A DNA stretch of 64,000 nt from Eledone cirrhosa (taxonomy: Eukaryota), in the NCBI GenBank assembly GCA_964016885.1, contig OZ024757.1:27404001-27468000 (forward strand), read 5' to 3'. Every line of letters starts with the position of its first letter. Within the stretch, counting starts at the first letter, position 1. The notes below the pieces were generated by a model, which was given only the letters and a program-made list of their open reading frames with translations, searched no databases and was not told where the DNA came from. The position numbers were made by a program, and so were the translations under genes. This document shows, in pieces, positions 1 through 64,000 of this stretch.

Positions 1-1410
1 GGGGATAACCCCTAAAATTCAGCTTGGTTATAGATTTGTACAAAGAGAACTAACGTGTATAAAAATCTCAATGTAATCGACATAGCAGTGAAATCTCCCC
101 CATATCACACTTTACAATCTAATAAAACAGGGCATGAATTCGTTGAATAATGTGTACTGGGGTACGTACAAAAGATGGAACAGACACAGCAAGAACGGTT
201 TTGGTCATCAGTCTACCTTAATCAGGGCTGATATGAAGCTAAACAACAGCTAAAAATATCAATGTGTGTGTGTGTGTGTATTTGACAGAAAGAAGAACAC
301 GGTAGTTCTTATGACCCCTTTCAGGGCATCTGACATTGGTGGGAAAGAGGAAGAAATGTTTGCAAAGTTAGGAATTGTGAGAGTATTTTCATTGCTGGGC
401 ATCGGTAAATTTTGTAAGGTCATTCATTTAGTTAGTATTTACTAGCAAGTGTGTATGTCGCCTGATGTTGACTACCTAACACTGATGGATTAGTTAGGTA
501 CATCTGGAGCACCACACAATTTAAAAGTACTATGCTTTAAGTTATGTCCCTATCATAATTAGATACATGAAAAAACAGCCGAACTCCCACTGTCATCGCC
601 TCCATCTCTCTGGCCCTCCCCATCTCTCCGTATGGTGAGTAAATGGGGTCCCACGTGCTGGCCTCCCCACTGCCCCGGCGGACAGAATGGAGAAGGCATT
701 TCCCCATGGAAGATGTTTTCTAAAAGCACATGAAAGTCAGGTGATGGTGTTAAACCGACGCTGGATTAAGTTCTACCATCAAAGTTGTCTCCGATGAGAT
801 TTGAGCTCAGAATTCAAAGAGCCTGAACAAATATCGTCAAGCAATTTTCCGCTCGCTCTAAACCCTTAGTAATTCAGTCAATTCCCGCCCTTAATATGAC
901 AGGATTTTTAATATAAAGGGAGACAGAGAGAGCGAGAGAGAGAGAAGAGGAGAAAGAGAGAGAGGGGGAACGGGGAGAGAGAGAGAGAAAAGGGAGAGAG
1001 AGAAAGAGAGAAAAGGGAGAGAGAGAGAGAGAGAAAAAGGGAGAGAGAGATAAAAAGAGAGAAAAGGGAGAGAGAGGGGGGAGAGACATATATGCCTTTT
1101 TGTGAATATACGTGTGAGTAGATTTCTTAAAAACGTAAATCACGGATATTACAATAAGTTTATCTTATGTATAGTTATAGGAGGGTATAAGTAGTTCTTG
1201 TCATAGTTAGACAAGGAAAAATATCGGGAAACGAATGAATACCTCAACATCACTCTAGGATAAATATCCAAAATTCAAATTTAAAAACAATGAACAGCGC
1301 ATGGACCCTATCTGCTCACAATAGGGAGAGCAGGAGAGACAGAGGCAGTGACAGTGGGAGTTTGGTTCCTTTGTGTTCGAACCAGGTGTATATAGGTGTA
1401 TGTGTATATA

Positions 1411-1681
1411 CAGGGGCCTCGTTTGCCTTAAAAATGTGAGGAGGACAAACCAACAGTTGTTGATTCTTAAAGGAGCATAAATTGCTTATGGTGCCTTTCC
1501 GGCACCCTATCACATAAGTAAAATTTTATGCTAATTAAATTTTATATATTCAAATGAAGTTCAGATATAAAAGAATAAGATTAAAAATAATTTACTATAT
1601 CAAATAAACAAAAAATAAAACATAGACGTTTGAAAAAGTGGGGGACCTTGTCCCCTGGTACCCCCTGAAACAAGGCCCTTG
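1411..1681. mobile_element. hAT-type MITE with 8-bp TSD tgtatata
   Basis: caggggcctcgttt...aaacaaggcccttg; tgtatata on both sides. Confidence 0.75.
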
Positions 1682-1693
1682 TGTATATAAGAG

Positions 1694-1879
1694 ATAATTG
1701 TTTCTATTTTTGGCACAAGGCCAGCAATTAATCAGTACATTACTGGTACTTTATTTCATCGACCCCGTAAGGATGAAAGGCAAAATTAACCTCGGCGGGA
1801 TTTGAACTCAGTCCGTAAAGGGACATAACTCTATGCTGGAAAGCATGGCGTCCGGCTCTCTACTGATACTGCCAATCCA
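1694..1879 (-). mobile_element. tRNA-derived SINE (dominant family in the window)
   Basis: B-box gttcaaatcc plus conserved body gcctttcatccttacggggtcgat..aaagtaccagt..ggccttgtgccaaaa. Confidence 0.85.
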
Positions 1880-2059
1880 AAGAGATAATGAGTATTTGGT
1901 AGTATCTATAAATCAAATAAATCACACATAGACACATTGATGAACGGAAACGAAATATGAGTTTATTTTTATCCATGTTCGGATTTTGTGATGAATTGAA
2001 AAAATGAAAAAACTTTCATTGCATCGTATTTACCTGTATACATTAATGAAATACTGCAT

Positions 2060-2111
2060 GTCAACACCAGCAGTAGCATCACAGCCATCACTATCATCAC
2101 CAGTAAACACT

Positions 2112-2142
<31 letters not shown>

Positions 2143-3200
2143 CCATTAACATCATCATAGTTATCATTATCATCACCATCAACATCCTCATCATAGTTAT
2201 CATTATCATCAACAGCACTATTATCATCATCATCATAGCCATCATTACCATCGCCAGCACTATCATTACCACCACCACCACCACCACCACCACCACAACC
2301 AACAACAACACTATTATCACCACCACCATCAGAACCAGTACCATCACATATCCATATCACACGGTGATATACTGCTTCGTTTTACTATTAATCAATGCTA
2401 TCTGTCCCTTCACAGCCACCACCACCACTACCACCAACAACAACACCACTACTACCACCACCACCGCCACCACTACCACCAACAACACCACTACTACCAC
2501 CACCACCACCACCACTACCACCAACAACACCACCACCACTACCACCACCACCACCACCACTACCACCACCACCAGCCACCCTTATTATCACTCTTTCCAG
2601 AAGTTTTCTTGGCACACACAATACGAGGATGGGATCAAATTTCTAGCAAGACAAAAAACAAAAAAAAAAACGACACCACCACCACCACCAACAACAACGA
2701 CACCACCAACAACAACAACACCATCATCAACGACAACAACACCACCACCAACAACAACACCACCTCCAATACGTCACAACACCGACAACGACGACACTAC
2801 CACCAACAACGACAACACCACTGACAACAACAACAACGACGACACCACCACCAACAACAACAATACTACCATCAACAACGACACCACCTCCAATACGACA
2901 CAACACCAACAACAACACCACCGACAACGACGTCACTACCACCAACAACGTCAACAACAACGACACCACCACCACCAACAACAACACCATCAACAACGAC
3001 AATAACACCATCAACAACGACAACACCACTGACAACAACGACAACACCACCTCCAATACGACACAACACCAAGAACAACGACAACACCACCTCCAATACG
3101 ACACAACACCAACAACAAAAACAAGAGCCCAAGCAATAAAAACAACAAAGAAAAACAAAGAACAATTACAACAACAATAATATATAAGAACAACATGGAC
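2060..3200. repeat. Compound (ATC)/(ACC)/(AAC) trinucleotide tract
   Basis: Low-complexity sequence; similar tracts at 11120-11670, 25490-25690 and 40880-41330. Confidence 0.9.
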
Positions 3201-3289
3201 AATAACAATACCAAATATTACCATGACTATTTCTACGTCAAGCCCACCGTTTTCTTTTAGTATCTTGACCTGGTAAAGTCCTCTATTTA

Positions 3290-3670
3290 ATGCCCTTATG
3301 GTAAATAACTTGCTATAATTGTATCTGTAAAGCCCCCTTTGTGTTACCCTTGTGGTAAATAACTTGCTATAATTATATCTGTAAAGCCATCTTTATGTGT
3401 TACCCTTGTGGTAAATAACTTGCTATAATTGTACCTGTAAAGCCCTCATTATGTGTTACCTTGTGGTAAATAACATGCTATAATTGTATCTGTAAAGCCC
3501 TCTTTATGTGTTACCCTTGTGGTAAATAACTTGCTATAATTGTATCTGTAAAGCCCTCTTTACTAGGTACCCCTGTAGCAAATAATTCGCTATATTTCTA
3601 CATATAAAGCCCTCTTTACTTGTTACCGTTATGGCAAATGATTCGTGATAATTATATCTGTAAAGGCCTC
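3290..3670. repeat. ~59-bp minisatellite, ~6 units
   Basis: ggtaaataacttgctataattgtatctgtaaagccc repeated. Confidence 0.9.
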
Positions 3671-3918
3671 TCTATGGTCGCTGGAACGTCAAACCTCGCA
3701 TTCAATAGAGGCTTATGGCAGGGCCTGTAGCATATAGTATAAGGGGACCCTAAATTATATATATATATATATATATATACAGTATTTATATGTGTCGGAT
3801 GGTAGCTAGGATGCTTCCATAGGCGGCATGCCGGTTGAGCACTTTATACCCTCACAGAGCAGAGTATGATATAATATAAAACGAAAAATCAGTGATGCAT
3901 CTGAACTCAATTTATTGT

Positions 3919-4006
3919 GTGTTACAATTGTTTCGCCGGCGGACAGCTCGAGACGCGATCATTGTGTGGATCTGTCTGATTCTGGACCGGCAGGCTCGAC
4001 GGACAC
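3919..4006 (-). ncRNA. Degenerate hammerhead (core CCGTCGA) with long stem II
   Basis: Minus strand gtgt CCGTCGA GCC ... GGC GAAAC aatt GTA^ acac. Confidence 0.45.
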
Positions 4007-4070
4007 GTCTAATGATTTCGGAATATATATATATATATATACACGATATTAAATAAATGGAAACTATATT

Positions 4071-4135
4071 TATTTCATTATACATATTTCAGGGATACCA
4101 AATTAAAATATGGTATGCCTTCATCATACAAAATA
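4071..4135 (-). ncRNA. Degenerate hammerhead, same family as 10271/61855 (core ATGATGA)
   Basis: Minus strand tattttgt ATGATGA aggcatacca..tggtatccct GAAA TATGTATA atgaaata. Confidence 0.6.
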
Positions 4136-4645
4136 CAATATATAAACAGTTTTATAAATAATTTTGACGTACCCTATTAGATGCGACCATTATTTTTGGA
4201 AACTTGTCGAGTGCTTTATATCAGTTATAAAATATTTACTTGTTGTATCCCAACAATTTTAAATAGAACTTTTGCATATATATATATATATATATGGTGT
4301 GTGTGTATGCCAGGTTCAATTGAGGGTAACCACCGTAAGTAAGGTACTCAATATGTAGCAGAGTATAAATATTTGTAGTCCTGTAGAAGCCATTTCTGTT
4401 ATACACACACACACACACACACATATATATTATAACTGAACTAAAAAGAAAAACGAACACAGATATTTACATATATGTGTTCAAATCGTAATGCACCAGA
4501 ATCGCTAAGGTGAAAAAAATACTAACTACAGACAGTATGGTTTGCCAGACTCAATTTAAGAATAAATCAAGAAAAATAAATCTTTCTTCTTAGAGCTAAA
4601 TTACTGTAATGAGACTATTTTGAGTTTCTAACTCAATACATGCCT

Positions 4646-4715
<70 letters not shown>

Positions 4716-4723
<8 letters not shown>

Positions 4724-4925
4724 GTGAGGTTTTTTTTACAAAAGGAAAAATAACCGAGGTGTCCTACACGAGTGAAAGTATAAAGAAAAAGAGATGAAAT
4801 CGAAAATGCAACTGGAGTCTTATTTAAAAAAAAAATATATATATTTATTTGGTTCCTTTACCGGTTTCGCAGTTCTTCTGCTTTTCAAAAGGTGAGTTGA
4901 GATGGAGGGTCTGTGTTTTTCTCAC
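4716..4925. repeat. Dispersed repeat; inverted copy at 7490-7696
   Basis: ~200 bp of near-identical reverse complement, both copies next to (TA)n. Confidence 0.85.
4855..4892 (-). ncRNA. Hammerhead-like variant (core TTGAAAA)
   Basis: Minus strand cctt TTGAAAA GCAG aagaa CTGC GAAAC CG GTA^ aagg. Confidence 0.5.
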
Positions 4926-5800
4926 ATCTGGTTGGTTTCTGAATGTTACTTGTTTTATATGGAAAAAGTGGCTCGAAATGCCAGGTTTTTCGAGAAATAA
5001 TTTGATATATATATATATATATGATAATAATGATGGCTGCCCGTTGCAAATGGTGGTGCATATGAAAAAGTGAGTCCTTCATCAGTGACCCTCCAACCGT
5101 CCCAGGCATTTCATCGCTTTAAGGGCCATATGCCTCAGGTTGGTGCGAACAACAGCTAAAAAAAGTCGTTGGGACACGTAAATAAAGGGGACGTTAGGGT
5201 AACAAACAAAATGGTTTAAGCAACGGAAAGTGAGAAGAAATAGACAAGTTCCAGATCTCTATGAATATAAACTCGGTGAAATCGTGAACAAGAGACAAAA
5301 GACCATCAAACCTGGTTGAAATGTGAGAAAGGAAGGAATTTCGCACAAGTCTAACGGGGGGGAAGAAGAAGAAGAAGAAGAAGAAGAAGAAGAAGAAGAA
5401 GAAGAAGAAGAAGAAGGGGTCTGGTCTACGAATTCGGTAAACATAAGTTTTGTGAAGTCGCAGACGAAAGAGTGAGAGAAAAAAAATTCCATACCAGCTT
5501 GACCAGGACGCGCGAGAAAAGAATTTCACACAGGTCAAACTTGGAGGAGGAGGAGGAAAGAGGAGGAGGAGAGGTAGTGACAGAGAATGAGTGAGTGAAA
5601 GTTGAGGAGGAGGCTAACAGAGAGAGAGACTGCTAGAAAGGGTAAAAGGTACAAAGAACGAGAAAGGGTAAAGGTACAAAGGACGAAACGGACGGATGGC
5701 AGCAGAAGAAAGATTATGTGTAAATATGATAATAATGATGGCTGCCCGTTGCAAATGGTGGTGCATATGAAAAAGTGAGTCCTTCATCAGTGACCCTCCA

Positions 5801-5840
<40 letters not shown>

Positions 5841-6260
5841 ATGTAAGTATGTATGTATGTATGTATGTATGTATGTATACGTACATACATATATGTATAC
5901 AGACGTACAGTAGTATGTATATATATACATACATGCACACATATACATATGCACGTATCGGTTTACCGAACATTTATTATAATGCTCGGTTTGTTTGTTT
6001 GTAAACAAACAAACAGCCCGAATATACATACATACATACTTACATTTAAGTAAGTGCCATGCTAAGAGTGAGAAATGAAATTTCGTTTCATTCTATTCCA
6101 TTTATATATATATAAGTTAGTTCCACAACAATTAATAAACCATTATCGAGGACAGGTGTTCCACCTTGCGGATCTTCGAATTCGTCCTATGGACTGAGTG
6201 CTCTACTACTACGGATATAGCCATCCAATGTTCTACCACAATATATATATATATATATAT

Positions 6261-6472
6261 TATAAAGAAAACGAAAAATCAGTGATCCATCTGGACTTAG
6301 TTTATTTCGTGTTACAAATGTTTCGCCGGCATGTAGCTCGAGTCAAGAACCCGCAGAAGTAGAATCAGCCAGATCCATACAAGGACCATGACTCGAGCTA
6401 CATGCCGGCGAAACATTTGTAACACGAAATAAACTAAGTCCAGAGCATCACTGATTTTTCCTTTTCTTTATA
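6261..6472. repeat. Inverted repeat, ~85-bp arms, 43-bp spacer
   Basis: 6261-6345 versus 6389-6472; family copy at ~3790-4010. Confidence 0.9.
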
Positions 6473-6547
6473 ATATCTACACTCTAATCTGATGAATATC
6501 GTGTGCTAATTTTGGCATACCGCCTACGGAAGCACCATAGCTACCAC

Positions 6548-6657
<110 letters not shown>

Positions 6658-6671
6658 TATATATATATATA

Positions 6672-7014
6672 AGACGGCGATGAATTTGTTTTGTGGTTTT
6701 TTTTTCTATGAAATCGTGTGTCGAAACAAATATTGTTACACTTGGGGAGTCATATTGTTGTAATAATATTGCCAGAAATAATAACAGAACACACTCACTG
6801 TTTGGTTGGTTTTCGCTTCTGCATACTTTATATCTCCATAGTTAATTCATTCGGCCATCAATGTTGATCATTGACTGACTAACGGTAAAAAATACAGATA
6901 TAAATATATATATATTGTCTAACAAAGTTCTTTCGTTGCAACATCATCAATAGGAGGAAACATGATAATAGTATCACTGATGATGTTCCAGATGTGCAAC
7001 GAAAGAACTTTGTT

Positions 7015-7020
<6 letters not shown>
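6672..7020. mobile_element. Non-coding copy of the Penelope pseudo-LTR family of 28897-30650
   Basis: acggcga..gaaatcgtgtgtcgaaacaaatattgtta..aatacagata matches 28897-29132. Confidence 0.85.
6973..7014 (+). ncRNA. Minimal hammerhead, same family as 30403
   Basis: atca CTGATGA t GTTCCA gatg TGCAAC GAAAG aa CTT^ tgtt; a partial inverted copy lies at 6917-6949. Confidence 0.6.
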
Positions 7021-7049
<29 letters not shown>

Positions 7050-7055
<6 letters not shown>

Positions 7056-7372
7056 TGGCTGCCAACTCGTTTTCGAGTACGGCCACTACTTTATATCCAT
7101 GTAGGAGAACCCCTACCGATGCGCTGAATAAGTGTGACTTTTTAGTCCAGCCAGCGACTTGAAAACTCTGGTACAAACACTACACCTGTGACAATTATTG
7201 ACACATAGTGCTGGGCCCATGGTACCATGTGATGACAAGTGCAGAGAGATTTCCAGATATAAAGCAATGCCTGTGCCGTGAAGCTTTTATAGTGAGCAAA
7301 GGCACTGCACAAAACCAGTCCCACTCTCTTAACCAAGATGATATTTACCAAAAAGAAGAACAAGTCAACATC
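7050..7372. repeat. Unclassified dispersed repeat; homologs at 32940-33150 (+) and ~59550-59735 (-)
   Basis: Shared gcaatgcctgtgc..gaag.tttt..cccactctct..gtcaacatc and the terminal atggctgc. Confidence 0.6.
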
Positions 7373-7518
7373 GATATATATATATATATGCATATATATA
7401 TATATATATATATATATGCATATATATATATATATGCATATATATATATATATATTGTGAGAAAAAAATATATATATATATATTGTGAGAAAAACCACAG
7501 ACCCTCCATCTCAACTCT

Positions 7519-7556
7519 ACTTTTGAAAAGCAGAAGAACTGCGAAACCGGTAAAGG
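7519..7556 (+). ncRNA. Hammerhead-like variant (core TTGAAAA), second copy
   Basis: actt TTGAAAA GCAG aagaa CTGC GAAAC CG GTA^ aagg. Confidence 0.5.
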
Positions 7557-7687
7557 AACCAAATAAATATATATTTAAAAAAAAAAAATAAGACTCCAGT
7601 TGCATTTTCGATTTCATCTTTTTTTCTTTATACTTTCACTCGTGTAGGACACCTCAGTTATTTTTCATTTTGTAAAAAAAACCTCAC

Positions 7688-7718
<31 letters not shown>

Positions 7719-7824
7719 GATTTCTTGATTGACTTTCGTCAAATCGGACCGAGGAAGCAATGTTTCCGTTGGTCTTTCCAATTGCTAATACTATCTATCG
7801 GTCGCATCTCCAGGTAGAAGGAGC

Positions 7825-7935
7825 AACGTGAAATAAAGTGTCTTGCCCAAGGACATAACGCATTTCCCGGTCCAGGAACCGAACTAACAACCTCATGATT
7901 GCGAATCCAGTTCTCTAACCACTAAGCCACACGCC
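7825..7935 (-). mobile_element. Second tRNA-derived SINE family (CORE-like gtccttgggcaagacac)
   Basis: Minus strand ggcgtgtggcttagtggttag (A box)...gttcggttcc (B box). Confidence 0.65.
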
Positions 7936-8475
7936 TATATATACCGTTGTACTATAGCATAAAACAATTAGTGTAGGGCCCCTGAAGATGCAAAGCTCCT
8001 GAAATGGGTGGTCTATAGAAAATGCTACCCTCGCTACGGGGTTAAACACGGCATTGATTTAGTTGAAGCCCTATGAGTGATGATGTGCTGTGAGAGATTC
8101 TGAGAGTGGGGGGGGGGGTGAAGAAGGTGATGATGATGATGATGATGATGGTGATGAGAAGGTTTAAGAGGGTGGGGTGGGTGGGTATAATGTTAATGAT
8201 GATGAGAGGAAGATGAGGATTAGGGGGGGGGGATAACGATGAGACAGTTGAAGAGATGATTATGATGAAGATGATGATGACGACGGCGACGATGACGATG
8301 ACGATAATAATGATGATGATGGTGGTGATGGTGATGAAAAAGGAGATGAAGGGGCTGATGAATATGGTGATGATGATGATAATTTCTATTATTTTTCTTT
8401 CTGACTTTGATAAGTGGGGTCATTATTTACATCCATTTGGGTCTCTGTAAATCAACGTGACACTGACAGTCATCG

Positions 8476-8518
<43 letters not shown>

Positions 8519-9327
8519 TATGTATATATATATATATATGTGTGTGTGTATGTTCATATATATATATATATGTATATATATGCATATAAATATATGTATG
8601 TATATATATATATATATGTGTATGTATATATGCAACTATATCAATATCTCTCTCTCTATATATATATATATCTTTATATATACATATATACATATAGCCG
8701 GATGGCTGAAACAGGTAAAAGAGTAAAAGAGTATATATATATATATATAATATACAAATTTATATATGTATGTATGGTAAAACTTGTTTTAATAAGATAA
8801 AATACGAGATTTCAAAAAATGCTTGAAAAGTTTCAAAGACAAACAGTAAGATAGTTAACGAATGTATTATAACAAGACCAGCGACAATAATAGACTTTGA
8901 TGTTGCCGTGTGGTTAGGGTGTTCACTTTGGAGTTTTGTTCCACTGTGGGGCACCATAGGCAAGTATCTTCTACTATAGCCTTGGGGTGAGCAATGCCAT
9001 GCGAATGGAATTTGGTAGACGAAAAACTGTGCGGAAATTTATCATATGTATGTGTGTGTTTAATTTATATATATATATATATATATGCGTGTAGGGATAT
9101 ATACTTTATTATTATTAATCTCCCCCTGGTTGAGATAAAATTTGGTCGTTTTGACTGCTGCTATTTATAGTGGTAGTAGACTGACCTTCCTGCCTCTGCC
9201 TTCTATCTTTGCACACGGCACTGGACAGAATTGCTTCCACATCATTCATTCTCATCTCGGGAACAATTTTGAATAGCGCCAGTTCGTAATTCGAACTCGG
9301 GAATTTTATATTCTCCGAGTGAAAAGA

Positions 9328-9413
9328 ACCTCCTGACGATAGTTTATCTTTTCAATGGAGGCCCGCAGGGACTATCCATTTATTTTTGAGACTCGAAACC
9401 GTTCGGTAAAGGT
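9328..9413 (+). ncRNA. Type I hammerhead ribozyme with extended loop II
   Basis: acctc CTGACGA tagttt ... agactc GAAACCG tt CGGTA^ aaggt. Confidence 0.65.
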
Positions 9414-9480
9414 AACCATAGTAAGTACAGTGAATTTTTTGAAATTTATTTTAAAACTTTTTCTTATTTGCTAAACCTTG

Positions 9481-9544
<64 letters not shown>

Positions 9545-9788
9545 ACAAGGCCAGCAATTAACCAGTGTATTACTGGTACTTAATTTTATCGACCCCATAA
9601 GGATGAAAGGCAAAGTTAACCTCGGCGGGATTTGAACTCAGAATAGCATGACGTCCGACCCTCTACCGATACTGCCAATCCACCGATAATAATAATAATA
9701 AATTTGAAGACTAAAATCCAAAGAGGGCTCGATAAGGATAAATATATATCAAATATATAAGAACCGTAGAGCATAATCTGTTATTTTA

Positions 9789-9822
<34 letters not shown>

Positions 9823-10124
9823 TACAGAATAATCAAAACTATGTTCAAAACATTTTATTGGTGATAATGGTTTCTTCCAAACGAAAGTTTGGAATCATCG
9901 GAGCACTAGCAAAGTTTAGACTTATAATTAACCTCCTATTCCACAGAACAATTGTAAAGTTACGTAGATATTAGTGTTGTCATTACCAGTATATATATAT
10001 ATATATACATACATATATATATAAATATATATATATGCAAAAGTTTTATTTAAAATTGTTGGGTTACAACAAGTAAATATTTTGTAACTGATATAAAGCA
10101 CTCGACAAGTTTTTGGAGTAGATA

Positions 10125-10379
10125 TACGATATTAAACAAATGGAAACTATATTTATAAAACCATATTTATTTCATTATACATATTTCAGGGATACCAAGG
10201 CAGCCTACTAATTTAATGGTCGCTTATATTATGGTACGTCAAAATTATTTATAGAACTGTTTATATATTGTATTTTATCTGACGAAGGCATGCCATATTT
10301 TTAATATGGTATCCCTGAAATATGTATAATGAAATAAATATGGTTTTATAAATATAGTTTCCATTTGTTTAATATCGTA
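10125..10379. repeat. Inverted repeat, 73-bp arms, 109-bp spacer
   Basis: 10125-10197 is the reverse complement of 10307-10379. Confidence 0.9.
10271..10336 (+). ncRNA. Minimal type I hammerhead ribozyme, same family as 61855
   Basis: tattttat CTGACGA aggcatgccatat-loop-atatggtatccct GAAA TATGTA TA^ atgaaata; stem II differs from the 61855 copy but still pairs. Confidence 0.8.
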
Positions 10380-10452
10380 CATATATATATATATACATAC
10401 ATATATATATATATAAATATATATATATACACACACATTCATATATACACAC

Positions 10453-10524
<72 letters not shown>

Positions 10525-10538
10525 ATATATATACACAT

Positions 10539-10593
<55 letters not shown>

Positions 10594-11380
10594 TGTCTGT
10601 CTAGCTATATATATAGCTAGACAGACAGACAAGTGTGTTATCGAACAGTGGTAAACGAATGTCCACTGCTGCCACTGCTGCTGCTGTTGTTCCCCCTTCA
10701 TTTTCCACCTCCTCCTCCTCCCCCTCCCCTCTCTCTCTCCCCCTCCTCATTCTCTAGTGATGTTGACATGAAACTCTGCAGATGACATTTGAAGTATGGG
10801 CGGTGATTAAAAACATTTCGCTGAATGAAGAAACGAAAACTCTTATTTTGCCGCCTCCGGCACAGAAGATCGACTCTAATATTTCATTTTTCTCCTTCAT
10901 GATTCTCTCTTGTTTTAGTTTGGGTTTTATTTCTTTTCTTTTCTTTCTTTTTCATTTTTTTCTGTGTTTTTGTTCGTTCGTTTCTTTTCTTTCTTTATTT
11001 TATCTTTTTTCCTTATCATCTTTTTTTTTTTAATTGAATGATTGTAAAAAAAAAAAATTACAAAAAGAACAAAACAAAACAAAACACGAATGATACTGTT
11101 TGAGAAACAAATCATGTTTTAACACCAGCAACAAATACAATAGCATCATCACCATCATCATCATCATTATCATCATCACCACCACCAACACCACCAGCAT
11201 CATCATCATCGTCATCCCCACCACCACCACCACTACTGTCATCATCATGAAACACCCCCACCGCCATCATCATCATCATCATCATCGTCGTCGTCACCAC
11301 CACCACCACCACCACTACTGTCATCATCATCACACCCACCACCACCACCACTACTTTCATCATCATCACACCCACCACCG

Positions 11381-11411
<31 letters not shown>

Positions 11412-11514
11412 CATCAACATCAACATCAACATCATCAACATCATCATCATCATCATCAACAACAATAACAACATCAACAACGGCAACAATCTCATCACCA
11501 AGACATCATCAACG

Positions 11515-11547
<33 letters not shown>

Positions 11548-12416
11548 CAATAACAACAATCACAACTGTTGTGACAACAACAGTAACAACAACTCCCACC
11601 ACCACCACCACCACCACCAACAACAACAACAGTCAGAGCAGAAATAACTTCATCATCATCATCATCAACTGGAACTTTAGAATCTGCCAATATTTTGAAT
11701 AATGTTTTTTAAATTTTATGTCAACTATCTGCCATGAGTTGCGACCGGTAGATAGTATGAGCAATGGAAAGACCAATGGAAACATTGTTTCCCTGGTCCG
11801 ATTTGACGAGGTCCCCCCGACTTGGTAAACGAATGAGGTCTGGGATCTTGTCGATTGATCAGAGCGATGTCAACTATATTTTATAAACAGAAGTTATACA
11901 ATGATAGAAATATTAAAGAAAGGTAAATACAAAATTAAGTAACGAAAGAAAAATGGAGGAAGAGGTAAAGAAGGGCAGATCTGGCTGTATAGAAAAGTAA
12001 AGGAAAGGATTATAAATGCCATAAATAAGACAAGGAAGGAAAGAGCAAGGACTATTAGGCAAAAATTCGCCGCCATTTTGAAGAGCAAAACTGTCAATAA
12101 GATTCATTTTTTTTTCATCCACTGAAGTAGGAGCAGGGAGGGATATATTGGGATATATTTTATTTTGTTGTTCAGCACTAGGATGGTCCTGATTGGTTAG
12201 GTTAATGATCAAAAGTGATCCAACCATGACCATCATGTTTTATATTACTAGATTATTCAATGTAGCTATGTATGGACGCGTAACTCCTGATGGAGTTGTA
12301 GGAACGCCAGCGTAAATACGACGTTTCTTGAGCATGTTAGGCCTGGCGGAGCTCTCCAGGTTCGAACACAGTCGATGTCTTCAAGAGAAGGAAAGAGAGA
12401 TTGTGTGTGTGTGTGG

Positions 12417-12469
<53 letters not shown>

Positions 12470-12481
12470 TGAGAGAGAGAG

Positions 12482-12543
<62 letters not shown>

Positions 12544-12681
12544 GTGTATATATATGTAGGAGGTGAGTTTTATTGTAGTACAATAAAGCAATGCAGATAT
12601 CGGATAAGAAGCACTCTACAGTTTGTACGACTGGAGTATACATAATATATAAGATCAAAAGATGGTTAAATGAGTTCCATG

Positions 12682-12752
12682 TATTTTATTATGCGCATTT
12701 CAAAAACAAATATCATCATGCAATAACATTTGTGTTTTCATCAGATAAAATA
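12682..12752 (-). ncRNA. Minimal type I hammerhead ribozyme (mirror copy in palindrome)
   Basis: Reverse complement of 12869-12939. Confidence 0.85.
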
Positions 12753-12868
12753 GGAGGACATGATATGAAGGTTAAAAAACACTTGTGGATAGTGCAGTTT
12801 TAAATCAACATATTGATTTAAAACTGCACTTCCCACAAGTGTTTTTTAACCTTCATATCATGTCCTCC

Positions 12869-12939
12869 TATTTTATCTGATGAAAACACAAATGTTATTG
12901 CATGATGATATTTGTTTTTGAAATGCGCATAATAAAATA
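12869..12939 (+). ncRNA. Minimal type I hammerhead ribozyme, intact core
   Basis: tattttat CTGATGA [~16-bp stem II] GAAA T GCGC A TA^ ataaaata. Perfect 8-bp stem I and a palindromic stem III/loop (TGCGCA). Confidence 0.85.
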
Positions 12940-13094
12940 CATGGAACTCATTTAACCATCTTTTGATCTTATATATTATGTGTATATATATATATACATA
13001 TATATATATATAGTAAAAGAGAGAGAGAGAGAGAGAGCAAGTGAACAAGAGATATAGAGGAAGAATCAACCCCAGTAATGGAATTGCCCTTTTT

Positions 13095-13690
13095 TTTCAT
13101 TGACTTCGGAAAGATGAAGGGCAAAGTTGACCTCTACGGGATTTAAACTCAAAGCGCAGAGAGCCGGAACGAGCGCCGCAAAACATTCTATCCGACATTC
13201 TAATGACTGTGCCAATTCGCCGTGCAATCAATGCAGTCATAGCTATCATTATAAGACGCCAGAGGGCGGTGAATTGGCAGCATGATTTGTGATATCCGTT
13301 ACGACTCTTTACGTTACATTCTGAGTTCAAATCCCACCCAGGAAAATGTTGTCTTTTATCATTCGGAGGTCGATAGAATAAAGTATGGTACCAGTCAAGT
13401 ACTGGATTCAATTTAAACGACTTCCCACTTCTCACAAATTGCTGGGTTTGTGTTTGTGTTAGTCAGAATTATAAGACTCCAGAGTGCAGTGGATTGGCAG
13501 AATCGTAAGAGCGTCGGACAAAGGATTTATGGTATTCGTTACGGCTCTTTACGTTCTGAGTTCCTATCCCACCGAAGACAATTTTTGCCTTTCATCATTC
13601 TTGGATCGATAAAATAAAGAACCAGTTAAGTACTGGTTCCGATTTAACCGGCTTTCCTCTTACCCTAACTTGCAGGATTTGAGCCTAAGT
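13095..13690. mobile_element. Cluster of three SINEs (one -, two +)
   Basis: Same SINE consensus at ~13095-13222 (-), 13262-13450 (+), 13485-13690 (+). Confidence 0.8.
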
Positions 13691-14022
13691 TAGAAGCCTT
13701 TATAATCCACAAGGTCGTGATTTAACACAAACTTGGCTACGATTTCTATCAAGGTCAAGCAACAACATAGAGGTATCCTGTAGGCATGTTTTAAAAATGG
13801 CTGCCATCTCTTGTTCCTCATTTCCTTTCCTCTCTCCCTCCCACAACCGTGGCCACCACTACCTACCATTAACATCACCACCACCATACCACCGCCGCCG
13901 CCACCACTACCCCCATACCACCGCCGCCACCACAACCACCACCACTACAATCACCGCCACCGCCACTACCACCACCACTACCACCACCACAAAAATGGGA
14001 CATTACAAGATGTGACGGCGGG

Positions 14023-15105
14023 TTTTTTTTTACATAAAAATCATATAACTTTAACATTAATAAATAACAATAAACTATATGTAATAAAATAACAATTGAA
14101 ATCTCCAACAGGGATTTATACCCCGTGGATAGAACAACCCTCAACACCAGGAACACGTTCTGTAGGTGTTCCTGTCTTCCCTCTGTTTATCTTCCGCAAC
14201 CTACAGGTTTATATACAGAGAAGGCCCATTCCCCCAGGCCATTTTCGCCACATTCACCCACCTTTCAGCGAATTTACTGGGGTGTAGCACCAGGGCCGTC
14301 TTAACAGCATTATAGCCCCCCCCCCCCCCCGGGCAAAGCAGAGCACTGGGGCTCCTACCAACACAACCACTCACAGGAATGCAAATGGGCCCCCAGGCAA
14401 CTGCCCAGCGTGCCCATGCGTTAAGACGGCCCTGTGTAGCACCTCTCTCTCCACTCTCACCTTCCTTCTGAAGTGGTACTTAAAGAAGGGGATAAGTTGT
14501 TGTCCGGAGAGAAAGATGTTTGCCCTCAGTCCTTTTAACCTCGTCCACCATATTAGCTCTTTCGCCATAGCCACCAGGCAGAGGAAAACCTCCTCTCCTT
14601 CATTCTTAACTGAAGGCGGCGGAGTGATCCTCACGATGGACTCGGCTGACAACTGGATGCGTCCCACACGTGACAGTAGCTGTTCGACATAATTCCACAG
14701 GTCGGTCACCCCTGGGCACTGAACAATTGCGTGCAGAACGGTTTCGATGTCCTGCTCGCATCTTGGACAGGTCCTTTTGGCAGGATCTCTGCCAGGGCGT
14801 CCGTGCCTGTAGATTTTGTCTCGAACTGGTAGAGCTCCTCGGTAGCACTGCCAGGCCAGAGACCTCTGGAAGTTATCCATAGGCCCTGCACGGAAAGTCT
14901 TCCCGAACAGACTGGTCAGTTCGTCGTCCTCGATACCTAGAGTTTCCCCGAGAAAGTCGTCGCACTTATCCTCTACTAATCCCCTAAAGAATGTCGAAGT
15001 GGAGTCTCCGCTGATTGCCGTTTTCGCTTGGTAGAAGGCTGTGTGCGCCTGAACGCACTCGAGGTGCCAGGCACCCATTTTCGATCTTCGCTTGACCCAG
15101 GACTG
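14023..15105 (-). mobile_element. Tx1/L1-clade LINE 3' fragment (zf-RVT domain), interrupted by a MITE
   Basis: FQRSLAWQCYRGALPVRDK..CPRC..ETVLHAIVQC. The frame resumes past the MITE (VLHPSKFAERWVNVAKMA..L*, stop 14201-14203), with an A-rich tail at ~14023. Confidence 0.85.
14291..14434. mobile_element. hAT-type MITE, 144 bp, 15-bp TIR, perfect 8-bp TSD tgtagcac
   Basis: cagggccgtcttaac...gttaagacggccctg; TSD at 14283-14290 and 14435-14442. Confidence 0.92.
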
Positions 15106-15146
15106 GTAGGTAGATAGATAGATAGATAGGTAGGTAGATAGGTAAC

Positions 15147-16280
15147 TTTCTTTTTACTTGCCACCAGGGCATCAAAGAGTGGGACAAGTACAATGGGTGG
15201 AGTTTACATAAAAGGCGTCCTCAATAAGGAGGAGGCAATAACAAAATATAAAAATATAAAATATAACAAAAATAAATTGAATAACAAAATCCTCAATAGG
15301 GAGGAGGCACCTTGGGGAGTCCCCCCCCCCCCCCCCGAAAAAAGTGTGCAACTCTTCCCCTCAGGAGCACAGCGAGAGGGTGCTCCCTTGATCTTTCATC
15401 TTCTCACCAACAGTCTGATGTAGATTGAAGGCCCGTTCTCACGGGCCATTCTCGCCACTTTCACCCATCTTTCATAAAAACGGCTGGGGTGGAGCACCTC
15501 TCTCTCCATCCTGATCCTTCTTCCGAAATGATATCGCAAGAAACGGACCAGTTGTTGGCCAAAGAGAAAGGTGTCTGACCTCAGTCCTTTCAGACGCGTC
15601 CACCATACAACCTCTTTCACCATGGCTATTACACACAGAAACACCGCCTCTCCTTCGTTTTTGAAGAGAGGAGGCGGCTTGATCGTTACAATAGACTCGG
15701 TGGTCAACCGGATCGGTCCCACCCGTGACAGCAGTCGTTCGACATAGCCCCACAGATCGACAATGCCCGAGCAGTGTACCAATGCGTGTGAAACGGTTTC
15801 CTCGTCGCACACGCACCTGGGACAGATCTTTTTCGAGGAGTCCCTACCCGGGCGCCCGTGTCTGTAGAGCCTTTCTCGAACGGGCAGAGCTCCTCGGTAG
15901 CACTGCCAGGCCAGGGACCTCTGGAAGTTATCCATAGGTCCCGGGCTGAATGTCCTACCGAACAGGTTGGCCAGTTCGTTTTCCTCCATGCCTAGGGCTT
16001 CTCCGAGGGCGTCGTCGCACCTGCTAACCACCAGCCCTCTATAGAATGACGAGGTGGATTCTCCACTGACAGCCGGGTCCGCCTGCCAGAGAGCCGTGAG
16101 CGCCTGGGCACACTCGGTGTGCCAGGCGCCCAGTTTTCTCAGTCTTTGCTTGACCCAGGATTGCAGCTCTGTGAGCGAGACGAGTCTGGGAAAGGCTCGC
16201 CTCACAAACGGGGCCCACACCGGTTGACCGGTGAGGAATACCTGGAGGTGCCGTAGCCTTAATGCGTGTTTACGCATCAT
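15147..16280 (-). mobile_element. Second, diverged Tx1/L1-clade LINE 3' fragment
   Basis: The ORF 15396-~16280 has the same zf-RVT motifs (CPRC..ETVSHALVHC) and is collinear with the adjacent copy. Confidence 0.85.
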
Positions 16281-16629
16281 CAGATACACAAACATACATG
16301 CTGATACAAAGACAGGTAGACAGATAGATACACAAACAGACACACATGCAAATACATATACAGACAAATAGACATAAAGAAAGACAGGCAAAGAAACAGA
16401 TACACAGACATAAAGACATACATATAAGAGAAAAATGGATATTTCTATTTGTGTCTGTGTATATGTGTATGTATGAGAGTGTGAGTGAATGCATAAGTGT
16501 AACTATATGCGCGCACACACACACATATATATAAATATATATATATATATTTATACACATACATACATATAAATATGTATGCGTATTTGTGAAAATGTTT
16601 ATATGCAGATGTGCGTGAGTGCATATGTA

Positions 16630-16709
<80 letters not shown>

Positions 16710-17813
16710 GTAGTGTGTGTGTATGTGTATGCTTTGAGGCCTTGCAGAGGGAAGCTTTCTCAGCCAGAGACCACTATACAACATGATGCTATCTGCCTGC
16801 TACAGCTGTAAATCCAATGAGAATAGTTCCCTGCCACAGGTGAAAAAGCAGCAGACTCAATTTTGTAATCTTCTGCAACAGTTGATTGCAAATCCAGAAT
16901 TGTCTTCCACTGTCAAACCTCGGGGTACAAAACCAACAGTGTGGCGTTTTTGTCGCTCTATTTGTTGCTGTTGTTGTTATTGCTGTTATTTTTAGTGTTG
17001 TCTTTGTCATTTTTTTAATGATTTTTATTTTATTTTATTTTATTTTATTTTTAATTTCAAATAAGTTTCTTAATAATATTAGAATCGTTCGCGGGAGTCC
17101 AGCAACGTACAATTTATTATAACAACTAAAACAAGCAATAAAAAAAGATACAACACCAAAAATAATAACAACAACAACAACAACAACAACAACACTAACA
17201 AAATCAGAAACAACAGCTGTATTTTATAATTACAGCAAAGAAAAGAAAAACAGAATAACAGAAAAAAAACAAAAAAAAAGGCAGCAACAATTATTATTTC
17301 GTCCGTCTTCCATAGAGCCACGATATACCATCCGTACAGCCACCCGTACAGCTAAATATGACATCCACCCATACATGCAACTACCCATACATTCAAACAT
17401 ACGTAGATTTAGATACAACATCCATACAAACATAAGATGGACGGGAGAGTGAATTTTGAAGGTAGTAACACGGAACTCGGAGTAACTAACAATGGTGGTG
17501 TTTTACTTCCTATTGGCAGAATCGGTGGAGCATCGAATTTGCAGTATTTGGTTATTATGGTTATTTCCATTCTGAGTTCAAATCCGGCCGAGGTAAACAT
17601 TGCCTTTAATCCTTCCAGGGTCGCTAAACTAAAGTACCAGTTAAGTACTGGGGGAGAATGGAGGTGGGGGGCAATTTAATTAACTTCCCCTCCCTCCAAA
17701 CTGATGACCTTGTAATTAATTTAGAAATCATTATCTTCATTAACTCCATTTTATGCATTGTGTATTTTCCCTTCTATTTTTACCCTCACCCCCACCCACC
17801 CTCCGTATATACG

Positions 17814-17890
17814 CAGGGTGTCCCCAAAAAATGCATACACACTTTGATTAAAATGCTGTTGAAGTGTGTATACATTATTTTGGGACACCC

Positions 17891-17892
<2 letters not shown>
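17814..17892. mobile_element. Tc1/mariner-type mini-MITE (~80 bp); second copy at ~52992-53068
   Basis: cagggtgtcccc..aaaa...ttttgggacaccctg followed by TA. Confidence 0.75.
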
Positions 17893-17954
<62 letters not shown>

Positions 17955-18004
17955 TGTGTGTGTGTGTGTGTGTATATATATACATAAATATATGTATACA
18001 TAAA

Positions 18005-18083
<79 letters not shown>

Positions 18084-18186
18084 ATGCATGTGTATATATT
18101 TATATACGTATATATGTATATATATATATATATATTTTTTTTTTTTTCCAACTACTTCTTTCCTGTTTTTATATTTGAAAACGAAG

Positions 18187-18247
<61 letters not shown>

Positions 18248-18617
18248 CATATACATACACACATACATAAATATACACACACAAACACACACACACCGAG
18301 TGTCATAATATAGCTTGTGTTAAGTGTTTTATATCTCCCGCTATGGGAAATAATTGAATAGTGATTGCTGTACTACATAAGAAATATAGATCAACAACAA
18401 CAACAACAACAACAAGAGCAGCAACAGCAACCCCACCACCGCCACAGTTAAAGGACTACGGTGGTGGCGGTGTCATAGTTGCATATATCAACTGCACACA
18501 TTCGCTGCATATAAACATCAAATAATTTATTATAATTCTGACGATAGGATAACTTTTCTTTTACTCTTCGACGGTTATTCATAAGAAAATTTACATTAAT
18601 TTAAGAATTCTTTCACA

Positions 18618-19015
18618 CTTTGGCACAAGGCCACCAATTTGGGTAAGGGGGAGGAGAGGCGGGTGAAATCAATTATATCAATCCCAGTATCTAACTGGTA
18701 CTTTATTTTATCGCACTCGGAAGAATGAAAGGCAAGGTTGATCTCGGTGGGATTTGATCTCAGAACCTAGACAGTCGTAACTAAATATCACGCAAATTAT
18801 TTTGTCCGACGCTCTACCGATGCAGCCAATCCACCACATTGAAGAGAAGGAAAAGTCGATTATATCGACCCCAGTACTAAACTGGTACTTAATTTTATAT
18901 CGAACCTGAGAGGATGAAAGGCAAAATTGACATCGGTGGGATTTGACCTCAGAACATAGAAGGCTATAATGAAATACTGCAATGCATTTCATCCGATGCA
19001 CTACTGATTCTGCCA
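18618..19015 (-). mobile_element. Two tandem SINEs
   Basis: SINE consensus, reverse strand. Confidence 0.8.
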
Positions 19016-19079
19016 GATGACAGTAGCAATGTAGGCATTCGCCATCTCTGCCCGATCTTTCAGTGATAGCATCTTCTCG

Positions 19080-19350
19080 CAGACCTGCTAACCTCTAAAA
19101 GCCCAAATGGGGAGTACCATGAAATATGTGCTGGAAAGAAAAGTCCTGTTATTGCCAATATCAAGCCTGCCAGCCTCTAAAAACCCAAACGGGGAGTACC
19201 ATGAAAAAAAGTGACCCAAAATGGCGAGAAATAAGGCAAAATGGGGAGATTTTACATAATGAAAGCTATACCCATTTTCACAAGAAAAGACATGTCTCTC
19301 CCACCCCAAAGTGGGTGGGAGATCTCCCCGTCGGAGAGTTGACAGGTATG
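19080..19350 (+). mobile_element. MITE family (TIR cagacctgc..ctct / agagttgacaggtctg); copies at 22852-23035 (-), 38843-39105 (+) and a fragment at ~38510-38550
   Basis: Shared internal sequence ggggagattttacataatgaaagctatacccattttcac. Confidence 0.75.
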
Positions 19351-19566
19351 CAATATGTAACATTTAACTGGGAGAAGTGGAAGTGCATAGCACCCAGAAC
19401 TAAGAAATAAGGGCGAAGGGCCTTTGAACAGAACCCCTAATAAAATCCAATTCTCTAGATACTTACCAACCCTACTGGCCCCCTCCAAAGAAAAAAAGCA
19501 ATGAGCTAGGGTTTGGGCAAATGACTGCAGAAAATTAGGAGGCTAGGAAGAAACAATCAATCACGT

Positions 19567-19603
<37 letters not shown>

Positions 19604-19632
19604 ATATATGCGTGTCTGTATGGATGTGTGTG

Positions 19633-19701
<69 letters not shown>

Positions 19702-19855
19702 GTACGTATGCATACGTGTGTGTGTATATATGTCTGTGCGTGTATATATATGTGTGTGAGTGTATATATATGTGTGTGTATGTGTGCGTGTATATACGTG
19801 TGTCTGTATGCATATATGTGTGTGCGTATATACATATGTATGTGTGTGTGTTTGT

Positions 19856-19977
<122 letters not shown>

Positions 19978-20469
19978 AACGTTTTAGAACTGTCTAGCTT
20001 TAGCTAAAATGCTTCTCTTTCTCTCTCACTTCTATCCGAGAGAGGAGGGGAGATAAATAAATAGATAGATAGAAGGGTAGGTAGATAAAAAGGAGGGTTA
20101 GAGGGAAAGAAAGAGCGTGAAAGGGGCTTGTATTAGACAATATAAGAGTGTAAGCTGTGCACTAGCTGACCGGTGACGTAAGTGAGCGAATTACACCCTT
20201 ATACAAGTTCCGGTAGATTCCCCGACCACCAAGCCAACCCCCAAACCCCATGAAACTCTCAGTGGGACACTGGAACATGAAATACTAGACATTTTAGAGT
20301 AGGGATCAGCAACTTCGTTTTCTAATAAGCCACTTTTGTTTTGTTTGTGCTTTTTTTTGTGCCCATAGTTCTCAAGAAAATATCATATTTTAAATACATT
20401 TGAAAATATCCCAATCACACAGAGAACACTTCAATTGCCCATTTTTGATTTTTGTTTCGTCTTTTCTGT

Positions 20470-20970
20470 GACCCACGTGTATATTATATCATATCTTATA
20501 TATAAATAATAAAAAAAAAAAAAATCCCAGGCCCACATATATATTATATCATATCTCACATATAAATATTTGAAAAACTCCCATGCCCACATATATATTA
20601 TATCATATCTCACATATAAATATTTGAAAAACTTCCAAGCCACATGTATATTATATCAGATCTCACATATAAATATTTGAAAAACTTCCAGGACCACATG
20701 TATATCATATCTCACATATAAATATTCGAAAGTGTCCCAGGCTCACAAAGAACACCACAATGGCCCACACGTACGTTATATCATATTTCACATATAAATA
20801 TTTGAAAAAGTCCCAGGCCCACATGTATATTATATCATACCATACATATAAATATTTGAAAGAAGTCCTAGACATTACAGAGAATACCTCAATGGCGCAC
20901 ATTTATATTATATCATATCTTTCATATAATATTTGAAATATTTTGAGGCTCACAAAGAATACCCCAATGG
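20470..20970. repeat. ~57-bp minisatellite
   Basis: cccacatRtatattatatcatatctcacatataaatatttgaaaa repeated. Confidence 0.9.
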
Positions 20971-21079
20971 CCCACCTTTGCACTAAACACAAGAAGACTG
21001 GGCCACGAAACACTAGATGACTTTAAATGTGCCATATGAAACTTTCATTATGTTTCTTAACCTTTTGTGGAAGAGGAAA

Positions 21080-21500
21080 ATAGTTCAACAGATGTGGGTA
21101 TTTTGTAGAAGAGGAAAAGCGTTCAAAAGATGTGGGTATTTTGTGGGAGAGGAAGAGAGTTCAAAAGATGTGGGTATTTTGTGGGAAAGGACAAGAGTTC
21201 AACAGATGTGAGTTGTTTGTGGGTGAGGAAAAGAGTCAAACAGATGTGGGTATTTCGCGGGAGAGAGAAAAAGTTCGATAGATGTGGGTCTTTTGAGGGA
21301 GCGGAAAAAGAGTTCAACAGATGTGGGTCTTTTGTGGGTGAGGAAGAGAGTTCAACAGATATGGGTCTTTTGTGGGAGCGGAAGAGTTCAACAGATGTGA
21401 GTCTTTCGTGGAGGAGGAAAAAGAGTTGAACAGATGTGGGTATTTTGTGAAAGAGGACAACAGTTGAACAGATGACGGTCTTTTGTGGGAGAGGAAAAAA
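21080..21500. repeat. ~36-bp minisatellite
   Basis: agagttcaacagatgtgggtMttttgtggg repeated. Confidence 0.9.
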
Positions 21501-22002
21501 AGAGTGGGTTTTTTGAGGGGTGTGGTAGAAACAGTTCAGTTTGTGTGGATCATTAAATGTCAGTGTAGATTCTTGATAAGCAAGTGTGAAAAGGAGAAGA
21601 AAGCAAACAATGCATGAATTACTTAGAGGTGCCATCTGCGTGAAAATCAAAAAGTTAAGTATCAGGTGAACATATGTAATACAAAACATTAAGAAAAATC
21701 TAATTAGAAATATATTTAAATGTGATGAATAAAAAAGTAATATTACCTCTCGTTTTTCTTTTATCATCGCAGAGGGAGGGGGTGAGAAAAGGAAGAAAGG
21801 ATTGTATTGGAAACTATAAGAGTGTAAGCTCTGCACTAGCAGACCAGTGACGTAGATGAAAGAGTTACACCCTCACAACTTCCGGTAGCGTCCGTACCCA
21901 CCACCGCCACCACCACACCGAAACCCACACACAACTGTCAATGGATAGAAAAACAAAGCAACTACTTTTTTTTTTGGGGGGGGGGGGGTAATTTAATTGT
22001 TT

Positions 22003-22580
22003 TTACTTTTGGCACAAGGCCAGCAATTATCTTAGCACATTACTGGTACTTTATTTTATCGACCCCGTAAGGATGAAAGGCAAAGTTAACTTCGGCAGGA
22101 TTTGAACTGAGAGTGTAAAGGGCCGTAACTCTATGCTGCAAAGCATGGCGTCCAACCTTCTACCTTTTTGATAATTTAATGACATTCAATATGATTCTTA
22201 CTATCAAAAATTCAAATTTCATTCTCATCCCCACTGATATCTTTCTTATTTTTTGTAGAAGTTTCAGTCGCCATGCAACAGAGCTTCGCTTTGAGTCGTC
22301 CTTCAGCATAGCTTCACTTGAGTCGTACTTCAACATAGCTTCACTTGAGTCGTCCTTCAACATAGCTTCACTTAAGTCGTACTTCAACACAGCTTCACTT
22401 GAGTCTTACTTCTGTCCTTCAACACAACTTCCCTTAAGTCGTACTTCAACATAACTTCACTTGAGTTCAAATCCCGCCGAGGTTAACTTCGCCTTTCATC
22501 CTTACGGGATCGATAAAATAAAGTACCAGTAATGTATTGAGATAATTGCTGGCCTTGTGCCAAAAGTAGAAACAATTATT
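22003..22580. mobile_element. Divergent SINE pair (22003-22165 -, 22462-22580 +) around a 21-bp minisatellite
   Basis: SINE consensus on opposite strands; unit ttgagtcgtMcttcaacatagcttcac-like at 22290-22462. Confidence 0.8.
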
Positions 22581-23654
22581 CTTTATGTCTCGCTGAAGAA
22601 GCATGTGTTGTTAAATCGATTTTGGAAGTTCGGATTCAACACAGTATAATTTACATATAACTTTATTACTATCGTATTTTACTTCCTAATTCAACTTGAA
22701 AATTGTGGATCAGTTAACCAGGATTTAGTATTTAGAACACTTTTTAACATACTTTGACCACTTGTATATTGTATAAATGGAAATGCTTTTGGAATAATCG
22801 AGTTTTTTAAGAACTTACATTGATTATTCAAAGTTTGATTATCCTTAAGCCAAACCTGTCAACTCTATCTGCCCGACGGGTAGATCTCCCACCCACATGA
22901 GAGATGTCTTCTCTTGTGAAAATGGGTATAGCTTTCATTATGTAAAATCTCCCCATTTTGCCCAGTTTCTCCCCGTTTTGGGGCACTTTTTTTCATGGTA
23001 CTTCTCATTTGGGATTTTAGAGATTGGGTGGTCTGCTTTAGCATAAGGTATGACTTTTAGTTTATGAAAACATGTGCGGTCCCATATATTTAAGGATTAC
23101 CAGACCTCGGTCACATATCGGAGTAATTGTTGCCAACATGTTTGGATTCGTATCAATATCGGTAGAGGGTTGGACAACGTGCTATGTAGCATAAAGTTAC
23201 GGCCCTTTACGGTCTGATTTCAAATCCCGCCGAGGATAACTTTGCTTTTCATCCTTACAGGGTCGATAAAATAAAATACCAGTAATGCACTGGGATAATT
23301 GCTGACCTTGTGCCAAATGTAGAATCAATTATTATATCAGTTTACCTACACACAGTCGCTCGAAATGCTAAAGATAGCAGTCAAATATCTTTCAATTCAA
23401 CATTCTACCATCTATAAATTTAACTGATTTACCAAATATCATTACTATATTTTCAAAATCAAAACAGAAAAGTAGCGGATATTAGACAAAAATATTTTCA
23501 GTAGCCCCCATTTTAGCAAATACCTGATGATTTCAACCAAACGAAATTATGTTAGAGACGTAGAAGTCATATTTCTGTACCCTTTTTACTTAATGTATTG
23601 TGCACATTATTTAATGCGATGGTTGTGATAATGCTGTTAGTGGTAGTAGTGGTT

Positions 23655-24980
23655 TCTGATGGTAGCTGTAGTGATAGTTGTGGCGGTGATAGTAGTGGTG
23701 GTTGCAGTGGTGGTGTGGGTGGTGATGGTAACTGTAGTGATAGTTGTGATGGTAGTGGTGGTTGCAGTGGTGGTGTGGGTGGTGATGGTAGCTGTAGTGA
23801 TAGATGTGATGGTAGTGGTGGTTGCAGTGGTGGTGTGGGTGGTGATGGTAGCTGTCGTGATAGTTGTGATGGTAGTGGTGGTTGCAGTGGTGGTGTGGGT
23901 GGTGATGGTAGCTGTCGTGATAGATGTGATGGTAGTGGTGGTTGCAGTGGTGGTGTGGGTGGTGATGGTAGCTGTAGTGATAGATGTGATGGTAGTGGTG
24001 GTTGCAGTGGTGGTGTGGGTGGTGATGGTAGCTGTAGTGATAGATGTGATGGTAGTGGTGGTTGCAGTGGTGGTGTGGGTGGTGATGGTAGCTGTCGTGA
24101 TAGTTGTGATGGTAGTGGTGGTTGCAGTGGTGGTGTGGGTGGTGATGGTAGCTGTAGTGATAGATGTGATGGTAGTGGTGGTTGCAGTGGTGGTGTGGGT
24201 GGTGATGGTAGCTGTAGTGATAGATGTGATGGTAGTGGTGGTTGCAGTGGTGGTGTGGGTGGTGATGGTAGCTGTAGTGATAGTTGTGATGGTAGTGGTG
24301 GTTGCAGTGGTGGTGTGGGTGGTGATGGTAGCTGTAGTGATAGTTGTGATGGTAGTGGTGGTTGCAGTGGTGGTGTGGGTGGTAATGGTAGCTGTAGTGA
24401 TCGATGTGATGGTAGTGGTGGTTGCAGTGGTGGTGTGGGTGGTGATGGTAGCTGTCGTGATAGTTGTGATGGTAGTGGTGGTTGCAGTGGTGGTGTGGGT
24501 GGTGATGGTAGCTGTAGTGATAGATGTGATGGTAGTGGTGGTTGCAGTGGTGGTGTGGGTGGTGATGGTAGCTGTAGTGATAGATGTGATGGTAGTGGTG
24601 GTTGCAGTGGTGGTGTGGGTGGTGATGGTAGCTGTAGTGATAGATATGATGGTAGTGGTGGTTGCAGTGGTGGTGTGGGTGGTAATGGTAGCTGTAGTGA
24701 TAGTTGTGATGGTAGTGGTGGTTGCAGTGGTGGTGTGGGTGGTGATGGTAGCTGTAGTGATAGTTGTGATGGTAGTGGTGGTTGCAGTGGTGGTGTGGGT
24801 GGTGATGGTAGGTGTAGTGATAATTGTGATGTAGTGGTGATGGTAGCTGTAGTGATAGTTGTGATGTAGTGGTGGTTGCAGTGGTGGTGTGGGTGGTGAT
24901 GGTAGGTGTAGTGATAGTTGTGATGTAGTGGTGGTTGCAGTGGTGGTGTGGGTGGTGATGGTAGCTGTAGTGATAGTTGT
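23655..24980. repeat. Highly homogeneous 60-bp minisatellite (~19 full units plus degenerate end)
   Basis: Consecutive 60-nt lines are identical apart from a few variant sites. Confidence 0.97.
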
Positions 24981-26116
24981 GGCGATGATGGTAGTGATGG
25001 TTGCAGTGGTGGTGGCGATGGGGGTGGTGCGTTCGCCTATAGTGGTCAGTACCACAACGGTGTGCAGCATATTCACTGTTAGAATTCACAGCACACGTGG
25101 TCACGGTTTCTTGCCACGTGATTGGGCAGTTGATTCGTCCCACGCGCATGCACAATCCAAACACCCGCGCGCGGACACAAACATACTCGCAAACAAACAC
25201 ACACACACACACACAAACAAATATACACTCACATACAAACACATACTCACAAACAAAGACAGACTCACACACACACACAAACAAATATACACTCACATAC
25301 AATCACATACTCACAAACAAAGACACACACACACACAAACAAATAAATATACACTCACATACAAACATACTCGCAAACATACACACACAAACACACAATA
25401 TCCAAATATATATTTCGGTAGTTTCCCCCACCTCCATCGACTCCACAGAACACATGTCCCTTCCAACTCTGCTTAAGCTATCTATAGTCACCACCACCAC
25501 CATCATCACCACTACCACGACCACCACTACCATCAGCACCACCACCACCACCATCAGCACCACCACTACCACTACCAGTACCAGCACCACCACTATGACG
25601 ACGACCACCACCACCACTACCAGCACCACCCCGATGACCAACACGACGACGACGACCACCACCGTCACCACGATGACCATCACCACCACCTCTTCTGGAC
25701 ACCTACTCCAAGATAAAGGGCGTAGTCACGGTCCTTTTCCATGTGATATTCCCTCCATTCATAGATTCAGAAGAGTGACGTCAGTATGACCACTCAATAC
25801 TATTGGTCAATGAAACCAGCCGTTATACACCACCGTAGCATTCATTCATTGAGTAGAACACATTACTATAGCCTCGGGTCCCTCAAAGCCTTGTAACTGA
25901 AATTGGGCTGATGGGAATGATGTAGAAGTTCAGTATAAGCTATTTCTGTTCAGTGCATTGAGGCACGCACACAGACACACACAGACACACACACACACAC
26001 ACACAGAGAGAAACATGCACGCACACACATACACACACACACACACACATACACACAGAAACATGCACGCACACACATACACACACACACACACAGAAAC
26101 ATGCACGCACACACAT

Positions 26117-26149
<33 letters not shown>

Positions 26150-26366
26150 CATTCAGTTATCCATTCACGCACACATATATTCACATACTCAAACACACAC
26201 ATGTATATGCATATATAAACACACACACACACATACATATATATATATAGATCAATACATGCATACATACACACATACATATATATAGATAGATACATAC
26301 ATGCATGTATACTAACACACACACACACATATATACATTTATGCATATACGCACACACATATATAG

Positions 26367-26412
<46 letters not shown>

Positions 26413-26730
26413 TCATCCAAACACGCACACATATATAGATACATACACACACACACACACACACATTATATATGTATATAATATACATAATAACATTGTC
26501 GGGGGGGGGGGGTGCATCGAAGGCCGAACACGATAAATTCTTAACTTATCAACATTTTCATTGCGGGCAAAGAGGGTTAACAAAACCTTATCGGTCATTG
26601 TTAGCGACTATGAATGAGAGGGGGAGATAAATGATAAAAAGTAAGAATTCTCAATGAGTTAACTAACATGCTACGAGTAAAAAACTAATACACCTTGGTT
26701 ATTTTTATTTCAGAAAAACAAGCGACAGTC

Positions 26731-26770
26731 TTGGGCACGTGTTTCTGCGGCAGTAGGCGTCGTCAGCGCG
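26731..26770 (-). ncRNA. Degenerate hammerhead
   Basis: Minus strand CTGACGA cgc..gca GAAAC acgt GCC; palindromic loop III, cleavage triplet mutated. Confidence 0.4.
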
Positions 26771-26781
26771 TGTGTATGTGA

Positions 26782-26817
<36 letters not shown>

Positions 26818-26973
26818 AAATGGAGTGGGAATAAGAAGAAAGCAAGAGGGGGGGGGGCCTCAATAGTTGTCGACTGACACTAACTGAATGAGAAGTCCAG
26901 TCAATACTGGTGGGTAGAATGTAAAAAGTTATATATACATATAGAATGTAAACATAATTATATATATCTATAT

Positions 26974-27180
26974 AATACGTAGTTAAGAAAGCCACAACAA
27001 TGCAGAGGGAAATCTCGAGGTAGGAAGTGAATGATAGATAGGAGAAACAGGTGAAAGTGAAAATTGAGGGAGACAATTTGACTCTCTCAATTTTCACTTT
27101 CACCTGTTTCTCCTATCTATCATTCACTTCCTACCTCGAGATTTCCCTCTGCATTGTTGTGGCTTTCTTAACTACGTATT
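26974..27180. repeat. Near-perfect palindrome, 103-bp arms
   Basis: Centre at 27077; mismatches only near the apex. Confidence 0.95.
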
Positions 27181-27389
27181 TTACACATTTCACAATGCTT
27201 CAAGCAAACTTTAACACCCTCTTATCATATATCTATATATAAATTATATTCATATAGAATGTAAAAATAATTATATATATATCGACAGTCGATTGACTTT
27301 CGTCAAATTGGACCGAGGAAACAATGTTTCCATTCCATTAGACTTTCCGATTGCTAATACTATCTATCGGTTTTTCAAAATATCAATTC

Positions 27390-27734
27390 AAAACTTGAAC
27401 ATTTTTGTGTAAAGCATTATTATATTTGGGCTTCCAAAATGTTTACTATAGGGAGTTTAACCCCCATTAAAGTGTCTTAATATTATTGAAATTTGCTGAA
27501 ATTTTGTCATTTACCTATGGTTTAAATTTCATATAAATCGAAGGGAAAATATTTCAGCGGGGGTTTGTGCCCCCAGGGAAGCCTTTGATTAAAATGAAAT
27601 ATACTAATCCATGTACCCTGGGCAATGTAGTTTCAGAATATATATGGTTATGGGGGTCTATCTCCAAAACCATAGGAGGAGTTCGTTAACAAACAAACAA
27701 ACAGACAGGAACTACAACTTTATATATATATAGA
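27390..27734 (-). mobile_element. Helitron-like 5' fragment
   Basis: Minus strand a|TCtatatatatataaagttgtagttcctgtctgtttgtttg; 3' end not found, left boundary approximate. Confidence 0.5.
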
Positions 27735-28691
27735 TTACATTCTACCCATCAGTATTGATTGCTCATTCAGTTAATGTTTGAATGTTAAAAAACCCGGCGA
27801 GTGGAATCTAACTTTAGTTTCGTTCAATGATCGATCCGCGGCACGTATTGTGTTTAGCTGGCTCTGCGTGATAATAATTACGTTAAAAGTACATATGTCT
27901 ATGAAATGCTCAGCCACGTTCGTTACACGTTAATTTATGAGACAGACGTTCAAGAGATCGAACGATTGTGCGATCATCGTCCAATCCAACCGACGGAGGA
28001 CCCATCATCAGCCACTTACACGTTAATTCATGAGTAGAACGTTCAGTAGATCGTAAGATAGCGTGATCATCGTCTCAACCGACGGAGGAACCATCGTCAA
28101 CCCCACCACCACTATCATCATCATTGTTCATTTGGGGACTCATCATTATCATCGTTATCATCATCATTCATTTGAACACCTATCATCATCATCACCTTCG
28201 TTCATTTGAAAACCTATCATCATCATCATCATCACCACCACCACCACCACCACCACCACCACCTCCACCACCTACATCATCATCATCGTTGTTGTTGTCC
28301 ATTTGTTCGTTTGTTTGTTTCCATTCGACGTTTTTCTGTCGTCGAATCCAATATAAAACACCTACCCATCATGTTTTGTCAAGTGTCCTTGCATAGTTAC
28401 CCCCACCGACACCACTACCACAACCGCCATCTCCCACCAACACCGACACCACTGCGACAACCACCATCTCCCACCAACACCAACATCACCATCTCCCCCC
28501 CCCCCCCCACCACTACCACCATCTCCCAAATGTATACACACTTCAGCATTCTAATAAATATTGCCTGTACAGGTAATCAAAGTGTGTGTGTGTGTAGATG
28601 TCAACATGAATGGACCTGTTATTTTTATCTAAAGACATTTTTTCCAATTCCATCCCGCCCGTCCCCTCAATCTATCTTATTTCTCATTCTT

Positions 28692-28727
28692 TCTTCTGAT
28701 GAAGGACTAGCGTCCGAAACGTTAAGA
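28692..28727 (+). ncRNA. Minimal hammerhead ribozyme, dimer-type stem III (AACGTT)
   Basis: tctt CTGATGA a GGAC tagc GTCC GAAAC GTT^ aaga. Confidence 0.8.
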
Positions 28728-28759
28728 CCCTCTTTCTGTTATTTCTGTTTACCTTTTAC

Positions 28760-28802
<43 letters not shown>

Positions 28803-28808
28803 ATATAT

Positions 28809-28889
<81 letters not shown>

Positions 28890-29132
28890 ATATAATAACG
28901 GCGAGGAATTAGTTTTGCGAGGTTTTTTATATGAAATCGTGTGTCGAAACAAATATTGTTATACTTGGGGAGGGTCATATTTGTGTAATATTGCCAGAAT
29001 TAATAACAGAACACACTCACTGTTTGGTTGGTTTTCGCTTTTCGCTTCTGTGTCTTTTATATCGGTAACCTAATTTATTCGGTCCTCAATGTTGCCATTG
29101 ACTGACCAACGGTCAAAAATAATACAGATACA

Positions 29133-30144
29133 AACACCCTAACAATAGACTACCTGTATTAGACACGGAACTCTGGATTAACACTATAGACGAGAGAGCC
29201 CAAATTCTCCACTCACACTATGCTAAACCCATGGCCTCCAAATACTTGATACTCAAAAACTCAGCAATGTCCAGTAGTGCTAAGTTTAATATTCTGATCG
29301 CAGATTTGGTACGAGTGATGAAGAATGTGTCCCGCATGTGCGACCCAACAGAAATGGAAAGACACATCCAACACTTCATCAACCGCATGCAGTTCTCTGG
29401 CTACAACCAAAGAGACAGAGTCAGAGTATACGAAGGAGCCATGGAGAAGTATAAGACCCTCATCGAACTGGACATGAAAGGAATTTGCCCATTATACAGG
29501 AGCAAATCATGGAATAGCTTAGATAGAGCTAGACATAAGATAGGGAAAGCCACCTCATGGTACGACAACCAGAGATACCAGAGTGTCATGTTTGTGGACG
29601 CTACTCCTGGAGAGAAATTAGCTAACCAGTGTAGAAAGGCCTGAGAAAGACCCACTTAAAGATTAAGGTGGTAGAAAAGCCAGGAACCACCATAAAATCC
29701 CTGATCAGCAAAACCTACCCTTTTAAGAAAACCCACTGTACTAATAGGAAATATATCATATGTAAGGTAAACCCCCGGATAAACTGTAAAACTAGAAACG
29801 TAGTCTATAGCATAAGATGTACAGAGGGTACTTGCAGAAACATGACAACAACATACATAGGCGAGACAGCTCGTAGCATAGGTGAAAGGATAGACCAACA
29901 CTGGGGGGAACTAAAAGGACGAAAAAAAAACGGTTCAGTACTATACGAACATGCCAGACAACAACACGACGGTAACATAGATAACATAGAAATTAGAATA
30001 ATATCTAAACATAGAAATGACCCAGCAGATAGGCAAATCAGAGAGGCCAGTGAAATAGAACTTAGAAGGCCAAGACTAAACAGAAAGAATGAATGGAATA
30101 ACAACAACACCCAAACAAACAACACTGACCTAAGAGAAGTATAA
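29133..30144 (+). pseudogene. Penelope RT thumb/linker + GIY-YIG endonuclease remnant, frameshift near 29641
   Basis: LPVLDTELW..HYAKPMAS (PLE RT C-terminus), then NVVYSIRC..C..TYIGETARSIGERIDQH..HARQQH..RQIREA..I....P.LN (GIY-YIG). The two ORFs 29231-29644 and 29668-30144 are in different frames. Confidence 0.9.
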
Positions 30145-30402
30145 ATAAATAAATAAATAAATACATACACAAGCACAATAACAACAAACACATATAAACA
30201 CCCACTAGTAAAGATAGAATACATTAACTGATACACAGTCACCCAATCACGAACACACATCAAACAAAACACTTTACACACGCAAACGGATGCGCAAAGA
30301 AGTCAAAATAAAATAAACAAACAAACAAATAAATAAATAAATATATAGACAGACTAAATAAAGATGGCGTAGACATACAATGTAACGGGAGGAAACAATA
30401 GC

Positions 30403-30444
30403 ACCACTGACGATGTTGCAGATGTGCAACGAAAGAACTTTGAT
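30403..30444 (+). ncRNA. Minimal hammerhead in the Penelope 3' region
   Basis: CTGACGA t GTTGCA gatg TGCAAC GAAAG aa CTT^ tgat; stem I is weak in this copy. Confidence 0.65.
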
Positions 30445-30642
30445 AAACTATATATATGTGTTTGTGTCTATATTGTATCTGTATTATTTTTGACCGTTGG
30501 TCAGTCAATGGCAACATTGAGGACCAAATAAATTAGATTACCGATATAAAAGACAGAAGCGAAAAGCGAAAACCAACCAAACAGTGAGTGTGTTCTGTTA
30601 TTAATTCTGCAATATTACACAAATATGACCCTCCCCAAGTAT

Positions 30643-30698
<56 letters not shown>

Positions 30699-31608
30699 CT
30701 AATCCTACAAAATATTTTCTAAAGTATCTCTTGGAGTCGAGAGGCGCCTGTATGTATGTGTGTATAAGTATATATGTGTGTGTGTGTGTGTGTGCGTGTG
30801 TGAGTGTGTATGTATGTTTGTATGCATATATATATATATATGTGTGTGTGTGCGTGTATATACATACATGCAGGTGCCTCTGTCTATTTATTCCATCTCG
30901 TCTCCATGAGATACATTACAAAATATTTTGTAGAACTGACATCAAAGTGAACTACTGTTGTGCTGGTAATTTTGTTAGCTGTTCAGCTAGTGATAGAATC
31001 GATAGGAGAAAAAAAACTGTCACAAAAAATACTCAAACCACTTCATTGCCATCAACACTTGATATCACCAAGAAACTGTAGTGCTCTGCACACAGACCTC
31101 TGTTGGTAACAACGATGACAAAAACATATATATATACACAGTTCCAATTGAAAAAAAAAAAGAATAAACAAACGTAGTTTTAAGTAGCGTTGAGGGAATT
31201 ACGAATTTTAAATGTATGTTAACTTAAAGTTAACTGCTTCAACGCAGGATTTTGACTATGAAACAGTCAAATATGTTGGGCATATAAGGCCCTAGAGACC
31301 GAGAGAAGTACTGATAATTTCGGAGACGGAAATAAATTTTGATTTATACCCAATTTCTTCGTCCATTTTTCATAGTTAAAAACCTACGCTGAAGCATTCA
31401 ACTCCAAGCTAACATTCTTTTACAAGAAGATTCGACCAGCATATCACTTTTGGCAGAAACACGGAAGAAATATCATTACTCTAAATACACTTGGCACCCG
31501 AATCAAAGAGACATCCATATTTCAAGATCATTGAGATTGGACTTCGCCTTCGTATATCAATAGATTCATATGACTTCTGTGTCTATCTGAAATACACATT
31601 ACATTGTA

Positions 31609-32176
31609 CAGGGTGGTCCGAAAGTCTTGTCACCCCTATATATTGTTTTAACTTTTATGGATTGGCAGTATCGGTAGAGGGTCAGACGCCATGCTTTGCA
31701 GCAAAGAGTTACGGCCCTTTATGGTCTGGGTTCAAATCTTGCCGAGGTTAACTTTGCCTTTCATCCTTACGGGGTCGATAAAATAAAGTACCAGTAATAC
31801 ACTGGGAGAATTGCTGGCCTTGTGCCAAAAGTAGAAACAATTATTTTTTGTTTTAATAATATAATATATAATATCTTTAATTATAATATGGCAGTATCGG
31901 TAGAGGGTCGGACGCCATGCTTTCCAGCATAGTTACGTCCCTTTGCGGTGTGAGTTCAAATCCCGCCGAGGTTAACTTTGCCTTTCATCCTTACGGGGTC
32001 GATAAAATAAAGTACCAGTAATGTACTGGATAATTAATGGCCTTGTGCCAAAAGTAGAAACAATTAATTATAATATATAATTTTAATCGTTTAAGCCAAC
32101 ATTCGTCAACGAACTAAGCGATAACGACATTGACAAAAGACATGGTAGGGAGTGACAAGATTTTAGGACCACCCTG
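31609..32176. mobile_element. Tc1/mariner-type MITE with TA TSD carrying two nested SINEs
   Basis: TA-cagggtggtccgaaagtcttgtcac...gtgacaagattttaggaccaccctg-TA. Confidence 0.85.
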
Positions 32177-32479
32177 TACTTAATTTGTTAAACTCTAAGC
32201 TGGAATTTGTCTTTTCTGATTCTTATTAGAGGAAGGATACTTTACAAACGAATAACTTTTTCAACCGGTTAAATTTTGCAATACACTGTTGCTATTGCCG
32301 TCGGTGAAATATTGAGCTACCTACAAGTAGCTAGCTTTCAATGTTCCTTTTAAAAATATTATTGAATTTCACTCATTTTTTATGCTTGTGTATGTCATTC
32401 CTCACAATAACATTGAAATAAATCCAGCTGGTTTCCTTGAACGTTTCCTAACCCAAGATGAGTGTTGGGTCCATTACTT

Positions 32480-32855
32480 TGAGCCAGAGATAATGAGATA
32501 AATACATGCTCCACAGAATGTTAAGGTTGTTTCATCTGGAGCGAAGGAGATGGCCTCGTTTTTTTTATTTTTTTTTATGCAAAGGGCATTGTGTTTATTG
32601 ACTACTTTCGAAGGGGTCACGCCATCAATGGAGAGTACTATGCCAACTTGCTGAGGCAATAACGAAAGTCTACCAAGAACAAACGCCGAGGAAAATTGAC
32701 AAAAGGGGGCTTTGTTTCATCAAGACAATGATCCAGCACACAAGTCCTTGGTTTCAAGGGCTGCTGTGCGTGACCGTGGCTTTGAACTGGTTGATCACCA
32801 TCTCTTGGTTTGGTCCCATATGACTATCATCTGGTCCCCAACATGAAAAAAACAA
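32480..32855 (+). pseudogene. mariner transposase (DD34D) remnant
   Basis: Translates, with stops and frameshifts, to KGIVFIDY..GHAINGEYYANLL..LFHQDN..AHKS..GFELVDH. Confidence 0.8.
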
Positions 32856-33333
32856 TTGGTGACATTCCATGAAAGCATCTTGGTCAGCTTATGAACTTCT
32901 CAGCTGATCTTCGTATATATACAAACATACATATACATATGATGGCTGCAAAGTCTGCTAAGAGTATTGCAATCGCTTGTCAGATTATAGAGTTTGGTGC
33001 AGCCACACGAACCTGTAACATATCCTAACCATGCAATGCCTGTGCTTTGAAGGTTTTTAAGACGGGAAAGGTCTTGCACTCGACCAATCCCACTCTCTGA
33101 GCATCGAAAACACTACCCGAAAAGGAGAACTGGTCAACATCATTGGATGCTTCCGAAGTCACATTTTTTTTTTTTTAGAGTTTTCTTCTCCTAGAAAGGT
33201 GTTGTGACAACAACTGGGGGCCTTTCACGTGTGTATTTATGTACGAATATGTGTGTGTGAGTGAATATTACACCAGGTGACAGACAGTTGTGTAATACTA
33301 GCCGCTATAAAGTATAAATGTATACATGTATGC

Positions 33334-33373
<40 letters not shown>

Positions 33374-33751
33374 GTGGTTAGGATGTCAATATATGTTTGA
33401 ATACAGCCACTATGTGTGTGAGTACACACATACAGACAAAAGTATATAGACACTAAAATTATCAGCACCAACAATGGAAACTACCGGACTCTCTCTCTCT
33501 CTCTCTCTCACTCACTCTTTCTGTGCATGTGTGTGTATGTATATGTGTATGTGCGCGCACGTGTGTGTATGTATATGTGTATGTGTGCGCGCGTGTGGGT
33601 ATGTGTATGTATGTGAGAAAGAGAGACCCGAAAAAAAGCCATAATTTACAATGGTGTGCTTTTACGACGGAAGACAACAGACGTCAAAGCCCGAATATCT
33701 GTACTTTATAGCGACAGGCATTACACAACTGTCTGTCAACTGGTGTGATAC

Positions 33752-33803
<52 letters not shown>

Positions 33804-33930
33804 ACACACACACATATTTATTTACAGGCATCCAAAACGAGTGAAATTCAATAATACTTTTAAAATGTACATGGAAAGCTACTTGTAACTAGCTCAGTAT
33901 ATACACTTAGGTGTATGTGTATATATATAC

Positions 33931-33972
<42 letters not shown>

Positions 33973-34000
33973 GTATACATATGTATATATATAATATATG

Positions 34001-34031
<31 letters not shown>

Positions 34032-34060
34032 TGTGTGTGTGTATATGTGTCTGTACATAA

Positions 34061-34127
<67 letters not shown>

Positions 34128-34249
34128 ACTGTTACACCATCATGATCTATCGGGACAGACAGACATTGGTTCCACATGACTGGTCAGACGTTGACCAGTA
34201 TTTCAGAGACTGTGTGACATGAGGACAATAAAACATTGATATTCTAGCA

Positions 34250-35215
34250 CTGACAAAAATCACCACCACCACCACCACCACCACCACCATCTGTATAAGA
34301 AAGAACCACCATCAAAACCATCACCACCACCTCTACAGCCGCGACTACAACCACTACCACCACCACCACTACTATCTGTATAAGAAACAACCACCATAAA
34401 AAAACAACACCAAAACCTCCACCGTTGCGACTACAACCACTACCGCTGCCGCCACCACCACCAACACCATCTGTATAAAAACAACCACCATCAAAACCAT
34501 CACCACCACTGCGACTACAACCACTACCACCACCACTACTACCATCTGTATAAGAAACAACCACCATCAAAACCACCACCACCACCTCTGAGACTACAAC
34601 CACTACCACCACCACCACCACCACCACACCACCACCACCACCACCAAAACCACCACCACCACCTCCACCACTGCGACTACAACCACTACCGTCGCCGCCA
34701 CTACCATCTGTATAAGAAACAACCACCATCAAAACCATCACCCCCACCTCCACCACTGAGACTACAACCACTACCACCACCACCATCTGTATAAGAAACA
34801 ACCACCATCAAAACCACCACTGAGACTACAACCACTACCACCACCACCACCACCACCACCATCTGTATAAGAAACAACCACCATCAAAACCATCACCACC
34901 ACCACCCCCACCGCCGCGACTACAACCACTACCACCACCACCACCACCACCACTACCACCATCTGTATAAAAACAACCACCATCATACATACATACATAC
35001 ATACGTACGTACATACATACATACATACATACATACATACATACATACATACGTACATACATACATACATACATACGTGCATACATACATACATACGTAC
35101 ATACATACATACATACATACATACATACATACATACATACGTACGTACATACATACATACATACGTACATACGTACATACATACATACATACATACATAC
35201 ATACGTACATACATG
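34250..35215. repeat. ACC-rich minisatellite followed by (TACA)n
   Basis: accatctgtataagaaacaaccaccatcaaaacc units. Confidence 0.9.
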
Positions 35216-35682
35216 ACTGAGACGAAGACAGCAATGCTAGAAAACGAGCGTTGCTGACGCGACAAGATGAATTATCACCTTCATCACACATGCCTGATAA
35301 TTTTGTGAATGAAGATAGTAATAATAATGAGACAAGGTCACAAATTTAGTGAGGTGAGATATAGTCAAATATACTTACAACCCCAGAAAATTACTGGTAC
35401 ATTTTCCAGCCTGTGGCGTTCGAGACGTTTGGGGGCGTCGGGCCACAGACTTATCTTCACTGGCGGCTCACCTAACAGAAGTAACTGGTGATGCTCATGA
35501 GGGCGCTTGGTTGTTCCAGCGCATCGGCCTCGCCATCATTTAATTTTTATAATGGATAAATAACATTTTCGAAAAATACGTAAGTGGAAACAAAACAGTG
35601 CAATAACATTTTTGCGGAAAAATATCTTACTTTCTCCAATAAAAAAAATATTATCTATTTTGCGAAATCCAGACACTTTCAA

Positions 35683-36128
35683 TAATGACCAGAAGTCGAC
35701 CCTAAATATTACTAATAGCTCTAGGAAAGCCATGAACGACACCACATCTTTTTAACTTTGATTTTGAAAGTAGGTTTATAATTATCAATTTTCCTTATGC
35801 TTTCGTAGCTGTCTCGGGGGCCTAGTTGGAGGAATCATAATCGGTGGTGGTCCTGGTCTGAAGTTCGATTCCCGGTAAACCGTTTCAGTTTTTTTTCTAT
35901 TGGTTGTAAAATAAAAACTGAAAAAAAGGTTGCATGTACCCCTTGACCAGGATTTAACCCACGGTCATAATCTCCACCGTCAGCTAGGCCACAGAGAAAA
36001 CTACAAAAATATTATGAAAACTCATACTTATAAACCCACTTTCAAAATTTTCAAAACAAAGTGTTGTGGTGTCGTTCATGTCTTTCTTAATGTTATTGCT
36101 ACTACTTAAGGTCGACTTCTAAATCATT
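35683..36128. mobile_element. Imperfect ~450-bp fold-back element with tRNA-like A/B boxes in both arms
   Basis: agaagtcgacc..catgaacgacaccac..ttttgaaagtaggtttataa..ggcctag mirrored at 35985-36128. Confidence 0.6.
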
Positions 36129-36296
36129 TGGGTGTATTTTGCGAAATCCAGTGACTTTCAATAATAACCTTTGGCTTTCACACTCACTCAATATATATGT
36201 GTGTGTGTGTGTGTGTGTATCTATCTATCTATCTATATATCTATATACTGTATATATCTCTCTCTATATATATACAGTATATATATATATATACAG

Positions 36297-36336
<40 letters not shown>

Positions 36337-36563
36337 CATCTTCACCACTAATTGATTTGACAGATGTCTTTAACCCATTGATACCAAATATTATTTGGTC
36401 AGTAGTTCGTGTGTAAGTATATATATATATATATATAAAACATGAGAAGAAAGAAGAATAATGCGTGGTTGCACATGGGTTACATATGATAAAAATAGTC
36501 CTTCGTCAGTGATTTTCCAACCATCATTGGTATTTCATCGCATTAAAAATCATATACCTCAGG

Positions 36564-36611
<48 letters not shown>

Positions 36612-38379
36612 TGAAAAATTGAACGGGAACAAAACAGAGAGGCAGTACGAACAACAAAGGTTTATTAGTTTCACGCTCTTGAGACTGGGGTGGTGGTTAT
36701 GCTTGTGTGTCTGTGTCTATATATATGTATGTTTGCATGCATGAATGAATACACTAAGCTTTAGATTTAGTAGAATGTACAACCAGTGATTCCAGCTATT
36801 AGCACTATCGTATGTTTTGGTTTCTAGTAATTTCCAGGGGAATTGGTTTGCTTAATTGTTTTATTCTTTCTCTTAGATTTCAGGTATTTTTTGAAAGCTA
36901 AGCATTGGCCCCTAAAATACTACAGTGGGCCCTGCAATGCTACTGTGGGCTCTTTCAATGCTACCGTGGGCCCCTCGGCGCCCACTTGCCATTGGGCAAC
37001 CTGGCAAGTCCACCATTGTATACACATACATACGTCTATACAAATACACACACATACATACATATATATATATGTGTATGTGTGGTGTGTGTGTGTGTGT
37101 ACACGTGCATATGTTTTGTATCTATACATATGTATATATGCAGTTATTACATGGACATTTTTTGGAATGTTTTAGATATTTTTACTGTTCCATTAATGGA
37201 TTGTACTTGTACTTCCTAACTGGTCGTGTTCTCTGGTTATTTAACTCCTATGTGGTATGTATGTGTATGTGTATGCATGTGTATGTATGTGTGTATGTAT
37301 GTATGCATGTATGTGTTTATGTGTGTGTATGCATGTATGTGTGTATGTGTGTGTATGTATGTGCACATGTGTATGTGTGCATGTGTGTGTGTATGTATGC
37401 ATATATGTAAGTGTATGTGTGCATGTATGTATGCGTGTGTATGTATGTATAAATGTATGTGTGTATGTATGCATGTGCATATGAATGAATGTGTGTATGC
37501 ATGTATGTATGTATGTATGTATGTATGTATGTATGTATGTATGTATGTGTACGTATGTATGTATGTATGTATGTATGTATGTATGTATGTATGTATGTAT
37601 GTATGTATGTATGTATGTGTATACGTATATATGAATGTATGTATGTATGTAAGCATGTTCATCTGGTTTGATAATTTCACAAATTTTTGCCAATAGAGAG
37701 AGTCGGTTTCTAACATAGACACAAGACTTTCTCATTGAAATTTACACATCAACTAGGTAGATATGTCTGCATGCATGTGTAGATATGGATGTTATTGTAT
37801 GTGTGGATGTGTATGTTTTGAGTTGTATGTGTGCATCTGTATATGCTTAGTATCTGTACATGTGTATATGCAGTTATTAGATGCAAAATTTTTGGAATGT
37901 TTTAATGTATGTATGTATGTATGTATATGCATGTGTGTATGTATAACAGCGAGGAAACTTCTCACACTTGATTAAGTCATTTAACTTCTTCCAGAATGAT
38001 TCGATTTCCTGAGTTGGTTGACTGGTTGGTGAGCTGCCTGCTTCACCATGGATAACCACACTTACTCCATAGCAATTTCTAATACGCCGTAAGCATCCTC
38101 AGAACTCTTGATGCCCATATGCCTAGCTTTCCTTCCATCAGCTCATTTTATTTCTACACCACAAACCTTGTTACCACAGTGTCGTCGGTGGATAAACTAT
38201 TTTCGTCATTGACTTCTTTAGATTTATTAAATTTTAACTTCTGCAACTCTTATGCGCTTCCTTGCACCAACAGATAATGATTTTGGAAGTTGCATCAACA
38301 TTGTATTTTACAGAAAATACAATTAATTTGTCTTTCAATATTCAAAATATCCCCTTTTTGCCTCATTTCTCTGTGGTAC

Positions 38380-38500
38380 TTATTGGCTGCTGTGCATAAC
38401 TGTGGCTTTGAACTGGTTAAACACCCTCCCTATTCTCCTGATTTGGCCCTATTTGACTATCATCTGTTTGTTCCCCAACATAAAAAAACACTTGGCTGGG
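38380..38500 (+). pseudogene. mariner transposase remnant
   Basis: GFELVKHPPYSPDLALFDYHLF (YSPDL motif). Confidence 0.85.
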
Positions 38501-39219
38501 GAATCCAAAAGGTGGTACTCCCCGTTTGGGTTTTTAGAGGTTGGCAGGTCCGTTTATATGTGAACCAGAGACTGGAACATTTATCGAGGTTAGAATCACA
38601 TGTTCCTTTAAATTATTATTCTCTCTGGAAGCCATGACGTAAAATATAAACCTGAAAAGTACCAAATCACTTGAAAATCATCGAACATTGAGGGACCAAA
38701 ATTGTGTTATGTTGTGTTGCATATGGTAATTCCACAGCGTGCTACAATGTGGAACTTAATTTTCTAGCAAAAGTATCACTAAAATTATTCACATAAACTT
38801 AAGTCTATTTCGACATCACTAATCTTCGTTTCAGTGTGTATATCAGACCTGCCACCTCTAAAAACCCAAACGAGGAATACCATGAAAAAAAAGTGCCCCA
38901 AATCGGGGAGAAATGAGGCAAAATGGGGAGATTTTACATAATGAAAACTATACCCATTTTCACATGAGTAGACAGCTCTCATCCACCCAAGAGGAGATTT
39001 TTACATAATGAAAACTATACTCATTTTCACAAGAGTAGACATCTCTCACCCACCACAAAGAGAATGGAAGATCTCCCCGTCGGGCGAGGAGAGTTGACAG
39101 GTCTGGTATGTTATTATATTTGAAAATAAATTACCACCAAATTATATCGGGACTACAAGGAACAGAAATATGATAAAGAAAATCAGTTTTAGTGAATAAA
39201 TCTTCAATGAATTCATATA

Positions 39220-39538
39220 CAGTGGACCCCCGGCATTCGCGGCCCCGGTTATTCGCGGAATTTTCTTTTGAACCTAACTAATATTGTTCGTGGAAACTCC
39301 CGCATATTCACGGAATCGTAAATATCATCCGCGATTTTTTAAAGTTTTTTTATTCGTGGCGACATATTTTTTCACGTTTTTAATAACAATATACGGTATT
39401 TGACGGCCAATATTTTACGTCATGTTTTGATGTTTATAGGTATTTTTATGTACCACATTCAAATCTTCGCGGTTTTTCACTCCTAGCTCTAGGAACGTAA
39501 TCCCCGCGAATACGGGGGGAGGGGGGGACACACAACTG
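39220..39538. mobile_element. pogo/Tigger-like MITE
   Basis: TA-cagtggacccccggcattcgcgg...ccgcgaatacggggg...actg-TA. Confidence 0.7.
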
Positions 39539-40328
39539 TATACAAATTTTCGTCATAAAAAAATGTAGTGTTTATTAGAGTGGAGTGTAAAAGTGAATCA
39601 GAAACAAGCCTTATATATGTAAAAGACTGGGTATAGCGAAAAAGAAGCAAAGAGAAGATTGGTTAATTAATTAGAATAATAGGCAAATTAAGGGTTTTGT
39701 TAGTTTAGGTAGCACAGAATGGTAGCAAGCAGGGCCGGATTTAATGGGAGGCAATGGGGCAATAATCTCCCCCTCAGAGAGATGTAAATACGAATAAGCA
39801 GGATGTCTACTGATGAAATGACACGCATTCGTCCCACGTTTTTGTCATTCCCCTATCGACCGACCACATAACATAGTACAACAAACTGTGCTGTGTGCGC
39901 AATGATATATCAGAACAGCTACTACAATATTTCATAAGAGGGAAAAGAGTAATTAATTTCCTATTATGATCAATGCTTATAGTACAGAGTAAGCTTAATA
40001 TTTATTATAAAAGGAATGTTGATGCAATGTAGATAAAGAGTTAGTAGCGTTCTATTTCCTCCCAGAGAAATGATAGCCAGCCGATAAGATCTCCAGCTTT
40101 TGTCCATCATCTGCCTGCATCACTGATTAACAATGTCACCTTTCTCGTAGAACAGGAAATGATCGTCTTTTTTTTGTTTTATTTTTTTGTTTTGATCACC
40201 TTGCTTTGTTAATTTGTGAGTTAGTTAGTTGGTTGGCTAGTTGGTTGATTGGTTGATTGACAGGTGGGTTAGCTGGCTGACTGACTATCATATATATTAG
40301 TTTAACGCTCGATAGGGGAGGAAAATAG

Positions 40329-40358
40329 TCTTAACGTTTCGGACGTCAGTCTTTCATC

Positions 40359-40364
<6 letters not shown>
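40329..40364 (-). ncRNA. Degenerate hammerhead, same family as 28692 (core CCGATGA)
   Basis: Minus strand tctt CCGATGA a AGAC tgac GTCC GAAAC GTT^ aaga. Confidence 0.65.
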
Positions 40365-40409
<45 letters not shown>

Positions 40410-40501
40410 AGAAGAAGAAGAAGAAGAAAGATAGACGAGGGTAAGAAAAGAAAGAACCGGATATTGTTTTCACCGGAGGAAAGTATGTGTGTATTTAATC
40501 G

Positions 40502-40571
<70 letters not shown>

Positions 40572-40703
40572 GTATGTATATATATATACATATATATATA
40601 TAATTGGAAGAAAAAGCAGTAGTACAAGTGTTATAAAGAAATATGGCAACTCCCTGGGCGAGAGAAAGTGAGAGGGGAGATATATATATATATATATATA
40701 TAC

Positions 40704-40738
<35 letters not shown>

Positions 40739-41344
40739 GTGAGAGAGAGAGAGACTATGTGTGTGTTTAGATGTTGGAAGGAATTATGCTAATCGGGTTA
40801 AAGATATTGTATCTACAGAGGATTATTATCATTACTTGATAGCAACCACTCTATACGCTTTGGTGTACTGTGATTGTTGTTTTTGTTGGTGGTGATGATG
40901 GTGGTGGTGGTGGTGGTGTTGGCGATGATAGCTGTGATGGTGGTGATAGTGATGGTGGTGGTAGTGATGGAGGTGGTGGTGATGGGGATAGTTGTAATAG
41001 TGATGATGATTATTGTGATGGCGGTGGTGATGGTGATAGTTGTGATGGTGGTGGTGGTGGTGATAGTTGTGATGGTGGTGGTGGTGGTGATAGTTGTGAT
41101 GGTGGTGGTGATAGTTGTGATGATGGTGGTGGTGGTGGTGACAGTGAAAACTGTGATGGTGGTGGTCCTGGTGATGGTAATGACTGTGGTGGTGGTGGCG
41201 ATGGTGGTTGCAATAGTAGAGATGATGATAGCGGCAGTGGTAGTGGTGGTGCTGCCATTGTTGTTGGTGTCGGCGGTGCTGTTGCTGCTGTTGATACTGT
41301 TATTGTTGTTGTTGATGTTGCTGCTATTATTAATTTTACTGCAG

Positions 41345-41546
41345 GGCAGTGGATTGGCAGAATCAGTAGAGCGTCGGATAACGTGTTTAACGGCACGGAG
41401 TTACGGCCCTTTACGTTCTGAGTTTAAATTATGTTGAGGTTAGCTTTGCCTTTCATCCTTACGGGGTCGATAGAATAAAGTACCAGTAATGCACTGGGGT
41501 CGATTTAATCGATTTCCCCCTTCTCCCAAAATTGTTGGCATTGTGC
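41345..41546 (+). mobile_element. SINE (further copies at 9545-9683, 17512-17730, 23157-23332, 31659-31843, 31888-32065, 46370-46935 x3, 62773-62993)
   Basis: ggcagtggattggcagaatc..gagtt(c/t)aaat..gcctttcatcc consensus. Confidence 0.85.
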
Positions 41547-41679
41547 AGCAAAGTCTTTGATCAATCTGGTTCATGTCTTGAACTGTGAATCACTCGGTCT
41601 GTTTTCTGTCAAACAGTATAGCTTCCATATTTGATTCTTCACTGGCTGATCTTCTGATTGCGTGAGATAGGACAGAGGG

Positions 41680-44010
41680 TGTGGAAGATAGAACAGGGGT
41701 TGTGGAAAATAGAAAGGGGAGTGTGGAAGATAGAAGAGTGTGGAAGATAGAAGGAGAGTGTGGAAGATAGAACAGGAAGTGTGGAAGATAGAAAGGGAGT
41801 GTGGAAGCTAGAAGAGTGTGGAAGATAGAAGGAGAGTGTGGAAGATAGAACAGGAAGTGTGGAAGATAGAAAGGGGAATGTGGAAGCTAGAAGAGTGTGG
41901 AAGATAGAAGGAGAGTGTGGAAGATAGAACAGGAAGTGTGGAAGATAGAAAGGGGAATGTGGAAGCTAGAAGAGTGTGGAAGATAGAACAGGAAGTGTGG
42001 AAGATAGAAAGGGGAGTGTGGAAGATAGAACAGGAAGTGTGGAAGATAGAAAGGGGAGTGTGGGAGATAGAAAGGGGACTGTGTAAGATAGGAAGGGGTG
42101 TGTGGAATTTAGAAAAGGGGGAGTGGAAGATAGAAAGGGGTGGAATATAGGGATGGGGTGGAAGATAGCGATGAGGTGGAGGAGGGGAAGATGAGAGGGG
42201 GGTGGCTGTCTACAAAAATAGAAAGCAAGTTTAAGAAAATTGAGATTGAACGTAATGGAGCGTAACGGACAGGTTGTAATGTACTGTTAGTAATGATGTG
42301 ATGGTGATGATGATGATGGTGGTAGTGGTAGGGTGATGGTAGTTGTGGTAGGATGGTGGTGGAGGTGGTGGTAGTGGTCGGGTGATGGTGGTGGTGGTAG
42401 TGGTAGGGTGATGGTGGTGGTGGTAGTGGTAGGGTGATGGTGGTGGTGGTGATAGTGGTAGGATGATGGTGGTGGTGGTAGTGTGATGGTGGTGGTGGAA
42501 GTGGTAGGGTGATGGTGGTGGTGGTGGTAGGATGTTGGTGGTGACAGTGGTAGGATGATGGTGATGATGTTGGTGGTGATAGTGGTACGGTGATGGTGGT
42601 AGGATGATGGTAGTGGTGGTAGTAACTTTGTGATGATGGTTGTTGTGTTATGGTGGTGGTCTTGGTGATGATATTAAGCCTGTGATGATGATGATTATGG
42701 TGATGGTGGTGGTGGTGATAGTGGTAGCTTTGCCATGATGATTGTGGCACTGGTGGTGGTGGTCCTGGTGATGGTGATGGTGCTGGTAGTGGTAGGATGG
42801 TGGTGGTGGTGGTGATGGTCCTGGTGATGGCGGTCGTAGTGGTAGGATGGTGATAGTGGTAGCTTTGCCATGATGATTGTGGTACTGGTGGTGATGGTGA
42901 TGGTGGTGGTACTGGTAGGATGGTGGTAGTGGTGGTGGTCCTGGTCCTGGTGATGGTGGTGGTAGTGGTAGGATGGTGGTAGAGGTGGTGGTCCTGGTGA
43001 TGGTGATGGTAGTGGTAGGATAGTAGGATGGTGGTAGTGGTGGTGGTCCTGGTGATGGTGGTGGTAGTGGTAGGATAGTAGGATGGTGGTAGTGGTGGTG
43101 GTCCTGGTGATGGTGGTGGTAGTGGTAGGATGGTGGTAGTGGTGGTGGTCCTGGTGATGGCGGTGGTAGTGGTAGGATGGTGGTAGAGGTGGTGGTCCTG
43201 GTGATGGTGATGGTAGTGGTAGGATGGTGGTGGTGGTCCTGGTGATGGCGGTGGTAGTGGTAGGATAGTAGGATGGTGGTAGTGGTGGTGGTCCTGGTGA
43301 TGGTGGTGGTAGTGGTAGGATGGTGGTAGAGGTGGTGGTCCTGGTGATGGTGGTGGTAGTGGTAGGATGGTGGTAGTGGTGGTGGTCCTGGTGATGGTGA
43401 TGGTAGTGGTAGGATGGTAGGATGGTGGTCCTGGTGATGGTGGTGGTAGTGGTAGGATGGTAGTGGTGGTGGTGGTCCTGGTGATGGCGGTGGTAGTGGT
43501 AGGATGGTGGTGGTGGTGGTCCTGGTGATGGCGGTGGTAGTGGTAGGATGGTGGTAGAGGTGGTGGTCCTGGTGATGGTGGTGGTAGTGGTAGGATGGTG
43601 GTAGTGGTGGTGGTCCTGGTGATGGTGATGGTAGTGGTAGGATGGTGGTGGTGGTGGTCCTGGTGATGGCGGTGGTAGTGGTAGGATGGTAGTGGTGGTG
43701 GTCCTGGTGATGGTGGTGGTAGTGGTAGGATGGTGGTAGAGGTGGTGGTCCTGGTGATGGCGGTGGTAGTGGTAGGATGGTGGTAGAGGTGGTGGTCCTG
43801 GTGATGGTGATGGTAGTGGTAGGATGGTGGTGGTGGTGGTCCTGGTGATGGCGGTGGTAGTGGTAGGATGGTGGTAGAGGTGGTGGTCATGGTGATGGTA
43901 GTGGTAGGATGGTAGGATGGTGGTCCTGGTGATGGTGGTGGTAGTGGTAGGATGGTGGTGGTGGTGGTCCTGGTGATGGCGGTGGTAGTGGTAGTGGTGG
44001 TGGTGGTCCT
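41680..44010. repeat. gtgtggaagataga minisatellite, then a GGT-derived higher-order minisatellite
   Basis: Visible tandem units; the ORF 42109-43890 is their translation. Confidence 0.9.
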
Positions 44011-44500
44011 GGCAATAGTGTTAGCTATACAATGATGCTGATTGTGGTGGTGGTGGTAATTGTTTTGGTGTTCTTAGTCCTAGGGTGATAGTGAGGGTGG
44101 TGATAATAATAGCAATGGTGATGGCGATGATAAACGAAAGGGTAGTTGTGTTGATGCCCTATGCTGATGGTGATGATGATGATGGTGGTGTTAATGATGA
44201 GGGGGGGGGGAGGAGGATTAGCCCTGTGGCATGTGATATGTTGGCTCGTACCTGAATGGGGTGGGGAATAGGAAGAGCGGAGTCAATGGGGGGGGGGTCT
44301 TGGTTGTGTTGTGTGTAAACCACACCTCAGGGAAGGGGTGGATAAGGTGGTTACATAAGTTCAGGGTGGACATGAGGAAAAGGTGGAGAGGAGGGACTGG
44401 TTTAAGAGTACAATGTCATCAGAGCGATGACAGTATTATGACATACATACATATTCAAGTATAAACACATATACATGCAAACAAACATAAACACCCCCTA

Positions 44501-44534
<34 letters not shown>

Positions 44535-44545
44535 CACATACATAC

Positions 44546-44584
<39 letters not shown>

Positions 44585-44758
44585 TATATACAAACATATA
44601 TATGCATATACATACATATATACACATATATGAAACCAGTCCCTCATCTCCACACCACACTATGTCAAATACCACCTCTATAACAACATATGCATGTGTG
44701 TATTTATGTGCACACACATATAGGTATACACATATGTGTATGTATGTATGTATGTAAG

Positions 44759-44792
<34 letters not shown>

Positions 44793-45437
44793 CGCACACA
44801 TATATATACTGTTGGGTCCCCAACTCTTTATAATATATGTATATATATATATTACACTCTTAATTTTCGATTTTTACTTGGACCTCCTTTATTTCTGTTT
44901 CCCCTTTGTGATCCTGTCTCTATTTTGTACTCCTGATGAAGGGCTGAAGCCCAACACCCCAAACTTTCTTTCCCCTTTTCCATATAAAGCATTAAACTAA
45001 TAAGACTTTCTGTACCTCTATTTGTTGTCTCCTTGAACTATATATAGTCCTGTAGAAGCCATTTCTATATTAAATATTTATACTCAGCTCTGTATTGAGT
45101 ACCTTACTTACTGTGGTTACCTCTGTGATGACACAACAGTCCACACTGTAAGGTGGTCATGTAGGAGACACGGTAAAAAGGGTCCCAGTACACACTGTAA
45201 ATGTGGTTGGTGTTAGGAAGGGCATCCAGCTGTAAAAAACCTGCCAGAGACACTTCCATACGAGCGAGACACATTCTCCCGACCATTCCCGCATCAAATG
45301 GAAAAAAATTGTCTAACGCATGCTAGCGTGGAAGATGGACTTTAAACGATGACGATGATGATATATAAATATATTGATTTATATATTTATTTATTATAAC
45401 TACACTGCTTTCACCCTTTACGAGATTTTCTGAAACA

Positions 45438-45486
45438 GTTTCAGAAGAACCCGTAAAGGGTGAAAGCAGTGATTCTTTGCTTAAAG
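45438..45486 (+). ncRNA. Hammerhead-like variant (core CAGAAGA)
   Basis: gttt CAGAAGA ACCC gtaaa GGGT GAAA GCA gtgattctt TGC TT^ aaag; a second copy lies at 61513-61561 on the minus strand. Confidence 0.5.
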
Positions 45487-45862
45487 TTTAATCAGTACTT
45501 ATAATAAATATTTGCTCTACGGGTTTATACGTATATACTTTATATATATATATAATCCTTATTGAGCCCTCTTTGGATTTTAGTCTTCACATTTATTATT
45601 ACTATATATATATATATATACCTTGTTAATGATCTATTCAACAATCATGTGTGAACCAGTGTCTTTCTGTGTGATCAGGGTGTATATACATCCCAACATG
45701 TGCGCTTATAAACATTTATATTTCACTAGATCGGCAAAACTAAAGATTACACCAGTTAAGAACATTTCATACTGGTTTTAAAGACTCACAGCCTTCACTC
45801 CAAAGTTGACCCATAATCCTAGTACTGGGTTATATATCACCATCCATGTGTGGGTGTGTGAG

Positions 45863-45893
<31 letters not shown>

Positions 45894-48150
45894 TTGTGTT
45901 TGTATAATGTACATCTACTTATATATGTATTATAATCTGAGATTAATAATATTAATCATATCATTTATTACTACTACTATTACTACTCCTACTAAGAGCA
46001 GCAGCAGTAGTAGTAACAGTAGTAGTAACAGTAGTAATAGTATTCTCCACACTAAACAGTTTTAAGTAGCTTACAATTCTACTACTACTATTTCTACTTC
46101 TATCACCACCACTACATGAAATCTTTAATAGAAATTATGTTAAAATCAGTTACAGTTGTCAGGGCACAGTATAGGATTATACATATCTAACCATAAAACA
46201 TATAAAGAAACATTATAGAAACCAAAATGTAACTGTAGAAATATAACTAACTCACACCTTAACTCTTTGGCATTCACATTACTCTATATTTACTATTATA
46301 TTTTCATGGGAATAGCTTTATCTCACATAATATCGAATCTATGAAACCATTATTAGCAGTATCAGTCAGGTGTCGGATAACATGCTTTGCGACCCTTCAA
46401 GTTCTGCCAAGGTTAGCTTTGCCTTTCATCTTTAAGAAGTTGATAAAATAAAGTACCGGTAATGCAATCGGATTAATTTAAGTGACTTTCCCCTGCTCTT
46501 CAAATTGCTGGCCTTGTGCCAAAAGTAGAAATAATAATTATTATTGGCAATAACGCTAGAGTGTTAGACAAAATGCCCTGTGGCATTTAGTTATGACTTT
46601 TTATGTTCTGAGTTTAAATTCCACTCAGGTGGTGGTGGTGGTGGTAGTAGCCCTGTGGCATTTAGTTATGACTTTTTATGTTCTGAGTTCAAATCCCACT
46701 AAGGTTAGATTTGCCTTTTATCCTTGTGGGTGCGATAAAATAAAGTACCAGTTAAATATATTCATGGCATAGAGTTATAACCCTTTACGTTCTGGGTTCA
46801 AATCCCACCGAGGTTAGCTTTGTATTTCCTCCTTACAGGGTCGGTAAATAATACACCAATAATGCACTGGGATCGATTTAATCGACTTTCGCCTCCCCTT
46901 CAAATTGCTGGCCTTGTGCATAAAATAGAAATAATTGTTTCAGTTGTATCTATGTTATTGCTGTTGCTTCCTGGTCCCAGCAGACTGAATGGCAAATGTG
47001 TTACCTCGGCGAATGATGAAAATGGGTGCTCTAAAAGAACCAATCAATCTTGTGGAAGGTATCAGTGCAGATTGCCACCTCTATCCCTATTGCACTAGAT
47101 AGGGAGGTGGTTCGGGATTCAAGAACTCCATATGTTTCCACCACTAAGGTTTCAAGGAAAAAAAAAGTTGCAAAACTGAGAACACATAATACAAGGGAAA
47201 TAATTCAAATACATCTTGAAGTTATCTCCACTGACTGAAGTTTATATCATGCTTGTGTGTGTGTGTATACAGACACACACACACACACATATATATACAT
47301 ATACATATATATGTATACAGTAATTTTATACTCTTTTCAATAGAGTTCCTTTTACATTATCTCACAGTATCATTCGGCCAGCAAGAAGCTGACTTCTATG
47401 GTTTCACAGGTAAGTTTACATTCTGAATAGGTTAGTGAGTGGAATCACCAATATCTTTGAGACTTTGACATATCAAATAGCCATCTGCTTCTTCTCAAGT
47501 CTCAGAGACAAATGAAGCAATATTCATAAATAGTCAGCTCCCAGATTAACCAAATCAGTTGGAGCATTTAATTCTAGCAGTTAACATGTAGTCCACTGCT
47601 TTACACAGTCCCTGTGGGTCTCTCTTACTCCCTTTCTCTCTCACTCGGCCAAGCCAATAAAATTCATCACATCAACAAGCATCCTGAGACATAACATCAC
47701 ACAATTCATTTGTGGTTATTTGTTCTTCGTGTATTGTCTTATAACTATATTTAATAAATTAGTAACATACCAGCTTTGTGTTATTGTGGTTTATATATTT
47801 CATTTCCTACATGATTAAGGTAAATCACCTACCCAAGGAAACATCACATCACATCATCATCATAGTGAACACTTACTCACTTGCACATCTGCAACCTCTA
47901 GTTACACTGAAGCAAGTATATCAATCTTCTCTCGCCTACACACTACACAATAGTGACTATACCACTGAGCAATCCACGAGTGAGTATAAACACAACAGAA
48001 TCAATACCACAATACAACCATTCGTCCTAGCATTTGACCCGCTATATATATATATATATGTATGTATATATGTGTGTGTGTAGATTCCTGAGTTGGATAG
48101 TTAAAAAAGGTATTCAATATGTTAGTATAGACATCTTTATTATATATAGG

Positions 48151-48208
48151 AATGTCATTCCTGATGATTTCATACGAATGAAACAGTTCTAGTCCTGTAG
48201 AAGTCATT
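48151..48208 (+). ncRNA. Probable hammerhead ribozyme (imperfect stems)
   Basis: CTGATGA tTTC atac GAAt GAAAC agttcta GTC^; the downstream tagtcctgtagaagYcatttct motif recurs at ~4377 and ~45046. Confidence 0.5.
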
Positions 48209-48597
48209 TCTATAGATTATATATATATATATATACAATATATTTTATTAAATAAGATATCAAATTCTCCTACTATATCAAGCGTTAAACTAATAAATGG
48301 CATCATTATATTGTATTGTTTTCCTTGTTGACTTTTATCATATATATATTAAATCAATACTTATATACTTATATCAAATGTTAAGCACTTCTAACAGAAG
48401 AAAGTAACAAAATAGCTTGCAATTTTTTCCCTTTTATTTTAAATAGTCTCATATTTTTGTCCTTTTGTGTTCTGGGAAACACAAATTAGTCATTGTCACC
48501 TGAATCTCTCCCTTGTGAGATTGCATTGATGCAGAACGTTACCTAATTACTCCATAGCAAAAACTTGTGACAAAAGCTTCACAGTATCACCTTAACA

Positions 48598-48901
48598 CAG
48601 CAGTTCCCAACCTGAGGTCCATAGACTCCTGGGGTCCACAAAGGTAGTACTGGAGATTGAGGTGTGGCTGGTGGTTCATGAGCTAAGTTTATCATTTTAA
48701 ATACTTTGTTAAAAACATAATATATACACACTATTAAATATCCATCACTCTCTAAGTAAAAATATTTGTCTCCTTTGATTGCTATTGTCACTACATAACA
48801 ACCAGGAAAGGAGGAGTGATTCTAGAGAGTAGAAGAGACCCATCGAGAAAATTCATTTAAATAAAAAGGGTCTATGGTTGTAAAAAGGTTGGGTACCACT
48901 C
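48598..48901. mobile_element. hAT (Charlie-like) MITE remnant downstream of the TOR1AIP-like stop
   Basis: cagcagttcccaacct...aggttgggtaccact degenerate TIRs. Confidence 0.55.
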
Positions 48902-49091
48902 CCTTAATACTTCGTAAGAGTACGGAGTAGTTATAAGGATATGTTACACAATATAATGTAATGTAAATTATCTCAATGATAATTTCTTTGAGGTGAAAAT
49001 TCTAGGTTTTGTTATATCACATTAACACCCCTATGAGGAGGTTGTGTGGGGTAAAAATTACAGTGGAATTGTGGGGGCCTTGAATACCACT

Positions 49092-50033
49092 TCAACAGCC
49101 CATGAACGTATCATCAGAAGTTAAAAAGGCAATATTAGTAGCCATTGTGGTTTGTAAATTCCTTATTTGGTCAGTGTGAAGATGACTCCAAATTGAAAAC
49201 AAGTAGGAATGTATATCTGACTTATTACTTATGTGGTGTTCCTCATCGGGTACCTCCAACAGAAATATCACTGTCATTTGCTTGTAAACCGAATCTGTTG
49301 ACTCGCATATGCTGCACAGCAGTTGCAATGTCTCAATGTGCAAATTTTCCCAACCACTAATGATGACCGACTTGTAACCACCAGCAACTAACTGCTGAAT
49401 ATGTTCAGATATCGTCGACTTCTGGTAGCCAGGTTTGTGGGACGCTATGCTAAAGCCATCAATGACTGGTTCTAAGACTGAGTCTGTGATCTGGCTACCT
49501 AAAAGTCTGTTGATGATCTGAGACCAGTAATCCATGAGACAAACGGCCAACTGTTTCTCACCAGCAGGGAAGACCACCATCATAACAGCAGGAGTTTTTT
49601 GTTTGTGTTCTTTGCTGGTCAAAACCTGCTGTGCACTGACTTTCAGAATGTTCCAGAATTCATCTGTTTGAGTGAAGTACATGTACTTTATCTGCTGTAT
49701 TTCGGTAAGGTACTCTTCAAAGGTGTTCACAGTGACAGGAAGTGTAGGTTTCGTTGGTCGAAGGTAGACGCGGAGTCCAGTATAGAAAAAGACGAACAGC
49801 AAGAAAAGAATGAAGAGAATCATAACATGTACATTGCTGGGTTTCTGAACTTCTTGCTCAGCTCTATTGTTTGTCGAATCTTGTTTTGATTGTTGTTGTT
49901 GTTGTTGTGGTTGCTGTTGTTGTTGCTGCTGTTGTTGTTCAGAACTAGTCTTTCTACTCCTTGATCTGTTTGTCACTGAAGAAGAACTATTCCCATTGCT
50001 ACTTTTCTCTGGGCTGCTCACCATTTTCGCCAT
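49092..50033 (-). CDS. TOR1AIP1: Torsin-1A-interacting protein (LAP1/LULL1 family)-like type II membrane protein, 313 aa from the ACCATGG start; coding region contained in one exon
   Basis: Only long non-repetitive ORF in the window. S/Q-rich N-terminus, one hydrophobic TM segment (VMILFILFLLFVFFYTGL), then LAP1C-like luminal motifs: QTDEFWNIL, TPAVMMVV, AVCL, VIDG, ENLH..TLQLLCSICESTDSVYKQMTVIF (compare YCDHENAAFKDVALVL) and a C-terminal Cys. ATG at 50033 has strong Kozak context, and an in-frame TGA at 50148-50150 follows a splice acceptor. Family recognised by eye; TOR1AIP1 versus TOR1AIP2 orthology is not resolvable. Confidence 0.85.
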   Translation of the reverse strand: MAKMVSSPEKSSNGNSSSSVTNRSRSRKTSSEQQQQQQQQQPQQQQQQSKQDSTNNRAEQEVQKPSNVHVMILFILFLLFVFFYTGLRVYLRPTKPTLPVTVNTFEEYLTEIQQIKYMYFTQTDEFWNILKVSAQQVLTSKEHKQKTPAVMMVVFPAGEKQLAVCLMDYWSQIINRLLGSQITDSVLEPVIDGFSIASHKPGYQKSTISEHIQQLVAGGYKSVIISGWENLHIETLQLLCSICESTDSVYKQMTVIFLLEVPDEEHHISNKSDIHSYLFSIWSHLHTDQIRNLQTTMATNIAFLTSDDTFMGC

Positions 50034-50151
50034 GGTCTTCACAAGAACAAACACCACACTTGGTGGTTCTAGTATCAATACATTGCAGGAGCTATAAACA
50101 AATAGTGCAAAGAATTCAGAATATTCAGGGATTAGATTCCATGAATTTCAC

Positions 50152-50175
50152 CTACAACAGAGAGAAACAGTAAAT
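50152..50175 (-). other. Splice acceptor upstream of the TOR1AIP-like coding exon
   Basis: Minus strand reads tttactgtttctctctgttgtag|G, a polypyrimidine tract plus AG; the exon would start at 50151. Confidence 0.65.
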
Positions 50176-50589
50176 ATTTGAAATAACTACACTGACACGT
50201 ATGTGTATATGTGTGTGAGTGTGTGTATGTGCATACATTTATATGTATGTGTATATAAATATAAATGCCCAAACACAGACACACTTACAAAAATACACAC
50301 TCGCAGACATACATTCACACAAACACATACATACATTTACACAAATACTCACACTCTCACATACAGCATAGCAAATGGAACACCAGCTGCTGTTTTGCTA
50401 TGGTTTTTCACCATCTCCTTCCTTCCTTTTATATACACATACATTCACACAAACACACACATTGTGTGACGGACGGATGGAAGTGGTTCAAATTTATATA
50501 TAGATAACTTATAGTTGAAAATTAATTATTCTAATTAAAAATAGTTATATTTAACATGTCTTTTGAGTCATACTCAATGACTGGTGCAG

Positions 50590-51700
50590 CAGTGTCATTG
50601 TCAATTGCACCAAGGGCAAAGGGAATGCACTAGAGAGAAGTAACTACAGAGGCATCAAGTTGATGGATCAGGTCATGATAGTTGCTGAAGTGTTATAGAG
50701 CAGCTAATTAGGGAGAGAATCAAATTAGATGAGATGAAGTTTGGATTTATACGAGGTAGTTTATACTGATGCCATCTTTCTGGTGAGAAAACTACAGAAG
50801 TACTTAGCTAAGAGTAAGCCACGCTATCTAGCATTTGTAGATCTGGAGAAGGCTTTGACAGGATCTCACACACTATAATCTGTTGGGCATTAAGGAAGCT
50901 AGGTGTAGATGAATGGTTTGCGAGGAGCAACCAGCAGAGTGGGAGTTGGCAATGAATGCAGACGGGAGTCTACCAGGGATCAGTCCTCAGTTCACTCCTG
51001 TTTATCATTGTACTTCAGGCCATTACTAAAGAGTTTAAAACTGGCACTCCATGGGAGCTTCTATATGCTGAGGACCTAGTCCTCATAGCTGAATACAAGA
51101 GATGTAGTGGGATTGCAGGTAGGTTAACAGAAAAAATAGACTTTATATGTAGCAGATGCACAGGGGAAGTGAGCACAAAGAGCACACATGAAATAAATTC
51201 CTCCAACTACCAGAGAAGCTCCCTAGAAGTTATTGGTAGCTTTTGTTACCTAGGCCATCAAATTAGTAGTAGGGTGGGGAGTTCTGAAAGTGTGATAGCT
51301 AGGCTAAGAACAGGCTGGAAGAAGTTTAGAGATCTATTACCACTGCTAAGAACAAAATGCTTGTCTCTCAGAGTGAAGGGTAGACTGTATGATGCCTGTG
51401 TGCAAACTGCAATGCTACATGGCAGTGAAACATGGGCCTTGACTGCAGAAAGCCTGTGGAGGCTAGAGGGAAATGGATCAAGTATTGTCCAATGGATGTG
51501 TAATGCTAATATGTATGAGAGACATAGCATAAACAAACTTTGAAAAAAACTCGACATAAGCAGACTTGGATGTAGTCTACAAAAGAGAAGACTGTGTTGG
51601 TATGGACATGTGATGTACATGGAAGATAATAGCTGCATAAAGGAATGCAGAGAAACTCCAGTGGCTGGGATCCGTAGGAGAGGCAAACCTAGAAAATGAA
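50590..51700 (+). mobile_element. RTE-type LINE reverse transcriptase remnant, in the intron antisense to the TOR1AIP-like gene
   Basis: AFVDLEKA, GVYQGSVLSSLLF, PWELLYAEDL, FCYLG, KGRLYDACVQTAMLHGSETW; multiple stops and deletions. Confidence 0.85.
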
Positions 51701-54439
51701 GGTACCACCTCCATTTACATGCTGCGAACAGCTGACCTCTCTATCGCATTACCAGCTTTAGATACTTTGCAACACTCAATAATAATAGTAATAATCAATC
51801 AATCAATTTTAACAACGGTTCAAGGTCACATATTTAGTATTTGACTGGTACTTTATTTTACTGACGAGAATCGAAAGTTGACACCGCACCTCTGCCAGCA
51901 GAAAGGGAGATAATTATATACAACAGTCAGATTGATCTGATGCTCTTCGATTTGTAAATTATAAATTGAGCGTGTGTGTGAGCGTCTTTGCTTTACACTG
52001 TACTTGTGTGTATGCTTCCATGTATGTGTATGTCTGTATTTATATGGACGAATGCAAATGTATATGTATACATACCGTTTTTATGATAGTGCGCGCGGGT
52101 ATATATTTAGGTACTTTTTGAAAAAGAGTACATTATAATTGTCCTTCCTCTTTTAAGAGGAATTTCGCTGCTATTTCTAACAAGTTGACTAACAAGGAAT
52201 AGGCTACCAAGTATCTACAAGAGCTCAAGATTCGATATCGCCTCTATAAAGCCAAATATTTAATCAAATGTCCTAAACAAAGGACGAAAAACACCACAAG
52301 TGTTTTATCATTAAATGTATTTCGTTGTTTGAAAGAGACAAGTGATGGAGTGTGATGTTTGTATCGTAATGGTGATAAATAGTCAGTATCAGATTTAGAT
52401 TAGGTGAGGACCTGAGCTAAAGAACACCTTGTTAAAATATTACTCCAGAAGGTCACACAAAAATTGAAAATATAGAATGTGAGGTTCTCAGCTGTAGCTT
52501 GTTTAGCTTATGCTTAGATCCTACACAGGGTATATAGTTGAAGACTGCTAGCTTTAATTGTGTTGACGGTAACATACATATATAAGGAATCTCGATAGAA
52601 TATACATACACATATACAGGCGCTAATGCAGAAACATATAAACTTATAATATACATACACACAGTCAGACATTCAATAAAAAACACACATACACAACAAA
52701 AAACAGATATAGAACTGTAATCGATACACACTTATTTATGCAGTATATGTAGGAAAACACGGATTGTGCCAATAGAATTATTACAATTGTTACACATACA
52801 TATACACATATGTATTCGTTCGAAACTCATAAATCCACTCCATTGCTACTCGGAGTTTCTGTCAGTGTGCGACAATTTTTCGGGGGATATCTGTCGGCTG
52901 AAGGGTTTGATCGCACGTAGATGGAAATTCTGAGTAGCAATAGAATGAATCATAAGCTTCAATCGAATACACGCACACACACATTATATACACAGGTGTC
53001 CCAAAAAATGTATACACACTTTTATTAAAATGCTGTTGAAATGTGTATTCATATTTTGGGACACTGTATTTGTGTATGTATGTACATATATGTGTATATA
53101 TGTATTATATATATATACATTATATATATTGAATTACCTTCACCACAGTTACTTGCCGCTGCCATCAACAATATTCACAAGCCAAATGGGTGAAATATCG
53201 ATTCTTAACCGTGGCATTGCCAAATGGGGGTGGGAGGATTGTTTATAGTAGTAGTAGTAGTAGTAGCAGTAGTAGTAGTAGTTTAACCTTAGGTTAGCCC
53301 TGGTCCAGCTGATTTATGATCAAAGGCGTTCCAGTCATGACAAACCTGTATTTCCTTCTTTTTTTCCTACGTAAATATTAGTGTATCTAGGATTACACTG
53401 CGATCTGTGAGTTGCAGTAGAATTTGGTTGCTATTTCCAGCAAATCTAGCAACCTACAGATGTTCCGTTGTTTATGTTGTTTGACGTTAATGTTTAGTGA
53501 CGATCGTAAGACTTGTTGATGTGGTTTAGCCCCAGGTCAGTGCTAACTGAGTAGACCTCAATTATTCTATCATTTGTTGCTTTTTTTTAGGTTTTCTTAA
53601 CGTATAGTGTACCTCGGACTACATTCTTTAATGTGTTCCTTTCATGTCGGTAGGATGTGTGACTTTGGAAGGAGGGAGATTTTGGAATCCGTTTCAAATA
53701 CGTCGAAAGACCACAGAGAGACAATGGTGATGTTATTCCTGGTGGTGCTAGTGGCAATGATGGTGATGTTCTTGGTGATGGAAGTGGTGTCGATGATGAT
53801 GGTGTTGTTGGTATTATTGGTTGAGGTATTATTCCAGACGTATTAGAAGTAAAAGTGGTAGACGTTAGTAGTGATCGAGGTTACTGATCAGTACTATTGC
53901 TGTTTATGCGGTTGGTTACGACACATGGAGTTAATCGAACGAGATATTCGATCGCATCACTTATTTATAGCATCGTGGACATGCTGTCTAGCTCGTGTGT
54001 GCTTTTCATTATTTCTGAGGTCACATTTACACTAAAAACTAATAATATATAGAGATTAAATTCCGTACTCCTTTCTATCCCTTTCAAACATATATTTATA
54101 CAAATATTAACACACACACATCAGATGAAAATTAAAAACGTAAACAAAGCCATGAACAATAATCACTATTCTTTTCGACTTAGAGTTATTTCCCTTGACA
54201 TTTTTTCCATGTTGGCATACGTCGGACTAGACTTTTGGAAGTAATGTTTTACAACATGATGCCTTTCCTTCGACTAACTCTTTTAGTCGCTTCTAACGAC
54301 ACCCAGGAATTCAGAGTACTTATTCTAAACCGAATACACACACACATATATATATATATACACATACATACACACACACATATATATATATATATTATGA
54401 AAATAAAACAAAGAAGCCTTCAATACATCAAAAGTCTTT

Positions 54440-54484
54440 ATTAGCCAACAATGTTTCGTCCTATTAAGGACTCATCAGGGCAAT
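54440..54484 (-). ncRNA. Minimal type I hammerhead ribozyme, intact core
   Basis: Minus strand gcc CTGATGA GTCCT taat AGGAC GAAAC att GTT^ ggc. Confidence 0.85.
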
Positions 54485-54818
54485 CAAAACCACAAGAAGT
54501 ACTATCGGCCAATAGAAGCCGAAAACTCCGAAGAATATGGAGTGTACATACACTAAAGTATTGCAAGATTATGGGTAAAAAAATATATATATAGTTGTTA
54601 TATAGTAAGGTGCATTATTGGTTGTGTAAAATGGTCCAATAACTTTGTTAGCAATATTAAGTTCTCCACGCTTTTGTATATCTCTAATTCCATTCAAGGG
54701 AACAGCTAGATGATGTAAAACGGAGTATAAGTATCAAAATGATATGAGGGAATAAATTCTGTGAGAGAACATCGTCATTTTTTCTCCCTCATATCAAGAA
54801 TTTGAAGACAATTCATTT

Positions 54819-54892
54819 TCACCTGATGAGAACGGTGATAATCGGTCATGGCTTCACAATCGATCTATCTCTTATTGAAACATGTGTCGTGA
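54819..54892 (+). ncRNA. Type I hammerhead ribozyme with long, imperfect stem II
   Basis: tcac CTGATGA ...47 nt... GAAAC atgt GTC^ gtga; stem I is extendable with tcattt/aaatga. Confidence 0.65.
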
Positions 54893-55071
54893 TTAAATGA
54901 TTGGAATGCACCTTACTATATAACAACTATATATATATATATATAGGAAAATGTATGACCCCGACGGCAGAGCTCAAGCCGTTTCGACGGCTATTTCTGG
55001 ACTCTACTACCCTAAGTATTGAGTACTCTGGTGCGTTATGGTCCATCTGGTTCCTTACCACAACTCCTTCG

Positions 55072-55118
<47 letters not shown>

Positions 55119-56019
55119 TATATGTCTTTTGCGGTTGTAATTGCTGGGGTGGGGAGTAGGTCTGAGAATCTACCCCCTACAAAAATGCTCTTGGCTTGCA
55201 TCTGATACTGTCTCTAACAACCGAAGCCCATCCCCTGGCCTTACCATGCCAGAGATGTTTGGAACTGACAAGGAGAAGGGACGAAAGTGTGTTATTGGTC
55301 CCTGAAAATCAGTAGACAAGACTCACCAGCTTGGCTGGTAATTTGTCTAGGAGAAGCATCACTCTGATTTTAAAACCAGGGAAGATGGGTCTCCTTAGTC
55401 ATATTTATAACAACCAATCTATACGCTAAAGCAGAGGTTCTCAAAGTGGGCGCTACTGCTCCCGGGGGGGGGGGGGGTGAGAAGGTCCAGGAGGCACTGC
55501 CTATACTATAATAGTATATTAAATATCAGATGATACATATATATAGAGATATAGTAAAATAAAAAGATATATAATACATAATATTTATTTAAACATAGTA
55601 TGTATTATATTATCTCCTTATAATATATAACCAGCAATTTCTCTGTCTGTCCGACAGTGGAAACACGTGCGCTCGTGCGAATGTTTTTTGCGCACGCGTA
55701 AAGAGAGAGTGAGAGTGAAAGAAAGAGACAGACTACGAGAGGGGGATAGCGGGAGGGAGAGAGGGAGAGAGAGAGTGAATAGACGCTAAAACACGTGCGC
55801 GCGTGCGAATGTTTTTTGCGCACGCGTAGAGAGAGAGAGAGTGAGAGTGAAAGAAAGAGACAAAGTACAAGAGGGGGATAGCGGGAGGGAGAGAGGGGGA
55901 ATTGAGGAGTGCTACAGAAACATATATACATTTCTGTGTGTGTGTAATATATATATATATATACACACACAGAAATATATATATATACACACAGAAATAT
56001 ATATACATTTCTGTGTGTG

Positions 56020-56070
<51 letters not shown>

Positions 56071-56071
56071 G

Positions 56072-56110
<39 letters not shown>

Positions 56111-56188
56111 GAAATATATATACATTTCTGTGTGTGTAATATATATATATACTAGCAGAAAACCGCCCACCGAGTGGTTTTCTGCTAG

Positions 56189-56776
56189 TCTATATATATA
56201 AAACTGAGGATGTCTGTCTGTGTGTGTGTGAGTTTGAATCCCTAAAACTAGAGAAGCACCCAACCGACTGTTTTCAAACTTTACACATGTAATACTTCTG
56301 TTTCAGGGAGTGTTCTGAGCAAAAACAATTTCAAATTTTCAATGCCCTAGGGTCCGCATTAGGCGATTTAGCGATCTCTCTCTATAATTCTTAGTCTTTC
56401 TCTTTTTAGATAGATACATACATATAACGTCGCGCCCTTATAATATCTGTCTGTATGTCTAGCTGTCTGCATTACGTCACTTTCTACAATTCGTTCTGCG
56501 CCCAGAACGCACCCTTATAATATCTGTCTGTATGTCTGGCTGTGCTGCCTCCGGTTATTCTGCCACTCTTGCTCAAGATAAATCTCACACTCATTCCCCA
56601 AGCAGTTGGTAAGTGCACACAACTTATTCCTCACGTTTTAAGCCAGTGTTGCTTACTTACGTACCACCAGACCCTTACTTCTTTGCCAGCCGTGGTTGTG
56701 GCAATACTAAGCTTAGCTAAGGCGGTTATATATTTCACAATACCTTATCCCGTGCAACGCTGGGTACCACTGCTAG
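56189..56776 (+). mobile_element. Non-autonomous Helitron-like element
   Basis: 5' TCtatatatataaaa; 3' hairpin cccgtgcaacgctggg followed by CTAG at 56773-56776. Confidence 0.75.
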
Positions 56777-56829
56777 TTTATTATATATAAATAAACGATT
56801 TATTTCATTATATATTATTTACAATTCGC

Positions 56830-57830
56830 TCTTCAGGCAATGTTTTCAATCTGACTAGAATGAGATTCAACTCTAAAGTCTTCACCTCTTTGATCTGTGA
56901 CCTTCTATATGCAGATGACTGCGGACTCACACTGAGAGGGCTTGCAAAGCCAGATCAGTAGTTTTGATGCTGCTTGTGATATGTTCGGCTATATAATTAA
57001 TTTGAAAAAGACTGTTGTAATGCATCAACCTGCTCTTGGAGAGCAGACAGCTGCACCCCAAATTCTCATTTGGGGCACAATGCTAAGGATGCTGACTTCA
57101 TTTGAATACCTTGACAGTACGATACAAGCTGGTGGCAAATTGGATACAGAAATTATATCTCATATACAAAAGGCAGCAAAAGGTTTTGGTGAACTAGAAA
57201 TTAAAGTCTGGTCACAAGATCACATTAAATTCGAGACTAAGATTGCCGTATTTATTTCATTCATACTCTCTGTACTGCTGTATTCATCCAAGACATGGAC
57301 GTTGTACACACGACATATTGAAATGTTGGAGCAGTTTCACCAAAAATGCTTCTGGCATATACTCAAAATAAGTTTGAACACATTCGTTCCAGACACTGAG
57401 ATTCTTGCTAGGGTAAAGCTTACATCTACTCAAGCTATGCTTATTAGGAATCAGTTAAGATGGACAGGTCAAATGATTCGTATGAGTGACAGGTGCATCT
57501 CAAGAAAATGATTTATGGCAAACTCAAGCTGGACAAAAGGTTAAATAATAAGCTAAGGAGGAGATACAGAGACTTTTTAAAAGTGAACTTAAAATGCCTT
57601 AACATATCCTACAAAAATCTTGAATTATGTACAGTAGAGTGGCCAGGAGAAATGTCATTTGAAATAGAGAGAGTAAAACATGCAGAACTAAAAGGAAAGT
57701 GTGGAAGAGTGAGACCAACAGTAATAATGATAAATCGTATCCAGCATTGGTTTTCAAGTACCCTGTGTGCCCTATGCTGTGCCTTTCAAATGCTGGCTTG
57801 AAGTCACACCAACAAGGATATGATGGTAAT
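56830..57830 (+). mobile_element. RTE-BovB-like LINE RT remnant
   Basis: DLLYADDC, INLKKTVVM, FEYL, LLYSSKTW, QLRWTG..RM. Confidence 0.85.
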
Positions 57831-58169
57831 GTCCAAGTTGACTTTTCAAAAACTTTGTTGCAAAGAATCAGTTCCAGTGTCATATATGTCAGAAAATATT
57901 CAAATCAGAAGATGGATTGAAGCGACATCTGAACATACACAATAAGCAAACCCAAAGAGGACACAAGAACGAAATGAGACGTCATTGTATTATTTGTGGA
58001 CGGGTGTTTCACAGGCTTTCAGGACTCAAAAGCCATTTGAGATCTCATGCCAGGAAGGAACAGACATAAAGTGCAAGAAGTGGTCAAGCTTTGTATGGAG
58101 CAGATGGCCACCATGTATGTGTGTATGTATGTTCTTCTGGTTTTATAATTTCATAAATTTTTTCCCAAT

Positions 58170-59555
58170 AGAGAGAGAGTCGGTTTCTAACATAGACACA
58201 AGACTCTCTCATTGGAATTTACACAACATCAACTAGGTAGATTATGTATGTATGTGTAGATATGGATGTTATTGTATGTGTATGTTTTGAGTTGTATGTG
58301 TGAATGTGTATATGCTTTGCATCTGTACATGTGTATATGCAGTTATTAGATGCAAAATTTTTGGAATGTTTTACATATTTTTACTGTTCCATTAATGGAT
58401 TGTACTTGTAATTTCCTAACTAGTTGTGTTCTTTCTGTTCCTGTGAAGCCTAGCTTCTCAAGATTTGTATTGAGGCAGTTACTAACATACCCCAGTGCCC
58501 CAATAATCACAGGCATAAATCTGAAGGTGTAATCAGGGTGGAGTATCTGCAGATTTCTCATTAGTTCTGCATAAATATTCTCCTTTTCGCTAATCTTTGA
58601 TATTATATTGGCATCTTCTGGGCAGCTAATTTCCACTACTGTGCATGCTTTCTTCTCCCTGTCCCATATCATAATATCTGATCTGTTATGCCTGCATTTT
58701 ATTGGGGTTTTTACTGGAACATTCCATTCTTTCATATTATGTACATGGATGTCTTCCACATTGCTGTAGCTTTTAATGTGTTTATTATCAGGGCTATCTT
58801 TTTTACGAACTGCATTATACAGTGTTTTGGCCACTACATCATGCCTCATAGGTAGATAGTACCGCGATGACATCTTTGGACAGCTGCTGATGACATGGGT
58901 GATATCCTCGATGTTAGTTCTGCAGAGTCTGCACTTGTTATCACATCTAGGTGTTTTGCCTGCATCCCTATCTCTTTTGTGAATCAGGTATTTCGTGTTA
59001 CTCTCCTGTTCTTGGATTGCAAAAGCGTATCCTTCAAAGTGGGAGGCCAATATAGCGGTTGTTGGTCCAAGATAGACTACTTTCCTTATCTATATTACTC
59101 TCACTCTTTAATTTAATATCGATTTAATATCGATGCTTCCTGGCAACATATCCATGCATGATCTTTTGCTGATAAGCATGCAGTTTTTCATCCATGGATT
59201 CACTGCGATTCTGCTGAGAGACTTCCCTGGGTGTGAGCTTTTGATTATCACACAGGGAATATCTTTCGAGGAGTTCCTTCCCAACTCTCATGATCTTATC
59301 TGTTTCATGCAGATAGACTTGCTCGAGAAACGGGCTCCTACGCTTCGAGGTTCGTAGATGTTTTCGGAGAGATATGATGCAACATTCAAATGTTGTTTGG
59401 ACTGATGTTAGGCCTCTGCCTAATGTATGTATGTATCTCTCTAGGAGAAGGTCACTCTGATATAAAACCTGCATCTTTGTTTGCATCCAATGATGTAGAC
59501 CAGTTCTTTTTGGGCAAATGCATTCAATGTTTAGAGTGGGATTGATCCCGTGCAA
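58170..59555 (-). mobile_element. RLE-type non-LTR retrotransposon (R4/NeSL-like) 3' fragment
   Basis: FAIQEQ..TK, CCHC knuckle CRLC..EDITHVISSC, RHD, HNRSDI..VVEIS..K...Y restriction-like endonuclease; 3' fragments also at ~37135-37230 and ~37690-37905. Confidence 0.85.
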
Positions 59556-61074
59556 AGCCTTTCCTCACTTAAAAAAGCTTCAAGCACAGGCATCGCTTGA
59601 TATGTGACATTTTTTGCGATGCATGGTATTGCTGGCCATAGGCAAGTCCCTAGCAGGACTAAAAAGCCACGTCCGTGGTATACATGCATAAGTAACAAGT
59701 GATGGCATTACTCGAAATCAAGTTGCAGCCATCATCATGAATGTATGTATGCATGTATGCATGTTTCTCTTTCAGTCACATTTCTGTTCAACTTTGTAGA
59801 AGTCAAGCCGGCTACAAACAAAGAGACAAAACATTTTTGTTTGAGTCAAGAAAGTTCCAGATATTTCTAAATAACTGAGTGAGCTAGTGTGTGTGTGTTA
59901 CATGTAGGTGTGTGTGTGCTTACACTGGAAATGATTCTTTAGTACACATGTGTTTGTGTGTGTGTACATGTGTGTGTATGATTACTCTTTATATGTGTTT
60001 GTGTGTGTATTTGTGTATGGTTATATATGTGCATGTATATATGTGTGAGTGTAATTACTCTGTGTGTGTTTGTGTGTGAGTGTGATTACCCTATATATGT
60101 GAGTGGGTATGTGTGTGTGTATTTGTGTATGATTATATATCTGCATGTGTGTGTGTGAGTGTAATTACTCTATGTATGTGTGTGAGGGTATGTGTATATG
60201 ATTAACCTCTATATATGTGTGTGTGTGGTTATGCTATATATTTGTGTGTGAGCGTATGTGTATATATCTGATTACTTTTTATGTGTATGTAAGTATGTGA
60301 GTTTGTGTGTGTGTGTCATATACAAATATTCCAAGAAACTTAAATGGGGAATCTTTGAAATGCCTATGTGTGTGGGGGTATGTATGTATGTATGTGTGGG
60401 TATGTATGTGTATGTATGTGTATGTATGTTTGTGTGTGTATGTATGTGTGTGTGTATATAATAATAATAATAATGAAAATTATTATGTGCAGTATGTGTG
60501 TATGTGTGTATGTTTGTTTGTATGTATGTATGTGTGGGTATGTATGTATGTGTTTGTGTATGTATGTGTGTATTCATGTATGTATGTATCCATATATGTA
60601 TGTATAAATGTGTCTGTGTATATATGTGCGTATGTGTGTGTGTGTGCACTTCTGTTCCACCACTGCACACAAGACAGACTGCCAACCGCATTGATGGAGG
60701 GAGGAACAGCGAACAGGGGGCTGGGGGGAGGAGGTAGTTGTAAAATCAATAAGTTACCAAATTTTTGAGAAAATCAATGAAGTCTTGATGTGTTACACTG
60801 ACAGGTGGGTGCCGGTGATGGTGGTGGGGGTGGAGACGAGCAGTGATGTAGGGGTGGATGGCTGGTGGTGCAGGCTTGTGAGAAGGGTACGCATGGTGGT
60901 GAAAGGCATCTAACAGAAAGGGAGAGTAAGGCAGAGAGCATGGGAGATATAGATATATATCTAGGTAGGCAGATTGATATAGATACATAGGTAGACAGAC
61001 AGGCAATTAGGCAGACAGACAGATAGACAGACAGACAGACTGACTGATAGATAGATAGATAGGTAGATAGATAG

Positions 61075-61137
<63 letters not shown>

Positions 61138-61200
61138 AACCCATGCTAGCGTGGAAGATGGACGTTAAACGAAGATGATGATATATATATATATATATAT

Positions 61201-61385
61201 AACGAAGGAGTTGTGGTAAGGAACCAGATGGACCATAACACACCAGAGTATTCAATACTTAGGGTAGTAGAGTGGGTAATAGGAAAATGTTTGACCCCTA
61301 CGGCAGAGCTCAAGCCGTTTCGATGTCTCAGAAATAGCCGTAGAAACGGCTTGAGTTCTGCTGTCGGGGTCAAACATTTTCCTAT
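61201..61385. repeat. Fold-back cassette with 43-bp arms (61279-61321 / 61343-61385); family copy at 54943-55073
   Basis: Direct sequence comparison; contains the HHR 3' half GAAACGGC..GCYGTC. Confidence 0.85.
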
Positions 61386-61629
61386 ATATATATAGATATA
61401 GATAGATAGATAGATAGAGGCAAACTGCGACAGAAAGAGAGAAATGGATAGTTGAATAGAGAGCTAGCTATATATATATATATATATATATTTATTAAAA
61501 TAATAGATTAAAGTTTAAGCAAAGAATCGCTGCTTTCACCCCTAACGAGATCTTCTGTAACTAAAAAAAATCATATATATATATATATACGATATTAACA
61601 AATGGAAACTATATTTATAAAACCATATT

Positions 61630-61694
61630 TATTTCATTATACATATTTCAAGGACACCAAGTTAAATTATGGTGTGCTTTCATCAGATAAAATA
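61630..61694 (-). ncRNA. Minimal type I hammerhead ribozyme (mirror copy in palindrome)
   Basis: Reverse complement of 61855-61919. Confidence 0.8.
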
Positions 61695-61854
61695 TAATAT
61701 AGAGCAGTTTTATAAATAAATATTGACATACCCTTAAAGAATGCAACCATTACTGTTGGAAGCTCCCGGATAGTCCTATCCGGGAGCTTCCATCAGTAAT
61801 GGTTGCATTCTTTAAGGGTATGTCAATATTTATTTATAAAACTGCTCTATATTA

Positions 61855-61919
61855 TATTTTATCTGATGAAAGCACACCATAATTTAACTTGGTGTCCTTG
61901 AAATATGTATAATGAAATA
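61855..61919 (+). ncRNA. Minimal type I hammerhead ribozyme, intact core
   Basis: tattttat CTGATGA aagcacacca-loop-tggtgtcctt GAAA T ATGT A TA^ atgaaata; 8-bp stem I with one G-U pair. Confidence 0.8.
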
Positions 61920-62199
61920 AATATGGTTTTATAAATATAGTTTCCATTTGTTAATATCGTATTTTTATTCCAATTATTTGTTGAGGGCTTTATATCAGTT
62001 ATAAAAATATTTGCTTGTTGTATCCCAACAATTTAAATAGAACTTTTACATATATATATATATATATAGAGGGAGAGAGAGAGAATAGTGTGAAAAGCTA
62101 AGGGGGGGAGGGTTAGAAAAATACAGTATAGAGGTGTAAATCAGAAGTAATATTGTTGGCTTGTTAATGTCTGTGTGTCTGTAGAGAAAGAGTATAAGA

Positions 62200-62253
<54 letters not shown>

Positions 62254-63664
62254 GAGAGAGAGCAGTTATATGGGAATGAGGGATAGCTGCCCCCTATAAG
62301 GAAATTCTGTGGTTATAAATTTATTGCTATTTGTTACCTGTTTTTCTGTTCTTTGCTTACATGGCTTTCCTTTATATAGCTTTTATTAGGTACCACCAGA
62401 TTGTTTGGGGAATGTTTACTGTGGTAGACTAGTATCCTATCCAGGTGATGATTTATCTCTCATCACAGTATCTGTGTGACAGTACATTATAGTCTCAGTT
62501 TACCCTAGCTGTCAATTGGTACAACTAGATCACTTGGGGAATGTTAACTGTGAGAGATTGGTATCCTATCAAGGAGGAGATTTATTCCTACTTTGCTTCA
62601 CACCATGAATCCAAAGCAAAAACCAGTCCTTAAAAGTCATCTTATTATTTAAGAGGTTTTTGGTTAATAACATAAAGCACCAATAATGCGCTGGGGTCAA
62701 TTTAATTGGCTTTTCCCTCACCCCAAATTGTTTACCTTGTGTCTAAACCAGAAATTATTATATGGTTTTGGAAGGCAGTGGAATGGTAGAATCGGTAGAG
62801 CACTGGACACCATGCTTTGTGGCATTTAGTTATGTCCCTTTATGTTCTGAGTTCAAATCCTGTCGAGGTTAGCTTTGCCTTTCATCTTTACAGGGTCGAT
62901 AAAATAAAGTACCAGTAACACAGTGGGGTTGATTTAATTGACCTACCCTTCCTCCAAAATCGTTGGCCTTGTGCTTAAATCAGAAACCATTATTTAAGAA
63001 GTTTTGCATAATTAGACACATTCTCTACTAATCATTATAATATAGTGGTCTATAAGTAGACAGTCACATAGCAGTGCTGTGACATATTCTAACATTTGAC
63101 ATATTTTTTACTGGGGTCTATATAATATAATAATGATATAATGAAAATTATTGTGTACAGTGCTCAGGTGCATTACAACTCATCAAAGGTGCATGTATAG
63201 TACATAGAATAATGTAGAAATGTCAGGAAAGTGAACAGTGTATGAGTCATTGATATACACACAGACACACAGATACATGTGTGCATGTGTATGGGCAGGG
63301 AATATCAGGTGTAGTGTTGGAGAATGTCAGGAAGCATAAAGGTTTTAAAGGATGCAGTGTCCCAATAGCTAACTATAAATGTTTGTTCCATGCTTCCGAA
63401 AGTCATGGGAGCTGGACTGTTTTCTGATTTTGTAAGAATGTCCACTCAAACACATCCTGGTAACCAGAAATGTGTCAGGGTCTATATTGAGATTCATTGT
63501 CTACAAGCTATTATTGTCTCATCGTCTATATTTAGGTTAACCAAGTACTGTGTTATTGTCTATGGTCTATATATATATAGACACTGTCAAGTAAGCAATG
63601 CTATGTCATGGTCTATATTTAGATTAACAAGTACTGAGTTGTTATCTATGGTCTATATATAGAT

Positions 63665-63842
63665 CAGGGTTTCTCAAACTTTTTTCAAACACAGAACCCT
63701 TTTTGGTTCAGAAACTTTTGGGGGGACTCCAAAGTCTAATACTGTTATGGCTGTAATATACTCCTCTACCTTTTTTCATGGAACCCCAGACATTCGTTTG
63801 CGGAACCCATGGGTTTCGCAGAACCTACTTTGGAAATCACTG
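63665..63842. mobile_element. hAT (Charlie-like) MITE
   Basis: cagggtttctcaaa...tttggaaatcactg; TSD atatagat/atatagac. Confidence 0.75.
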
Positions 63843-63886
63843 ATATAGACACTGTCAAGTAAACAGCACTGTGTCATGGTCTATAT

Positions 63887-63938
<52 letters not shown>

Positions 63939-64000
63939 GTACCTTGACGTCTGTAGTCGTAGGGGAGGATCCTACTGCAGCACCAGCACACACTCAAAAT

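Follow-up and report, generated by a model that had tools for sequence, protein, structure and literature searches.

A head-to-head Penelope-like palindrome with hammerhead motifs in Eledone cirrhosa, and its likely origin by twin priming on a sense RNA

A palindrome at 61587..62049 of the window, the whole 64,000-nt stretch of Eledone cirrhosa DNA analysed here, is an insertion of a Penelope-like element (PLE), short and headless, with the pseudo-LTR (pLTR) doubled head-to-head. We put at about 78% the probability that it is a 5'-truncated insertion of a PLE with Hydra-type motifs, its two pLTRs set head-to-head in a (TA)n tract, likely by two primers on a capped, uncut sense RNA. This reading builds on the parent element, the layout, two fixed 3' ends, a 5' hot spot, an extra G and stem covariation, all observed in the genome. 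The 61587 copy alone is ordinary; the value lies in its family.

The arms (61587-61773 and 61776-61962) measure 187 bp each, with a 2-nt spacer, TC, and one mismatch (61756/61793). Re-derived coordinates all agree with the geometry given in a first-pass annotation of this DNA, which described 187-bp arms, a 2-nt loop and about one mismatch. The structure is asymmetric. The left arm (61587..61773, minus strand) is an inverted tail-less pLTR copy with a short 3' end ~50 nt beyond the hammerhead cleavage site; the right arm (61776..62049, plus strand) is a direct copy that runs from +2 to a long 3' end and alone extends into a tail of ~87 nt (61963..62049). This tail runs on into the ORF in complete elements, with an ATG ~40 nt beyond the tail end. 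The insertion site is a (TA)n tract that both outer ends abut (61573..61589 on the left, ~3 nt of it shared with the arm end, and 62050..62068 on the right). On the minus strand the spacer (61774..61775) reads G then A, an extra G followed by the left arm's initiator-like +1 base. Each arm contains a type I hammerhead motif: 61855..61919 on the plus strand, with predicted cleavage after 61911, mirrored by 61630..61694 on the minus strand, with its core start at 61686 and predicted cleavage after 61638. The arm mismatch at 61793 is an A-to-T change at +19 that completes a small hairpin; the same change occurs on one arm at 4 loci and is rare genome-wide, the T allele standing at 1/100 and 2/100 among the matches listed. 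Reading this mismatch as a sign of two different source RNAs was rejected: the T allele is rare, the query used had enriched it, and other polymorphic sites are concordant within pairs.

A genome search with a single arm, in which 40 candidates were scored, gave best matches of 92-100% identity on many chromosomes. The whole unit lies immediately 5' of an ORF with reverse transcriptase (RT) and GIY-YIG domains at 7/20 ORF loci, with a partial unit at others. Three loci selected as complete elements (L180-L182) comprise an inverted tail-less arm, a pLTR, the ORF and a pLTR with tail; at 3.7, 4.1 and 4.2 kb, their units exceed 3 kb because of a long 3' UTR. The three display the trait of nuclease-bearing (EN+) PLEs of a single RT + GIY-YIG ORF between direct pLTRs; a second such trait, an inverted 5'-truncated copy with a tail at one end, is seen in the 61587 copy, in L180-L182 and in 21/24 classed pairs (below). 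Every element ORF seen is broken, and the window holds no match to the element ORF. Pfam returned no RT match on the ORF, and GIY-YIG only below the cut-off (E=0.0025). The long 3' UTR of complete elements carries its own (TA)n and purine-rich tracts (L031, 3158-4290 and 6820-7930), a possible further source of microsatellites in the genome, and L031 also has an asparagine-rich stretch between RT and nuclease.

The parent is a Penelope-like element with protein motifs of the Hydra clade, its putative home. DKT replaces DKG (VKSDKT in P0001, L040 and L047), and the L031, L040 and L047 translations show a CxCX5C linker, a C-terminal GIY-YIG without CCHH, and CxxC and CxH near the end, motifs that recur in most longer homologs. 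The 23 homologs share the element's motifs, one of them labelled Octopus bimaculoides; the N-terminal RWK position reads RWR in P0001 and 4/23 homologs, and RWK in 5 others. A related-element fragment, P0022, is publicly annotated as a GATA zinc-finger protein 14-like, likely a mislabel. Two further Hydra-clade traits are present: insertion at (TA)n targets, and a pLTR that contains a hammerhead. As described in the available text of PMC8557442, the Hydra clade (Hydra-1_Obim, Penelope-13_HM) shares with our family DKT, the CxCX5C linker, the C-terminal GIY-YIG without CCHH, CxxC and CxH, as well as (TA)n targets, a hammerhead near the 3' end and an inverted 5'-truncated copy at the 5' end. The differences are an AUA triplet here, whereas the Hydra motifs listed there are all GUH; RWR rather than RWK in P0001; 3.7-4.2 kb against 'generally <3 kb', a descriptive and not a diagnostic figure; a tail of ~90 nt against 30-40; and tens of thousands of motifs here, against 4 copies noted there as ending at one site (PMC8557442). 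Since the hammerhead sequence listed for Hydra-1_Obim differs, the family is distinct from that element. The Naiad clade (N-terminal nuclease, DKA, no canonical hammerhead) was rejected, the nuclease here being C-terminal, with DKT and a hammerhead. Non-LTR retrozymes, with at least 2 tandem hammerhead units, were likewise set aside: the copy is head-to-head, and close same-strand neighbours of the same family are rare and mostly flank an ORF.

In the right-arm hammerhead, stem I pairs 61855-62 with 61912-19, the core occupies 61863-69 and stem II spans 61870-99, followed by GAAA (61900-03), a self-complementary stem III (61903-10, 3 bp) and an AUA ending at 61911. The CUGANGA core, GAA, A15.1-U16.1, H17 and three stems of type I are all present. 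The core was part of our search pattern, so its invariance among copies is by selection. For the covariation analysis, 258 motif copies were grouped into 36 types at >3 edits, and removal of 1 false match left 35. Across these types 94.1% of cells are paired, with double changes at 10/20 pairs, and the covariation score is 0.385, against 0.221 for shuffles and <=0.202 for slid alignments. When changes were placed on a tree derived solely from flanking sequence, 10 same-branch compensatory events were counted at six selected variable pairs, against <=4 in 265 column re-pairings; the count of further pair types is not above shuffles (337/500). RNAalifold found stem I and the base of stem II, missed stem III and returned a weak energy of -0.71 kcal/mol. 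The common types have a self-complementary stem III, a feature constrained by the search pattern, and this stem is absent from the predicted monomer fold. The structure-preserving variation proposed in the first-pass annotation is borne out by the flank-tree events, and its hammerhead identity and predicted cleavage after AUA at 61911 are supported by core, stems and covariation. With identity, cleavage position and structure-preserving variation supported, the source elements are likely under selection for the fold.

The motif departs locally from the usual form. The usual G10.1-C11.1 pair is absent: among the 35 types, pair 10.1-11.1 is A-U in 27, G-U in 6, G-C in 1 and unpaired in 1. Position 4 of stem II is C opposite C or U in 34/35 types, and this mismatch (61873/61896; alignment A1 columns 21/50) is invariant after three stem II pairs while the neighbouring pairs covary; it may serve a tertiary or protein contact. 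The stem II variants earlier described at 10286 and ~4100 are as given, with double changes between subfamilies at pairs 2 and 6, but the stem is not fully paired, all three copies having a C-C mismatch at position 4. Rfam reported no match at gathering score in the whole window, and around the palindrome at E up to 10 it gave 12 sub-threshold chance matches, no hammerhead among them; minimal PLE hammerhead motifs have been detected by descriptors in published work. The minimal type I PLE hammerheads of PMC4209133, in its available text, likewise have a long stem II and a short self-complementary stem III suited to dimers, and form compensatory families and opposite-strand pairs 100-700 bp apart, mostly truncated. 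Our motifs differ from those in having A-U or G-U for G10.1-C11.1 (33/35 types) and in the unvarying pyrimidine mismatch at position 4 of stem II.

In the 275-nt right arm alone, stems I and III do not form in the predicted ensemble (P about 0.001), and a transcript across the whole palindrome is predicted to fold into a single 187-bp hairpin, with all hammerhead stems at probability 0. The hammerhead is likely a passenger in the palindrome copy and in the source RNA likely works as a dimer. As to the 'twin hammerheads' first reported, the 61587 copy does contain two whole motifs, but they do not make a two-ribozyme device, since they lie on opposite strands, with one sense hammerhead per transcript. 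The copies run straight through the cleavage site, and the template would therefore have been uncut or re-joined.

A strict pattern (core, stem II base, stem III and parts of stem I) matched the genome 26,008 + 25,530 = 51,538 times, and the reversed pattern 0 times. These 51,538 motif matches take in several subfamilies and a second family, of the 12877 type; about 9,000 are given for the richest genome in the available text of PMC4209133, where search methods differ.

Two classes of 3' end emerged among the first 100 motifs on C1: 50 short ends, 30-66 nt past the cleavage site (most 43-56), and 42 long ends at 118-160 nt, with 8 neither. Motif neighbours within 6 kb are divergent in 30 cases, convergent in 5 and same-strand in 11. 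Removing two between-family pairs, one internal pLTR and one cross-pair reduced the divergent pairs from 30 to 26, and 24 were classable. Among these same-family pairs, 21 combine a short with a long end, 2 are short + short and 1 is long + long (p=1.4e-4); the 3/24 that are not short + long count against the model proposed below. Either arm may carry the tail. Arms of true pairs differ by 1.7-2.0%, against 4.1-4.8% between loci (two families), and haplotype alleles are mostly common to both arms, which indicates that the arms come from one source element. For the Anolis PLE in vitro, two internal RT start sites, extension of both strands and uncut RNA as the main substrate have been described (PMC11167929), and our short and long 3' ends fit two such sites.

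At the palindrome centre we mapped 5' ends on long reference copies for 243/257 copies; the other 14, in two small groups, had no reference. Among the 243, 29 lie exactly at one A (+1), 66 within -2..+4, 5 in -10..-3, and 78 read through; in an unbiased subset, 24/94 fall within -2..+4. A single initiator-like base accounts for about 30% of 5' ends. Genome-wide, the 61587 family has 361 copies that start at +1, without the upstream C, against 896 keeping it, and the second (12877) family has 1,926 starts at +1 against 4,515 read-through and 171 starts at +5; these +1 to read-through ratios are approximate because the patterns differ in their leading filter. Of the +1-start set of the 61587 family, 8/100 among the matches listed are point mutants, and 2/100 among the matches listed have the exact junction of the 61587 copy. 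Two families show a strong +1 peak, the rest a weaker one. The inversion point does differ among the 61587, 10286 and ~4100 copies, as previously noted, but genome-wide it concentrates at a hot spot and is not random. The earlier argument for independent insertion from those inversion points is therefore wrong genome-wide, although different loci and (TA)n flanks support independent insertion itself. At L004, L010, L015, L022 and L028, copies of different subfamilies are often adjacent within one (TA)n tract.

The +1 A sits in an initiator-like word; as the predicted start it corresponds to 61774/61775, 88 nt ahead of core C3, the distance being 69 nt in the 12877 family. Most subfamilies, though not the 12877 family, have a pentamer at +27 or +28, which we take to be DPE-like and a candidate promoter element; in the 61587 copy it lies at 61801..61805 (+27 to +31, counted by hand; +28 to +32 in sister subfamilies). 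A 9-nt word at 61817-61825, ~45 nt 5' of the hammerhead core, persists in most subfamilies amid divergent flanking sequence and is a further candidate promoter element. Drosophila virilis Penelope and Adineta Pen2a have an internal pLTR promoter with initiator and DPE (PMC2377424, PMC3846280), to which the initiator-like word and the pentamer would be candidate counterparts, and the Pen2a initiator TCACT equals the initiator-like word here.

The base before +1 is G in 42/100 matches of the 61587 family and 63/100 of the second family among the matches listed, against 10/100 among those listed for a +5-start control (all hand counts); ~46/100 control rows represent one microhomology junction, and without them G is found in 10/54. 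Thirteen of the 42 G of the 61587 family, and many in the second family, are also readable as the last base of the opposite arm. In 5 listed matches of the 61587 family the G stands between pure (TA)n and +1. Short arms carry the G in 11 cases and long arms in 5, and 2 loci have it on both arms. In the 61587 copy, the spacer TC corresponds to the extra G plus the left arm's +1 base; read-through copies have C at the G position. An extra G is a known trace of mRNA cap copying (PMC4038843), and we infer that it represents a copy of the RNA cap; a non-templated C added at an uncapped end could be an alternative source. Because the palindrome centre lies on the likely transcription start of the element, the data suggest that both halves were copied from a capped, uncut RNA. 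Start site, cap and cleavage are deduced here from DNA.

We propose that the nuclease of the element would cut both (TA)n strands, and that each cut 3' end would serve as primer for reverse transcription from either of two internal start sites, ~50 and ~140 nt past the hammerhead site, on a capped sense RNA left uncleaved by its own hammerhead. Both cDNAs would reach the transcription start of the internal promoter, often gaining a C opposite the cap, and their 3' ends would be joined head-to-head, often via microhomology. Mini-copies would result when priming falls in the 5' pLTR of the mRNA, complete elements when it falls in the downstream pLTR. The Poseidon element of Anolis (PAc) also has two internal RT start sites bounding its tail and AT-rich targets, and the cutting and extension of both strands on an uncut RNA template described there is what we propose here; PAc belongs to another clade, with its tail inside the ORF, and the available text on it leaves 5' junctions and the inversion aside (PMC11167929). 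More generally, we lean towards the view that PLE inverted ends arise by twin priming on capped, sense, ribozyme-uncut RNA, and that thousands of palindrome centres map the cap site to the base.

The strongest rival invokes the same element, with the inverted arm made by self-priming on an antisense transcript or by fold-back of a single cDNA; we regard it as unlikely, yet worth weighing. It has been suggested for head-to-head PLE palindromes (PMC3846280), and it fits the haplotype alleles that paired arms mostly have in common, their smaller divergence relative to copies from separate loci, and the short self-complementary words at some junctions. In the 61587 copy, however, the G and +1 base lie on the tail-less arm, which is unable to template the tail, and a G in that place is not explained by fold-back of one cDNA. 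G is also found on short and long arms alike, 2 loci having it on both. Nor does antisense self-priming predict a hot spot at a sense-strand initiator-like base with G. Considerably less probable is an independent non-autonomous element, either MITE-like or a retrozyme, for which the entire palindrome is the unit copied. Identical junctions at several loci (L014, L015, L021; 12 alike among the matches listed) fit it, but most junctions vary by a few bases around one hot spot and the recurrent ones lie on microhomology, no tandem units occur, the sequence is the pLTR of an RT element, and the tail may be on either arm. Even more improbable is a two-ribozyme or long-hairpin RNA device selected by the host: although both cores are intact, the arms 99.5% identical and a 187-bp hairpin predicted, there are tens of thousands of similar copies, high arm identity fits a young age, the hammerheads are on opposite strands and all hammerhead stems have pairing probability 0 in the full transcript. 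Assembly or long-read fold-back is known to produce near-perfect palindromes, and no listed contig spans the 61587 locus, but an artefact is the least credible reading of all, given that the arms are unequal, end at fixed biological positions and differ by one mismatch, that (TA)n and unique flanking sequence lie to either side, and that short-read contigs contain joints matching inverted junctions of other copies.

Layout, hammerhead, opposite-strand pairs and compensatory families are already published for PLEs; what is new here is a very abundant family. The D. virilis Penelope and Pen2a elements also have an inverted pLTR with an optional tail; their junction palindromes were read as antisense self-priming, and the available text describes no hot spot or extra G (PMC2377424, PMC3846280). 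Non-LTR retrozymes are also short non-coding PLE derivatives with type I hammerheads, defined as tandem, whereas our copies are head-to-head (bioRxiv 10.64898/2026.07.22.740005). A 2026 octopus repeat annotation (PMC13282606) lists Penelope-like families, its main text being without hammerhead, ribozyme or Hydra; its supplements or repeat libraries may hold the family. A literature search on octopus hammerheads and PLE priming, covering few subscription papers, found no report of the 61587 family or of a start-site hot spot with extra G. How PLEs form inverted ends, which RNA strand is copied and what the hammerhead is for are described as open (PMC3846280, PMC8557442). Recorded at base level in thousands of young junctions, the pattern here speaks for a sense template that was capped and uncut, and it yields a prediction of the exact start site. 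If true, twin priming would settle the sense-versus-antisense template question for the Hydra-type clade and would show that the hammerhead does not make the template's ends. The genome also contains hammerhead motifs in very large numbers, together with many long inverted repeats, which could form double-stranded RNA if transcribed.

The window contains further relatives. A sister-subfamily insertion at 10036..10379 has a tailed minus-strand arm cut inside the hammerhead and a tail-less plus-strand arm with one whole hammerhead (core 10279). Another at 4042..4276 combines a tail-less minus-strand arm with a damaged core and a plus-strand tail fragment; its single hammerhead, in the ~4100 copy, has a core reading TATGATGA, with C3 lost. 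Among these three copies, twin whole hammerheads are found at 61587 and not in the other two, which have one hammerhead each. A related family that the first-pass annotation had missed, at 12555..12981 (left limit approximate), has 169-bp arms, two hammerheads (12744, minus; 12877, plus) and its tail on the left arm; ORFs of this family are 52-54% identical to those of the 61587 family. Microsatellites swamped the output of an inverted-repeat search across the whole window, and a search of phage DNA gave no match. Hammerhead-like cores of other families lie at 28696 (+), 54478 (-), 48161 (+) and 44933 (+), none of them reported by Rfam. Hairpins with 25-95-bp arms at 6290-6444, 6898-7037, 26974-27180, 55914-56014 and 56140-56200 are possibly other PLE ends. 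Lastly, 200 bp to the left of the 61587 copy, at 61201-61385, lies another palindrome flanked by (TA)n, which belongs to an unrelated family and has 43-bp arms and a one-sided extension; it shows the same tail-and-inversion layout, and its relatives lie beside several loci (e.g. L005, L010).
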